Source of the DNA: a virus
Taxonomy: Duplodnaviria; Caudoviricetes
IMG/VR virus record: IMGVR_UViG_3300036398_002854
Coordinates: 1-55,507 of that record
DNA: 55,507 nucleotides
Direction: 5' to 3' (one strand)
Below, piece after piece: positions 1-55,507 of this stretch. The first letter of the stretch is position 1; every line of letters starts with the position of its first letter. The translations under genes were made by a program, and so were the position numbers. Under the pieces are notes generated by a model. The model saw only the letters and a list, made by a program, of their open reading frames with translations, did not search any database and was not told the origin of the DNA.

Positions 1-441
1 TCCGCCTGTTCGCAACTCGAAAACCAGATGGCGGGGCTTGGCGCCCGTCTTGTGGCTGACCGCAAGAACACCGCAGGCGAGTCGTCTCAAGTTGCGGAAA
101 TGCGAAGCAAGGGCGAATCTTCGCTGCTTTACGAGATTGTTGAAAGTGCTGAGAATGGCCTGACAGATCTTTTGAAGATTTGGGTTCGTTGGAATGGCCG
201 CAACCCGCGCAACGTCGAAGTGAAGCTGAACCGCGATTTCGTTGACGCGGCGATGGAATACCGGACTTGGCTCCAGCTTGACCGCGCCCACGCCCAGGGC
301 AACATTGACGATGAGACTTACTATCGCACGCTCTTTGAAGGTGAGATGCTTCCTGCGTCCTACACCCACCAAGACGTGAAGAATCTTATTGACAACGCCC
401 CCGCGAATAGGGCCAATGCCGCAGCCGAGGCTACTCCGTAA
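1..441 (+). CDS. Portal protein, C-terminal part (DUF4055-like), truncated by window start
   Basis: Frame open from base 1; motifs GARL, AGES, VKLNRDF and GNIDDETY resemble DUF4055 portal C-termini; lies upstream of scaffold and capsid genes. Confidence 0.75.
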   Translation, partial: SACSQLENQMAGLGARLVADRKNTAGESSQVAEMRSKGESSLLYEIVESAENGLTDLLKIWVRWNGRNPRNVEVKLNRDFVDAAMEYRTWLQLDRAHAQGNIDDETYYRTLFEGEMLPASYTHQDVKNLIDNAPANRANAAAEATP

Positions 442-468
442 TTCCACGATTAGGGTCAAAAAACTTTT

Positions 469-1311
469 ATGTCTCAAAATATGATGAAGTTGGTTAACCC
501 CGAACTTCGTTTCTTGCCTATGAACATCGAATACGCTTCGACCCTTGGTTTGCCGTTCATGCAGAAAGATGCCCTCGCCAATGAAAAAGGCGTTGTCGTC
601 TGCGGCACGGCGCCTTCGCTCGTAAAAGGGTCTTCGCTGCGAGAAATCAGGCGTCTTAAATCCGTGGGCTACAAAATTGTCGCCGTTAAGCAGGCAATCC
701 GTATTCTTTCTGAATATGATATCATCCCTGATTTCTCTGTGGCGATGGACCCTGGTGAAAAGCAAATCAAAAAGACGCCTCTCGACCTAAGAGTGACTTA
801 CTTCGTCGCTTCCTCGTGCCATCCGAAAATGTTTGATTATCTTTTGAAAGGCGGAGCCAATGTGGTCGTTTTCCATTCTGCTTGCGGTGCTACGTCTGGA
901 AATCTCAGCGAAATGGATATCTATGAAAAGTTTTTTCCAGAGAATTGCAGCTACGAAAGCATAGCAAGCGGCGGCTTTACGGTCGTAAACCGCGCCATTG
1001 CCGTTTGCGAGTGGATGGGCGCCAAGCGTATCTACATCGCAGGCGCACCGTTTGGTTGGCGTGAGAGCGAAGATTACTACGCCCCGACTGTCACGGAACC
1101 GGCGAGCAACGCCACAGGCCCGACACTGGACGACAAGGCGCGAGTAGACGGCAAGCTCTGGTACACAAAGGCAGACTTGCTGCCAAGCGCCGTATCGGTT
1201 GCTCGCAAGGCGAAGGCAAATCCGAATCGGTTTTTCTTTATTGGCGACAGCCTCGCCGCTTCCCTCTCCAAGAAATCAGATGAGTTCTTGGAGAGAGTTG
1301 TTCCGCGCTAG
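469..1311 (+). CDS. DUF115 / Maf-like (MptE-like) putative glycosyltransferase
   Basis: VVVCGTAPSL...IVAVKQAIRIL...IIPDFSVAMDP...YFVASSCHP...GGFTVVNRA...IYIAG pattern of the DUF115/MAF_flag10 family. Confidence 0.7.
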   Translation: MSQNMMKLVNPELRFLPMNIEYASTLGLPFMQKDALANEKGVVVCGTAPSLVKGSSLREIRRLKSVGYKIVAVKQAIRILSEYDIIPDFSVAMDPGEKQIKKTPLDLRVTYFVASSCHPKMFDYLLKGGANVVVFHSACGATSGNLSEMDIYEKFFPENCSYESIASGGFTVVNRAIAVCEWMGAKRIYIAGAPFGWRESEDYYAPTVTEPASNATGPTLDDKARVDGKLWYTKADLLPSAVSVARKAKANPNRFFFIGDSLAASLSKKSDEFLERVVPR

Positions 1312-1472
1312 GACCGCTTTTTGGCCCGTTGTGCTTGGGCGATGTTATCCACAGCATTCGGATAAGGTCGCCCGGCCTTCTCAGCCCGTCGCTTTGCTGC
1401 CGCCTTGTCTTGCGGGCTAAGGGGTGTTGAACGCTTGCGGGGATTCTTCTTTTCCCAAAGCGGCTTGTCCAT
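1308..1472 (-). CDS. Small basic protein, 54 aa (MDKPLWEKKNPRKRSTPLSPQDKAAAKRRAEKAGRPYPNAVDNIAQAQRAKKRS); not in ORF track
   Basis: Translated by hand; ATG overlaps upstream TGA (TGATG); stop overlaps the convergent stop (CTAG); GRPYPNxVDN resembles a recurrent small phage protein family. Confidence 0.65.
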   Translation of the reverse strand: MDKPLWEKKNPRKRSTPLSPQDKAAAKRRAEKAGRPYPNAVDNIAQAQRAKKRS

Positions 1473-1852
1473 CACTTCTTCTCCTTCTTGTCGGCAGACT
1501 CCATCTGCCGAACCAACTTATTCGACCATGATTCCCCCGCCGATCCACCCCATAGGTTAATCGCGATCTGCCGCGCGCTTGGTCCGCCATCCGCAGGCTT
1601 GGCTTTGGGAGCATCGCCATGGCGGTCGAAAAACGCCTTCATGCGCTTGGCGGTTTCAGGCGATACGTCCTTGCCTGCGGCCAACGTTGCAGCACGCGCC
1701 ACGCCCGAACCGATGCCTTGCTTGCCTGCTTCAGCGGTTGTAAGCCCGCCCCGCCCATACTTTCGGCGCTGTTCCAGGCCACGCTTTGCGGCTTCGCGTA
1801 CACCTTGTGGCGGAGTAAAATCAATTTTCTCGTATTTCTTTGGCGGTGCCAT
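1472..1852 (-). CDS. Basic conserved phage protein
   Basis: GGAGG RBS before ATG at 1852; PPQGVREAAKRGLE...RMKAFFDRH...LWGG motif seen in phage head-region proteins. Confidence 0.6.
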   Translation of the reverse strand: MAPPKKYEKIDFTPPQGVREAAKRGLEQRRKYGRGGLTTAEAGKQGIGSGVARAATLAAGKDVSPETAKRMKAFFDRHGDAPKAKPADGGPSARQIAINLWGGSAGESWSNKLVRQMESADKKEKK

Positions 1853-1981
1853 CGCACTTGCCTCCAAGGGGATATTGAATTGCGCTTATACAATGGTTTA
1901 GGCATACCACGTCAACCGTGCGGCTGCGCCGCGCCCGTTTGTCGCCTCGGTTAATGGTGGCCTCCTGGGGAGTAATCCTAA

Positions 1982-2770
1982 ATGCTTATCCGTTCTCTTA
2001 TCAATCCTATCACCCGAAATGCTGACGGCGAAGGTAGTGGAGGGGCGCCAGATATTGCGGCCCTTGTCGCCGCAGAAGTGCAAAAGGTAACAGCCGGTCT
2101 TAAAAGCAAGAATGAAGAGCTTTTGAATGAAGTTAAGTCCGAACGTCAGCGCCGCGTCGAATATGAGAATCAAATTCGCAGCATGGGCAGTCAGGACGAT
2201 ATCAACAAGGCCCGTGAACTGATGGAGCGTATGCAGGCGGATGCTGACCTGCGTATGATCGTTGAGGGCGGCAAGGCTGCGTTTGAGGATGTGCTGACCC
2301 GCCGCACAAAGACGGTTGTATCTCAGGAACGTGCCGCCAAGGAAGCGGCGGAGCGGGCTGCGGCTGAGGCTGCGGCGCGGGCGGAAGCCGCACAAAACCG
2401 TTGGCGTGCGGAGCGTCTGAACTACGAAGTGACTTCTGCCGTTAGCAAGGCCAAGGCCATTCCTGAAGCGGCAGAATATATCCGAATCAAGGCAGAACAG
2501 ATGTTCGCCCTTGACGATGAGACTGGCAAGCCGCGCCTGCGTGATGGGATTGACGCGATTGACCGCAGCGGCAATCCGCACACGCTGGAGACTTGGGTTG
2601 ATTCGCTCCGCGACAGCAACCCGTTCTTCTTCGGGATGCCGTCTGGTGGTGGCGCGGGCGGCGGTAACAACGCCAACGGTCGGGCGCCCATCAAGATCAA
2701 TTCGTCCGACAGCAAGGCAATCAGCGGTAATCTAGAGGCGATTGCGGCGGGTAAGGCTGTCCTAGCGTAA
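1982..2770 (+). CDS. Capsid scaffolding protein
   Basis: Helical/coiled-coil, GLKSKNEELL, FF..PSGGGAGG linker; directly upstream of the capsid gene. Confidence 0.75.
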   Translation: MLIRSLINPITRNADGEGSGGAPDIAALVAAEVQKVTAGLKSKNEELLNEVKSERQRRVEYENQIRSMGSQDDINKARELMERMQADADLRMIVEGGKAAFEDVLTRRTKTVVSQERAAKEAAERAAAEAAARAEAAQNRWRAERLNYEVTSAVSKAKAIPEAAEYIRIKAEQMFALDDETGKPRLRDGIDAIDRSGNPHTLETWVDSLRDSNPFFFGMPSGGGAGGGNNANGRAPIKINSSDSKAISGNLEAIAAGKAVLA

Positions 2771-2779
2771 CAAATACTT

Positions 2780-2820
2780 TACCTACGGGGGTAAAAACCC
2801 CCGTAGGTATTGACTTTTTT
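2780..2820 (+). terminator. Intrinsic terminator-like hairpin after scaffold gene
   Basis: Perfect stem tacctacgggggt/acccccgtaggta followed by ttgactttttt. Confidence 0.6.
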
Positions 2821-2853
2821 GCCTAATTCCTAATAGGTAGTGAATGTTTACGT

Positions 2854-2942
2854 TTTTGACCCCTGTGGGGTTAAAAGCATTTCCCGCCGATCTTGTGGGT
2901 CGTGTGCGGTTCGCGGACACCTTCGGGTTTCAACGGCGGGGA
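2854..2942 (+). promoter_or_regulatory. Structured 5' leader of the capsid gene
   Basis: Hairpins ttttgacccc-TGT-ggggttaaaa and cgatct-TGT-gggtcg, a cUUCGg loop, and an outer cccgccg/cggcggg stem. Confidence 0.4.
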
Positions 2943-2975
2943 TGCCGCTAGACCCTAATTTCACAGGAGGCTTTG

Positions 2976-4112
2976 ATGCCCAATAGTCTTTCCAATCTTA
3001 TTCCCCGGCTTCTAGCGCGCGGTCTACTTGCTCTGCGTGAGCAGGCCGTTATGCCCCGCCTTGTGAACCTCGACTATTCGAGCGAAGGCGCGATGCGTGG
3101 CTCCACCATCGACATCCCGATCAGCAACACATTCACCGCCACCAACGTTGCTCCTAGCATGACGCCCGCTTCAGCGCAGGACAGCACCCCCGGCCTAGTG
3201 CAGATTGCCCTAGACCAGTGGAAGGAAGTGCCCTTCTTCATCACCGACAAGCAGCGTATGGAGATCATGGAGAGCGAGTCCTTCCTCCCCATGAACGTCT
3301 CCGAGACTGTTCGTGCGCTTGCCAACTCGATGGACGGCCACATCCACAACCAGTATATCGACGTGTATGGGTATGTTGGCACCGCTGGCGACACGCCGTT
3401 CAGCACCATTGCCGACGTGGTGAACGCCCGTGCGCAGCTAAACAAGCAGCTTGCTCCGATGGGCAACCGCCGTATGGTGCTGAACCCCGACGCCGAAGCG
3501 AGCCTGCTCCAGCTTCCCGCCATGTCTGACCTAGAGAAGACTGGCGACCCGGAAGTGAAGATGGAAGGTATGCTCGGGCGCAAGTTCGGGTTTGACTTCT
3601 ATCAGTCCACCAACGTCGTGACCCACACCGCCGGCACCATCGGCAGCGTGACGGTTGCTTCGACCACGGCGGCTGGCGCCACCACCCTGGACATCATCGC
3701 TTCGGTGGGCGGCACTCTGAAGAAGGGCGACGTGTTCAGCATCGCCGGTAACAGCCAGACCTACGTGGTGACTTCGGCTGATGCCACCTACTCTTCGACC
3801 AAGACCGCCATCTCCATCAGCCCGGCCCTGGTTGCCATCGCCTCCAGCGGTGCCGACGTGGCGGTTCGTGCTTCTCACGTTGTCAACCTCGCCTTCCAGC
3901 GCGAAGCCTTCGCCTTCGTGAACCGTCCGCTGGCCGGTGTTGGTGGCGGTGCTGAACTCGGCTCGATCATCTCTCAGATGACCGATCCGGTATCTGGCCT
4001 GACCATGCGTATGGAAGTGACCCGCCACAACAAGCAGGAGCGTTTCGCCGTGGACGTGCTATACGGCGCCAAGGCGATCCGCCCCGCCCTTGCTACCCGC
4101 GTCGCTGGCTAA
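2976..4112 (+). CDS. Major capsid protein (P22 coat-like, HK97 fold)
   Basis: AGGAGG RBS; LREQAVMPRLVN, GSTIDIP, LAFQREAFA, DVLYGAK motifs; strong codon bias; S/T-rich insertion domain. Confidence 0.9.
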   Translation: MPNSLSNLIPRLLARGLLALREQAVMPRLVNLDYSSEGAMRGSTIDIPISNTFTATNVAPSMTPASAQDSTPGLVQIALDQWKEVPFFITDKQRMEIMESESFLPMNVSETVRALANSMDGHIHNQYIDVYGYVGTAGDTPFSTIADVVNARAQLNKQLAPMGNRRMVLNPDAEASLLQLPAMSDLEKTGDPEVKMEGMLGRKFGFDFYQSTNVVTHTAGTIGSVTVASTTAAGATTLDIIASVGGTLKKGDVFSIAGNSQTYVVTSADATYSSTKTAISISPALVAIASSGADVAVRASHVVNLAFQREAFAFVNRPLAGVGGGAELGSIISQMTDPVSGLTMRMEVTRHNKQERFAVDVLYGAKAIRPALATRVAG

Positions 4113-4132
4113 TCGCTTCGCCTCAAAACAAG

Positions 4133-4161
4133 AAAGCCGGGCAGAAATGCCCGGCTTTTTT
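4133..4161. terminator. Bidirectional intrinsic terminator
   Basis: aaagccgggca-gaaa-tgcccggcttttt between the convergent capsid gene and tRNA. Confidence 0.8.
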
Positions 4162-4163
4162 GT

Positions 4164-4250
4164 TGGTGGAGGCGGAGGGATTTGAACCCACAAACCTTTT
4201 CAGGTAGCAGGGTTTGAGCCTGCCGCGTATGCCTGTTCCGCCACGCCTCC
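4164..4250 (-). tRNA. tRNA-Leu (CAA)
   Basis: GGAGGCG/CGCCTCC acceptor, A discriminator, encoded CCA; anticodon arm GCAGG-CTCAAAC-CCTGC; long variable arm; GGTTCAAATCC T-arm. Confidence 0.9.
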
Positions 4251-4652
4251 TTAAAGGCATTCGTATCCTCTTTCAGTGGTATAGAATACCCGCTTTATCC
4301 CGAAGTCAGTAATGCACCTAGCGCAACCCGGACAGGGTTTAGCATTGCCCAAAATAAATTTATCTCGTTTCGTGCTAGAATACTTGACCCGGTACACATA
4401 TAGGTCCGCTTTCTTCAAACTATCTACGTCCACAACACGCAAAGCATTAAAAATGGCATTTGTCTCTGCGTGCCAAAAAATAGATTCAGGGTTTTTCCCA
4501 AATTTGGCTTGGAACGGATGCGTTCGCATCTGGTTAGCACCGAACGATACGATTTCTTTGCCGCGCACGATAGCTGCCGCTATGCGTGAACTTTTAATCG
4601 GAGATACGTCTTCCGCAAGCATACGCAGTGTATTGAATATGTTCTCGTGCAT
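4251..4652 (-). CDS. Zinc-dependent cytidine/dCMP deaminase family protein
   Basis: HAE and KPCPGC zinc motifs, GIKRVFY. Confidence 0.8.
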   Translation of the reverse strand: MHENIFNTLRMLAEDVSPIKSSRIAAAIVRGKEIVSFGANQMRTHPFQAKFGKNPESIFWHAETNAIFNALRVVDVDSLKKADLYVYRVKYSSTKRDKFILGNAKPCPGCARCITDFGIKRVFYTTERGYECL

Positions 4653-4669
4653 TTTTGTGCCCCTAAGTT

Positions 4670-4746
4670 TGGTGTAAGCGGCAGGACTTGAACCTGCACC
4701 TAGCCTGTTATGAGCAGGCCGCTCTACCTAATTAAGCTACGCTTAC
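4670..4746 (-). tRNA. tRNA with CAT anticodon (elongator Met or Ile2)
   Basis: GTAAGCG/CGCTTAC acceptor, ACCA end; GCCTG-CTCATAA-CAGGC anticodon arm; GGTTCAAGTCC T-arm; paired 1:72 argues against initiator. Confidence 0.88.
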
Positions 4747-4976
4747 TCTCCGTCTTCATCGTCATCGTCAGTTGTGAAAATAAAGTATTCTCCTTGACGG
4801 AAAAGAAAAACAGCCTCCATATTCGAGACGCTATCGGTCATAACCATTCCGGCATTTCCCTCTTTATCAAGAAAAAGCGTGACGGCCTTTTCAATCCCCA
4901 TTTCCGATAGCCGTTCGGCTTGCGCCATCAACTGAGAACGGCCAGCGCCAGTCGTGCTGTTATTCTTCTTCGTCAT
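4743..4976 (-). CDS. Hypothetical protein with acidic tail
   Basis: Fills the gap in the minus-strand operon; its TAA lies within the first bases of the tRNA. Confidence 0.5.
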   Translation of the reverse strand: MTKKNNSTTGAGRSQLMAQAERLSEMGIEKAVTLFLDKEGNAGMVMTDSVSNMEAVFLFRQGEYFIFTTDDDDEDGE

Positions 4977-4985
4977 AGAGAAATA

Positions 4986-5639
4986 CTATCCTTGAAGGTC
5001 AGGGAGTTGGTTCTTTGCCCGCACATACGCTTGGATGTCGAAAGCGGCATCTCGTGCAAAAGAGTCTGCCGAGGGGTAGTCGTTAAAAATATGAAGGTCG
5101 AAAGGCTTGTTGGACAGGTTGCCTTCGCTTGAATGCTCCTTGGTGAATAGCCGCTGAAACCAATTGCGCTTCGGCTTTTCGGCTTCCAAGCTGGGGCGAC
5201 GGATTTCCACCATTGTCGCCTTCATATCTTTTTTGAGGTAGTCATACTCGTTGTCGAAACGAACATCGTCAACGACGACATTCTTACCATCCCACAAAAG
5301 AGGGCGGATTTTGGTATCAGCAACTTCAAGCCAAAAACTCTGCCCCATGCAGTTACGACCCCATTCCGTGCCAAGGGTCTGCATGGCGTGGCGGGGTGTC
5401 TTGTCAAAAAGGAAGGGGCAGTGTCGGTGCTTCTCGCTGCCCTCGATGATTTCGTCAATCTTGCACATAGGCACGCCTTGATAGGCCAAAAGGGCGCGGA
5501 GCATCGCCTTTAGGCCATCCGCCATCTTCACACGAACGAAGCCGTATTCGCGCACAAGCATGTCGGCCACGGTGCTTTTTCCCGCACCGGGATATGGGCT
5601 GTAGATGCCAACAAGATTTCCAGTTTTAAGCGGGGACAT
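4986..5639 (-). CDS. Deoxynucleoside monophosphate kinase
   Basis: P-loop GAGKST, TPRHAMQTLGTEWGR, VVVDDVRFDNE, HSSE motifs of phage dNMP kinases. Confidence 0.9.
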   Translation of the reverse strand: MSPLKTGNLVGIYSPYPGAGKSTVADMLVREYGFVRVKMADGLKAMLRALLAYQGVPMCKIDEIIEGSEKHRHCPFLFDKTPRHAMQTLGTEWGRNCMGQSFWLEVADTKIRPLLWDGKNVVVDDVRFDNEYDYLKKDMKATMVEIRRPSLEAEKPKRNWFQRLFTKEHSSEGNLSNKPFDLHIFNDYPSADSFARDAAFDIQAYVRAKNQLPDLQG

Positions 5640-6630
5640 GGTTTGCCTTCACTCTGATACGGGGTTTGCTTGTGGCGATGGCGTCGCCTCTGAACCACGC
5701 CACGCCTGCGTCGTCAACTTCAACCAACTCTGGCGGTAATAGCACACCACCACGCCAAGTCAACACCGCAAAACCGGGACGCGAATAGGACGGGCCATCT
5801 TCCGCATACTCGAAGGCAGAGTGGTCCTTGTGGGCCAGGAAGCCGCACTCCACGCCCCAGCGCCGCCCCTGGTAGTCCTCGATAGGCGAGACGGTCAGGG
5901 CGTGCGTATGGCCCGTGACGATGCTCACACCGGCTACCATGGCGTTGTTGCGAGCAGCGCCGACGCCTTGGCGCTGCTTGTGCTTGATGACCGTGTGGCC
6001 GCCTCGCACGCCACTATTGACGTGAAGGGACCAACTCATCTTCCAATTAACGAAATGGTCGGACAGGCGAAAACCTGAGATGCCCTTATAGTCTGAAGCC
6101 GTCAGCGCCAGCTTGTAGTCGAAGCGTCTGCAATGGTTGCCGATGGTGTAGAACTTCGGCATGCCGGGCGGCAGCAAAGCTTCAATGTTGGCGAGGACTT
6201 CGGTGCAGGCGTCTAATTCTTCCTTCACGCTCGGCTTGCGCTCCCAGCCAAGGGGAGGATGGCGCCCAATAGAGGCGCCGTCAAACAAGTCTCCGTTCAT
6301 CACGAAGAAGTCGGGTTTGATCTGCGGCAGAAGCGTATAGAGTGCGGATTCGGCTGCCGTTATGCCATCACCGGGCCACTTGTGGCGGTCGCTCACGATA
6401 ACAGCGCAGCCATCTTCGATCTGAAAATGCTCCCTTAGCGTATATGCGCGGTCGTGAACCGTCAAATCGTCTGTGATGGACGGCAGCACATAACCGAGGC
6501 TTTCAAGCCTGTTGCGCCTCGAATAGACGTTGCGGACATGAATGCCGAGGGCCTTTGCAACTTGGTTTGGCGAGAAACCGCTTTCGACCCAAGTGCGGAT
6601 GAAGTCGTTAGCGGAAGTTACCACTTGCAA
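5626..6630 (-). CDS. Calcineurin-like metallophosphoesterase with N-terminal HTH-like region
   Basis: SDRH, NGDLFD, GNH, GHTH motifs. Confidence 0.8.
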   Translation of the reverse strand: MQVVTSANDFIRTWVESGFSPNQVAKALGIHVRNVYSRRNRLESLGYVLPSITDDLTVHDRAYTLREHFQIEDGCAVIVSDRHKWPGDGITAAESALYTLLPQIKPDFFVMNGDLFDGASIGRHPPLGWERKPSVKEELDACTEVLANIEALLPPGMPKFYTIGNHCRRFDYKLALTASDYKGISGFRLSDHFVNWKMSWSLHVNSGVRGGHTVIKHKQRQGVGAARNNAMVAGVSIVTGHTHALTVSPIEDYQGRRWGVECGFLAHKDHSAFEYAEDGPSYSRPGFAVLTWRGGVLLPPELVEVDDAGVAWFRGDAIATSKPRIRVKANHVPA

Positions 6631-6812
6631 ACCTTTTGGCCTGTCAGGTTATGGGCCAAAATCTGCTTTGCGGTTTCATTCGTAAACGCGTCTTGCTTCG
6701 ACACGTAGATGGGCCTCCAAGGCCCACACGCATCAATCCCGGCGCCAGTCTTGGCGCAGCCTGTCAACAGCACTACTGCCAGAAGTGGTGCCCATCTTAC
6801 GGTCGATTTCAT
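6618..6812 (-). CDS. o-spanin (Rz1-like lipoprotein)
   Basis: Signal peptide with lipobox LLTGC; overlaps the 3' end of the Rz-like gene. Confidence 0.75.
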   Translation of the reverse strand: MKSTVRWAPLLAVVLLTGCAKTGAGIDACGPWRPIYVSKQDAFTNETAKQILAHNLTGQKVCKW

Positions 6813-6987
6813 CCCGCGTTCTCCGTGTCTCTATGTCGCTCGCCAATGCCCTTTGCTTTTCCGATTCAATGCCGCTGCGCCTGCCCTTGAGATATGCAGA
6901 TGCAAAAAGCATAGCGGCGCCGAAGATTGCAAGAAAAAAGCGACCAACCTTGGAAGAAAAAAATGAGACAGCGTTCAGAAGCATCAT
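6733..6987 (-). CDS. i-spanin (Rz-like)
   Basis: ATG overlaps endolysin TGA; N-terminal TM helix then charged helix. Confidence 0.7.
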   Translation of the reverse strand: MMLLNAVSFFSSKVGRFFLAIFGAAMLFASAYLKGRRSGIESEKQRALASDIETRRTRDEIDRKMGTTSGSSAVDRLRQDWRRD

Positions 6988-7682
6988 TCTTTCCGTGCCC
7001 GCCAAATAATGACGCCAACCAGCGCCACAAGGATAAGGCCACCAACGATCCAAGGCGACATACCGCCCATGATTCGGATGACAGGTTCGGCTTCTGAGAG
7101 CGCCGTGCCTGCGGCGCTGATCGTAGCGACGGTAGCAGCACCCTTGGCAGTATTGGAGGATAGGGCGGTGGAGAGGCCCGCCGTTGCTTCTGAGACTTCT
7201 TCGCCAGTTGTGCTGGATACAAAATTGCCTCGCGCCCACAGGCCCGCTTCGGCTGCGCGGCGATTTACCAATCCAGGCACAACGGCGCCCTTCACCTTGT
7301 TCCAACGCGCCAATTCTTTTGGCACGCTTTCATAGTCGCCTGCGTTCAGTTTCTTGATAAGCGTAGACTTCTGCGCCGCGCTAATGCCGACGTTGAAGCA
7401 CCATGAAACGAGGGCGCCATACTGCCCGTCGGTCAAATCGACTGAGACCATTTCTGAAATTGCTTTTTCGTAGATGGCCAAGTCGGAGCGAAGCAGCTTT
7501 GCGGCACGGGCTTCCGTGATCTTGGTCCCACGCTTCATAAGTGACTTGGTGGCGGTATGCCCATAGCCAATCGTATCCACGCCTGCGGGGCATTTGTATG
7601 GCTCAGCGCGAAAGCCTTCCCACCGCTTGATGAGGTCTACGGTTTCTTGGTTGACTTTGCGAACCGTCATGTCGTTCTCCAT
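6984..7682 (-). CDS. Endolysin, GH24 lysozyme with hydrophobic C-terminal extension
   Basis: IKRWEG...PYKCPAGVDTIGYGHT, ALVSWCFNVG, GLVNRRAAEA; C-terminal TM-like segment. Confidence 0.92.
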   Translation of the reverse strand: MENDMTVRKVNQETVDLIKRWEGFRAEPYKCPAGVDTIGYGHTATKSLMKRGTKITEARAAKLLRSDLAIYEKAISEMVSVDLTDGQYGALVSWCFNVGISAAQKSTLIKKLNAGDYESVPKELARWNKVKGAVVPGLVNRRAAEAGLWARGNFVSSTTGEEVSEATAGLSTALSSNTAKGAATVATISAAGTALSEAEPVIRIMGGMSPWIVGGLILVALVGVIIWRARKE

Positions 7683-7685
7683 AAA

Positions 7686-7991
7686 TTAGACGTTCTTGAT
7701 CGACTTGCCTTCGGCATACTTGGCAACGGCGATGTCGATAAGGCGCGGCCCGGTATACGAGATGGCGATGATGACTGCAAAATTAGAAAAACCAGTCAAG
7801 CCGAAGGCGTCGGCAATGCCTTTGCCGACAACACCCATGCCAATAGCCATAGGGATTTCCCACAGCAAGCACAAGCCTGCGGGGCGCTTGGCAGCCATGG
7901 CCAACGCCAACATGCGGCCCAACATGCCCATGCCACCAGCCACGGCGCCTTGGGAGGCCAATTCACGGACTGTCCATTCATCTAGCGCCAT
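7686..7991 (-). CDS. Holin
   Basis: About 100 aa, 2-3 hydrophobic segments, directly upstream of endolysin. Confidence 0.7.
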   Translation of the reverse strand: MALDEWTVRELASQGAVAGGMGMLGRMLALAMAAKRPAGLCLLWEIPMAIGMGVVGKGIADAFGLTGFSNFAVIIAISYTGPRLIDIAVAKYAEGKSIKNV

Positions 7992-8001
7992 GTTGGCCCC
8001 C

Positions 8002-9393
8002 TTACGGCAACTCCGCATTAGCGGTAACGTGGAGCCTCGATAGACTCCCCACAGCCCACGCCCCCGCTGTTGCGGTAAAATAGAACCCCCATTCGTTTGC
8101 GGTTAACGATGTGGATGAAAAATCGGCGTTGTTCGCGGTGTTTCTGGCTTCCGCGTTTGCTGCTGAAGGGTTGAAAGAAGTCATGGTTGGTGCGATACGC
8201 ATACGGGTTGGGAACGCAAAACCTGTATAGGCCGCATTGGCACTTGCGGCTAGAACGCCAAAACCAAGCGCACCTGTCACCCCTGCGTTCTGCGCTGGAG
8301 CCGTTTCAAGAGGGAACGTTTTCCAGTAATACCGCTGGCACAGACCGAGTTCGACCGAAAGCGGACGTCGCTCAAACGGAGTGGCTTGGGCGCCCGGTTC
8401 AATCTGGATATGCGACACGTCAAAAGTAAAAGTAGTATTAATCGGTAGATAAATTAGAAAGGATAGATCGTCGTCGTTGTTCGTCCCGATTGTTTTTCCG
8501 CTAATTGATGGGATATTTACGCTGTATGTGTATTTTACCCAAGAAGTAGAAATGCTTTGACTTGTCACCACCGTCGTAAATACGTCCGCACTTGGCGAAC
8601 CGCCACTTCCGAAATATTGAATAAATTCAATTTTCGGGAGAGTAAGCGATGATACCGCTTTGGCATACAGCGAAACCGAAATTGTTTTCCCAGCAAAAGT
8701 CCTGACGCCCTCAATACGCTGCCGCAATACGTTATACGTAGCCCCGCTGCCTGCTACGCTTTGAGCAAATCGCAGATGATATCGCGGCTGATCGGGGACA
8801 TCTGTTTGTCCGACAGTAAACGCTTGCCGAGAAATTGTTCTCGTTGCGCCCGCGCCATCGAAGATAACGAACCATCTATCCGCCGTATAAGCGTTGAAAG
8901 CGGGGCTACTAAAAGAAGTGCCCCTTTGCCAAATATCAAAATCACCATTGATGATGGCGTTTCGGAATCCCGCCAACGGGCCGTCGTTGATATTGGTGAC
9001 GCCCGTGATACCCGTATTTTTCAAAGTCAGATTGCCGTCGCTGTCATACATGACAAAGCGGCGAGCAGAAGGAGCGAGGAACAAATATTTTGACCCACCA
9101 CTCGGCCAGCTATACGCTGACGGGGTTCCCGTGGCGCCTAGATGAGTCGCTAGAATTGTGTCCCTGCTGATCGTATCTGAAGCCGCGTCAGTAAACGTCC
9201 CTTCGCCAACTTCAAAAACTGTTGGCTGCGTTAGGCTATCGACAGCAACGTAACCGACTCTAGACCCTGTGGCGACATTCGCCGTTGCCGGGTTCAAATA
9301 ACCATCGACGGTCGAGCCGATAGTGTAAGGCGCGGTTCCAGTGACGGCGACTTTTACTAAAACGCGATCACCAACAAAAACAGGAACGCCCAT
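8002..9393 (-). CDS. Tail fibre / receptor-binding protein
   Basis: FRNAIINGDFDIWQRGTS...YTADRW...ATPFERRP...ELGLCQRYY motif set common in tail fibres; last gene of the tail block. Confidence 0.8.
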   Translation of the reverse strand: MGVPVFVGDRVLVKVAVTGTAPYTIGSTVDGYLNPATANVATGSRVGYVAVDSLTQPTVFEVGEGTFTDAASDTISRDTILATHLGATGTPSAYSWPSGGSKYLFLAPSARRFVMYDSDGNLTLKNTGITGVTNINDGPLAGFRNAIINGDFDIWQRGTSFSSPAFNAYTADRWFVIFDGAGATRTISRQAFTVGQTDVPDQPRYHLRFAQSVAGSGATYNVLRQRIEGVRTFAGKTISVSLYAKAVSSLTLPKIEFIQYFGSGGSPSADVFTTVVTSQSISTSWVKYTYSVNIPSISGKTIGTNNDDDLSFLIYLPINTTFTFDVSHIQIEPGAQATPFERRPLSVELGLCQRYYWKTFPLETAPAQNAGVTGALGFGVLAASANAAYTGFAFPTRMRIAPTMTSFNPSAANAEARNTANNADFSSTSLTANEWGFYFTATAGAWAVGSLSRLHVTANAELP

Positions 9394-10181
9394 TACGCAT
9401 CTTCCTCAATTGTAAAGTCTGTTGTCCACAAATCTTCTAATTGTCTATTTACAGCAGGCACTTCAGAGAAATGCCCAAAAATACCGTCACCTAGAAACTC
9501 TTCTTCTTTTGCAAAGAAAATTTGTTTGGTTGTGCCGACTTCACCAGCAGCCGTGACGACTGTATCCGCCTCTGTCTGAGTCAGAAACGGAAAAGAGGTT
9601 CGTTCTACACGGTAAGACAACCCTGCCGAAACGTATCGAACGCCGGTCAAAGCAGCGCGGCTAGAGATGCCTGGGTCGCGGAACGTCCTCGTCTGCCCAT
9701 AGCCGTAGGAATACTGAGTGATAAGCGCATCCCCAACCCATAGACGTCCAAGTTGGATATAGGTTAGACCTGAAGAACCTGTCCCTACAAATGTAAGGCG
9801 AATGTATCTAGCGGTGATACCTGCGCTTGACCGCCACCCCCACACTCCCCACGGGTTCAGTGTAAACGCGGCAGCGGAAAGATTGAGAGCGTCTGTTCCG
9901 CCCGCAACCAGATTGCTTGCTCGAATGGCAACTGTTGCACCGGAAGGCGGTAGGACACCATCTCGCGGAGCAGCGAACGCTATGAGTTTGATAGTCCGAC
10001 TCGCGCCTAAATCTAGATTGATGATGGCACTCGTGCTGCTGTTCCAAGTGCTGCTGCGCCAGATATCTTGGACCTGAGTCGTGAGCATCCCCCGCGCACC
10101 AAGCGCGCCTTGAAAACTTGAGACTTCGAGTGAAGCGCCAAGTTGCTCAGCCCAATTCTTCCATGACAGAACAGCGCCCAT
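9393..10181 (-). CDS. Minor tail / tail tip protein
   Basis: Position, TGATG coupling, DLGASRTI and IQLGRLWVG motifs. Confidence 0.6.
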   Translation of the reverse strand: MGAVLSWKNWAEQLGASLEVSSFQGALGARGMLTTQVQDIWRSSTWNSSTSAIINLDLGASRTIKLIAFAAPRDGVLPPSGATVAIRASNLVAGGTDALNLSAAAFTLNPWGVWGWRSSAGITARYIRLTFVGTGSSGLTYIQLGRLWVGDALITQYSYGYGQTRTFRDPGISSRAALTGVRYVSAGLSYRVERTSFPFLTQTEADTVVTAAGEVGTTKQIFFAKEEEFLGDGIFGHFSEVPAVNRQLEDLWTTDFTIEEDA

Positions 10182-11818
10182 CAGCCCCACAACTCCAATT
10201 CGGCGTAGTCACCTCTAGCAGAAATGCCCCTAACAAGAAAGTCCTTGCCCTCTCCCGCCAACGTCGGTATCCCCGGCCATTTCAATTTTACGACGGTCCC
10301 GACAGGCAACGCCCACCAGTTAATGTTTCCAGCCCGAGGACCAATTCGGGCGGTCCACGTCCGCCGAGGCGCCTTGTAGATAGTTAAAAGTGATTCCGCC
10401 AAAGTGCTTGCAGCGGTTTTCGATTCAATAACACCGGGTAACTCGGGGCCGTCCACGGCAAGTGGATACCGGATTTTTACGTTAGCGTCAGAGGCGACGG
10501 CATACCGTCTTTTTTTGCTATAAAAATCTTTGTCTGAAACTAACGGAGAATCAGATACGTCGCTGCCTTCTTGAGTAACGTCTAATTCTTGATACGCCAC
10601 TCGTAGCCGCCACCACGGAGGAGTAGAGCCTGACGTTTCTTGTGGTGCATCCAAAAGCATATATGGTTCGATAATAATTGTTGCCGATTCTGGCGACGTG
10701 ATGACGCCGCCCCCAAATTCACCAAGAGTATTTGGCCCCCACCATACCGAGCCGAGAGCAGCGGCTAGTCGGTCCATGGCATCCTCGGCGGTGCCTTCTC
10801 TTACAATGATCCCAACTTCTGTGCTGGGCCATGTGGAGAACGTGGATGCCGTGGCGCTGGCTACGCCCCCCGCCACTTGTAGGATTTGCGCGGCGACAAG
10901 CGCCGCCGTAGACGCATACCCGCCGAACGTGCTGCCGCGCACGTCGGCTGTAAGAAAAACCGGGTCATCATGGAGTTTTATGAACCCGCCGCCTTTGAAA
11001 GAAGTGTATTTGCCGGTAGCAGGACTATCCGCAACCAAAGACGCATACGAATCCTCATTTTCTTTTAATTCAAGCAAGCCACCGAGGTCACGAACCGCAA
11101 CGATTTCTTCAACTTCACCGTCATGTAATTGGTAGATTCTGTTCGCAGCATCTACCAATGTGGGTTGCACATTTCGGACAAAACCAAAAATACGGGGCTT
11201 GCTTACACCACGCAGAGAAGCATCGCCTTCTGCTCCGCCTGCCCCCGTATAGAGGCTGTTCGCGGCACCTAGTAAGTCTGCTGCTGCTGAGCGAAGCGGC
11301 ATACGCAGCGTGTCGGTGCCTTCAAACGCCTCTGAGGCTCGAAGCGACGCCACTTCTACCCAAGTTGATCGCTCCGCATGATTTGGGCGCCGATGCGGGG
11401 CGCGAATCAATTTCACTTCGCGCCCACCAATCGCCCATTCGCCCGCGATTGAGTCTAGCGCCCCGTCTACGTTACGCAGGCGCAGTTCACCTGCTTCAAC
11501 TTGACTCCTGCGCCCTTCGCCAGGATAGACAGGGATAAAGCGTTCAACAGCCGGGGGTTCTAGTAGGCGCGGGGGGTATACCTCTTCTGCCCCGGTATCC
11601 CTAGGCTCTTGTATCCAGCCCCGATCTGACACTTTAATGGTTGCTACAGAAGCCACAACCGCAGACTGTTGGATGTCGATTGCCGACAGGGGTGCGCCTG
11701 ATGGCATGAACATTTGGGATGGGCGTGGTTCCCCGACACCTTCAGGATCAGGGTTAATCTCGATCAGCCAAACGGATTCCTCGATCCCGGCGCTTGCTAC
11801 AGTGATGGTCGAACTCAT
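10181..11818 (-). CDS. Tail tip / hub protein
   Basis: Follows tape measure; YTGAGGAEG...KPRIFGFVRNV...YQLHDG motif of proteobacterial siphophage tail proteins. Confidence 0.65.
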   Translation of the reverse strand: MSSTITVASAGIEESVWLIEINPDPEGVGEPRPSQMFMPSGAPLSAIDIQQSAVVASVATIKVSDRGWIQEPRDTGAEEVYPPRLLEPPAVERFIPVYPGEGRRSQVEAGELRLRNVDGALDSIAGEWAIGGREVKLIRAPHRRPNHAERSTWVEVASLRASEAFEGTDTLRMPLRSAAADLLGAANSLYTGAGGAEGDASLRGVSKPRIFGFVRNVQPTLVDAANRIYQLHDGEVEEIVAVRDLGGLLELKENEDSYASLVADSPATGKYTSFKGGGFIKLHDDPVFLTADVRGSTFGGYASTAALVAAQILQVAGGVASATASTFSTWPSTEVGIIVREGTAEDAMDRLAAALGSVWWGPNTLGEFGGGVITSPESATIIIEPYMLLDAPQETSGSTPPWWRLRVAYQELDVTQEGSDVSDSPLVSDKDFYSKKRRYAVASDANVKIRYPLAVDGPELPGVIESKTAASTLAESLLTIYKAPRRTWTARIGPRAGNINWWALPVGTVVKLKWPGIPTLAGEGKDFLVRGISARGDYAELELWG

Positions 11819-14800
11819 TGTGCCCTCAGACGGGATGTGCGAAGTTCTTCTCTCAATTCGCCAATCTGTATCTGAAGACCGGAGACGGCTTCAAGTAGGG
11901 CGCTGCCTTGGTCCGCATCATTCCGTGCAACGGTTTCTTCCAAAGACTCAATCGCGTTCCTGACGGCGCGCAATTCACCGACAACGGCTTGAGTGTTGCC
12001 GCCATTCACCTCTACGCCTAGGCGCCCGTCAGGACCACGGCGTAGCGGCATGATGGCTTCGGGACCTGCTTCGCCAAACAAGGCCATGGGCGCCAGCGTG
12101 GGGCTGTTCACGTAGTCAGGGATGCCGCCGTTGGCGTATGCCATGACCTTACCGTGGTAGAGGGCCGCGCCAAGTGCCGCTGCCATCCCGCCGCCACCAC
12201 CCATGTCACCGCCAAATCCGCCCGCACCCGATTCGGCGTCAAACATAAAATCTTGCTGTGCCACATACGTCTGCACATCTGCCGTCTTTTCAACCGCAGT
12301 CTTGATGGCTTCGGCTATCGGAAGAAGCGATTCCAGCTTATCATTAAACTGCTTGTTGTATTCCAGCGAGGCGGATTCAAAAGCCGTCTGCCCAAGCCCC
12401 GCCATTTCCTTAACGAAAGGCACGTCGCTGATATTGAGAAGTTGCTGCCCGACCGGGTTGGAAACTAGGTTTTCAAGCGAAGATACAACGCCAGAACGGA
12501 TGCCGTGGAAGGCGCTGGTAGAACCATAAATCTCCCGCGCCAAATTCAGATAAGTCTCAGACGATTGCGTGATGCGCTGAAGGGCCGTCCTATCGCCCGT
12601 CTGCGCCGCCGCCAAATCACGACTGAACAACTCGCCCGCCGAAGCCAACCGCCCCATGCCCGTGGTGCCGGATAGCCCGCCAACACGTAGCGAATCTAGG
12701 AAGTCGCTGATGCCCCGTGTGCTTTCACGCATGATAGCCGCGCGTTCTTCAGCCTGCACTTCTTCTAGTTTCACAAGCATCTTAGACTTTTCTTCTGCCG
12801 TGAGCGCAAGCGCGTCTAGCGAGGCGGTGAAGGATTCAATCTCCTTTTGGGTGTTGTAGGAAAGTTGAATCTGCTCCGCCTGTTGGTCGAGGCCGAGTGC
12901 GGTAAGGCGACGGATTTCAAGGCCAAGTGCCGTGTCGCGAATGGTAAGGGCGCGCTGCTTTTCAAGTTTGGCGATGCCTGCATCCCGCGCGTCATTCAAC
13001 TCCTCTTCAGAGATGCCATACTCACGCGCTTTGGCAGCCGCCTGGGCGAATGAGTCTATCAGCGCGTTCATCTGTTGCGTAAATTCAGGGATCGGGTCTT
13101 CGGTCAGCCCCTTGATAGTGTCTTGGATGCTGATGAAGCCTTCGACAAACCCTTGCAACTTTTCTAGGCCAGCGAAAGACCGACCTGAAAGCGCACGGTT
13201 CAATTCATCGTTGGCGGTTGCCGCAAAATTCATAGAAGCAATCGCTTCGCTGAAGCTGGCAGCTTCGCCATACCCAAGGTTGCCCATGCCGAAGCGGTTG
13301 CCACCCACGGCGCGGTCGCCCGTTACGGAAAGGCCGCGCTGTTGCAAATAGGCGTTGATAGCGTTGATGCCCGCTTCTGCTTCTTGGAATTGAGCGCGGC
13401 CCTGTTCGTTGTAGAACATATCAGTCATGGCGAGTCTGCCATTCTGACCGCGAACTGCATAGCCGAAACCGCGATCAGATTCACCGGGGCCAAAGAGGCC
13501 ACCACCAAGCCCCCCAAGCGTGCCGCCGATCAACCCCCCAAGAGGACCGCCGATAAGAAAGCCAGCAAGACCCCCCAGGCCGGAACCAATCATGCCGTTT
13601 GTAGATTGCGCTGAACTTCGACCCATCATAGAGTTTAAAAAGCTACTAATGGCGAAGCCACCACCTATGCTGCCCATTGCGCCGCTAAGAGTGAGCGCGG
13701 ACCCACCCATGAGAGACGTGCCGCCCAGCCCGAACATTCCCGGCGTGCCAGCGGAAGCCACGCCCCCAAAACCACTCGCAATACTAGGCTCTAAAAGCCC
13801 CGGTATCATGACGGTGCTTGGCGCTGTGCCGAAAATAGAAGCACTAAGCCCACCGCCACTAATCCCCAGCGAACCAAGAATCCCTTCCTTCGGAATCAAG
13901 GACGAAAGACCGAGCAGGTCCATCAAACCCCCGCCGCCACCCGCAGCGCCAGCAACCGCCCCGCCTGCGCCAAGCACGGACAGGCCCGCGCCAAGTGTCG
14001 GGCGCATGGTGCCGCCAAAAAGGCTATTCAGGACGGGGTTGATGACGCCAAGGCGAATGATGGATTGGAGTATGGACGACATGACACCGCGAACGATGTT
14101 GCCGAAGTTGAGTGCGCGGATTTCGCCCTTAGAGAAGGCTTCGGTGATGGCGTCGCCAACCTGCTCGAAGGCCCGTTCGCCAATGCGGCCAAGTTCCTCG
14201 TAGGAGTTTTTGAAGTAATCAATGTCTTGGCGACGGCGAACAATGTCTCGGGCATCGGCTTCCGCCGCACGAATATCTTCTTCGCTGCGCCCTCGCGCTT
14301 GCTGGCGAGCGCGAAGCGCGGCCAACTCTTGTTCACGAAGTGCGACGTTCTCCCCAAGAAGGCTACGCTCTTTTTCAAGCAGGGCGATTTCATCCCGCCT
14401 CACGTTGATGTCCTTGGCAGCGTCGATTTCTTTTGCGCCCGCCGCTTCTCTGCGCATCAGGTCAAGGATGCGTTTTTTGATTTTCTCGCGCTCAACTTCC
14501 GTCTTGGCGCCAAGGCGAATGGCTTCCGTCTCCGCCTTCAGTTGCAATTCTGCGTCTTCGCCCGCCTGAGTGCTGACGCGATAGGCAGCGGCGATCTTGC
14601 CTTGGTCGCGGATTTGGGTTTCGAGAGTCGCGAGGTATTTGTCTAGGGTTTCCGTGGATTCCTTAGTGGAGCCAGTCGCTTTCTTAGTAGCCTCGTCCAA
14701 ATCCGCTTTGATGGCGACGTATGTCTGCTCGCGCTTAGCCGCGCGTTCAATAACTTCTTCTTCAAATGCTTTCGCATCTGTTAGTGCGCGGACACTTGGG

Positions 14801-17136
14801 TAAAGTCGCCGATACGCGTCTTGGAGAACTTTTAGTCGTGCAGCCTCATCCCGTTGGTCCTTAGCACGGATATAAGTTTGCGCGATGGGGCGGCCAACGC
14901 CCCGCATGGCGGAGGGAGTGGCCTCACCAAAATCAACCGAGTCTAAGGGGCGGCCTTGACCCACCAAATCAACCTGTTGTCCTTGCGCATCCAAAGACGC
15001 GCGAAGTCTTTGGACACCTTCAAGCAGATTCAAAATAGAGGTTAGCGGCCCGCGTAGTTTTTCTACGTTAACGTCTGACTGCAATATAGAAATTACGCCA
15101 TTCAGGCTTGTGGCCATCTTTTGAAGTTCGATGTTTGCCTTTCGGCTTTGCTCCGTTTGGTCATCAAATTTGAACGACTCTATCCGTGTTTTTAATTTCT
15201 CTATTTCTTGGGTGTATCCCCCCAAAGACATAGAGCCTTCTAGAACCTGTTCCGTCCACCCACGAAATTGTTCTCGAACCCGCTTTGCAGATTCCGCATA
15301 TTCTTCAGGTTTGAGTCTAGTTACTTCTGACAAAGACCTGTTAAATGCAGCCAAGCCTCCTGTCTGTAAATCTAGAAAAACATTTCTAAAACTCTTTTGC
15401 GCAGTTTGCAGATCATTCTCCATTTCTCTCAACGCTTTTTTATTTTCTTCTAACTGCACTCTGAGCGCCATAGTAAAGGCTTTTGACGCTTCATATCCGA
15501 GTTTCTGATAAGAACGAGTCAGCCGCTCTAGGTCACTTTCCGCGCTGTTTGTCGCTTGGCTTGTGCCTGTTATAAGAATGGAATTGACCGCGTTGATGCG
15601 CGTAGACAAATCTGCATAAGTCTTATCAAACCGCTTTACAGCACTATCTATTTGGTCTAGTTCGCGCCCTGGACCTCGGGCGTAAGCAGTAATAGCGGCG
15701 CCAATAGATGCGATGCCTGCCACTATTAGCCCTTTAGGCCCAAACGCAAGCGCCAATCTCAAAAGACTGCCTGCCGCCAGCGTAGCGAGCGCCCCCGCCA
15801 CCAAATCAAGATTGTTGGCAAGAGTTGCGAGCGCCTTGGCCAACACCTCCACCGCACCAGATTCGCGCGCGGCTTCAATTAATTTGCGGATTTGATCAGT
15901 GGTAGAAATAAGTGCTTGATCGAAACCCGCTTCCTTGAAAAGCATGTTCGTTTTGGTCAACTCAGTCGTGAGCCTGCCGAACGCCGCACCAACAGACTGC
16001 GATGTGCGCCCAAGCGTTTCGGCGCCACCAGACATGGCGTAAATTTGCTTTACAAATTCAACCGCATACCGCTGAACGTCAATCGTGCCTTCTTCAAAAC
16101 GCTTATTAATATCAACCGATTTCCCATCTACTTTAATCATGGCGCGTTCGAGCGCAGCCATGGCGACGGGAAGGCGATCACCCATCTGGTTGCGAACTTC
16201 TTCCGCCATGAATTTGCCCTTGGACATGGATTGCTCCAATGCCCGAATGACACCCATGGTATCCGCAGCGGAAAGACCGAAGTTACGAGACGCTGCGACC
16301 AATTCTGAAAAAGTTTGCCTAGTCTGACCGCCCTCGAACCCTGCGCCCTTCATCGCCAAAGACAGACGCGCAAAAGAGTTGCCCACATCGCCAACGGCAA
16401 AACCAACTCGGTTGGCTTCAGCAAAAAGGAAGTTTAAGTTGCGCTGAAAGCCAAGTGTGCCTTCTGAAACGGTCTTTAGTGTATTGACAAACTTATCAAT
16501 TTCTAGGCCCGCTTGAATGACCTCTCGGAGCGCCAAAGTCCCCGCAAGCGCACTAAGGGCCGCTGCGGTGTTAAATGCCACGCGACTAAATCCACCAAGC
16601 GAGGCATTCGCCGCGCCAAAAGCTGCGGAGAATACGCGGGCGTTTTCACCTACTTTCGTGAGCAATCCGCCCATCCGCGCTATTTCTCCACTAAGCGCGT
16701 TTGCTCCTCGGTTAAACTCCCCCTGCGCTTTTACGGCAGCCATGGACCTTACGCCGTAGGTATTTAATACGTTTATATATCTATTGAGTTCCGCTTCCGC
16801 TCCTTTTTTGATACCAACTGCTTGATCTAGGGATAACTGGCGGTTTGCGCGACCAATTATGCTTGCAACGCGCGTTCTAGCTTGCTCAATTTTTCTCTCC
16901 ATTTGAAGTGTGGCTTGCATTTGTTTGTCGAGTTTGGCGAATGCGCCTTCTGTCTTTTTTGCGTTTTCTTCAAGTGGCTTCGTTCCTGCGTTCGGTTTAG
17001 CCGCCTCTCTGCCAATCCTCGTAACCGACTTCTCAACCGCCGTCGCCGCTACGGCAAGTTTATCCAGCGCCGCAATAGCCGCAGCAACCGACTTGGTATC
17101 GACCTTGACTGTAAGATTAGCAACTGAATCCGACAA
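11815..17136 (-). CDS. Tape measure protein
   Basis: 1773 aa, helical; tape-measure domain (ALEQSMSKGKFMAEEVRNQMGDRLP); Gly-rich hydrophobic segments; C-terminal GEAGPEAIMPL. Confidence 0.93.
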   Translation of the reverse strand: MSDSVANLTVKVDTKSVAAAIAALDKLAVAATAVEKSVTRIGREAAKPNAGTKPLEENAKKTEGAFAKLDKQMQATLQMERKIEQARTRVASIIGRANRQLSLDQAVGIKKGAEAELNRYINVLNTYGVRSMAAVKAQGEFNRGANALSGEIARMGGLLTKVGENARVFSAAFGAANASLGGFSRVAFNTAAALSALAGTLALREVIQAGLEIDKFVNTLKTVSEGTLGFQRNLNFLFAEANRVGFAVGDVGNSFARLSLAMKGAGFEGGQTRQTFSELVAASRNFGLSAADTMGVIRALEQSMSKGKFMAEEVRNQMGDRLPVAMAALERAMIKVDGKSVDINKRFEEGTIDVQRYAVEFVKQIYAMSGGAETLGRTSQSVGAAFGRLTTELTKTNMLFKEAGFDQALISTTDQIRKLIEAARESGAVEVLAKALATLANNLDLVAGALATLAAGSLLRLALAFGPKGLIVAGIASIGAAITAYARGPGRELDQIDSAVKRFDKTYADLSTRINAVNSILITGTSQATNSAESDLERLTRSYQKLGYEASKAFTMALRVQLEENKKALREMENDLQTAQKSFRNVFLDLQTGGLAAFNRSLSEVTRLKPEEYAESAKRVREQFRGWTEQVLEGSMSLGGYTQEIEKLKTRIESFKFDDQTEQSRKANIELQKMATSLNGVISILQSDVNVEKLRGPLTSILNLLEGVQRLRASLDAQGQQVDLVGQGRPLDSVDFGEATPSAMRGVGRPIAQTYIRAKDQRDEAARLKVLQDAYRRLYPSVRALTDAKAFEEEVIERAAKREQTYVAIKADLDEATKKATGSTKESTETLDKYLATLETQIRDQGKIAAAYRVSTQAGEDAELQLKAETEAIRLGAKTEVEREKIKKRILDLMRREAAGAKEIDAAKDINVRRDEIALLEKERSLLGENVALREQELAALRARQQARGRSEEDIRAAEADARDIVRRRQDIDYFKNSYEELGRIGERAFEQVGDAITEAFSKGEIRALNFGNIVRGVMSSILQSIIRLGVINPVLNSLFGGTMRPTLGAGLSVLGAGGAVAGAAGGGGGLMDLLGLSSLIPKEGILGSLGISGGGLSASIFGTAPSTVMIPGLLEPSIASGFGGVASAGTPGMFGLGGTSLMGGSALTLSGAMGSIGGGFAISSFLNSMMGRSSAQSTNGMIGSGLGGLAGFLIGGPLGGLIGGTLGGLGGGLFGPGESDRGFGYAVRGQNGRLAMTDMFYNEQGRAQFQEAEAGINAINAYLQQRGLSVTGDRAVGGNRFGMGNLGYGEAASFSEAIASMNFAATANDELNRALSGRSFAGLEKLQGFVEGFISIQDTIKGLTEDPIPEFTQQMNALIDSFAQAAAKAREYGISEEELNDARDAGIAKLEKQRALTIRDTALGLEIRRLTALGLDQQAEQIQLSYNTQKEIESFTASLDALALTAEEKSKMLVKLEEVQAEERAAIMRESTRGISDFLDSLRVGGLSGTTGMGRLASAGELFSRDLAAAQTGDRTALQRITQSSETYLNLAREIYGSTSAFHGIRSGVVSSLENLVSNPVGQQLLNISDVPFVKEMAGLGQTAFESASLEYNKQFNDKLESLLPIAEAIKTAVEKTADVQTYVAQQDFMFDAESGAGGFGGDMGGGGGMAAALGAALYHGKVMAYANGGIPDYVNSPTLAPMALFGEAGPEAIMPLRRGPDGRLGVEVNGGNTQAVVGELRAVRNAIESLEETVARNDADQGSALLEAVSGLQIQIGELREELRTSRLRAQ

Positions 17137-17138
17137 AA

Positions 17139-17612
17139 CTACCCCCGTCTAGAAACTCGTTTTGGCGTGGGCGTTGGGTCAGATTTCTTTGCGGCTTCCC
17201 TCGCGGCCCGTGCCGCTTTAGCCAAATCAGCCTGGGTGTTGAGGAAAGCGGTGTCTATAACTTTTATAGCGCGTATCTCATGGGGAAGCAATACGCGCCC
17301 CGTCAAATGCAAGTAGGCTTGCATCTCCAGATAACTGATGGGGTTGGCAGAAAACCCGTTTGAACTTCGTGTGCTTTGAAGGTCGAAGAAACTAGACCAC
17401 GCAAACGAATATTCTTCCGGCATAGGCGGAATGTCGAGACGGTTTTCTAATTCTGCTTTTTGTTGCCGAGAAGCAGGGTCGGTTCTACGTGCAAGATGAG
17501 TTAAGGCACGAGCGACGCTATCCGCTTCGCTCGTGCCATCCTCTTTCTTAGTGTATAGCGCAAAATACCTTTCCGCGTGTTCCTTTAGAAGTTCAAGACC
17601 GTCCTCATAGAA
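17139..17612 (-). CDS. Tail assembly chaperone T-segment, reached by frameshift
   Basis: Frame stays open from the end of the G ORF (FYEDGLELLKEHAERYFAL...) through WSSFFDLQSTR...NPISYLEMQAY; it is +1 relative to G. Confidence 0.75.
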   Translation of the reverse strand, partial: FYEDGLELLKEHAERYFALYTKKEDGTSEADSVARALTHLARRTDPASRQQKAELENRLDIPPMPEEYSFAWSSFFDLQSTRSSNGFSANPISYLEMQAYLHLTGRVLLPHEIRAIKVIDTAFLNTQADLAKAARAAREAAKKSDPTPTPKRVSRRG

Positions 17613-18006
17613 ACGTGGCGCGGTCGTCTAGGGCTTCGCTGACCTGCTCCTTGATCCAAGCGAAGCGGGCATCGGTGTAGATGGTGCGGGCCGCAGTCTC
17701 AGACAGCGGAGCGGCAATCGCCTTACCATCCGGGGTGACTAGGTGCCATTCCTTCGTAGCGGCCACTAGGGTCTCAGCACGCTCCGCCTCAAGCTCATCC
17801 GCAGTCAGCGTGACACGCCCACGCATCTTGAGGCGCTTGTTGAGCGCGGCCTTCTGCACCTTCTGAACTTCCGGGCTGTCAAGGCTGACAACAGAAATAA
17901 AAGCCTCCTTGCCGTTTTCATCGCGGAGGGGCTGACGTGTCTTGGGGTGGAGTAGGATAACCGGAACAGCGTTTGAAACGTCAAGCGCGAGGGCGTCAAG
18001 TGACAT
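17605..18006 (-). CDS. Tail assembly chaperone (gpG-like)
   Basis: Between tail tube and tape measure genes; LLHPKT...WIKEQV...DRATFL; AGGAGG RBS. Confidence 0.8.
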   Translation of the reverse strand: MSLDALALDVSNAVPVILLHPKTRQPLRDENGKEAFISVVSLDSPEVQKVQKAALNKRLKMRGRVTLTADELEAERAETLVAATKEWHLVTPDGKAIAAPLSETAARTIYTDARFAWIKEQVSEALDDRATFL

Positions 18007-18083
18007 GGTGGCGAAAGACCTCCTGGGTCAAATAAGAAAGGAAGTTTGAATGTTTTGGTTGAGTGCCTTAGAAAAGTCAAGAC

Positions 18084-18117
18084 AAAAAAAGAGGCGCCTT
18101 GCGGCGCCTCTCTTTTT
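18084..18117 (-). terminator. Intrinsic terminator after tail tube gene
   Basis: aaaaaaagaggcgcc-ttgc-ggcgcctctcttttt. Confidence 0.75.
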
Positions 18118-18131
18118 AATCTGTAAGTGGA

Positions 18132-19331
18132 TTAGGCGTTGCCGCGCTGCACCACCATAGCAGACGTGCCCTGCGCCGTGTTGGTGGATAGCGGCTTCAG
18201 CGCCACGAAAGGCATGGTGACGGTGATGCCGGTATCCGGGCTGTCATCCACATCGCCGCCGCTATACTTGATGCGGGGCAGGATGATGTTGATGAACTGC
18301 GCCGAACTGTTCAGGTCATCCTGATTCTGTAGGCGTAGGATCAGCGTCGATTCGGTCTCGGTCACGAACTTGTCGTGCATCGCAGCATTAGTGAACAGAA
18401 CCGTGATGGTGCCGCTGATGTCAGCATATCGGCCAAATAGCAGGTCCGGGGTTAGGTTGGTGCCAACCACCTGCGGCCCCGCCATGTTGTTGTTGACCGT
18501 GATCTCAGCAGCGGTCACGAGGCCAAGAACAGAGCCGCCTTCATACAACTCGCCATTGACCGCAGCGAACGGCGTGGTCTGCGGCGCGGTGTTGTAGGTG
18601 GAAGAAACGGTGCTGGCGACAAAGCCCGAGCCGTCTCGGCCAATCACGCTGAAGGTCACACCAACAAGGCCAGATGCCGGGACGGAAATCGTCATCTGGT
18701 TGAAGCGCACACCCTTGAACTGCTGATACAGGTTGCGATCAGTCAGCCAACGCTCGATGGTGAAGGAGCGATAGGTCGTGCCAACGCCAACCTTGCGGCC
18801 TGCGACCGCGATGGTGGCGGAAGCGGTGGCTGTGGTGCCGATGGTGCCGGGTTCAACCTCGATGGTGGAAACGCCAACGCTGAGCGCCGTGAAGTAGCGA
18901 TCCGTTAGACCCGTGATCGCGGGGGTGGCGGAGACAGAGAACACTTCACCAACTCGGAAACCAGCGGTCGGGAAGTTTGCAGAACCGCAAGTGATTCGAT
19001 TGGTGGCAGAGTTGACCGAGATGCTGCTAAAAGGCGCGGAAGAACCCGTCGCCCAAGTGCCGCCCATGATGGCTTCGATGAAGTCATCCCATGACTGCTG
19101 CGAAAGCTCGCCAACAATGTCGCCTGATACGGAACGGTAGCCGTGGCGCACGTCCTGGCGCATACGGTCAGAACGACGCTCCTCGGACTGATAAGCCTCC
19201 TTCTGTAGATTGACAGAGAAGGACACGTCGCGAACGCGCTGAAAAGTGGAACTGACGGGGGTGGACCCGAAAACTGCTTCCGCTACATAGCCAATTTCTG
19301 TAAGGCCACCAACTGCAATAGTGCCGCTCAT
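18132..19331 (-). CDS. Major tail (tube) protein
   Basis: YVAEAVFGSTP, SEERRSDR, GELS, SFTIER, ILPRIKY motifs; strong codon bias. Confidence 0.88.
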   Translation of the reverse strand: MSGTIAVGGLTEIGYVAEAVFGSTPVSSTFQRVRDVSFSVNLQKEAYQSEERRSDRMRQDVRHGYRSVSGDIVGELSQQSWDDFIEAIMGGTWATGSSAPFSSISVNSATNRITCGSANFPTAGFRVGEVFSVSATPAITGLTDRYFTALSVGVSTIEVEPGTIGTTATASATIAVAGRKVGVGTTYRSFTIERWLTDRNLYQQFKGVRFNQMTISVPASGLVGVTFSVIGRDGSGFVASTVSSTYNTAPQTTPFAAVNGELYEGGSVLGLVTAAEITVNNNMAGPQVVGTNLTPDLLFGRYADISGTITVLFTNAAMHDKFVTETESTLILRLQNQDDLNSSAQFINIILPRIKYSGGDVDDSPDTGITVTMPFVALKPLSTNTAQGTSAMVVQRGNA

Positions 19332-19392
19332 AATTTTCTCCTAGCGATTAAGGCGGCAATCTTATTCGCCGCAAAAAGTCAATGCGCTACCA

Positions 19393-19422
19393 CCTATAAT
19401 CCAACAAAACGGGCTAAGTCAA
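19393..19422 (-). promoter_or_regulatory. Possible sigma70-type promoter for the tail tube gene
   Basis: TTGACT-N18-TATAGG on the minus strand in the intergenic gap. Confidence 0.35.
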
Positions 19423-19433
19423 TGTAACGCCCT

Positions 19434-19847
19434 TTACGTGGTGGGCACGTAGGAGAACCAAGGAACGGTGAGACGGATACGCCAAAATGGCCCTTCGCGG
19501 TCTGCTACGACCATGCTGGGTGTCGCTTCAATGTTCACGGATATGCCGCTATTCGTCAGCACCAACCCACGGCTAAAGTGCTGCCTGATCCGCTCCGCCA
19601 AAGTCGAAGCCGTATTCGGGCCTTGGTCCTGTGGCGCGTAGATATCCAACTGATAGAGGCCGCTCTCAAAGTCCATGGCGCTTTTGTGATTCGCTGCCGC
19701 GCGTGTTGCCCCCGGTAAGAAATTGACTCGGATATGAGTTTCATTTGTCTTGGGCGTGAAGGCGATGTTTTCCCACGCCACACTAGGAAGCGCGGATAAC
19801 GAATTGAGGCGAGCGTTGAGGGCATTACGAATAGCGAGTAGGCTCAT
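19434..19847 (-). CDS. Tail terminator protein
   Basis: VAWENIAFTP, GLYQLDIYAP, HFSRG; position; ATGA coupling. Confidence 0.75.
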   Translation of the reverse strand: MSLLAIRNALNARLNSLSALPSVAWENIAFTPKTNETHIRVNFLPGATRAAANHKSAMDFESGLYQLDIYAPQDQGPNTASTLAERIRQHFSRGLVLTNSGISVNIEATPSMVVADREGPFWRIRLTVPWFSYVPTT

Positions 19848-20332
19848 CGGACTGTCCTCGAAACTCGTGCGGCGTTGGAGATTATCGTTCCCCATTCCTT
19901 AGCATTCACACGCATCATACCTGCCGGAGCCTGGATAGAAAATCGGGATGGTAGCGTTTTGACGCGGCGTTCATCCGCAAACCGATACCCGCCAAATTCC
20001 AATTTACCAATGTAGCCGACGGTATTTACAAGGTAGAGGGTTGTCTGGATACGCGGCGAATAGAGAGAATAGGTTTGAGCGATTTTCTGAACAGTTGGGG
20101 CGCCGTTCGGATCAAGAGGAGTATTGTTCGACGTTAAGTTGGTATCGAAACCAGCAACCCAGCCACCACGGGCACGGCCAATTGAGCCTGGATCGTGCAT
20201 CCCAAAAGGCAAATCAATCGGCGTCCCCATAACGATATTCGACGCAAGTTTCGTCGCCGCGCCAGATACCGTTTTCGCAAGGCGCCGTTCAGTCCTTTGA
20301 GCAAATTTGGCAACTTGCTCAGCGAATGTCAT
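19844..20332 (-). CDS. Neck / tail completion protein (HK97 gp10-like)
   Basis: TPID...GRARGGW...YIGKLEFG...SIQAPAGM. Confidence 0.7.
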   Translation of the reverse strand: MTFAEQVAKFAQRTERRLAKTVSGAATKLASNIVMGTPIDLPFGMHDPGSIGRARGGWVAGFDTNLTSNNTPLDPNGAPTVQKIAQTYSLYSPRIQTTLYLVNTVGYIGKLEFGGYRFADERRVKTLPSRFSIQAPAGMMRVNAKEWGTIISNAARVSRTVR

Positions 20333-20706
20333 CGTTGTGCAATCACACGATACATGACGACCACGCCACTTTCAGGGATCGGCTGCACCCGCGTAATCTT
20401 GTAAGGCAGAGCCGTAGTGGGCGGGGAGCCAATCGTCATGCCGGGTTGTGGGGCGAAGGTCAAACCACTTGCAGTCAGGTAGACTTCAATCTCTGCCGTC
20501 TCCGCCAATTCAGGAACGTCGAACTGGCTATCCCGCGAAAACGACTTGCCCCGGATGTCTTGTGTCGCCGTGCTTGTGGTGACTGAACCCGTAGATGGGT
20601 TGTAGACCTGATCGCCCCGTTTGGTGACACGGAACACGTCGCCATACTTCTGAAGAAGCCGAAGTCCTGCGCCGTCGCGTAGCCGTTCAAAAAGTGATGT
20701 GGTCAT
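20329..20706 (-). CDS. Head closure / stopper protein
   Basis: Size, position, LLQKYG...YNPSTG. Confidence 0.6.
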   Translation of the reverse strand: MTTSLFERLRDGAGLRLLQKYGDVFRVTKRGDQVYNPSTGSVTTSTATQDIRGKSFSRDSQFDVPELAETAEIEVYLTASGLTFAPQPGMTIGSPPTTALPYKITRVQPIPESGVVVMYRVIAQR

Positions 20707-21194
20707 GTGCGTATGATACGTGGAAACCCGAGTGGAGTGACGATAGGCGTCAGGATAAACTCAATATCGCGATAGATTGGAATGGTCCGTGCGTTCTGTG
20801 CATACTTTACACGAATGGGGCCGATCTGTTCTTCTAAGACCGAATCACTTCGAGTCAAATCCGGTATTAGATTGTCCCCGCTTCGAGACCGCAGCGCCAA
20901 AGCGCATACCGCGTCTTTGACTTCCTTGGGGATTTCGCTTTCCTCCACGGTCCAGCCATCGCGGCGGACAGCGTAAGCGCGAGGCCAGGAAAGAGCCTGT
21001 TCCTCGGTGCGCTTAACGCCAATCCATCGGCTGTAGTATGCGCCTTCAAGATAACGCATCGCCTTCATGATATCGCTATCCGCAGACACGGGAGGGGCGA
21101 GGCCATACAAGCGGGCATACGCGGCAACGTCCTGCCCCGTCACATACGTCTGAGAATCAACCTTAGCTGATCCATCCTCAAGAATAAGTGCCAT
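20703..21194 (-). CDS. Head-tail adaptor (DnaT-like family)
   Basis: MALILEDGS...YVT...QALSWPR...IPKEVKDA...GPIRVKY. Confidence 0.75.
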   Translation of the reverse strand: MALILEDGSAKVDSQTYVTGQDVAAYARLYGLAPPVSADSDIMKAMRYLEGAYYSRWIGVKRTEEQALSWPRAYAVRRDGWTVEESEIPKEVKDAVCALALRSRSGDNLIPDLTRSDSVLEEQIGPIRVKYAQNARTIPIYRDIEFILTPIVTPLGFPRIIRT

Positions 21195-21226
21195 GCCAGT
21201 AGGCCCCCTCGAATGGATGCCTTATA

Positions 21227-21967
21227 TCAAATAGTCTTGGAGTTTAGAAAGGCATCCCGTTCCGCAAGCCACGCCGCATCCGCTTCGGGCGAGATAGTGT
21301 TGCCCATCCAAGGACCACCTAGCGTATAGTGGGCGATCTTGGCGGTTGCAATGTCGTGGCCCGGTTCGCCAATTAGGGCGTTCCACTCTGGCGCCAAGGC
21401 GCCAATGTGCTTGTCCTTGTCCGCAATCCAGCAGAAACTATGCAAGTCTCGGCCAGGAACAGAGTTGATAACGCGGATATCCAAGGCGTCATTGGCGAAG
21501 TGATTGCAGTTAAATGCCATCACGGACGACCAATTTTTGAAGTTGTAATGCGTTTGCACTTGCCCGTCCATCTTCAACATGGTGGAGGGGGTGTAGTTGT
21601 GTTTGACGCACATAACCGCATACTTGCTGTCAAGCGAGTTGAACAGGTTGGCGATGTCATCCAAGAACAACACGTCACAATCGACAAACAACGCCCAGCC
21701 CGAGTATCCATACTTGGCCCGGTGCAGAACAGGAGTAAGAAACCGGGAAATGGCAAATTCCGTGGCTTGGGGTGCGTCTGAAATCGTATCCCATAGCCTC
21801 CCATCGCGCGTCTCAGTCTTGCGCCACATCAAACCCTTGTCGCGCATCTCGTCAATCTTGATCGGGACAACGGTGACCGGGATCGAAGCGCGGCGCCTCA
21901 GGCTGAACTCCGCAACTTCGTAGGCTTCCTCTTCTCGGCTGTCATAACCCATATAGATAGTGACCAC
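21227..21967 (-). CDS. Glycosyltransferase, CDI-like GT-A family
   Basis: GYDSRE, TEFAISRFLTP, WALFVDCD (DxD), KMDGQVQ...KNWSS, HYTLGGPW. Confidence 0.85.
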   Translation of the reverse strand: MVTIYMGYDSREEEAYEVAEFSLRRRASIPVTVVPIKIDEMRDKGLMWRKTETRDGRLWDTISDAPQATEFAISRFLTPVLHRAKYGYSGWALFVDCDVLFLDDIANLFNSLDSKYAVMCVKHNYTPSTMLKMDGQVQTHYNFKNWSSVMAFNCNHFANDALDIRVINSVPGRDLHSFCWIADKDKHIGALAPEWNALIGEPGHDIATAKIAHYTLGGPWMGNTISPEADAAWLAERDAFLNSKTI

Positions 21968-21971
21968 GGCT

Positions 21972-22676
21972 TTAATCCCACGCTAGGATGAAATCATCAA
22001 CAACGCGGTTTACAGGCTTCGCACCCCAAGAAATAAGCAAATCTACCGCGTCATATTGTCCCCACTCAAAACCATCCCAAGGCTTCTGCTCAATGCAGAT
22101 GATCGGCTTGAACTTGCGGATTGTTTCTTCCGCACCCTTGATGACCTGATACTCATAGCCTTCTACGTCAATCTTGAGCGCGTCTAGGCAATCAAGATTT
22201 TCGCTATCAAGGGTGATGACTTCGACCGGGTAATGCTCCGCTTCGCTCGCCCACTTCGCCTTGTCAGAAGACGCAACCCGCGTTCCCGATGTGGTGTCGG
22301 GCTTATATTCGATGATGACCTCTCCCTTCTCAGCGCCAACTGCATAGGGGCGCAGTTCCACGTTCTTGGTGGGGCGAGAAGGATGATTGATGGTGTTCAG
22401 CATAAAGCACTTCTGATTGACCTTGATCGGTTCATAGCCAACCACGCGGTCAAACGCCTTGCTGAAGTGCAGGGACCAAAGCCCGACATTCGCCCCCACG
22501 TCCGCCACCAATCGTCGTCGGTTTGGCGGGACGGAATTCACAAAAGCGGCGAGGGTATGAAGCTGGTAACTTCCTTCACCCGTTGCGCTTTTGCGTGCGG
22601 ATTGGTTGAGGAAAGGCAGCAGGTGTTCTTCGGTGCTGGGAATCCAAACACCGGCAACAAATTTGATATCTGACAT
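21972..22676 (-). CDS. FkbM-family SAM methyltransferase
   Basis: DVGANVGLWS, YEP, LKIDVEGYE..VIKGA. Confidence 0.88.
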   Translation of the reverse strand: MSDIKFVAGVWIPSTEEHLLPFLNQSARKSATGEGSYQLHTLAAFVNSVPPNRRRLVADVGANVGLWSLHFSKAFDRVVGYEPIKVNQKCFMLNTINHPSRPTKNVELRPYAVGAEKGEVIIEYKPDTTSGTRVASSDKAKWASEAEHYPVEVITLDSENLDCLDALKIDVEGYEYQVIKGAEETIRKFKPIICIEQKPWDGFEWGQYDAVDLLISWGAKPVNRVVDDFILAWD

Positions 22677-23464
22677 TATGCTTGCACCGTTACGTCGGTT
22701 GGGTAGGAAGCGCCGTTGTCTTTGCGGTCGCCCTTCAGATGGTCGATATACTCACGCCAAACAGAGTTGACGATGGGGTGGGACGTTCCGAACGATAGAT
22801 CGTCGCCCAAGTTCACGGCACGGATGTTGCCCTCCTTCATGCCGCCAGCAATCAGCGCATCTAGCACATGGCAATCCGTCCAAGCGGGCAGGCGATAGAC
22901 CTGATCCTCAACATAGACTTGCCAGAAGATACGAAGCAGCCCACGCACGGTGACGTTGCCGCCAAGGCGGAACATCAAGATACCCGCTTCGGTATGGTTG
23001 CCGTTGCGGGGGAAGTGCCCCACATGCGCCCAAATCGGGAAGCGGTCGCCCAAGAAGTCATGGGGGATAGGCTTCTTGAACAAGGTATCGCCATCGAACC
23101 AAATCAACACTTCCGGCTTTTGGTCCATCTCAAGAAAGTCAATCTTGTTCGCTGCCGCAGCGAGCGTCGCAGGCTTGTGCGAGAACCGCACCGCGTCAAA
23201 CCTGTAGTCGTAATACTTGCCAAACTTGCCGTGACAGACCGGAGAGTTATGGCGAAGCTCAAAATCCACCTGAGACGGCATTTCTTCATCCAGCATAAAG
23301 AAATGCACCAAATCAGTTTCGGGCGTATCGTGTAGAAGAAGCGAGTCCGAATAGACCCACAACTGACAATCCGGGATGGGGTTTTCCATGAAAGACGCAA
23401 TCATGTTGCGCCCATACTTTTCGTATCCGTCTTGGCTAAAAGACGTTACCGCTACATACTTCAC
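22676..23464 (-). CDS. Putative GT-A glycosyltransferase
   Basis: VTSFSQDGY..YG, DAVRFSHK, LIWFDGD (DxD), EAG, WTDCHVLD, DHLKG. Confidence 0.65.
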   Translation of the reverse strand: MKYVAVTSFSQDGYEKYGRNMIASFMENPIPDCQLWVYSDSLLLHDTPETDLVHFFMLDEEMPSQVDFELRHNSPVCHGKFGKYYDYRFDAVRFSHKPATLAAAANKIDFLEMDQKPEVLIWFDGDTLFKKPIPHDFLGDRFPIWAHVGHFPRNGNHTEAGILMFRLGGNVTVRGLLRIFWQVYVEDQVYRLPAWTDCHVLDALIAGGMKEGNIRAVNLGDDLSFGTSHPIVNSVWREYIDHLKGDRKDNGASYPTDVTVQA

Positions 23465-23487
23465 AAGTCGTCCTTCTTGATCGGTTT

Positions 23488-23679
23488 TTACTGGCCGTGT
23501 TCTTCTTGAACGTCGCTTTCTGCAACATCCACTACGGGTTCTTCTTCCACCGCCGCCGCTTCTTCAATGGCCGTGACAGAAGATCGCACGCGGCTGACCA
23601 ACTCTCGAAACTGGAGAAGATGATGAGCCTCTTCGCACAGAGCGTTCAGGGCGAACGCATCAACGGATACGCGCATCAC
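23488..23679 (-). CDS. Hypothetical protein
   Basis: Coupled small ORF in operon. Confidence 0.4.
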   Translation of the reverse strand: MMRVSVDAFALNALCEEAHHLLQFRELVSRVRSSVTAIEEAAAVEEEPVVDVAESDVQEEHGQ

Positions 23680-24110
23680 AGAACCTCATCTTCCAAAGTC
23701 TTTGGCTTGCGGCCCGGCTTGTTGCGGACCTTCACCGTCTGGCTGCCGCCGATCACGGGCACTTCGCGTTCCTCAATCTCGGGGATCGGAGGCGCATCTG
23801 CGGGGTCAAAAACCGCCTTCGTATATTCCTTCTCATCCGTATACGCGGTTGTGATTTCAGCGCCAGACCGCGCCTCAAAAGCGCGCTGGGGATCAGCATA
23901 CGCAGGCGAAGATGGCTTGTGCTTGCGCGCTTCCTCGATACGCTCCTGCTCACGCTCTAGGGCGACAAGAGCATCCGGTGCAGAACCACCGCGCATGGAG
24001 ACAATCGACCACTCAGACCACTGACTGATATTGTCTGCATACTTCGTCTGATTGACGATTTTAAGCTGCCCTGTTCGCTTGTTGCGAAGTTTGACAGTAG
24101 GTAACTGCAT
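23676..24110 (-). CDS. Hypothetical protein with basic C-terminal KPGRKPK motif
   Basis: ATG at 24110 after AGTAGG; operon position. Confidence 0.5.
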   Translation of the reverse strand: MQLPTVKLRNKRTGQLKIVNQTKYADNISQWSEWSIVSMRGGSAPDALVALEREQERIEEARKHKPSSPAYADPQRAFEARSGAEITTAYTDEKEYTKAVFDPADAPPIPEIEEREVPVIGGSQTVKVRNKPGRKPKTLEDEVL

Positions 24111-24115
24111 CCTAC

Positions 24116-24337
24116 TTACTCCCGACCATAAATGCTCTTGACTGTGCCTGGAATCCAAACCTGCATCACGACGCGATTTGGCTCGTGCCGGTGCATCATG
24201 ATGATCTTGTTTTCCTGCGCCAAATCGCGTGCTTCACCAACAGTAAATGGCGACATGGGGTATGTGCGCCACATCAAAGGGGCAACATGCCGGGGGCGCT
24301 CGCCAATGTCAATCCATTGCTTCAGTGGGATAGTCAT
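24116..24337 (-). CDS. Hypothetical protein
   Basis: ATGA coupling with upstream gene. Confidence 0.5.
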   Translation of the reverse strand: MTIPLKQWIDIGERPRHVAPLMWRTYPMSPFTVGEARDLAQENKIIMMHRHEPNRVVMQVWIPGTVKSIYGRE

Positions 24338-24645
24338 GTTCCGTATTCCTCGATCACTGACACGTTCGTTGCTCGCTTGACCTTGCATGGATCGCAAATG
24401 CGATTATGCGACCCGACACTATCAAAGAGTCGGGAACAAGACAAACAGGTTTTTGTAATTTTTGGTTTTATTTCTAAGGAAAACGCATCCAACTCCCATT
24501 TAATTCTCACATGGTCCGCGTCCCTGTTCAGAGCCTTGGCAATGTCCGTTAGGCTGAACCCCGCCGCCTTCCAATCACGGGCTTGGCGTAAGTCGCGTTC
24601 AGTCCAGAATCCAATCTCAGGGGCGGGTTTATTGTGCCGCGCCAT
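24334..24645 (-). CDS. GcrA-like HTH plus zinc-ribbon protein
   Basis: WTERD...AGFSLTDIAKALNR resembles the GcrA N-terminal HTH; C-terminal CLSC...HNRICDPC. Confidence 0.5.
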   Translation of the reverse strand: MARHNKPAPEIGFWTERDLRQARDWKAAGFSLTDIAKALNRDADHVRIKWELDAFSLEIKPKITKTCLSCSRLFDSVGSHNRICDPCKVKRATNVSVIEEYGT

Positions 24646-24653
24646 TGTTCTGA

Positions 24654-25469
24654 CTAATCAGCTTCATAAAGTTGCATGTTCTCAAAAAGCGCATTTGGCG
24701 CAGGCCGCGATAAGAAGTTGATGCTATGTTCCGTTTCGGCCTCTGTGTCAAGAGAAAATGCTTCTACCCATTCCTGGCAGATTTTGCTTCTCACAATGTC
24801 GCTTGGCCTAAAGGTGCAGATCGACACTTCGATCCTGTTCTTCTGCGCCATGGCGACAAGCCGCTCAAGCCCCGAGTTTCTGATATCGACCTGTTGTGGA
24901 TCGCCCGAAATGATTGCTTTGCAATCACCGAGGCGGGTTACAAAAAGCCGCAACTGTTCGATGGTGCAATTCTGCGCCTCATCTAGAAGCACAATCGTGT
25001 CTTCGCCAAACGTCCGCCCACGCATGAACTGGAAAGGGGCAAACTCCACAATGCCTTTGCGGAGCCATTCCTGTGCGCGCACCTTGCCGACAAGGCGCTC
25101 AATCACATCGAGAATAGGGATGGCCCAAGGCGTGAACTTCATGTTCAAGTCGCCAGGGAGAAAACCAATATTCTCGCTCTTGTCAGAAGAAATCATGGGC
25201 CGTGCCACAATGAACTTCTTGCAGCGTTCTTCAATGATTTCTTTTACGGCGTAGTGGGTGGCGATGTATGTCTTGCCCGCGCCAGCAGGGCCGAGGGCAA
25301 ATATTTGCTGGAATTTTTGAATACCAGAGAGATACCGCGATTGGGAAAGGTTCTTGGCGGTAAGTGGTGGAAGCGATGCTTCCGATTGGGTTGTAGTGGT
25401 TTTGGGTTTCGTCTTTGTGACCTTGCGGGCTTGACGTTTCTCAGCCTTTGTCGGTCGGGGAACTGCCAC
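24654..25469 (-). CDS. phoH: PhoH-family ATPase
   Basis: GPAGAGKT, IGFLPGD, FMRGRTF, LDEAQN, GDPQQVD. Confidence 0.92.
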   Translation of the reverse strand: MAVPRPTKAEKRQARKVTKTKPKTTTTQSEASLPPLTAKNLSQSRYLSGIQKFQQIFALGPAGAGKTYIATHYAVKEIIEERCKKFIVARPMISSDKSENIGFLPGDLNMKFTPWAIPILDVIERLVGKVRAQEWLRKGIVEFAPFQFMRGRTFGEDTIVLLDEAQNCTIEQLRLFVTRLGDCKAIISGDPQQVDIRNSGLERLVAMAQKNRIEVSICTFRPSDIVRSKICQEWVEAFSLDTEAETEHSINFLSRPAPNALFENMQLYEAD

Positions 25470-25542
25470 GTATTGCCTCCTAGGCAGAGTTGCGCCAAGG
25501 ACGGCAATAGCGTGGTGGGGTAGTATTTAGCAACGCCTTGAC

Positions 25543-26079
25543 TTAGGTGCGGGGCCAATAGATGATCGTTGGCCCTCGGTCAATATGGGTCTGATTCCAT
25601 ACGTGCCAGACGTAATTGTGGATGGGCTGGGCCTTTCTTTCCTCCGACCACCAAGGGCGAAACCGCATCCTGATTTGGCGCGTATAAAGCGGAGAATCAA
25701 AGAACCGCGCCCGTGACGACGCCAAATCCCAATTTGCCCGCATCAAAAAACAGGCGCCATAGACCTTTCTCGATTGGATATGCTTGATGGCCGTTTCAAC
25801 AAATCGGTCCACAATCTTGCGGTCATACGGGGGATTGGTGACGATCCAGTTTGTGTGTCCTATATCCGCGAAGGCGTCCTGCATACCGTAAAGAAACTTG
25901 AAATCCTTCTCTGCGAAACGGCGCAGAATACCACTACCGTTCGGGGCACAAATATCCGTAATCCCGTCGCACAAGCTAATGGACTCTACAAGCGCGTCCA
26001 CACATCGAGGGTCGATGGTCTGATAATCGTCATTCTCTTTGCGTGCGTATCCGCTATGCACGTAGGGCACTTTAGTCAT
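25543..26079 (-). CDS. Small amino-methyltransferase-like protein (probable DNA adenine MTase)
   Basis: DDYQT, DICAPNGSGI, IVTNPPY. Confidence 0.6.
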   Translation of the reverse strand: MTKVPYVHSGYARKENDDYQTIDPRCVDALVESISLCDGITDICAPNGSGILRRFAEKDFKFLYGMQDAFADIGHTNWIVTNPPYDRKIVDRFVETAIKHIQSRKVYGACFLMRANWDLASSRARFFDSPLYTRQIRMRFRPWWSEERKAQPIHNYVWHVWNQTHIDRGPTIIYWPRT

Positions 26080-26665
26080 TGTATGCTATTTCCCTTATGA
26101 TCTTACGACGTATCGCTAAAGCAAAGTCATCCCAGCCTTCCGAGATAACCGCAAAGCCATCTTCGGTTATGGTGTGGTCACGCAAGAAGGCTTCGATTTC
26201 AGCATTGAGGCCAACGCCAATCGCGTTCACCGTGATTTGGGCTTTCTGCGCCCTATCGCGTGCTTCCTGCGTCGGGATTTTGCTGGCGATACCGTCCGTG
26301 GATATGTCGATAACCTTGCGCTCAGGCGCACATGGCGCCGTGGCGAAGTGGCTAGAAGCCGTATCCAACGCCACGCCAATCTCCGTGGCGATTTGAACCC
26401 GGCGAGGCACGTTCTTGATTTTGGCGGACAGGCTATCCGCCTGTTCGGTTGATTTGACCGTGTGCCACGGCACCACGACTTCTGCCTTGCCCCCAAACGC
26501 CAAAACCTTGACAGCGATGCCGCCATCAAGGTTTTCAATCGTGCGTTGTATGGCGGGGTGGCTGAACGCCTCAGCCGTGCCGTCGCGCTGCTTTACCCAT
26601 TCAGCATCGCTGACGCTGGCGCTTACGTCCATAAGCAGAACAAGCGCGACGGCACAACCGAGCAT
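26072..26665 (-). CDS. DUF1194 (vWA-like) protein
   Basis: ALVLLMDVSASV, RKVIDISTDG, ITVNAI, AIRRKIIREIA. Confidence 0.8.
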   Translation of the reverse strand: MLGCAVALVLLMDVSASVSDAEWVKQRDGTAEAFSHPAIQRTIENLDGGIAVKVLAFGGKAEVVVPWHTVKSTEQADSLSAKIKNVPRRVQIATEIGVALDTASSHFATAPCAPERKVIDISTDGIASKIPTQEARDRAQKAQITVNAIGVGLNAEIEAFLRDHTITEDGFAVISEGWDDFALAIRRKIIREIAYND

Positions 26666-26670
26666 AGTGG

Positions 26671-26922
26671 TTAATACATCCCAAGCGCCTTGAGGTAGGT
26701 GTCGCGGATAAGTTCACGCTCCTCGCGTTCCGCAGCATCTTCCGCGCGCATCTTGATGATTTCGCGGATAACCTTGGGGTTGAAGCCCGCGCCCTTGGCT
26801 TCCGCCATAATATCCGAGATGGCGGACTGGATTTCCTTCTTCTCGGTATTGAGGTTTTCGATACGCTCAATGATCGAAAGCAGACGATCAGAGGCGATGG
26901 AGTTGTGGCCGATGTCGCTCAT
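26671..26922 (-). CDS. gapR: GapR / DUF2312 DNA-binding protein
   Basis: DRLLSIIERIENL..EKKEI...DIMAEAKGAGFNPKVIREII..R...YLKALGM. Confidence 0.85.
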   Translation of the reverse strand: MSDIGHNSIASDRLLSIIERIENLNTEKKEIQSAISDIMAEAKGAGFNPKVIREIIKMRAEDAAEREERELIRDTYLKALGMY

Positions 26923-26927
26923 TGTTC

Positions 26928-27344
26928 TTAGTCCTCGTGCTTGACGGTTTCAGCGAATACTTCTAGTGTTGCGGTTCTTGACTTGATTGCCTCAAAGATT
27001 TTTGGCGCACGAGTTGGCAATTCAGCCAATCCTGTGCCGAGCCCATCATGCGGGACTACAACTGTTCTTCCCGCCTTTAGCCATGCAAGCGCAATCATAA
27101 ATGGAAAGCGGATAGCATCTTCGACAAACTCCCAATCTTCGTCCTTAAAATACGAACTCGTTTGCGAGTCGGGTGCCCACTTTGTAGGCACGCCGAAGCT
27201 GTTGGGGTGGCCGCGCATGGTTGCAGCCTGACCACCGTAACCTTGGCGGCGCATGTTGTCACCAAAGAGAAAAATTGTGTGGGGGAAACCTTCGAGCACA
27301 TCTTGCTTGGAGATGAACTTCTTGTAGACGAGTGTTCCGGGCAT
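26928..27344 (-). CDS. Conserved phage protein (macro-like fold possible)
   Basis: FLFGDN...GGQAA.MRG.PN.FGVPTK...GLGTGLAELP. Confidence 0.6.
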   Translation of the reverse strand: MPGTLVYKKFISKQDVLEGFPHTIFLFGDNMRRQGYGGQAATMRGHPNSFGVPTKWAPDSQTSSYFKDEDWEFVEDAIRFPFMIALAWLKAGRTVVVPHDGLGTGLAELPTRAPKIFEAIKSRTATLEVFAETVKHED

Positions 27345-27345
27345 T

Positions 27346-28941
27346 TTACTTCCTATACCTTTTGCCTGACCAACCTTCTGCCTTTACTGGCAGCCCCGCC
27401 GCCCATTCGGGCGTGGCCGCTACCAACGCTTCATACTCTGCCACGTCTCCGTAGCCCTCGTCAACCTCAGAAACGACTTCATCGTGAACTGTCAGCACGA
27501 CCGGATAATTGTGTCGCTCCAGTCGGAACATGGACTCCACCATCAGGTCGCGCGACACCGCCTGCACCACGTTCTCTGTGAACGTGCCTGGGCTGACCAC
27601 GGTGCGCTCCCACTTGCGCGTAAGGGCGTTCACCGCGCCAATCACAACGCCTTGCTTCGTCTCGCCCCAAGGCGTCTTGACCGCTTCGACCTTGGCCTTT
27701 GGGTAATTAAGCGCGCGGCCCGAGGGGAGAAGCAGGCGCAAATTGTCATCGCGCATCCTGAACTTCATGTTGCGAAGCGTGACAACCTTGGTGGGGTTGT
27801 TGATAGCCTTGATGGCTGCACGCTCCAAGGCATACCACAGTTTCGGGATGTGGTGGTAAGTTTCACGATACAAAGTAACGACGCGCTTGTATTCTTCTTC
27901 TTCCAAGAAGATTTGGTCCTTGGCGCAAGTCAATGCGAACTTTGGCGCACCCATGGCGTAGCCCAGGCCGAGTGTCGCTGCTTTCCCTAGCTGGCGGGCA
28001 CGTGGATCATTCTTTTTAGTGATCGGCCTGTTGTATATGATACTTGCAAAGTTACAGTAAATGTCATCCCCATTAGCAAACTGTCGCACCAAGTCATCTT
28101 GCCCTGCAATCCACGCCAGCACACGCGCCTCAATGGCTGCGAAGTCTGCTGCGTAAAGGATTTTTCCAGAGCCTGCTTGGATGAGGCTGCGAATCACATC
28201 AGCCACAACAGTCTGCACAGGGCCGTAGCACAACTCGATTTCGTCTATGTTGCCCCGTTGGATATATGGGATGGCGTCCTCTGGTTCTTTGAGCAATTCG
28301 GGGCGGGGCAGGTTTTGCAACTGCACGCCCTTGCCCGCGAAGCGGCCTGTAGATGCGCCATGGTAAAGCAGGTTGCCGTGGATGCGCCCTTCGGCATCCG
28401 CCATGTTCAGGATGGCTTGGAGTTTCTTGGTAGAGGACTTGGCGCCGATCTGGCGCAGATACAGGACTTCCCTGACTTCGGCGGGGAGGGTCTTGTCTTT
28501 AAGCGCGTTGGTGACGCCTTGCTTATCAAGGCTAGGGAAGTGGCAGCCTTTGGATGCGAACCACCGCACCAACTTATCGCGTTGGCTGAGTGACGTGACG
28601 AGGCCATTTGTGATTTGAACAAGGCGCGCATTGAGGCGGGACGCACCTTGCTCTACAAGCCCTAGCGCCAATCGTGCCGTCTCCAGGTCAACGCCAATGC
28701 CACGGTCGTTGATACGTTGGTCAAGCAGATAGACTTCCCGCTCAGAAGGTATGAGGGGGTAGAGTTTCTTTTCGGCTAGGCGTTCCGCCTCAACGTCGGT
28801 CTTGCAATACTCGTAGAGTTTGTTGAGGCGGTCGAAGTATATTTGGTTTTGGCGTTCGCGCGAGGCTTCGGTCTTACCAGTGATTTCATAGTCGTCCCAC
28901 CAGCGGATGTGACCGAAGTCGTCGTCATCTTCGTCGCTCAT
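27346..28941 (-). CDS. Family A DNA polymerase, C-terminal subunit (ExoIII + polymerase)
   Basis: YCKTDV, INDRG, TGRFAG...QNLPR, motif A DFAAIEARVLAW, motif B RQLGKAATLGLGY, motif C TVHDE; own GAGG RBS. Confidence 0.92.
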   Translation of the reverse strand: MSDEDDDDFGHIRWWDDYEITGKTEASRERQNQIYFDRLNKLYEYCKTDVEAERLAEKKLYPLIPSEREVYLLDQRINDRGIGVDLETARLALGLVEQGASRLNARLVQITNGLVTSLSQRDKLVRWFASKGCHFPSLDKQGVTNALKDKTLPAEVREVLYLRQIGAKSSTKKLQAILNMADAEGRIHGNLLYHGASTGRFAGKGVQLQNLPRPELLKEPEDAIPYIQRGNIDEIELCYGPVQTVVADVIRSLIQAGSGKILYAADFAAIEARVLAWIAGQDDLVRQFANGDDIYCNFASIIYNRPITKKNDPRARQLGKAATLGLGYAMGAPKFALTCAKDQIFLEEEEYKRVVTLYRETYHHIPKLWYALERAAIKAINNPTKVVTLRNMKFRMRDDNLRLLLPSGRALNYPKAKVEAVKTPWGETKQGVVIGAVNALTRKWERTVVSPGTFTENVVQAVSRDLMVESMFRLERHNYPVVLTVHDEVVSEVDEGYGDVAEYEALVAATPEWAAGLPVKAEGWSGKRYRK

Positions 28942-28947
28942 TGCGCC

Positions 28948-29646
28948 TCAATACATCGACCAAGGGCCTGCGTCAAACGCCTGCTTGATGCGTTCCTCCG
29001 CAATGGCGAAATACTTGTCGTCAAGTTCGATACCGATGAATTTGCGGCCAAGGTTCATTGCCGCAACGCCGGTTGTGCCGCTGCCCATAAAGCAGTCCAA
29101 GATAGCGCCGTTTGAGCCGTCGTCCGTATCACGAATCAAGGATTCGATAAGCCCAACTGGTTTGCATGTGGGGTGCCCGTGATCTTCAGATGGGCTTGGG
29201 CGTTTCGCTTCATACACACTCTTGGGTCGCCCATTTTTGAAAATGCGCCTCCCTTTCACCGCATACCATACAACATCGTGCATAGGGGCAAATGCCCCGC
29301 GCAAATCACCCATGCCGTGATGGAGTCGGTTCCAGATGACTTGCGACTTCAAAGTAAAGCCGCAATCTTCAATGTGGCGCCGCCAATCACAACTTGTCCT
29401 CCAATCGCAGAACGAAAGAAGGCCCCCCCCGTTATTTTTCAGGATACGGTATGCTTCCTTGATAAATCGGGGATCAATTTCGTCGTCACCTTTAATCTTT
29501 TCGTGTCTCGGCCCTGACTTGGACCAATTTGACTGGAACGCCATACCGTAAGGCGGATCGGTCAACACCATATCCACCGAACCATCCGGGATTTCCTTCA
29601 TGCGCTCAAGGCAGTCGCCCTTGAGCAACGTCAGCGCGTCCTTCAT
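28948..29646 (-). CDS. Beta-class N4C/N6A DNA methyltransferase inserted in the polymerase gene
   Basis: GDCLE, TDPPY, HPTCKP, LDCFMGSGTTG, IGIELD. Confidence 0.92.
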   Translation of the reverse strand: MKDALTLLKGDCLERMKEIPDGSVDMVLTDPPYGMAFQSNWSKSGPRHEKIKGDDEIDPRFIKEAYRILKNNGGGLLSFCDWRTSCDWRRHIEDCGFTLKSQVIWNRLHHGMGDLRGAFAPMHDVVWYAVKGRRIFKNGRPKSVYEAKRPSPSEDHGHPTCKPVGLIESLIRDTDDGSNGAILDCFMGSGTTGVAAMNLGRKFIGIELDDKYFAIAEERIKQAFDAGPWSMY

Positions 29647-30083
29647 ACCTTTTTCCCCTTCCTCGGCTTCGTCATCTTCAGCATATGCCGACTACCTTCC
29701 ATGTCCTTCTTGATTTCCAAGTCAAGCGCCTCACCAACGCCTTCCAGTGACCGTGGAACCGCCATGGCTGCGGCCATGGCTGCCGTGCAGAACCATTGCT
29801 CCAACGTCACAGGGGCGCAGCCGTAGCGCGGCACGGCGATGTTCTTGGTAATCAGGCGCTCGAATTGGGCATTGTGCGCGTAGATGGGATGGCCCTGCCT
29901 GATATGCTCGTTCAGTTCTTCAGGCCAGGGCAGATGTGGTGTCCACAGTTGCACAGGGTCATCATCCTTCGCATACGCCATGCAAAGAATGTCGGTGGTC
30001 GGGTGTTCGGCGTAGCGATACACGCCAACCAGTTTAAGGTTGGCGGTGGATTTGGTTTCGTAGTCTATGTGGTAGATGGGCAT
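29643..30083 (-). CDS. Family A DNA polymerase, N-terminal subunit (ExoI/ExoII)
   Basis: HIDYETKS, GVYRYAEHP, AHNAQFER, WFCT, PRSLE; ends KPRKGKKV. Confidence 0.88.
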   Translation of the reverse strand: MPIYHIDYETKSTANLKLVGVYRYAEHPTTDILCMAYAKDDDPVQLWTPHLPWPEELNEHIRQGHPIYAHNAQFERLITKNIAVPRYGCAPVTLEQWFCTAAMAAAMAVPRSLEGVGEALDLEIKKDMEGSRHMLKMTKPRKGKKV

Positions 30084-30124
30084 GGTGCAAAAAGAAGGCG
30101 GGTTGCCCCGCCTCCTTCTCTGCC

Positions 30125-30697
30125 TCAGAACAGGTCGGAAGCGTTGCCTTCACTGACGTTATCGCCGGGAACGTCATCGAAATCATTATCCGCGCTGCGA
30201 CCACCGCCGGTAGCGATGCGTTCGCCATCGTCAACGAACTGCACGTTGTTCAGGCCGAAGCTCACGCCCTTGTTGCCGCTGTTGTCATACGCGAAAGCGT
30301 TGATGCTCGCACGAACGAAGCAACCCGGATACAGGCGATCCTCGTCGGTGATGATCGGAAACTTGCCATCCACCTTCTTGCGGTCCACAACCTTTGGCTG
30401 CTTCTTGCTGCTGATGGTGATGAACACGCAATCATCATCGAAACCCGCCGTGCCTTCCTTGTCGGAGCCGGGGCGGAACGGGTTACGCATGTTCTTGGGC
30501 GGCTTGTCGCCAAACTTGGCCTTAGCGGCAGCACTCGCCGCCTTCTTCATGTTCTGGTATTCCGCAGTCTCCTGTGCGGCCTTGTCGAAAACAAGCACGC
30601 AGGAATACTTCGGGGTGTTGCCGTTGAAGCCGCGAGGCTCGAAAAGCGCCGGGAAAGCAAGTCGGGCCTTGGGGGTAACGACGTTGGTCTCGCTCAT
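30125..30697 (-). CDS. Single-stranded DNA-binding protein (DUF2815, T7 gp2.5-like)
   Basis: RLAFPALFEP, KYS, YPGC.VRAS, GNKGVSFGLNNVQ, acidic tail ending in F. Confidence 0.88.
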   Translation of the reverse strand: MSETNVVTPKARLAFPALFEPRGFNGNTPKYSCVLVFDKAAQETAEYQNMKKAASAAAKAKFGDKPPKNMRNPFRPGSDKEGTAGFDDDCVFITISSKKQPKVVDRKKVDGKFPIITDEDRLYPGCFVRASINAFAYDNSGNKGVSFGLNNVQFVDDGERIATGGGRSADNDFDDVPGDNVSEGNASDLF

Positions 30698-30789
30698 GTC
30701 ACATCCTAGGAGCCGGGTTAGCGTGCATTTTGCCCCTCATGTCGCACGCCATTGCCCAGCCACAGTGATTTCAAAAGAGGGGCAAAATC

Positions 30790-32010
30790 TCACTCGAAGT
30801 TGGTGAAGCCGTCAAGCGCGGGAACGGAGTCAAACTCATCCCCGATCTGCAACACAACCGCAGGCCGCTTATCGGAAAGCGGTGCGATGGTGTTGCCTGA
30901 CGATACTGCCACAACGGCTTCCGCCAGTCTATCCTTAATCGCCTTCTTCTTCCCAAGTTTTTCTTCGGCTTGGGCAGGCGAAATCAACTTGCGCGTGAAG
31001 ATATCGTCGTCCTCAAGCCCCATGGACGTGAGAAGGTCAATCGCATCTTCTTCGCTTTGCCACTTCCGGGTTGCCCGCTTGGCGACAAGTTTGTAGCCGG
31101 GGACGTGGCCCCCGTTCTCCAATTTGCGCTGCGCGTATGCCTGGACCGAGTTGATCCAGCCCTTGAACAAGTCAGCCTTGGCGAGAATGTCGCCAATCTG
31201 CGCTTCGCTCAGGCTTTCCGGTTCAGGCGGGAGGAAATTGTCGTCAAACTCCGCCTGAGCCAACGCCACAGCCTGCTCATGCAGTTTGGGGCACTTGGCC
31301 TGCGCAAGACAGAAACGACAATGGTCGCCCGGAGAAAGTGGAGCATCGGCTTCCTGTGTGCGGTGGGCTGCGGCAAGAAGGTCTTCCGCGAACTCGACGC
31401 GAAGCGAGTAGGCGTCAATCTCAAACTGCCTCACGTAGCCGTCAGGATGGCGGTAGCGGGGCTGCACGATGACCATGCGAACGCGAGTCGGGAAGATGTT
31501 GCGCTCCGCCTCCATCGCCAACATGGCGCCTAGGGCGTAGTAGGAAAGCTGCGGGGAGTTTTCCACCTTCACGGGCACGCCCGCACCATACTTCAAGTCC
31601 ATGACGGTCAGGCGCTTTTCGTCCTCATTCCAGATCACGGCATCCGCCGTGCCGAACATCGGGACAGGTGGGTTCAGGGCTTGAAGGTTGAACCGCTGCT
31701 CGATGAACAACGTGTTGCCTTCTGCCTCCTCCAACACCGCGTCAACGTAGACCTGAACCGCCTCGGCCATGTCCTCCGTGACTTCAAAGCCTTCAATCTC
31801 CTGCCCCAAGAAGGCTGTAGCCATCTTGTTCTTGCGGAGGCACATCTCCGCCAATTCATGCGCCGCCGTGCCCTCGCGCGCGTAGTCTGTGGATATGTTG
31901 GGCATACCCTCAGACAGACGCACAGAGCCAGGACAGGCGATCCACCGAGACGCCGAACTCGCGCCCAAGGAAGCATGGGCGCGGTTGGCATGTGTTGGCA
32001 GATTAGACAT
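30790..32010 (-). CDS. DUF2800 PD-(D/E)xK exonuclease (Cas4-like fold)
   Basis: HASLGASSASRWIACPGS, EGTAAH, FGTAD, DLKYG, QLSYYALG, CRFC...C. Confidence 0.85.
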   Translation of the reverse strand: MSNLPTHANRAHASLGASSASRWIACPGSVRLSEGMPNISTDYAREGTAAHELAEMCLRKNKMATAFLGQEIEGFEVTEDMAEAVQVYVDAVLEEAEGNTLFIEQRFNLQALNPPVPMFGTADAVIWNEDEKRLTVMDLKYGAGVPVKVENSPQLSYYALGAMLAMEAERNIFPTRVRMVIVQPRYRHPDGYVRQFEIDAYSLRVEFAEDLLAAAHRTQEADAPLSPGDHCRFCLAQAKCPKLHEQAVALAQAEFDDNFLPPEPESLSEAQIGDILAKADLFKGWINSVQAYAQRKLENGGHVPGYKLVAKRATRKWQSEEDAIDLLTSMGLEDDDIFTRKLISPAQAEEKLGKKKAIKDRLAEAVVAVSSGNTIAPLSDKRPAVVLQIGDEFDSVPALDGFTNFE

Positions 32011-32557
32011 TGACGATGGCCCGCGTGATAGCGCGATAGAACTTGGCGCACGCCTCGGCATCGAAGTCAGACACGCGGCCCTTCTGCGTCGTGGTCAGGA
32101 CTTCCTTGCGCGTTTCGTCAGGGCCAATCTCGGCCATGCGGGCAGACAGCAGGGCGCGGCAATGATTGCGGGCTTCCTCAAGGTTCTCCGCGAACCACGA
32201 ATCGGGATAGACCGGGAAAGCGCGCTCCTCCACATCGAACTTATCAGCGTGGTAAACATCCATCTCATCCGCCTCGATAGCGGTTTCCTCGTTATGGGCA
32301 ACAACCTCGGTGGTTGGCTCAGGCTCAGGGGTAGGCGTAATCTCAGGCGCAGGCCCTTCGGCTTTGCGCGGCCTACCACGCGGGCGCTTCTCGCCCGTAG
32401 AAGCAACAGTCTGCGCCGTGCTTGCCTCCGTGGCCGTCGCCACAATGACATCCGTGAAACTACCGCCGTCTAGCAGCTTGATCGCGTTTTCGGCTGTCAT
32501 TGCGATACCCGCAATCGCTGCTTCTGCGATTTGGGCGATGGCTTCGTTGCGGTCCAT
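32003..32557 (-). CDS. Hypothetical protein with AT-hook-like motif
   Basis: KRPRGRPRK; AGGAG RBS. Confidence 0.55.
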   Translation of the reverse strand: MDRNEAIAQIAEAAIAGIAMTAENAIKLLDGGSFTDVIVATATEASTAQTVASTGEKRPRGRPRKAEGPAPEITPTPEPEPTTEVVAHNEETAIEADEMDVYHADKFDVEERAFPVYPDSWFAENLEEARNHCRALLSARMAEIGPDETRKEVLTTTQKGRVSDFDAEACAKFYRAITRAIVNV

Positions 32558-32565
32558 GTTGTCTC

Positions 32566-33975
32566 CTAGATCATGATTTCGCTGATTTGCTTTGACTTGC
32601 GAATCAAAACGCGCGTCAAATCCTCATCAACTGACCCCGCCAATACCACGTAGCGGGCGAGGACGCTAGAACTTTTTTGGCCGATGCGGTGTGCCCGCGC
32701 CGCAGCCTGGACGTTTTCGGCAGGAGTCCACGAAGGTTCCATAATCAAAACATTATCGCTTGCCGTGAGCGTGATAGCGGAGTTGGTGGCGGTAATCTGC
32801 CCAATAAAGATGCGGGTGTGCGGGTCGCTTTGGAAGTCGTCAATCGCCTTCTGCCGTGCGTTGCGTGCCGTATCGCCTGTAATGACAACGGCTTTGTGGC
32901 CCTTCAACTTCTCTGCCATTTGCGCGATGACTTCGCGGTGGTAGCAGAATAGGATAATCTTCGTATTCGCGTTTTCCAACTCCGCTTCAATGAACTCGCA
33001 AGTTGGCACGACTTTTGCAAGGCCAACAGCGCGGCGCAGCGAGGCAAGGGCCTGCTTGTTCGCGTCCTTGAGAATGTCATCGGCTAGGGTGTTGTCGCGG
33101 TTGTGGTGGTTCGCTGCCGCCGCCGCCAAAACTGCTTTGACTTCTGAGATGGCTTCGCTCTTTTCGAGCGCCATCACTTCTTTGAGTGCTGACTTTGGCG
33201 GTTCAAGAACAATCGTGCCCCATTGGAGTGCGGGCAACTGCGTCAGCACATCTTCTTTCTTGCGACGGATGAAAAAGCCTGCAAGCCGCTTCTTCAATTC
33301 GGTCGTGTTCTTGTTGCCTTTGATGCGCTCAACCGTGCGCCCACCAAAGTGTAGCACATCCAAGACACAGAAGTATCGGATGTATTGGGCATAGGTCATA
33401 CGCCCGTCAGGGGTTTGGAGGCGTTCGTAGGCGAGTGCGCGCAAGTGTGTATATATTTCGGAGGCGTTGTTTGGGAGTGGCGTGCCAGTCAAAATCCAGG
33501 TGCGCTTGGCCGTAGAAATGGCGCCGCCAGCACCGTTGAGGCGATCGCCATAAAGCGCCTTGGTGCGAAGCGCGGTTCGGTTCTTGGCCGCATGGGCTTC
33601 GTCAGCAATCAGAACATCAAATTCCAAGTCTAGGAGTTTGTTCCTGACTTGGGCATTGGCGAGCATGTCGTAACTCAGGATCACGACTTCGGCTTCAGGT
33701 GGAATATCGGCCTTGGTGTTGGTGACTACGTAAGTGGTGCGTTTGATGGTTTGCCAGTTAAGGACTTCACGCTGCCAGTTGATGCGTGCCACGGCAGGAC
33801 AGACGACTAGGATGCGGCGCAGGTTGAGTGCGTCCGCCGCCCTGATCGCCTGCGCCGTCTTGCCAAGCCCCATATCGTCAAAAAGACCGGCATTGGCGTT
33901 GTCGGTCTTTTTGTTGATAAGGAACGTGACGCCTTCAATCTGGTATGGAAGAAGGCCGTTTTGCCAATCAGGCAT
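32566..33975 (-). CDS. SNF2-family helicase
   Basis: DDMGLGKT, DEAH, LTGTP, QAAARAHRIGQ. Confidence 0.92.
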   Translation of the reverse strand: MPDWQNGLLPYQIEGVTFLINKKTDNANAGLFDDMGLGKTAQAIRAADALNLRRILVVCPAVARINWQREVLNWQTIKRTTYVVTNTKADIPPEAEVVILSYDMLANAQVRNKLLDLEFDVLIADEAHAAKNRTALRTKALYGDRLNGAGGAISTAKRTWILTGTPLPNNASEIYTHLRALAYERLQTPDGRMTYAQYIRYFCVLDVLHFGGRTVERIKGNKNTTELKKRLAGFFIRRKKEDVLTQLPALQWGTIVLEPPKSALKEVMALEKSEAISEVKAVLAAAAANHHNRDNTLADDILKDANKQALASLRRAVGLAKVVPTCEFIEAELENANTKIILFCYHREVIAQMAEKLKGHKAVVITGDTARNARQKAIDDFQSDPHTRIFIGQITATNSAITLTASDNVLIMEPSWTPAENVQAAARAHRIGQKSSSVLARYVVLAGSVDEDLTRVLIRKSKQISEIMI

Positions 33976-34432
33976 GGCTCAATCCATAATACGCCAACAA
34001 CGCACTCTCCGCCCTGCCATCATCCTTGACGCGCTTGAACAACTCAGCGTTCTTAGGGAACAACGCCATCGCCTTCATGCGTGCGCCTCCCTTGTCGGCT
34101 GGTATGCTCATCTTGCGCTTCCATGTCGCGGGATGCACAAGGATGGTGGGGAAGTTAAGTGCAGCCAAAATACCTTCAATCTGTCCGAAGCCTCGCCCAA
34201 AAGAGAAAGCGCCTACAGCGCCTTCGCCCGGTCGCACTCCAACCTGTTCGAGAATGACCTTATCGGGGTTGCTGTTCTTGAGGATTTCGACAAGTAGCGC
34301 AGGAGGGATGCTCCTGCGCTTCTTGCCGTTCACCACGATCTCTACGGTTGGCATGTCCTCTACGATGAGACCGCCCGGAGTGATTGTGGCGATAGCGCCG
34401 CTAAGGCCAGGGTCGATACCAACGATGTTCAA
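33968..34432 (-). CDS. RuvC-like Holliday junction resolvase
   Basis: IVGIDPGLSGA, ILEQV, AFSFG, WK, DDGRAESALLA. Confidence 0.85.
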   Translation of the reverse strand: MNIVGIDPGLSGAIATITPGGLIVEDMPTVEIVVNGKKRRSIPPALLVEILKNSNPDKVILEQVGVRPGEGAVGAFSFGRGFGQIEGILAALNFPTILVHPATWKRKMSIPADKGGARMKAMALFPKNAELFKRVKDDGRAESALLAYYGLSHA

Positions 34433-36363
34433 AACGCATCACCCCAATCGCCCTTGGTTGCTGCCTTGCTGTATTCCGTGGCGCGGTTCTCGAAGAAGTT
34501 GGTATGCTCAGGCGCATTGAGCATGTCGTCAAGCCAAGGAATCGGATTGACCTTTACGCCATACAGCGGGCGAAGGTGCAACTGGAGAAGTCGCCTGTCC
34601 GCGATAAAGCGGATATACTGCTTGATTTCATCAGCCGTCATGCCCTTCACGGGGCCAAGGGCGAACGCCAAGTCAATGAACGCATCCTCGTGTTCCACGA
34701 TCATCTTGCAGATTTCGTAGATTTCTACCTGCAAGGCCGCGTCGAACAGTCCGGGGTTTTCCTCGCAATAGGTATGGAAAAGCCGAATGATGTTTTCGCA
34801 ATGAAGTGTCTCGTCGCGCACGCTCCACGCAATGATCTGCCCCATGCCCTTCATCTTGCCGAAGCGAGGGAAATTCAGAAGCATGGCGAAAGAGGCGAAA
34901 AGCTGAAGCCCCTCCGTAAATGCGCCAAACGCGGCAAGGGTTTTGGCGACTTCACGCGGATTATCGACTGAGAATTTGCTGAAGTAGTCATACTTGTCAC
35001 GCATTTCCTTGATCTGCATGAAAGTAATATACTCAGACTCAGGCATCCCAACCGTATCGAGTAGATGCGAATAGCTCGCAACATGGACCGTGTTGCCGGT
35101 AATTGCTACGCGCCCGTTTCGCCTAGACACGATGTTCTGATGCGGCACAGAAACGCAAAACACTTCGTCGTCATATTCTTCTTCAACGCGGTGCGGATAC
35201 GTTCGCCATACACGGTCGCAAATAGTGACAACCCAACAAGTCTTGGTATTCGTCGTAACTCTGCCAGTTGGCAAGTGCGATTCCCAGCCTGCTCCTCGGT
35301 TGACTCCAAGAGTCGCAGAGATTCCGGCCAGAACGCAAATAGCCTGGAACTTGTCTACCGCCCGACGCTCCGTGCTGTAGAACGCTCGAACGATGCCGCT
35401 TCGTGTGCCGTCCCAAAACAGAATTTCATCTACCAAAGCACGCGCCATAGCGGGCGTCATGTCTTCAAGTGAAAGGAAATCCAAAGTCTTCAGGCTCAGG
35501 ATCGCATCATTTCCTGGGAAAGTAAACGTATATCTACTCTGCCCACCTTCTTTCTCACGTTCGTTACACGAGATACCACTTTCCGTCAAAAGAGCAGAAA
35601 GCCTCTCTTTCTTACGGTCCTTCGTCAGACTAAAATCAATCGTGCGTGATGATGGGTTTACTGAAGGGCAGTTACCGCGCAAACAACCATCAGCGGCTAT
35701 CGCGATCTTGAGCGCAACCAAAGCAGGCACCCGTTCACCGTTGTGTTCTGACTTATTAACATTCGCCGCAGTTGGGAAAAGATAGTTTTGCCCCAGTTTG
35801 CGCTCATAGGAGCGCACCTTCTTCACGTTTCGAGAAGACGGGTGCTGGACAATCAGTTCGTGATTAGGTGTGACGCAAATATCCGCCGATTCACTTTTGT
35901 AGCGGTGCATTACACCCTGATACGGATACGCAACAACTCGATCAGGATGGACAAAGCTGATCGCCCCTGTTTGCAAGTCATACTGCGCGACCTTATCTTC
36001 TGTGGTTAGCGTGTCACACTTCTTCCACCCTTCCGAAGTGAGCAGTTCTGTGCTGCGGTCGAAGCACTCACTATCCGCAAACGAAGTCAGCATCATCACG
36101 ACTTCGGTCGGTTTGAAGATCGGCAGATAGTTGTGGACGTAGTTATCCGCTACGGACGCATCAGCCTGCGTGAAGAAGCGGAAAATCTGTGTCAGAAGGT
36201 TCTTCTCGCTTGGTGTCAGGTTCTTCTGCCAATCCTTCACGTCATCCGCGAGGGGGACTTCCTCTGGAAGCCAATGGATGCGCTGCTGCTGAAGCCAAGC
36301 GTCATACGCCCAAGGATAGCGAAACGGCTTGTAGCCAAGGGAGGGGGTGGAGAGATTGGTCAT
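34429..36363 (-). CDS. nrdB: Class I ribonucleotide reductase beta subunit, intein-containing
   Basis: YKPFRYPWAY, HWLPEEV, FRFFTQAD, E|TVH..SY, FTEGLQLF, RDETLH, NFFE. Confidence 0.95.
   Translation of the reverse strand: MTNLSTPSLGYKPFRYPWAYDAWLQQQRIHWLPEEVPLADDVKDWQKNLTPSEKNLLTQIFRFFTQADASVADNYVHNYLPIFKPTEVVMMLTSFADSECFDRSTELLTSEGWKKCDTLTTEDKVAQYDLQTGAISFVHPDRVVAYPYQGVMHRYKSESADICVTPNHELIVQHPSSRNVKKVRSYERKLGQNYLFPTAANVNKSEHNGERVPALVALKIAIAADGCLRGNCPSVNPSSRTIDFSLTKDRKKERLSALLTESGISCNEREKEGGQSRYTFTFPGNDAILSLKTLDFLSLEDMTPAMARALVDEILFWDGTRSGIVRAFYSTERRAVDKFQAICVLAGISATLGVNRGAGWESHLPTGRVTTNTKTCWVVTICDRVWRTYPHRVEEEYDDEVFCVSVPHQNIVSRRNGRVAITGNTVHVASYSHLLDTVGMPESEYITFMQIKEMRDKYDYFSKFSVDNPREVAKTLAAFGAFTEGLQLFASFAMLLNFPRFGKMKGMGQIIAWSVRDETLHCENIIRLFHTYCEENPGLFDAALQVEIYEICKMIVEHEDAFIDLAFALGPVKGMTADEIKQYIRFIADRRLLQLHLRPLYGVKVNPIPWLDDMLNAPEHTNFFENRATEYSKAATKGDWGDAF
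35092..36066 (-). mobile_element. Intein (325 aa) with LAGLIDADG-like endonuclease region
   Basis: Starts CFDRSTELLTSEGW, block B VTPNHE, ends VFCVSVP...RRNGRVAITGN followed by Thr; IAADG and LFWDG motifs. Confidence 0.92.
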
Positions 36364-36375
36364 GGTTTCCTCGCG

Positions 36376-36663
36376 TCAGTCAACAGTCAGCATCGTCGGA
36401 TATCTAACGCACATGATGGCTTTGTCGATCATTTCATTTTCCAAGGCGATTTGGTTTCGGTCGAAGTTGCCGTCGCCACAAGAGCCTGAAGGCCGTTGCC
36501 GGTTAAGATAAGCGACCATATTGCTCACGTTATCCCCCTCCGCTTCCATGAGAACTGCGGCCAGGAGAAGCCGGATGACTTTGGTTTCGGCGTGCATACC
36601 TTGCTTGGCCTTTTCAAAATAGGGTGGAATGGTGTCGATAGCACGGGTTGGGCGCCGTGGCAA
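36376..36663 (-). CDS. Hypothetical protein
   Basis: Only ORF filling the gap upstream of nrdB; start uncertain. Confidence 0.4.
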   Translation of the reverse strand: MPRRPTRAIDTIPPYFEKAKQGMHAETKVIRLLLAAVLMEAEGDNVSNMVAYLNRQRPSGSCGDGNFDRNQIALENEMIDKAIMCVRYPTMLTVD

Positions 36664-36744
36664 GCGCCAAGATATTGCCTTTCATATCCGCTACGTGGTA
36701 GGGGAAAATAATATATCCTCGCTTCTTGCTTAGGAGTCTTTCCC

Positions 36745-37176
36745 ATGGCCGTAACCATTTCTGTATTCAACCACACCGCGAAGCGTTTTGCTTCCGGCGA
36801 AAACGCGGTGGGCGATACCTACAAGCTGAAGCTCTACAGCGCCGCCACATTCGACGCAACCGCCACCACGCTGGCAAGCGTCTCGGGCACCGAGGCTTCG
36901 ACGGGCACCGGTTACACTGCTGATGGGCAGGCCCTTACCAACGTGGCCGTGACGACCGAGACCACGAACGACGCCAAGTTTGACGCAGACGATGTGGTTT
37001 GGACCGCTTCTGGTGGCCCAATCACCGCTTCCTACGGTATCATCTTTAACGATACTGACGCCAATGACCCGCCGCTCGCCTTCATTGACTTCGACGGTTC
37101 GCAGTCCGCTGGCGACGGGACTGACTTCAAAGTTGTGTGGAACGCCGCTGGCATCTTCACCTTCACCGTCACCTAA
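36745..37176 (+). CDS. Small beta-rich virion protein, probably high copy
   Basis: AGGAG RBS, strong codon bias, own terminator; FDADDVVWTASGG.ITA...IFNDT. Confidence 0.65.
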   Translation: MAVTISVFNHTAKRFASGENAVGDTYKLKLYSAATFDATATTLASVSGTEASTGTGYTADGQALTNVAVTTETTNDAKFDADDVVWTASGGPITASYGIIFNDTDANDPPLAFIDFDGSQSAGDGTDFKVVWNAAGIFTFTVT

Positions 37177-37184
37177 TTTTGATA

Positions 37185-37229
37185 AGTGGCGCCAAGGGTG
37201 CGGCCCTCTTGGCGCCACTTTTCTTGTTT
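37185..37229 (+). terminator. Intrinsic terminator
   Basis: aagtggcgccaag...cttggcgccactt followed by T-rich run. Confidence 0.7.
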
Positions 37230-37302
37230 GAAGCGTTGCAAACGAAGCCTTTGAAAGTATAGGATAGCCGCTAGATTCTGATGTTATTAGGAGTTTGTCG
37301 CC

Positions 37303-38010
37303 GTGGCGAACGTCAAAATATCTGATTTGACCGCCGCCTCAGCCCTCGTTTCTGGTGACATTTTCGAGGTTAGCCAAGGCAGCGGAACGCTTGTAAGCCG
37401 CAAGGCAACCGCCACTCAAATCAAAGATTTTGTGCTTGCGGCTTATCCTGGCACAACATCTGTCAGCACAGTTGGCACCATTTCTACCGGGACGTGGCAA
37501 GGCTCCGTGATCGCCGGGGATTATGGCGGCACGGGCGTTGCTAATACTGGTAAGTCAATTACGCTCGGTGGGAATTTCACCACGTCAGGCGCTTACGCGC
37601 TGACGGTAACGCTGATTGCTTCTACGGCTGTGACTTTGCCCGCCTCAGGGACGTTGGCGACGCTGGCGGGCGCAGAGACGTTTACGGCCAAAACATTTGG
37701 TAACTACACAGAAACCGTCTACGCAATCACAGACGGCAGCACGGTTGCTCTCGACCCAAACAACGGCCCGATTCAGACTTGGACGCTAGGGGGGAGCAGG
37801 ACTCCAACTCAAGCAAACTGGGCAGCAGGGCAGTCGATCACTCTGCTAGTGGATGATGGCAGCGCGGCAACGATCACATGGACGACGCTTGCAGTGACTT
37901 GGAAAACAGGGGGTGGAACGGCACCGACGCTGAATACGTCCGGTTACACTGTGATTCTGCTGTGGAAGGTCGGAACGACCATTTACGGCGCGCGCGTGGG
38001 GGATGCGTGA
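37303..38010 (+). CDS. Fibre protein
   Basis: MANVKISDL N-terminus, GTWQG...YGGTG, T/G-rich, C-terminal beta domain. Confidence 0.6.
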   Translation: MANVKISDLTAASALVSGDIFEVSQGSGTLVSRKATATQIKDFVLAAYPGTTSVSTVGTISTGTWQGSVIAGDYGGTGVANTGKSITLGGNFTTSGAYALTVTLIASTAVTLPASGTLATLAGAETFTAKTFGNYTETVYAITDGSTVALDPNNGPIQTWTLGGSRTPTQANWAAGQSITLLVDDGSAATITWTTLAVTWKTGGGTAPTLNTSGYTVILLWKVGTTIYGARVGDA

Positions 38011-38903
38011 TGCTGGCGGCGTATTTGAAGGGCGCAACAGCGGCGGGGAAGAATCAGTTTATCGCCGTAGCGCACTCCACTTCGCCTTTCATCACTGTCT
38101 ATCCTTGGTCATCTTCGGGATTTGGCTCCAAGTTCAGCAATCCAGCGACGCTGCCAACTGGCTCTGGCCAGAGAGTTGCGTTCTCGCCTAGTGGTAATGC
38201 CGTTGCCGTAGCGCACGACACTTCGCCCTACATCACAGCATACCCTTGGTCCTCGAGTGGTTTCGGCACGAAATTCAGCAATCCAGCTACTTTGCCGACC
38301 GGCACTAGCTATGGAGTTGCGTTCTCGCCTAGTGGTGATGCCGTTGCCGTAGCGCACACCACTTCGCCCTACATCACAGCATACCCTTGGTCCTCGAGTG
38401 GTTTCGGCACGAAATTCAGCAATCCAGCTACTTTGCCGACTGGCGTTGGTCAGGACGTTGCGTTCTCGCCTAGTGGTGATGCCGTTGTTGTAGCGCACGG
38501 CAATTCGCCCTACATCACAGCATACCCTTGGTCCTCGAGTGGTTTCGGCACGAAATTCAGCAATCCAGCTACTTTGCCGACTGGCTTTGGCATTGGAGTT
38601 GCGTTCTCGCCTAGTGGTAATGCCGTTGCCGTAGCGCACGACACTTCGCCCTACATCACAGCATACCCTTGGTCCTCGAGTGGTTTCGGCACGAAATTCA
38701 GCAATCCATCTACTTTGCCGACAGGCATTGGCGCTGGAGTTGCGTTCTCGCCCGATGGTGATGCCGTTGCCGTAGCGCACGGCAATTCGCCCTACATCAC
38801 AGCATACCCTTGGTCCTCGAGTGGTTTCGGCACGAAATTCAGCAATCCAGCTACTTTGCCGACTGGCTCTGGCCAGAGAGTTGCATTTGGAGAATTGTCA
38901 TGA
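38010..38903 (+). CDS. Beta-propeller repeat protein, candidate receptor-binding protein
   Basis: Six 47-aa repeats with VAFSPxG blade motif; TGATG coupling. Confidence 0.75.
   Translation: MLAAYLKGATAAGKNQFIAVAHSTSPFITVYPWSSSGFGSKFSNPATLPTGSGQRVAFSPSGNAVAVAHDTSPYITAYPWSSSGFGTKFSNPATLPTGTSYGVAFSPSGDAVAVAHTTSPYITAYPWSSSGFGTKFSNPATLPTGVGQDVAFSPSGDAVVVAHGNSPYITAYPWSSSGFGTKFSNPATLPTGFGIGVAFSPSGNAVAVAHDTSPYITAYPWSSSGFGTKFSNPSTLPTGIGAGVAFSPDGDAVAVAHGNSPYITAYPWSSSGFGTKFSNPATLPTGSGQRVAFGELS
38064..38888 (+). repeat. Six tandem 141-bp intragenic repeats
   Basis: Units start at 38064, 38205, 38346, 38487, 38628, 38769. Confidence 0.95.
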
Positions 38904-39139
38904 ACAAACAAGAAATTCTAAAACAAGCGTTTGAAGCACGAGAACAGGAGGTTCTTGGATACCAGATCAACATTGACAACTTCGCACTCGCAGTTGCGTA
39001 TATTGACGCTATGCCAGATGACGAGCGTGCCGAGATGGTCGATTTCCGAGCCGATCTGGCGCAACGACTGGCTGCCGAACGCCACCAGCAGAAGCGCGCC
39101 AAGATCATGCTGGCTGTGATCCATCAGCAGGTGGAGTAA
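38900..39139 (+). CDS. Hypothetical helical protein
   Basis: ATGA coupling, GGAG RBS. Confidence 0.55.
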   Translation: MNKQEILKQAFEAREQEVLGYQINIDNFALAVAYIDAMPDDERAEMVDFRADLAQRLAAERHQQKRAKIMLAVIHQQVE

Positions 39140-39142
39140 CAC

Positions 39143-39649
39143 ATGCACATCCGCGTCACAGACGGCATTCCCGCGCGCTACTCGATCACCGACCTCCGTC
39201 GCGATAACCCGCAGGTGTCATTCCCCGCTGACATCTCGGCTGACACGCTCGCGGAATACGACGTGTATCCACTTGCGCCAACGCCGCAGCCGGATCACGA
39301 CCCGACCGCCCAACGCATCGCTGAAAGTCAACCCGAACAAAAAGATGGCATTTGGATGCAGACGTGGATTATCACCGACAAGACGTCAGAAGAAATTGCC
39401 TCCGAAATTAACCAATGGCGTTCCGCTACCTCCGTCACTCCTCTTCAAATCCGCCGCGCCCTCAGAACGGTTGGCCTTCTTGACGATATCACTTCCTTCG
39501 TAGAAGCCGCTCCGGTTGAAGTGCGAGAGGCGTGGGAATACGCCATTCAGATTGACCGCATGAACGAAATGATTGTCAACGCCGCTCTGACCCTCGGTAT
39601 GTCAGAAGAAGAAGTCGATGATCTGTTTCGACTTGCTCTGACGCTATAA
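39143..39649 (+). CDS. Fibre-associated / assembly chaperone-like protein
   Basis: DLRRDNPQVSFP, VTPLQIRRAL...GLL, AWEYA, VDDLF.LA. Confidence 0.55.
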   Translation: MHIRVTDGIPARYSITDLRRDNPQVSFPADISADTLAEYDVYPLAPTPQPDHDPTAQRIAESQPEQKDGIWMQTWIITDKTSEEIASEINQWRSATSVTPLQIRRALRTVGLLDDITSFVEAAPVEVREAWEYAIQIDRMNEMIVNAALTLGMSEEEVDDLFRLALTL

Positions 39650-39664
39650 GGAAGGGCGAAGTAG

Positions 39665-42229
39665 ATGGCGTTCGATGGATATCGCATAACAGAATCGGAC
39701 GACCAACGTATCTCTGAAAGCGGCGATATCCGCATTACGGAACAGTTTGTCGAACCGACAATTGTTCTTGCTCCTTTCGCTGACTTTACCGTTGCGGCTT
39801 TTGCGCCCGCCGTAAATACCGGCAACTCTGTTTCTGTGCCTTCCGGGGCAGTTAGCGTAGCCGCCCAGCCTCCAAGCGTCGCTGCCGGTAAATCTATCAG
39901 TGTCAATGCAACGGATTTCTTCGTAGCTGCTTTTGCGCCAAATATTTCTGTTGGCAAGCGTATTGAAGTCAATCAGACAGATATCGCTATCGCACGTTTT
40001 GCTCCTGCCGTATTCAGCGGCAAGAGCATTTTTGTAAATCAAATTGATTTTTCGCTTAATTCTTTTGCACCTTCGATTTCTTCCGGTAAATCCGTTTCTG
40101 TTGGCGCCGTCGATACGTCTATTGCGCCTTTTGCCCCCGCCATAAACGCGGGCAAATCTGTTTCTGTCGGTTCAGTAGATACGTCCGTTGAAGCCAAAGA
40201 CCCGTTTGTTGCTTCCGGTAAATCTGTTCTTACCCCGGCAATCGACGATGCTCTGGCTGCTCAAGCCCCCGATGTTTTCAGTGGCAAGTCTATCTCCGTC
40301 GGCAGCGTCGCGTTTGCAGTCGCGGCGTTCGCGCCGAGCATAAACGCGGGCAAAGCGACTGTTGTTCCTGAGAAAAGTATTGCAGTCGCGGCATCTGCCC
40401 CAATCATTTCTACCGGCAAGCGTATTGCATCTCCTTTTGTAGATATTTCGGTATCCGCCAGAAACCCTGCGGTTATTGCTGGCACCGCGATCTACATCTC
40501 TAATTTTATCAATATTGTTGTCGGCCAAAATGCGCCCGCACTTGCTACTGGCAAGACTGTTTTGGTTCCGGCAAAAGACACGTCTCTGACACCTTTTGCC
40601 CCCGGCGTCTCTCTTGGTAAAATTATTTCTGTTGGCGCCGTAGATACTTCGATTGCTGAACAGGCGCCGACTATTTCGGTTGGTAAGACCGTATTCGTCG
40701 GGTCGGTGGGGGTTTCTGTTGCACCAGTCGCGCCAGAAGTAAGAAGCGGCAAAAGCATTCAAATTGGTGCTTCCGGTATTGGTTTCGCTGCTGAGCCTCC
40801 TTTTATCGCCGTTGGTAAATCTATTATTGTTCCGCAGACAGATGTTGCGGTAGCTGCTTTCGCACCGCAAATTCTGTCTGGCAAGTCTATCGCTATCGGC
40901 ACGGTAGATACGTCGCTTCAGCCGCAGTCACCAAGCATAGCAAGCGGTAAAACGCTAGAAGTTGGTGCGCTCGATATTGCCCTATCTGCTTTTTCACCAG
41001 TAATATCTTCTGGCGCTAAAGTTGATATTCCAAGCAAAAATTTCGCGGTTGAGTTGTTCGTTCCTGATACCCAAACAGGCACAGGTATTTCTGTGCCTAG
41101 CAAAAACACATTTGTAAATGCTCTAGCCCCTGATATTCTGACCGGCGTTACGATTAATATTCCGCAATCCAATATTTCTATCAATGCCGTTGCTCCAAAA
41201 GCATCCACTGGGATTCTTGTAAGCATCCCTGAAGTCGATACTTCGCTCACTGCAAACACACCTGCGATTCTTATCGGCTATACGGTCTTAACTCCCTTCT
41301 CAAATTTCTCTGTTGCACGTTTCGCACCTGATATTTTTGCAGGCAAAACGGTTTCGCCACAAAATGTAGATACAGTTGTCACTGCCCCGCCGCCTTCGAT
41401 TTCGGCAGGCAAAACTGTTTTTGTGGGTAACGTAGACATAGACGTTGCCGCCGCTGCGCCATCTATCGTTGGTGGCGCCTCAGTATTCGCTCCAGTTGTA
41501 GACACTGTTGTTTCTGCCGAACCCCCATCCGTCTTTGCCGGTAAGTCGGTTGCCGTTGGCGCTTCAAATGTAGACCTTGCTCCACAAACCCCCTCTGTTT
41601 TTGCTGGCAAGACTGTTTTTGTTGGCAACGTAGATGCAGACTTTGCCGCCGCTGCGCCATCTGTCGTTGGTGGCATCTCTGTATTTGTGCCCAGCACAAA
41701 CACTGACGTAGCGTCTACCATACCCAGCATATCTACTGGTATTCTTAAAAATATTCCTGCTGCAAATATTGACCTTGTTGCGCTTACACCTTCAATCGTG
41801 TCTGGCAAAACAATCTTGCCAGAAACTGTTGTCATTTCTTTTGAAGGTAGGTCTCCCGCTATTTCTCTTGGCGGAGCAATTCAACCAGAAGCAAAGAACT
41901 TTGCTCTGTCCGCCTTGCCGCCCGTCATCAACACCGGCGTCGCACTCGCTATCAGCCCCGCCAATACCTCTTTCTCTGCCCTGATCCCGTCTATCCAAAC
42001 GGGTAAATCATTCGTTATTCCCGCCGTAGCCGTAAGCCTGTTCGCTCCAACACCAAAAGCGAGCATCAGCGCCACCGTTTTCGTGAACTTCTTCAATCTC
42101 AATCTGGCAAGTTTCGCGCCGTCTATCAGCGCGTTCCCAATGCCGCCCTCGAACCGCATCTACATCGTCCCCGCAGCACTTCGAGAATACGACGTATCCG
42201 CGTCAAACCGCGTCTATCTTGTTGAGTAG
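39665..42229 (+). CDS. 854-aa protein of about 36 tandem 22-aa beta-type repeats
   Basis: Consensus GKSVxVxxxDxSVAAxAPxIxx; Pro18 invariant and Gly1 nearly so. Confidence 0.8.
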   Translation: MAFDGYRITESDDQRISESGDIRITEQFVEPTIVLAPFADFTVAAFAPAVNTGNSVSVPSGAVSVAAQPPSVAAGKSISVNATDFFVAAFAPNISVGKRIEVNQTDIAIARFAPAVFSGKSIFVNQIDFSLNSFAPSISSGKSVSVGAVDTSIAPFAPAINAGKSVSVGSVDTSVEAKDPFVASGKSVLTPAIDDALAAQAPDVFSGKSISVGSVAFAVAAFAPSINAGKATVVPEKSIAVAASAPIISTGKRIASPFVDISVSARNPAVIAGTAIYISNFINIVVGQNAPALATGKTVLVPAKDTSLTPFAPGVSLGKIISVGAVDTSIAEQAPTISVGKTVFVGSVGVSVAPVAPEVRSGKSIQIGASGIGFAAEPPFIAVGKSIIVPQTDVAVAAFAPQILSGKSIAIGTVDTSLQPQSPSIASGKTLEVGALDIALSAFSPVISSGAKVDIPSKNFAVELFVPDTQTGTGISVPSKNTFVNALAPDILTGVTINIPQSNISINAVAPKASTGILVSIPEVDTSLTANTPAILIGYTVLTPFSNFSVARFAPDIFAGKTVSPQNVDTVVTAPPPSISAGKTVFVGNVDIDVAAAAPSIVGGASVFAPVVDTVVSAEPPSVFAGKSVAVGASNVDLAPQTPSVFAGKTVFVGNVDADFAAAAPSVVGGISVFVPSTNTDVASTIPSISTGILKNIPAANIDLVALTPSIVSGKTILPETVVISFEGRSPAISLGGAIQPEAKNFALSALPPVINTGVALAISPANTSFSALIPSIQTGKSFVIPAVAVSLFAPTPKASISATVFVNFFNLNLASFAPSISAFPMPPSNRIYIVPAALREYDVSASNRVYLVE

Positions 42230-42279
42230 CGGTTTTATCGGTATATTAAAAAAGTCTATTTCGTGCGGAGGCAACGCCC

Positions 42280-42582
42280 GTGCCAGAACTTTTGACACTT
42301 GAATCTCAGCATCCCTCGGATGACTTGGATCATGCTGTGCGGTTCAGCAATTGGTTGCCGACCGACGATACGATTTCTTCCTGTGCCGTGAGTGTTTCGT
42401 CAGGTATTACACTTGGTTCTTCAACCAAAGCACCCTTAATCGCAGGCTCGAACATAGTATTCTGGCTTTCTGGCGGAGAGCCTGGAAAGGAATACTATGT
42501 TCAAGTCACCGCGCAGACAGCACAAGGACGACGTAAAATCGTGGATGGGGCCATTCTTATTTTAGACCCCACGCCACTTTAA
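42280..42582 (+). CDS. Fibre attachment adaptor-like protein
   Basis: HPSDDLD....NWL...DTISS...FWLSGG..G..Y.V...T.QGR resembles small phage fibre-adaptor proteins. Confidence 0.6.
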   Translation: MPELLTLESQHPSDDLDHAVRFSNWLPTDDTISSCAVSVSSGITLGSSTKAPLIAGSNIVFWLSGGEPGKEYYVQVTAQTAQGRRKIVDGAILILDPTPL

Positions 42583-42743
42583 TAGCCGTTTTCGCCTTCT
42601 TTCCCATCCTCCATACCGGACTCATAAGCCTCCATGATCTTGCCATGAAAGAACATGGCAAGCTCAAGACGAGTCTCGTTACTGAGATTCGGGAAGTATT
42701 CTTTCAAGTCGAAATATAGGTCAGTTTGAGTGGGGATACTCAT
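42579..42743 (-). CDS. Hypothetical 54-aa protein; not in ORF track
   Basis: Translated by hand (MSIPTQTDLYFDLKEYFPNL...); ATGA-coupled to nrdA. Confidence 0.5.
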   Translation of the reverse strand: MSIPTQTDLYFDLKEYFPNLSNETRLELAMFFHGKIMEAYESGMEDGKEGENGY

Positions 42744-44506
42744 TGGCACACCTCGCATTCCTCGCCGTTGTTAGGATTCTTGGCCTCGATCTTCTCACTG
42801 ACGACTTCGGCGCGCTGGATCGACAGAGAACGGCAGTAGTATAGCCCCTTCACGCCATCCTTCCAAGCCTTCATGTGGACTTGGTTCAGGTGCCGCTTCT
42901 CCACATCGGCTGGGAAGAACAGGTTCACGGATTGGCCTTGGTCGATGAAAGGCTGCCTGTCAGCGGCGTGGCGAATGACCCAATTCTGATTGATTTCGAT
43001 GGCCGTCTTGAACGTGTCCTTCTCCCAACCGGTCAGGAAATCCAAGTGCTGCACGCTGCCCTTGTTGGCAACAATGCTGTCCCACACTTCGCGCGTGTCC
43101 TGGCCGTAGGATTCGAGAACCTTGCGAAGATGGACGTTGCGGATGATGAAAGTGCCTGAGAGGGTCTTTTGGGCAAAGACGTTGGCAGACCATGGCTCAA
43201 TGCAAGGCGAAGCACCGCCGCAGATGATGGAGATTGACGCGGTAGGCGCGATAGCCGTCTTGTTGGAAAACCGCTTCTTCATATCGACTTCAGCCGCGTC
43301 AACGCACGGGCCACGTTCATCGGCAAGCACCGTATCCGCCGCCTCAACCTTCTCGTGGATATGCTTGAAAATCTTCTTGTTCCACGCGATTGCCGAAGGC
43401 GACTCAAAAGGCACGCCTTGGCTTTGCAGGAAGGAGTGGAACCCCATCACGCCGAGGCCAATAGACCGCTCCATCATGGCGCTGTAGATCGCGGCGGAGA
43501 TAGCATCCGGTGCGCGGTCGATGAAGTCCTGAAGCACGTTGTCTAACATCCGCATCACATCTTCGATGAAAAGCGGATCATCCTTCCACTCCATATATGT
43601 ATCGAGATTGAGTGAGGATAGGCAGCAGACAGCCGTGCGCTTCTTGTCATTGTAGTCATTGCCGGTGAACAGATAGATTTCCTGGCAGAGATTGGACGTG
43701 CTGACTTCAAGGCCGAGCAACTTGTGGTGTGCCGGGATGGCGCGGTTCACCGTATCCTCGAACATGATATACGGCTCGCCCATCTCCACGCGCGCCGTCA
43801 GGATGCGAACCCAAAGGCTCCGCGCGTCCACAGTCTTGATGACCGCGCCATCCTTGGGGCTGACAAGGTTCCATGGCTCTCCTGCCTCTACAGCCCGCAT
43901 GAACGCATCAGGAACCACGACAGAGTGGTGCAGGTTGAGGCAGCGGCGGTTCACGTCGCCGCCCGTAGGGCGACGGATTTCGATGAACTCCTCAATCTCG
44001 GGGTGACTGACATGAAGGTAGACCGCCGCAGAACCGCGCCGTAGGCTGCCCTGGCTGATCGCTAGGGTCTGGCTGTCCATGACCTTGAGGAAGGGCACGA
44101 TGCCGCTGCTCTCGCCGCGTGCGCCCACCTTTTCACCCACAGCACGCACGTTGCTCCAGTTGGTGCCGATGCCCCCACCGCCAGACGCCAGCCATACATT
44201 CTCATTCCAGGTGCCGACGATGCTTTCGAGATTGTCCTCAACCGTATTGAGGTAGCACGAAATTGGAAGGCCACGGTCGGTCCCGCCATTGGCAAGAACG
44301 GGGGTAGCGGGCATGAACCAAAGTCGGCTCATATAGTCATAAAGCCGCTGCGCGTGCGCGGGGTTATCGCCATACGCCGTTGCAACGCGGGCAAAGAGGC
44401 CCTGGTAGGTCTCGCCGGGGAGAAGATATCGGTCTGTCAGCGTTTGCTTGCCTGCTTCGGTCAGGAGCGCGTCGCGCGATGGGTCAGTGATAGGCTTGGC
44501 GCTCAT
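42740..44506 (-). CDS. nrdA: Class I ribonucleotide reductase alpha subunit, no ATP cone
   Basis: ATPVLAN, PISC, GGGIG, RRGS, SNLCQEI, VCCLSS, AIAPTAS, LYY, C-terminal CEVC; ATG at 44506 after GAGG. Confidence 0.95.
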   Translation of the reverse strand: MSAKPITDPSRDALLTEAGKQTLTDRYLLPGETYQGLFARVATAYGDNPAHAQRLYDYMSRLWFMPATPVLANGGTDRGLPISCYLNTVEDNLESIVGTWNENVWLASGGGGIGTNWSNVRAVGEKVGARGESSGIVPFLKVMDSQTLAISQGSLRRGSAAVYLHVSHPEIEEFIEIRRPTGGDVNRRCLNLHHSVVVPDAFMRAVEAGEPWNLVSPKDGAVIKTVDARSLWVRILTARVEMGEPYIMFEDTVNRAIPAHHKLLGLEVSTSNLCQEIYLFTGNDYNDKKRTAVCCLSSLNLDTYMEWKDDPLFIEDVMRMLDNVLQDFIDRAPDAISAAIYSAMMERSIGLGVMGFHSFLQSQGVPFESPSAIAWNKKIFKHIHEKVEAADTVLADERGPCVDAAEVDMKKRFSNKTAIAPTASISIICGGASPCIEPWSANVFAQKTLSGTFIIRNVHLRKVLESYGQDTREVWDSIVANKGSVQHLDFLTGWEKDTFKTAIEINQNWVIRHAADRQPFIDQGQSVNLFFPADVEKRHLNQVHMKAWKDGVKGLYYCRSLSIQRAEVVSEKIEAKNPNNGEECEVCQ

Positions 44507-44582
44507 GGCGTCTTTCCTCGGAGTGATACAGGGAACCCCCTTTTTAACCCGCGAGGGGTGCGCGGGGAAAGGTCTTGACTTT

Positions 44583-44888
44583 TTAAGGCTGGTTGTAAAA
44601 TTCGCTTGCTTCGCCCTTCTTGATTTCTTCGACGTAGCGCGTCGCAGAATCAACGAGAGTCAGGGCGTAGGCATGGAACGCACGCTTGGTTTCTTCGGAA
44701 AGATTAGGGGCGTTTGCGGTGATGTTCTCTACCAATTCCGCACAATATTTCATGCCGTTGACATGGCCTTGCGCGTAAATCAGAGCAGACTCGGCAGCAA
44801 GAGAGGCGGATAGCGAAAGCCGGTCCATCAGACTAAGTTTGCCGAGAATGGGGTGTTCGGCAAACAGATTGGGCGCTTCTTCTTCCAT
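44583..44888 (-). CDS. Hypothetical protein
   Basis: Fills gap between kdsA and nrdA. Confidence 0.5.
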   Translation of the reverse strand: MEEEAPNLFAEHPILGKLSLMDRLSLSASLAAESALIYAQGHVNGMKYCAELVENITANAPNLSEETKRAFHAYALTLVDSATRYVEEIKKGEASEFYNQP

Positions 44889-44890
44889 TT

Positions 44891-45742
44891 TCAGTAAATC
44901 CCCATGTATTTGGGACTCTTAACAAGATCGTCCAGCGCCGTCAATCGCTTTATCAGTCCGTGCATCTTGTAAAGCGGCACCATGTTGGGGCCATCGGAAA
45001 AAGCCGCGTCGGGGTTGGGGTGCGTCTCGATGAACACCCCCGCCACTCGCATCGCCACCGCCGCCCTGGCAAGTGGCTCAACATACTCGCGCTGCCCGCC
45101 AGAAGCCGTCCCGTGGCCCCCGGGGATTTGGACGGAGTGTGTTGCATCGAAAATGACAGGGTGCCCTGTGCCCTTCATAATAGGCAGGCTACGCATGTCT
45201 ACGACAAGGTTGTTGTATCCAAACGACGTGCCGCGCTCAGTCAGCAGCACGTTCGGATTGCCGCTTCCCTCAATCTTGGCTGCCACATGCGCCATGTCCC
45301 AAGGCGCCATGAACTGCCCCTTCTTCACGTTCACGGGTAGCCACGTCTTTGCTGCGGCCACAAGAAGGTCGGTTTGGCGGCAAAGGAAGGCTGGGATTTG
45401 CAGCGCGTCTACCGCGCCTTCCAAGGCAAAGCAATGCTCGCGCTCGTGAACGTCCGTGATGACGGGAAGTTTGAAACGCTCACGCACTTCTTGGAAAATA
45501 GGAATAGCCGCCTTGAGGCCAACGCCACGGGGGCCATAAAGCGACGTGCGGTTGGCCTTGTCGAAGCTGGCCTTGAACACAAGGTCCACGTCGAGCTTAT
45601 GCGCCGTCTCGGCCAAGGACTGCGCGATTTCAAGCACCTGCTCACGACTCTCAATCTGGCAAGGGCCGCAGATGAAAGCGAGAGGAAGGGCGTTGGAAAA
45701 CGAGGCTTGGCCGATTTGGACGGTTTGCTGACGTGGTGCCAC
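44891..45742 (-). CDS. kdsA: Kdo-8-phosphate synthase (2-dehydro-3-deoxyphosphooctonate aldolase)
   Basis: GPCQIES, FKASFDKANRTS, TDVHE, QIPAFLCRQTDLL, NVKKGQF, ERG.SFGYNNLVVD, FDATHSVQ. Confidence 0.96.
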   Translation of the reverse strand: MAPRQQTVQIGQASFSNALPLAFICGPCQIESREQVLEIAQSLAETAHKLDVDLVFKASFDKANRTSLYGPRGVGLKAAIPIFQEVRERFKLPVITDVHEREHCFALEGAVDALQIPAFLCRQTDLLVAAAKTWLPVNVKKGQFMAPWDMAHVAAKIEGSGNPNVLLTERGTSFGYNNLVVDMRSLPIMKGTGHPVIFDATHSVQIPGGHGTASGGQREYVEPLARAAVAMRVAGVFIETHPNPDAAFSDGPNMVPLYKMHGLIKRLTALDDLVKSPKYMGIY

Positions 45743-45754
45743 GGGGGTTTCCTT

Positions 45755-47290
45755 CTACACGCGAATATGAAGCGTATCAGACGCACGGCTCACGGCTACA
45801 TAACTTGCCGCCTGCCGATCTTCATGGTCCCTGATCGTCTCAAGGTTAGGCCAATCCACGAACACATGCTTGTATGTCGAGCCTTGCGCCTTATGCGCCG
45901 TGCTGGCGTGTTCATACAAGAGGACAGCGAATTGCTGTCGAAAACCAAAATAGTCCCGCGCCCAAAGTAGGCCGCGCAGCGACGACCAATTCTCTTTAGC
46001 TGGGAAGAAAACCCCTTCATCGGTGGTGAAGTCAAATGAGCGCAAGAAGTATTTAGGGTTCTTCCCCACCGTCTTCAGCAGCCAATCAACCTCCTGCGGC
46101 TTGAAGAACTTCTGTATCTGCGCTTCGGTCACGCGGTTCTTGTGCGCTTCGTCTATGCCGCCGCGCTCAAAACGCTTCTGCAACTCCTTGTCGATCTTGG
46201 TCAACCTGTCAGCAAAGGCGCGAATATTGCCAAGCGCATCTTCAAGCGTAGGCTTCAAGTGGTTGACATACATATCGAACGTCATGCCTTTCGCCTCGAA
46301 ATCCAGATTGGTTTCCGGGTTATGGAGGTAAAGGTCATAGTAAGGCACTTTGCGCTCAGAGAACGGATGTGTGGCCTCTGACAGAAAACCCGCATCGCGC
46401 ACAATGAGTTGGCTGTTGTTGTCCGCCGCCTTGATGCTGGAGTAACTACCCGTCTTGCTGCCGCGTGCCCAAATGAAGAAAGGCGCTTCGGTCAGGATGA
46501 CGCTTTCCTTGGGCATGAAGTCTGGTGGGTCGTCGCCATACAAAGCACGGCGCTTCATCTTGTTCAATTCGCTGACGCGCTTGTTGGTGTAGGCGACGGC
46601 GACCGCGTTTTCGGTGGCGACGAAAGTCTGCTCGAACTTGTCGCTGGAGTGGTAGGCGAACACGGTGTTGTTGTCGATAGCGTCTAGGTCAATCTGTCCT
46701 GTGGTGCGAACTGCCTTGCTGACAGCCACGATGCCTTGGCTGCCGCTGCGCATCACTTCATTGAGTTTGAAGCGAACGGGTATCTTCTCCACCGCCTCCA
46801 TGATGGATGTGCCCTTCACGGGGCGAAGCTGGGCAAAGTCGCCTGTCAGGATCGCTTGCGCTTGCGAGGCTTCGACCGCACGCTTGATGGCGCGCATGTC
46901 GGCAACATCAACCATCGAGATTTCATCAACAACCAGAAGCGACCCTGGCTGAAGTGTATCTCCGCCACCTCGCTTCCATTGCGCTTGGCCTTCTTCATCA
47001 GGGTCGTCCGTGGTTGACGGCGCCTTGCCAATCAGGGCAGAGACCGTTGTGGCAGAGACGGAAATGCCGTAGCGGGCAAGGGACTTCACCAGCACCGACT
47101 TGGCCTTGTGCGTCGGGCAAGCAACCATGATGGCGCGCTTGCTCGGCTCAAGGGCCTTGATGACATGGGAGATGGTGAAGGTCTTGCCGCTGCCCGCAGG
47201 GCCAAGAAGGAGCGCGAACGTATGCTCTTTCTTGGTGGCAAACTCAACCAATCCGTCCGCAGCTTGCTGCTGTAATGTGTTGAGGGTCAT
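45755..47290 (-). CDS. Dda/RecD-like SF1B helicase
   Basis: GPAGSGKT, CPTHKA, VDEISM, GDFAQL.PV, TAHKAQGST, YVAVSRA. Confidence 0.9.
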   Translation of the reverse strand: MTLNTLQQQAADGLVEFATKKEHTFALLLGPAGSGKTFTISHVIKALEPSKRAIMVACPTHKAKSVLVKSLARYGISVSATTVSALIGKAPSTTDDPDEEGQAQWKRGGGDTLQPGSLLVVDEISMVDVADMRAIKRAVEASQAQAILTGDFAQLRPVKGTSIMEAVEKIPVRFKLNEVMRSGSQGIVAVSKAVRTTGQIDLDAIDNNTVFAYHSSDKFEQTFVATENAVAVAYTNKRVSELNKMKRRALYGDDPPDFMPKESVILTEAPFFIWARGSKTGSYSSIKAADNNSQLIVRDAGFLSEATHPFSERKVPYYDLYLHNPETNLDFEAKGMTFDMYVNHLKPTLEDALGNIRAFADRLTKIDKELQKRFERGGIDEAHKNRVTEAQIQKFFKPQEVDWLLKTVGKNPKYFLRSFDFTTDEGVFFPAKENWSSLRGLLWARDYFGFRQQFAVLLYEHASTAHKAQGSTYKHVFVDWPNLETIRDHEDRQAASYVAVSRASDTLHIRV

Positions 47291-47756
47291 TTACGTTTGC
47301 ATAGCCTTCCGTGATCTTGGCGCGAACCGCTTCGTCGGGTTGGTCCTGATAGCGCCCACTATAGCCGCCTGTGGGGTTCTTGACAACGTGGAATACCACT
47401 TGGGCTATGGGTTGGCCCGCAAAGACGGTCAGAGGGTGATTTTGTTGGTTCTTCATTTCGATTGTTAAAAAGCCTTTCCACCCACTTTCGATAACCCCCA
47501 CCCCCACAAAAAGCCCCATGCGCGCGAGCGTGGACTTGTCGTGCAGAAAGCCGATCAGGTCATTCGGCACGTCAAAGTATTCGTAGGTGCTGGCGAGGGC
47601 AAATTCGCCTGGGAGCAGGGTGAGGCTTTGCTTGATGCGAACATCATACCCGCCCACGCTTGCGCCATAGGTCAGGCCCGTTGCCTCGTGGTAGGTGCGG
47701 GGCACGGCAGGGGAGAAGATTTTGCGCTCTAGGATTTCTTGGCCTGTGATGACCAT
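47244..47756 (-). CDS. dcd: dCTP deaminase
   Basis: GYDVRI, LLPGEFALA, KSTLARMG, IESGWKG.LTIE, IAQ, RYQDQ. Confidence 0.85.
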   Translation of the reverse strand: MVITGQEILERKIFSPAVPRTYHEATGLTYGASVGGYDVRIKQSLTLLPGEFALASTYEYFDVPNDLIGFLHDKSTLARMGLFVGVGVIESGWKGFLTIEMKNQQNHPLTVFAGQPIAQVVFHVVKNPTGGYSGRYQDQPDEAVRAKITEGYANVNDPQHITAASCGRIG

Positions 47757-47769
47757 AGGTTTTTGCCTT

Positions 47770-48240
47770 TTAGGGGAGGAGGATACTGCAAGCCATGTCA
47801 GCGGCAGTCTGTAGATCAGATGCTCGGAATGGGATAGCCTCGTCTAGCATGGCATGGTCGTAAATTTCACTGTCACCGAACTTGTAATACCCAATAACCG
47901 GAACACGGTGCGCGTATGCAAACGCAATTTCCATGACGGTGCCGATGGAGACATTTTGGCTGATAAGATTTGCGATAATCAGGTCTGCGGTGCGGCAGTC
48001 ATTGTAATCTCGTGCCATAATGGCCGCTGGCCTAGCAAGTGTGGAATACGCGCCATAGCCAAGTGTGCTTAGTGGGCCGTGATTCCTCAACACTTCCTTA
48101 CCCCGCAACGGGCTGTAACCTTTGATCCTGCCGTCACTCTTTTCGTCAAGGAGAGTGCTGATTTTCGTGCGCCACGCCTGCGCGTCGTCGTAAGTGAGAC
48201 CGCCGATAGGACCGGCGAGATAGACCTTCTTGTGCATCAT
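47770..48240 (-). CDS. Nucleoside 2-deoxyribosyltransferase-like / dNMP N-hydrolase
   Basis: VYLAGPI, RD..DC..AD, SIGTVMEI.FA. Confidence 0.8.
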   Translation of the reverse strand: MMHKKVYLAGPIGGLTYDDAQAWRTKISTLLDEKSDGRIKGYSPLRGKEVLRNHGPLSTLGYGAYSTLARPAAIMARDYNDCRTADLIIANLISQNVSIGTVMEIAFAYAHRVPVIGYYKFGDSEIYDHAMLDEAIPFRASDLQTAADMACSILLP

Positions 48241-48264
48241 TTTACTCCTTTAGATGGTTATTGT

Positions 48265-48663
48265 TTACTTGCCGTCAGCGCGCAGCCAATGGACCGTGCG
48301 GTCGTTGTCAATGATGCGGATGCCAAGACCCCATTGTGTGGCATACTTGAGTTCACCGTTCGTGACCAGCTTTTCCGCCAATTCGGCCACGGTGCAATCC
48401 TCATAATCGGGCTTGTCGCCCCACGCCGACGACCACCTATCACCGCAGCAGGGGCAGTCAGGCCCGTTATCTACACCGTTAAAATAGATGCCGTTCTTTA
48501 TGGCGATGCGGTCCGCTTGGCTCGCGGATGGGGCGCGAATGTAAGTTGAATAGCCCGCCTCCTCATCAAAACCGCCTCCTGAATTGTTCTGGCCGTAGCA
48601 CCACCAACCCATCTTCGGGGCGTCGGCCTTCAAAGCCTTCTCGGTCTCCAACTTCCACTTCAT
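48265..48663 (-). CDS. Conserved phage hypothetical protein
   Basis: QNNSGG.F, GIYFNGV..G.DCPCCGDRW. Confidence 0.65.
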   Translation of the reverse strand: MKWKLETEKALKADAPKMGWWCYGQNNSGGGFDEEAGYSTYIRAPSASQADRIAIKNGIYFNGVDNGPDCPCCGDRWSSAWGDKPDYEDCTVAELAEKLVTNGELKYATQWGLGIRIIDNDRTVHWLRADGK

Positions 48664-48758
48664 CGCTTTTGCCCTTTCGTTCTTCGCCCTTGACCCACAA
48701 GGGCAAGGCGTGGCATAGCCTAGGTCGCTCCTCAACGCAAGCGGGAAAATTTTGGAAA

Positions 48759-49202
48759 ATGCAGATCAACATGGGTGAGCCGTATTGGCTTTTCGACAGG
48801 AAGCAGGTTCAGCGGCTAGAGCCTCAAGCGATTTACGTAGGTGACTTGGCGGTGCAGAGCCAGAAGGGGGTGTGGTCGGGCATCCCCGTGGCGGTGTTCT
48901 ACACGCCTGAGCCGCGCGAAGGCTACACCAACCACTACTTCGGCGTCTACAAGTCCCAAACCCGGCACGACATGCCGACTTGGATGATTTGCGACGCCAC
49001 ATCCGCCGCAGAGCATACGTGGGGTGGCTTGGAAATGAAGGGGGAAGTCATCTTCTCGCGCTGGCGCCACGACTTCAGGACGTTCTCGTTTGGTGGTCCT
49101 TATGTTGATGGTGGCCCTGATTACATGCGTGTCGTGGGTCTGCAAGAAATTGCAAAACCCGTTCGCCTTCGTCTCGTCAACGGCATCTTCAAGGTGATCT
49201 AA
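48759..49202 (+). CDS. Conserved phage hypothetical protein
   Basis: VFY...P...NHYFG, FSRWRHDF, VDGG.DY.R; first gene of the rightward unit. Confidence 0.6.
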   Translation: MQINMGEPYWLFDRKQVQRLEPQAIYVGDLAVQSQKGVWSGIPVAVFYTPEPREGYTNHYFGVYKSQTRHDMPTWMICDATSAAEHTWGGLEMKGEVIFSRWRHDFRTFSFGGPYVDGGPDYMRVVGLQEIAKPVRLRLVNGIFKVI

Positions 49203-49203
49203 G

Positions 49204-52200
49204 TTGCACTTTATCTTTGCCTGCGACCATCCCCAGCGCAAGACGTTCACCATGGGAGGCAGCTTCAAGCCGACGCAGAAGCCCGCGAAGTTCAACACGT
49301 ATTGGATTTCGGACCAGGACGCGGGCGTTGACAGCCTGGAAACGCTCTTGGCTGCAATCAAAAAGCGCCTCGCTCACAAGAAAAAGCCGGAAAACTTCGC
49401 GGTGATGCGCGGGGTGTGGCACGCCGAAGATGAGATGTGGCGCCTTGAGGAGCAGCGTAAAACCTCTGTTGCTGAACGCGCTGCTAAGGGCAATGAAGTC
49501 CCTGCCTCGCAAATGATCCCTGCCGTCAGGAAGGGCGAGGGTCGTAGCCATTACCTGCGCCGTAAGCCGTATATCATAGACGCGCCTATCTCTTGGGTGT
49601 GCTTCGATTTCGACGGCTTGCAAATCGAAGGCATGGGCGATTTTGATGTGGCCAATCCGGTGCCTTGGGCGCAGAAGGCCATTCAGATGGAACTCGGCCC
49701 GGATTTCGCGGTGGTAGACTACGTGCTTCAGCTTTCTTCCTCAGCGGGGTTGAAGCCGGGGATTTCGGCTCATTGCTGGTTTTGGCTGGATAAGCCGATG
49801 GATGGGGCGGCGTGGAAGGCATGGTATGCGCGAAGGACGCGCGAATTGGGCCGCGCGCCACGTATTGATAAAACTCTTTTCGACCGTGAACGCATCCACT
49901 ACATCGCCACGCCAAAATTCGATGGTGGTGTCATCGACCCTGTGGCCGATGCGGTTCAGGACCGCTTTATTCTTGTCAAGAATGTCGAAGCGGATGTGGT
50001 TTTGCGCGACTTCGCCGCCTTGGAGACGGAGGCGGAGGCTAAGCGCGAAGCCATTGAAGTTGATTTTTCCGACGAGAGCGAGCGCGCTCAGGAAGCGTTC
50101 AACCGCCCCGGCGTGATTGGCGCCTTCAATCGCTGCTTCTCCATGTCCGATACGATCAATCGCTTCCTCTCTGAGCATTATCGTATCGACAGCGCGGACG
50201 GACGGGTGACGTGGTTGAAAAGCGAGCAGCCGGGCGGATGCAAGATTGTGGCGGGGAACACGCGGATGTTCTCAACGCACAACAGCGATCCACTAGGGCA
50301 TTTTGTCGGCACCGCTTTTGACCATGTTCAGGCCGTGTTGTTCGATGACGATTACACGTCAACCGCAGAGTGGGCGCGCACGTTGCCTGAAGTCGAAGCG
50401 GAGATGGAGCGCGTCGAACTCGGGGTGTTTGACGACGAAGCGCCGACAGAATCTTTCGCCCCAACCATCAGCGTCAGGGATGAAGCGGTCAAGCCCGTGA
50501 AGGTCGAGACCCCGGAAGACGTGATGGCAGAATACCCTATGCCAAAGAAATGGCATGGTCAGGATGCCTCCTACCGCCTCACGGACGGGACGTGGTGGTA
50601 TGGCTATGAGAAGGCGGAGGAAGAGGACGAAGAAGGCTCGAAAAAGAAAAAGAAGGGCAACCGCTTCGTGAGTCTCTGGACGCCGATTACCTTTGTCCGC
50701 GAATTTATCTCGGCCAACACCGGAGAGATTACAACCGAATACAAGCTGCGGGACAAGTGGGGCAAACCCGTTTCGGTGATGATCGAAAAAGGCAAGGTGG
50801 TCACGGCGCCAACGGAAGTGCTTGGCAAGCTGCATAGCCTTGGGTGGTTGTTTGAGATCAACGCCGACAAGGCGTTCGTCCACTACATGCGCGTGAAGTC
50901 CCCCGACGTGATCTATACCTCGTTGGATAGTCGGGGTTGGGACAAAAAGGGGTTGGCGTTCGCCGCGCCCAACGGCGCCATCTTCGGCGCCTCCAACGCC
51001 ATCCTTCGGCCAGATTTGGTGGTGGGTGAGAAGGTTGCCCGTGGTGGCAGCCTTGAGGGTTGGCGTGGTGTGGTGAATGACGTTTTGGCGTTGGAGGGGT
51101 GCGCGCATTGGGCATTGGCCATCGCCGCAGGATTTGTGGGTCCATTGGTTGGGTTGCTGAATGTCCCGACGAGTGGTTTGGCCCTGTGCGGCGAGACCTC
51201 CAAGGGCAAGACGACCGCATTGAAATTGGCCGTGTCGGCTTGGACTTCGCCAGACCCACAAGCCAATCGTGATGGTGGCCTCTTGGTCAGCCTGCGTGGC
51301 ACGTCGAACTCGGTGGACGTGTTGGCGGAAAACGCCAACCATACCGTCCTGGCCTTGGATGAGACAGCCATGATGCAGGCGAAGGACTTGGAGAGCCTAG
51401 TGTTTTCCGTGACCTCCGGTGCAGGCAAGGCGCGCATGAACATCACGGGGCAAGGGTTGCGGAAGTCGTCGGTGTGGCAGACGTTCGTTCTGATTTCCGG
51501 TGAACAGAGCCTCGCCCAACGATTCGAGGATGCGACCGGGAAGAAGATGGCGAAGGGCGCTGCGGCACGGTTGCTGGACGTGGATGTGGATGCGTTGGAC
51601 GTGACGGTGAGTGACCTTGATGCGTTGCGGCGTATCGAGGGCGGGATGCTGGAGAATTTTGGATGGGCGGGGCCAGCCTTTGTGCAGGGGTTGGTTGGCG
51701 GTGGCTACCTTGATCGGGTCGGGGAGTTGCAGGTCCGCTTAGATCAGTTGATGAAGGGGCTGAATAAGGGGGAAGCTGGGTTGGTGGGCCGCGCTGCGCG
51801 TGTGGCCGCGCTGTTGCTGCTCGGGGCGGAATTGGCGGAGGAGTTTGGCGTGTTGTCGGTGAGCAACGCCAAGAGTGTGGCTAATGCGGTTGACGTGATT
51901 TGGGGCGATTTCTCAGAAAGCAAGGCGGCTAATCCGCAGGAAACGATGGTGGGGGAAGTGCGTCAGTGGATCGCCTCGCGCCTCAATATGTCGATCTTTT
52001 CGATTGATGACATCGCCCGCCACAGCGTCGAAGCGGATGGGTGGTACGACGGTGATCTGATCTACTTGCTGGCTAACCGCATCACGAAACCAAGCAAAGG
52101 CGCCGCCCAAGAAAAGGCGGTCGTGAAGGCTTTGGAGGGTGCAGGGGTGATGCAGCGCCAATGGAAGGACCGCACCAAGTCGTCATATATCCCGAAACGC

Positions 52201-52290
52201 GGTTCCGGGATCGTGCATTACCGCGTCGACGCCGCCAAACTCGGGTTGGTTCTCAGCCCGGATTTCGAGGAAGCAGCGCCAGAAAAATAG
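49204..52290 (+). CDS. Primase-helicase replication protein with DUF927 domain
   Basis: N-terminal DFD...SSSAG...HCWFWL...HY primase-like motifs; Walker A GETSKGKTT, Walker B LALDE, SGE, ARLL, NFGWAG. Confidence 0.8.
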   Translation: MHFIFACDHPQRKTFTMGGSFKPTQKPAKFNTYWISDQDAGVDSLETLLAAIKKRLAHKKKPENFAVMRGVWHAEDEMWRLEEQRKTSVAERAAKGNEVPASQMIPAVRKGEGRSHYLRRKPYIIDAPISWVCFDFDGLQIEGMGDFDVANPVPWAQKAIQMELGPDFAVVDYVLQLSSSAGLKPGISAHCWFWLDKPMDGAAWKAWYARRTRELGRAPRIDKTLFDRERIHYIATPKFDGGVIDPVADAVQDRFILVKNVEADVVLRDFAALETEAEAKREAIEVDFSDESERAQEAFNRPGVIGAFNRCFSMSDTINRFLSEHYRIDSADGRVTWLKSEQPGGCKIVAGNTRMFSTHNSDPLGHFVGTAFDHVQAVLFDDDYTSTAEWARTLPEVEAEMERVELGVFDDEAPTESFAPTISVRDEAVKPVKVETPEDVMAEYPMPKKWHGQDASYRLTDGTWWYGYEKAEEEDEEGSKKKKKGNRFVSLWTPITFVREFISANTGEITTEYKLRDKWGKPVSVMIEKGKVVTAPTEVLGKLHSLGWLFEINADKAFVHYMRVKSPDVIYTSLDSRGWDKKGLAFAAPNGAIFGASNAILRPDLVVGEKVARGGSLEGWRGVVNDVLALEGCAHWALAIAAGFVGPLVGLLNVPTSGLALCGETSKGKTTALKLAVSAWTSPDPQANRDGGLLVSLRGTSNSVDVLAENANHTVLALDETAMMQAKDLESLVFSVTSGAGKARMNITGQGLRKSSVWQTFVLISGEQSLAQRFEDATGKKMAKGAAARLLDVDVDALDVTVSDLDALRRIEGGMLENFGWAGPAFVQGLVGGGYLDRVGELQVRLDQLMKGLNKGEAGLVGRAARVAALLLLGAELAEEFGVLSVSNAKSVANAVDVIWGDFSESKAANPQETMVGEVRQWIASRLNMSIFSIDDIARHSVEADGWYDGDLIYLLANRITKPSKGAAQEKAVVKALEGAGVMQRQWKDRTKSSYIPKRGSGIVHYRVDAAKLGLVLSPDFEEAAPEK

Positions 52291-52314
52291 AAAAAATATT
52301 TTTTCGAATTATGG

Positions 52315-52356
52315 AAAATACCCCGGCATTTATGAAAAATGCCGGGGTATTTTTTT
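52315..52356 (+). terminator. Intrinsic terminator
   Basis: aaaataccccggcattt...aaatgccggggtatttttt. Confidence 0.75.
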
Positions 52357-52377
52357 CTACAACGCCAAACACGGTGC

Positions 52378-52730
52378 GTTTTGGGCGGTTTTCGGTAGAC
52401 CGCCCAAAATTGGGCGCGTTTTGGGCGGTTTTTTTTGCCGTAAGTAGTTGAAATCATTAGTTTTGGGCGGTTTGGGCGGTTTGGGCGGTGTTTTGAGAGA
52501 GGCTCTATAATAGGCATAGGGGATAAAAGAAAAAAAATAATTAAATACGGTTGTGGATTTATTTATTTTTCTTCCTATCTATCTTATAAGATAGATAAAA
52601 AGACCGCCCAAACCGCCCAAAGCGCCCAAAACCGCGAAACGCCCCCTAAAATCAAGGGTTTATTTTTGGGCGGTTTTGTTTTCGGCTCCGCCCAAAAAAC
52701 GCCCACCCGCCCAAAACCGTCCAAGGCTTG
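52378..52730. repeat. Putative replication origin: TTGGGCGG/CCGCCCAA repeats around an AT-rich core
   Basis: About ten copies, largely in opposite orientation on the two sides of a very AT-rich ~52505-52600 stretch; directly after the primase-helicase gene. Confidence 0.65.
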
Positions 52731-52764
52731 AAAACGCCCTTTGGCGCCGTCCATACAGCCTCCC

Positions 52765-53373
52765 ATGACCGTTCTGATCTTCGACACAGAGACTTCCGGC
52801 CTTGTGGATCGGCGCTTCGAGGCTGAAGACCCGCAGCAGCCTGACGTGGTGCAGTTGGCGGCGCTGCTGTGCGGCGATGACGGTAAGGTGCTTTCTTCAT
52901 TGTCGGTGTTGCTCCGCCCCGCGCTGCGCCCTATCGAACCGGGCGCTGCCAAGGTCCATGGCATCACGCAAGCGATGGCGCAGGAACACGGCTTGAACGC
53001 CACACAGGCGCTTATTTTGTTCGGGGCTATGGTAGACAAGGCGGACGTGCTGGTGGCGCACAACCTCTCCTTCGACGCCCTAGTGCTGCGGACGGCGTGG
53101 CACCGCGCCTTTGACGAAGATTTCCGTGTCAGGCTTTTTGGCAAGCGAGCGTTTTGCACGATGAAGGCGATGACCCCCGTGTGCAAAATCCTGAACGGTC
53201 GCTCGCGCCACAAGACCGACTACAAGTGGCCCAAGCTCAGCGAGTGCATCGAGTTCCTGTTTGGCGAACGCTTGGAGGGCGCGCACGACGCCCTTGTGGA
53301 CGCGAAGGCGTGTGCGCGGATATACTTCGAGTTGCAACGCAGGAAGGGTCTTGCGGACACTCAGGAGGAATAG
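52765..53373 (+). CDS. DEDDh 3'-5' exonuclease (DnaQ-like)
   Basis: IFDTETSG, VHGIT, VAHNLSFD, FCTM, AHDALVD. Confidence 0.9.
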   Translation: MTVLIFDTETSGLVDRRFEAEDPQQPDVVQLAALLCGDDGKVLSSLSVLLRPALRPIEPGAAKVHGITQAMAQEHGLNATQALILFGAMVDKADVLVAHNLSFDALVLRTAWHRAFDEDFRVRLFGKRAFCTMKAMTPVCKILNGRSRHKTDYKWPKLSECIEFLFGERLEGAHDALVDAKACARIYFELQRRKGLADTQEE

Positions 53374-53376
53374 GCC

Positions 53377-53547
53377 ATGCCGCTGAAGCAGGGTTACGGC
53401 AAGAAGACCATCTCGGAGAACATCGCCAAGGAAGTGCGCTCCGGGCGGGACACAAAGCAGGCGGTGGCCATCGCCTATTCCGTGGCCAACAAGGCCCGCA
53501 AGAAGGCGGGCAAGCCGCCTCTGAAGCAGAAGGGCATGAAGGACTAG
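53377..53547 (+). CDS. Small basic protein, 56 aa (DUF6496-like); not in ORF track
   Basis: Translated by hand: [43 protein letters not shown]...; AGGAGG RBS. Confidence 0.7.
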
Positions 53548-53673
53548 GCTGCCACCAGAAGCGGCCCTAGGCGCCTCCTAGGGCCGCTTGACACGTCCTG
53601 CCTGCTAGGCTACTTGCCTACCTAGGGCGCCGCCCCACAACCGTTTTAACCGCATCAATTCCCAAGGAAGACC

Positions 53674-54051
53674 ATGCACGAGAACCAGCAGCCTTTTACC
53701 GGGCTATACAACACAAACGGCTTGCCGCCTTTTGATGTTCCCCATTCCACCAAGGACGCGCGTGAGCGTATCATCCAACTGACCACGGCGATTGCGTCGA
53801 TTGATGACCAGTGCAAGTATCGTGAGATCAGCAACACGCTTGACCCTGAGTGGTTCAAGCGCGCCATGACTTCCAAGCGGTTCAAGTCGCTTGAGATGCA
53901 GCGCCTCCAGGCGTGGTTGGATGAGCGCCTTGATAGCGGCGCCATGACGCTCGATGAAGCCATTCTCGCCGTTGTTCGCAACGACTACTCGGATAGCGAG
54001 TGGGAAAGTGTTATGGCGGAGGCGCGGGACATGGTGGCGCAGAACCAATGA
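53674..54051 (+). CDS. Hypothetical protein
   Basis: AAGGA RBS; TTGACA upstream at 53588; coupled to next gene. Confidence 0.55.
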   Translation: MHENQQPFTGLYNTNGLPPFDVPHSTKDARERIIQLTTAIASIDDQCKYREISNTLDPEWFKRAMTSKRFKSLEMQRLQAWLDERLDSGAMTLDEAILAVVRNDYSDSEWESVMAEARDMVAQNQ

Positions 54052-54419
54052 ACAGCGATGTTGCCTACTCCGCTAATGTTCTGACCACGGCTTGCCACCT
54101 TGCCTCCAAGCGGGCAGGGTGGTGGGACGGCATCAATCCTCGCGAACCATACGTCATCGCCACCAAACTCATGCTCGCCGTGAGTGAGTTGGCTGAGGCG
54201 ATGGAGGGGGCGCGCAAGGGCCTGAAAGACGACAAGCTGCCTGAGAAGGAGATGCTTGAAGTCGAGTTGGCTGATTGCGTGATTCGTGTTTTCGATTTGG
54301 CGGGTGCTTTGGGCTATAGCGATTTTGGCGGCACGCTTGCTGCCAAGATGGCCTACAATGCGACGCGGGTTGACCACAAGAAGGAAAGCAGGGAGGCTGA
54401 AGGTGGAAATCGCTTTTAA
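54048..54419 (+). CDS. MazG-like NTP pyrophosphohydrolase
   Basis: SELAEAMEG...EVELADCVIR.FDLAG...KMAYN. Confidence 0.8.
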   Translation: MNSDVAYSANVLTTACHLASKRAGWWDGINPREPYVIATKLMLAVSELAEAMEGARKGLKDDKLPEKEMLEVELADCVIRVFDLAGALGYSDFGGTLAAKMAYNATRVDHKKESREAEGGNRF

Positions 54420-55038
54420 CGTAGACTACGTAGATGAGCGCCTTGTTGCCCGGCATAATTTAGAGAAGCAAGGCAGGGCAGTCGAAGGATTGGCGTATGT
54501 GGTAGGTATGCCTTTTTCCGCAGTCGTGGATCGCATCACGAGCACATACCAATACAATCGGATTGTTGTTTTTAGTGGCGTCGGTAAGTCTGGCTTGGTA
54601 GGACGTTATCTGGCGTCGTGCTTCAACGCTATCGGTGTCTCCAGCGTTTTTCTATCACCCTCAGAAGCCGTTCACGGCGACCTAGGAGTGTTGCACGCGG
54701 CTGGCGTTTTGATTGCGTTATCTGTTTCCGGTAAGACAAAAGAATTAAAGCCGGTGATGGCCTGCGCGCGTAATATACAGTTAAACACATATCTCATCAC
54801 GGCAGGCGACGAGAAATGCCCCCTTGCTGCCAAGGCTACGGGCACGCTATTTCTGCCCCCGCTTCCTGAAATCGACCCATCAGGTATGCTCCCACTCAAG
54901 GCTTCTCTAATGCAAATGGCGCTAGGCAACGCCATCATCGCTGCGGTGTCTGACAGGATCGAATTTAGTAGAGAGCGATTGGCGTATTTGCACCCAGGCG
55001 GTGCGATTGGCGAGGCTTTGAAGGAAAGCGCCGGATAG
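54403..55038 (+). CDS. Arabinose-5-phosphate isomerase-like SIS protein (KdsD/KpsF/GutQ family), no CBS domains
   Basis: GVGKSG, FLSPSEAVHGDLG, LS.SG.T.E, LHPGGAIG; GTG start with GGAGG RBS. Confidence 0.8.
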   Translation: MEIAFNVDYVDERLVARHNLEKQGRAVEGLAYVVGMPFSAVVDRITSTYQYNRIVVFSGVGKSGLVGRYLASCFNAIGVSSVFLSPSEAVHGDLGVLHAAGVLIALSVSGKTKELKPVMACARNIQLNTYLITAGDEKCPLAAKATGTLFLPPLPEIDPSGMLPLKASLMQMALGNAIIAAVSDRIEFSRERLAYLHPGGAIGEALKESAG

Positions 55039-55056
55039 GCGCTTTCTTTTTTGTTT
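55025..55056 (+). terminator. Intrinsic terminator
   Basis: aaagcgcc-ggata-ggcgcttt followed by T-run. Confidence 0.55.
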
Positions 55057-55119
55057 CCGAAAGCCCTCGGATAGTCTGAAAAATTTTGCCGGTTCAAAAT
55101 TCTTGAAAGGTTTTTGCAA

Positions 55120-55317
55120 ATGCCAAAAGACGATTTTCACGCCCCTGCGCCTGCTACCGCCTTTGCTGTGGTGGCGCAAGTCAATCCGGTGATTAGGATG
55201 GCGTTGCTTTTCAGCGATGCGCGCATTGCCGCGTCCGCTGCCGTGGAAAAAAGCAAAGAGATGGGGCAGCCGCATCACGTTGTCGAAGTGACGATTAGCT
55301 GCGGTTCGTTCTGGTAG
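55120..55317 (+). CDS. Hypothetical protein
   Basis: Short ORF with AAAGG upstream; no motifs. Confidence 0.3.
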   Translation: MPKDDFHAPAPATAFAVVAQVNPVIRMALLFSDARIAASAAVEKSKEMGQPHHVVEVTISCGSFW

Positions 55318-55400
55318 TTTCTAGGTCGTTACCAGAAAGGTCAAAAGCGCGGGTTGGATTATGGCTGATGCGGAATGCGTTGCCGTATCCCGCCTTGGGT

Positions 55401-55507
55401 CCCCCCCCCTGCCTGGGGTCGGGGGGCTACTCGCCCCCCCTGCCTGGGGTCGGGGGGCTACTCGCCCCCCCCGCCTGGGGTCGGGGGGCTACTCGCCCCC
55501 CCCCCGC
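55401..55507. repeat. Three tandem 31-bp G/C-run repeats at the window end
   Basis: gcctggggtcggggggctactcgccccccc at 55411, 55442, 55473. Confidence 0.85.

Follow-up and report, generated by a model that had tools for sequence, protein, structure and literature searches.

A family-A DNA polymerase encoded in two cistrons in uncultured phages, with a junction that probably acts as a slot for accessory genes

The DNA polymerase gene described here, apparently that of the replicative, Klenow-like enzyme of an uncultured freshwater siphovirus-like phage, is probably a two-cistron split family-A polymerase whose halves reassemble, with a split that does not depend on the methyltransferase gene lodged in it and a junction that serves as a slot for accessory genes. 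The split is fixed and under selection across a clade of uncultured phages, being present in the window (the whole stretch of 55,507 nucleotides that was analysed) and in 16 related contigs, making 17 loci (N-fragment identity 72-99%), and the methyltransferase is a dispensable, optional cargo of a split that exists without it. The cut separates ExoII from ExoIII and falls in a surface coil of the 3'-5' exonuclease domain. Most of this domain would be formed by a 146-aa chain, which would supply the beta-sheet core with ExoI and ExoII; a 531-aa chain would supply the ExoIII helix together with the whole polymerase domain. We infer that the two chains rejoin non-covalently into one enzyme, in which case the proofreading site would be a composite of both.

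Locus layout and the polymerase halves

A sequence-only reading had placed a complete methyltransferase between one ORF carrying ExoI and ExoII and another carrying ExoIII and the polymerase motifs; all three ORFs, with their junctions, were recovered:

27346..28941, minus strand: polymerase C-fragment ORF, 531 aa, starting MSDEDDDDF
28942..28949, minus strand: spacer GGCGCA (6 bases) and GAGG across the methyltransferase stop, a Shine-Dalgarno-like site for the C-fragment
28948..29646, minus strand: predicted DNA methyltransferase ORF, 232 aa, its ATG sharing bases with the N-fragment stop (GTATGA)
29643..29646, minus strand: ATGA overlap of the N-fragment TGA and the methyltransferase ATG (from the sequence)
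29643..30083, minus strand: polymerase N-fragment ORF, 146 aa, ending KMTKPRKGKKV-TGA
30089..30120, minus strand: terminator-like hairpin, 14 bp followed by a T run, lying downstream of the SSB gene and ahead of the N-fragment start codon (from folding)
30125..30697, minus strand: Enc34/gp2.5-like ssDNA-binding protein of the upstream replication module (Pfam, PHROGs)
30790..32061, minus strand: DUF2800 PD-(D/E)XK nuclease of the upstream replication module (Pfam, PHROGs)

The C-fragment start follows the methyltransferase in the context TGA-GGCGCA-ATG, and the GTATGA junction of the window recurs in L009, L011 and L031. The hairpin (-30 kcal/mol for the 70-nt stretch containing it) is kept in L005, L009 and L034 with differing stem sequences.

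The C-fragment matches DNA_pol_A (PF00476; 93.3 bits against a cut-off of 34.3, residues 155-374) and the PHROG 17 DNA polymerase profile (1.7e-89), and a PDB sequence search pairs it with Taq and Klenow chains (E 5e-12 to 6e-8). The N-fragment has no Pfam match and, searched alone, no meaningful match among PDB sequences; it matches PHROG 17 (DNA polymerase) at 2.4e-16, aligns with the N-termini of unsplit polymerases as far as KPR, and as a profile gives a marginal match to exonuclease X that covers ExoII only (E 0.12). A confident model of the closest unsplit relative, L039 (pLDDT 93.9, pTM 0.91), resembles Klenow and phage G20c Pol I along its entire length (Foldseek; G20c Pol I at E 3e-20, Klenow 1d8y at TM 0.62/0.68). 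By profile, motifs and fold, the last taken from this unsplit model, the polymerase is family A and Klenow-like.

Motifs were named after Klenow by the usual definitions, ExoI as DxE, ExoII as Nx(2-3)(F/Y)(D/E) and ExoIII as YxxxD, with polymerase motifs A (D...E), B (R...K...YG) and C (HDE). ExoI (D7/E9) and ExoII (N71/F74/E75) of the N-fragment occupy invariant columns, including E75, a glutamate where aspartate is usual that is invariant across the family. The C-fragment runs from its acidic head into a helix bearing ExoIII (Y45/D49, again invariant), then thumb, palm and fingers; in a 39-sequence alignment (A2) its motif A (D266/E271), K320 of motif B and H486/D487 of motif C are invariant, and R316 and E488 are conserved in at least 90%. 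With the ExoI, ExoII and ExoIII residues all present, the domain is recognizably of the DEDDy (DnaQ-like) 3'-5' type, and its exonuclease activity is predicted. Exonuclease and polymerase are not on one polypeptide, a stop and a 705-base insert separating the two ORFs, and this is the feature that makes the polymerase a variant; the motif columns and the Pfam and PHROG matches bear out the proposal of a two-chain family-A enzyme with ExoI/II and ExoIII on separate polypeptides.

Break point and charged ends

The break had been expected to fall in a loop, and in the Klenow-like L039 model it does, in a coil (residues 138-141) flanked by a helix (128-137) and a small hairpin; the C-part's initial ~60 residues, ExoIII helix included, sit within the exonuclease domain. 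Unsplit homologues carry a KPRKPTK...D/E-rich sequence in the same loop. Linkers that are basic and then acidic make up 35 of the 88 distinct unsplit linkers, KPRKPKKDEDPNG of Rhizobium phage RHph_N65 and KPRAIDEDGVRWW of L039 being examples in cis, and the closest unsplit relatives read KPRA(I/V)DEDGVRWW. The charged ends of the two chains, which the sequence-only reading had considered new, are in this sense mostly pre-existing. They are also exaggerated: N-tails of split loci carry +3 or +4 from the R of KPR onward, and are net positive after KPR in all cases examined, including all 16 clusters of stand-alone N-fragments (112-153 aa, 70-98% identity), while every split locus has a D/E run of 4-6 at its C-head, runs of at least 4 occurring in 2 of the 88 unsplit linkers. 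Judged from these alignments, the ends are mainly an inherited loop that seems to have been somewhat intensified in the split clade; its tails are more charged than almost all unsplit linkers, an excess that a purely inherited loop would leave unexplained.

That excess makes it possible, if doubtful, that the charged ends have evolved into an electrostatic clasp or interaction module, a proposal that concerns the role of the tails only and is compatible with the reassembly that we favour. Every N-tail examined is basic and every C-head acidic, and there is an analogy in NrdA of Aeromonas phage Aeh1, whose split-created tails are described as essential for activity and are proposed as interaction domains (PMC3045599), which is a direct precedent. 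The Aeh1 tails are described there as unique sequences arising from insertion, whereas the charged sequence of the window mostly pre-exists in unsplit homologues, and the clasp is weakened because the basic-then-acidic loop, already present in cis, mostly predates the split. Past KPRK(G), moreover, the tail is variable both in sequence and in length (3 to 10 residues), which argues against a specific interface, and its codons (AAG CCG AGG AAG GGG AAA AAG) double as the Shine-Dalgarno-like region of the cistron that follows, so that selection at the RNA level could keep the tail purine-rich. Basic tail and acidic head are probably in the main the two sides of the ancestral loop, with Lys/Arg/Gly codons in the tail that also serve the downstream cistron as a purine-rich ribosome-binding region. 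A further candidate, in which the basic tail is a frameshifted acidic linker (the -1 frame reads DDEAEE...), was rejected; homology of the N frame to unsplit proteins extends as far as KPRK, and the acidic -1 reading is for this reason a by-product of purine-rich codons.

The split clade and its cargo

The 133 loci fetched include, besides the split contigs, 105 that are unsplit, 11 that are truncated at a contig end or have no match to the C-part, and one further singleton split, L061. This last is represented by one contig, in which the overlap is ATG...TGA over 8 bases, and its nearest relatives, at 57-61% identity, are unsplit; for it, as for the short representatives P0190 (155 aa) and P0212 (147 aa), a genuine stop, a contig end and a sequencing error are all possible. 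Among the best phage-database matches (the best of 1478 records, at most 47% identical and unsplit) there was no cultured phage with the same split. In a quick tree of split and unsplit loci, and in a second tree (LG+G4, 23 rows, leaving out the near-duplicates L007, L008, L021, L032 and L033 and several distant rows), the two split subgroups form a trichotomy with an unsplit L039/P0021 group, split monophyly appearing in 58% of bootstrap trees, which is compatible with one origin of the split subgroups or with two.

The two cistrons are adjacent in all 17 split loci. Their junction is empty in 12, holds a methyltransferase in four, and in one (L037) holds an ORF of 105 aa with no Pfam match; the methyltransferase is thus missing from 13 of the 17, among them the closest relatives of the window, L004 and L032 (96-99% amino acid identity). 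At empty junctions the stop of the first half overlaps a GTG or TTG start of the second; one subgroup has GCGTGAGC, with GTG in the -1 frame, the other TTGTCTGA, with TTG in the +1 frame. This geometry, found in most members, fits the translational coupling that had been proposed, which would proceed by termination and reinitiation. In the window the methyltransferase would be threaded into the coupling chain by the ATGA overlap, followed by GAGG and 4 nt to the next ATG, and so would be expressed with the replication genes.

The product of 28948..29646 is, as predicted from its sequence, a beta-class N6-adenine/N4-cytosine DNA methyltransferase: it matches N6_N4_Mtase (PF01555) at 114 bits over profile positions 1-221 of 221, matches PHROG 67, and has TDPPYG close to its N-terminus and FMGSGTTG close to its C-terminus, DPPY before the FxGxG SAM motif being the beta-class order. 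Its nearest solved structures include CcrM (6pbd) and DpnA (5hek). No restriction endonuclease partner was found beside it, and it is an orphan since both neighbours are polymerase halves. The four variants (window, L031, L009, L011) share a nucleotide identity of >92-98% at both ends and 5-55% in the middle. Such cargo probably serves anti-restriction self-methylation with differing specificities, and would be swapped by homologous recombination, for which the polymerase halves and the methyltransferase ends, both conserved, would provide the arms. The intercistronic slot is seen in several states: empty, or filled by one of several mosaic orphan methyltransferases or by an unknown small ORF. 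Both the empty and the methyltransferase allele were met in a single run, X8, where joints skipping 708 or 712 bases (depth 5.5 and 30.9) stand beside methyltransferase-bearing contigs (depth 5.6-15.8). The description of the gene as split by a methyltransferase thus finds no support in that form: with 12 of 17 gaps empty, the closest relatives lacking the gene and both alleles in one run, the methyltransferase is dispensable, and it need not have caused the split.

It is nonetheless conceivable, albeit rather unlikely, that insertion of a methyltransferase cassette into an intact gene made the split, and that the empty relatives are later deletions which kept two cistrons. If the 705 bases that begin with the methyltransferase ATG and end just ahead of the C-fragment ATG were deleted, GTATGAGCGAC would be left, a working overlap like that of L004 (GCGTGAGCGAC), and the starts of the methyltransferase (ATGAAGGACG) and C-fragment (ATGAGCGACG) are identical at 8 of 10 positions. 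Forms with a methyltransferase also have a tail, KGKKV, that resembles the KGKKVV of the other subgroup, and is closer to it than to the empty-junction tails of the window's own subgroup (KGKKSA, KGQKVA), which would fit an older cargo-bearing state. We know of no means of targeted insertion for the methyltransferase, and the preponderance of empty junctions counts against such an origin, as does the subgroup of L035-L037, which has a different frame relation and zero methyltransferases. Methyltransferases are confined to the larger subgroup, that of the window, where they are dispersed over polymerases that are nearly identical, and this scatter has the look of a gene recently gained, lost or exchanged, not of one that founded the split long ago. 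The precedent would be mobE, described as splitting nrdA in phage Aeh1 (PMC3045599); no free-standing homing endonuclease was found in the present gaps, whose ORFs are methyltransferases or the 105-aa ORF.

Reassembly of the halves and comparison with known systems

Exonuclease-deficient family-A polymerases exist, Taq among them, and the C-fragment could in principle be another, the N-fragment being a decaying or independent remnant with which it never reassembles. This seems improbable. Both halves have dN/dS of 0.07-0.17 in every unsaturated pair, the N-fragment as low as the C-fragment, and the ExoIII-bearing residues 14-100 of the C-fragment 0.02-0.14; the three exonuclease motifs are invariant on both chains, the start of the C-part is structurally within the exonuclease domain of the unsplit model, and the cistrons remain adjacent and overlapping at every split locus.

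It is more improbable still that programmed frameshifting, RNA splicing or protein splicing yields a single full-length polymerase. The empty-junction relatives have a C frame that stays open over the 48-200 bases ahead of the stop, and G-AAA-AAG lies close to the N-fragment stop of the window; between the halves of the window, however, stands the methyltransferase ORF, which runs for 699 bases to a stop of its own. Programmed frameshifting was rejected as a candidate, G-AAA-AAG (window, L031) being absent from L004, L005, L009 and L011, with CAA AAA in L005 and L009 and AAG AAG in L004, and the frame offset differing between the subgroups (-1 in one, +1 in the other). An intron, which had been discounted for want of room, finds no place here either: no Rfam intron family matched positions 27000-31000 of the window at E up to 1, and the methyltransferase ORF accounts for 699 of the 705 inserted bases. 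None of the public RNA runs sought for positions 28700-30100 carried the region, two RNA-labelled runs sharing less than a tenth of its words. As to inteins, which are in-frame inserts with a Cys/Ser start and a His-Asn end before Cys/Ser/Thr, GKAATLGLGY is uninterrupted in the window and there are no split-intein halves at the new ends, for which there is no room because only ~5 and ~13 end residues lack counterparts in unsplit proteins. L006-L008, L011 and L031 have at this place an insert of ~280-288 aa (GKA/CIAEG...IVHN/CILGLGY) which, searched alone, had no match in Pfam.

Contigs from other public runs (X2, X3) bridge both junctions at 100% identity, and a 3818-base contig from a wastewater run (X9) spans 28703-30100 in one piece with 27 differences; all three runs back the methyltransferase allele. 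An assembly artefact or pseudogene is hardly credible, for all that the record is metagenome-derived, classed as linear and estimated to be 56% complete, since independent contigs from other runs and studies cross both junctions, which disposes of the misassembly that a check of read support was to exclude, 16 related contigs have the same split, and both halves are under purifying selection.

Split phage polymerases are already known, and what distinguishes the present one is the composite exonuclease site and the methyltransferase slot. The nearest comparator in family A is that of the LUZ24-like Pseudomonas phages (Bruynoghevirus), with PolA annotated as 'exonuclease subunit / part I' (gp25, 169 aa) and 'part II' (gp34) (NC_010325; PMC3890496); in that annotation of a cultured phage, as in the window, unrelated ORFs stand between separate PolA genes, and the pieces are of similar size to the window's, the N-piece being small and the polymerase piece large. 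The first LUZ24 piece, unlike that of the window, has all three Exo motifs (DLEGDG, HNILDYD, YCLQDG), the cut falling between the exonuclease and polymerase domains, and none of the eight ORFs in its gap is a methyltransferase; a second cut lies near motif B, beside an endonuclease VII gene. BLASTP detected no similarity between the LUZ24 polymerase pieces and the window's family. [quoted passage not shown] Compared by description, these belong to T7-like lineages, and methyltransferase cargo or population-level polymorphism does not figure in the descriptions; nor did a search of one literature library find a methyltransferase described inside a split PolA.

Other families offer parallels. 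Gene 43 (PolB) of T4-related phages is described as 43A/43B, with intercistronic untranslated sequence in the gap of 44RR and a seg-like homing endonuclease in that of phage 25 (PMC2988022, citing Petrov et al. 2010 J Mol Biol). That account, too, concerns an essential polymerase in two cistrons with a gap that is empty or filled by a mobile gene depending on the phage, and asks whether the inserted gene invaded an already split gene; it differs in family (B), in homing endonuclease cargo and in the position of the cut. The 'genes in pieces' nrdA of Aeh1 is described as an essential enzyme cut at a functionally critical region and reassembled there without RNA or protein splicing (PMC3045599), the enzyme being a ribonucleotide reductase and the insert a homing endonuclease. 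DNAP-N and DNAP-C of the chimallivirus PhiKZ, likewise a phage polymerase encoded as two proteins, are reported from experiment to form a stable 1:1 complex (PMC13648687); as described, this is a B-family enzyme of a different phage group whose genes are not adjacent around a cargo slot.

Whereas LUZ24 PolA is cut between domains, the window's polymerase is cut inside the proofreading active site, in a clade under strong purifying selection, which makes it a natural test case for a DEDDy exonuclease site made from two chains. The junction is a live polymorphism, with more than one allele in a single sample. It shows a way in which accessory anti-defence genes may lodge in an essential gene and pass between phages, and bears on the question raised by T4-like gene 43, whether inserted genes cause splits or colonise pre-existing ones. 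We tentatively suggest that the split may be no accident that is merely put up with but be kept as a protected docking site in an essential, conserved gene, the halves serving as universal homology arms for co-infecting relatives that swap, by recombination, anti-restriction methyltransferases differing in specificity or other cargo, and the overlaps guaranteeing co-expression with the replication genes. If so, the composite proofreading site would be the cost of a population-level device for 'methyltransferase shuffling'.

Arrangement of the locus

The polymerase of the window is encoded by two open reading frames separated by a third, all on the minus strand, and ORF calls together with the sequence itself bear out the three genes and the junctions described in the sequence-only reading.

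Polymerase locus of the window (ORF calls)
29643..30083, minus strand: polymerase N-fragment, 146 aa, C-terminal end ...KMTKPRKGKKV
28948..29646, minus strand: methyltransferase, 232 aa, its own ATG overlapping the preceding TGA (GTATGA)
27346..28941, minus strand: polymerase C-fragment, 531 aa, beginning MSDEDDDDF

The C-fragment starts in the context TGA-GGCGCA-ATG, with a GAGG straddling the methyltransferase stop. Both outer ORFs fall in the same PHROGs DNA-polymerase family (phrog_17), the longer one being DNA_pol_A by Pfam, and the ORF between them is, as that reading also held, a complete methyltransferase (Pfam N6_N4 DNA methylase, 114 bits, profile 1-221 of 221). At the N-fragment start there is no Shine-Dalgarno sequence at normal spacing. 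A strong terminator-like hairpin with a T run after it (30089-30120, minus strand) separates the SSB gene from the N-fragment and ends 6 bases before the ATG; it is kept with different stem sequences in the relative loci L005, L009 and L034, and is missing from L035, L036 and L039.

The three-ORF arrangement is real. Among contigs from other public sequencing runs aligned to window 28700-30100, those from two lake-water runs of other studies (X2, X3) cross each of the junctions without a single difference, and a single 3818-base contig from a wastewater run (X9) spans the whole stretch with 27 differences; misassembly is thus not borne out. A freshwater run (X8) carries both alleles, with and without the methyltransferase: the methyltransferase-bearing contigs have a depth of 5.6-15.8, and joints from 28940 to 29649 or 29653, which leave out 708 or 712 bases and have 6 or 10 other letters in their place, are at depths of 5.5 and 30.9. 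On the gene strand these joints read ...AAG TCA GCG TGA GCG AC..., giving an N-fragment that ends KKSA-stop, the stop overlapping the GTG start of the C-fragment, the same as in the methyltransferase-free contig L004.

An intron and a split intein, both discounted from the outset, are rejected here: no Rfam intron family was found in window 27000-31000 at E up to 1, the methyltransferase ORF takes up 699 of the 705 inserted bases, and there is no room for intein halves. At polymerase motif B, five close relatives (L006:6404-7267 and the same site in L007, L008, L011 and L031) carry an in-frame insert of ~280-288 aa, reading GKA/CIAEG...LIVHN/CILGLGY, that looks like an intein by its ends and had no Pfam match when searched alone. 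The window lacks it (GKAATLGLGY; C-fragment residue 322/323, about 27975). The window's ribonucleotide reductase small-subunit gene (34432-36363, minus strand, 644 aa) probably does contain an intein, since PF00268 matches the ORF in two stretches set apart from each other and Intein_splicing gives a weak match over residues 118-413.

The gene content of this 55.5-kb virus record is otherwise siphovirus-like (Pfam/PHROGs), with tail and connector genes, ribonucleotide reductase genes, and a replication module of SNF2 helicase, DUF2800 nuclease and Enc34/gp2.5-like SSB. Besides the junction enzyme there are two further methyltransferase-like genes, a 178-aa ORF with NPPY (25543-26079, minus strand; PHROG 799 DNA methyltransferase, no Pfam match) and a 234-aa FkbM-type methyltransferase (PF05050; 21972-22676, minus strand). 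Just downstream of the polymerase (26071-26922, minus strand) lie genes for a GapR-like DNA-binding protein (PF10073) and DUF1194/VWA, families typical of Alphaproteobacteria, which may hint at an alphaproteobacterial host.

The cut in the exonuclease domain and its charged ends

Judged by their conservation, both halves appear to be functional genes. In all pairs with unsaturated dS, split-versus-unsplit comparisons included, dN/dS (Nei-Gojobori) lies at 0.07-0.17 for N- and C-fragment alike, and it is 0.02-0.14 over the ExoIII-bearing residues 14-100 of the C-fragment. Residues D7/E9 and N71/F74/E75, named ExoI and ExoII after Klenow, are invariant in both N-fragment alignments (A1, 16 sequences; A3, 39 sequences), as are Y45/D49, likewise named ExoIII, and the polymerase residues in the C-fragment alignment (A2, 39 sequences).

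The proposal that the break falls in a loop was checked on a structure model of locus L039, the closest unsplit relative (71% identity to the window over the N part, 57% over the C part; 33-sequence alignment, pLDDT 93.9, pTM 0.91), whose whole length matches phage G20c Pol I and the Klenow fragment. In this model a helix (128-137) leads into a coil (138-141, KPR), followed by a small hairpin (142-149, AIDEDGVR), a further coil (150-160) and a long helix (161-195) bearing ExoIII (Y181, D185). The split maps to the coil after KPR, which makes the N-fragment the core of the exonuclease domain, built of sheet and helices. The hairpin, the ExoIII helix and all that follows them would come from the C-fragment, and a working proofreading site would require both chains.

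The charged ends had been described as new, and in this the sequence-only reading mostly does not hold. In unsplit homologues the same loop is commonly basic and then acidic, as in KPRKPTKNDP...DDPEDF, IPRKPKKDEDPNG in Rhizobium phage RHph_N65, RPRAMDDDGEPVWW in locus L047, KPRAIDEDGVRWW in L039 and KPRAVDEDGVRWW in protein P0021. Over 88 distinct unsplit linkers, the net charge of the 7 residues that follow the conserved Pro is positive in 60 and reaches at least +3 in 14, the remainder is net negative in 55, and 35 combine the two; runs of at least 4 D/E residues are present in 2. In the split clade the tail charge is +3 or +4 and the D/E runs are 4-6. The ends are thus an inherited pattern made more pronounced, and do not represent new sequence.

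It is possible that these ends form a clasp between the chains, for which there is a real precedent in the tails of the split NrdA of phage Aeh1 (PMC3045599). Beyond KPRK(G), however, the N-tails vary in sequence and length (KGKKE, KGQKVTQ, KGKAPANATRDS, KIIRVSNP and others), which argues against a specific interface. Alternatively, selection at the RNA level could explain the conservation of the tail, since its codons (AAG CCG AGG AAG GGG AAA AAG) also make up a purine-rich stretch resembling a Shine-Dalgarno sequence ahead of the next start codon.

Distribution of the split and its changing cargo

Three scans (IMG/VR, metagenome contigs and one-genome-per-species contigs) yielded 133 loci, classified by one script, some contigs being present in two collections (e.g. 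L013 and L042). The N- and C-homologous parts share a single open frame in 105, 11 end before the C-part match or without one, and 17 are split. Sixteen of the split loci belong to the window's clade (L004-L011, L021, L031-L037; N-fragment identity 72-99%), and the last, L061, is a distant singleton whose nearest relatives (57-61% identity) are unsplit. In L061 (4001-6068, 43% identity), where IPRKGVPSDA-stop closes the N part and MPDFCMDEDLL opens the C part, the two overlapping by 8 bases, the same loop seems to have been split independently, a sequencing error being possible in this single contig. N-fragments standing alone made up 16 clusters (112-153 aa, 70-98% identity) in a protein search restricted to 80-256 aa; the same search over longer proteins gave no unsplit form above 73% identity, with P0021 and P0022 (71%) and proteins of the L039 type coming closest. 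Among cultured phages identity is at most 47%, and all 6 inspected by annotation or locus are unsplit.

Counted over 17 split loci, the window included, the gap is empty in 12, holds a methyltransferase in 4 (the window, L009, L011, L031) and in L037 holds a 105-aa ORF of no recognised family (no Pfam match). That ORF (L037:867-1184) begins MTFEDEEDW and overlaps the N-fragment stop. Empty junctions in the window's larger subgroup read GCGTGAGC or GCGTGATA, a TGA stop with a GTG start and the C-fragment in frame -1; those of L035 and L036 read TTGTCTGA, with a TTG start in frame +1. Programmed frameshifting was rejected, there being no conserved slippery site and opposite frame offsets in the two subgroups. 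What distinguishes the window from its nearest relatives is precisely the cargo: the gap is empty in L004 and L032 (C-fragment 96% aa identity), and L031 (N-fragment 99% identity) has a different methyltransferase.

The junction enzyme is an orphan beta-class N6A/N4C methyltransferase, with CcrM and DpnA among the nearest solved structures and cultured-phage enzymes at most 48% identical to it. The four variants share 92-98% nucleotide identity over their first ~100 bases (through DPPY) and 3' block (from FxGxG), with 5-55% identity in their middles, and are mosaics. Between subgroups the methyltransferase 5' end is 98% identical, versus 58-88% for flanking polymerase DNA, which points to recent exchange. 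The role of these enzymes is presumably anti-restriction self-methylation, with specificities that would differ among variants.

In C-part trees the window's subgroup, the L035-L037 subgroup and the unsplit L039/P0021-P0023 are three strongly supported groups forming a trichotomy within a 100%-supported clade, with split monophyly in 58% of bootstrap trees. Since both split subgroups share a KGKKV(V) tail and an (M)SD... head that the unsplit group lacks, the sequences favour a single origin of the split; one origin followed by re-fusion, or two separate origins, is possible. The methyltransferases are confined to the window's subgroup and scattered there among near-identical polymerases, so that the enzyme was probably gained, lost or exchanged recently in a split that already existed. 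That a methyltransferase founded the split seems unlikely.

Comparison with known split polymerases

LUZ24-like phages also encode PolA in pieces, with eight unrelated ORFs in the gap (PMC3890496; record NC_010325). Unlike in the window, the first LUZ24 piece has ExoI, ExoII and ExoIII, and the cut falls between domains. Polymerase 'part II' of Pseudomonas phage LUZ24 (L139 5000-7306) stops within the region of motif B. Beyond it lie a gene for endonuclease VII and a 93-aa ORF labelled 'DNA polymerase', so that the second cut is close to the site of the intein-like insert in the window's relatives. T4-related gene 43 is split as 43A/43B around an untranslated spacer or a seg endonuclease, and the same question of which came first was raised there (PMC2988022). 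The split PolB of PhiKZ forms a stable 1:1 complex (PMC13648687), and split PolA genes occur in uncultured cyanophages and OM43 phages (PMC10580990; 10.1101/325100). What sets the present locus apart from these cases is that a family-A enzyme is cut within its DEDDy active site, a cargo that is a methyltransferase, not a homing endonuclease, and the polymorphism of that cargo among alleles within single samples.
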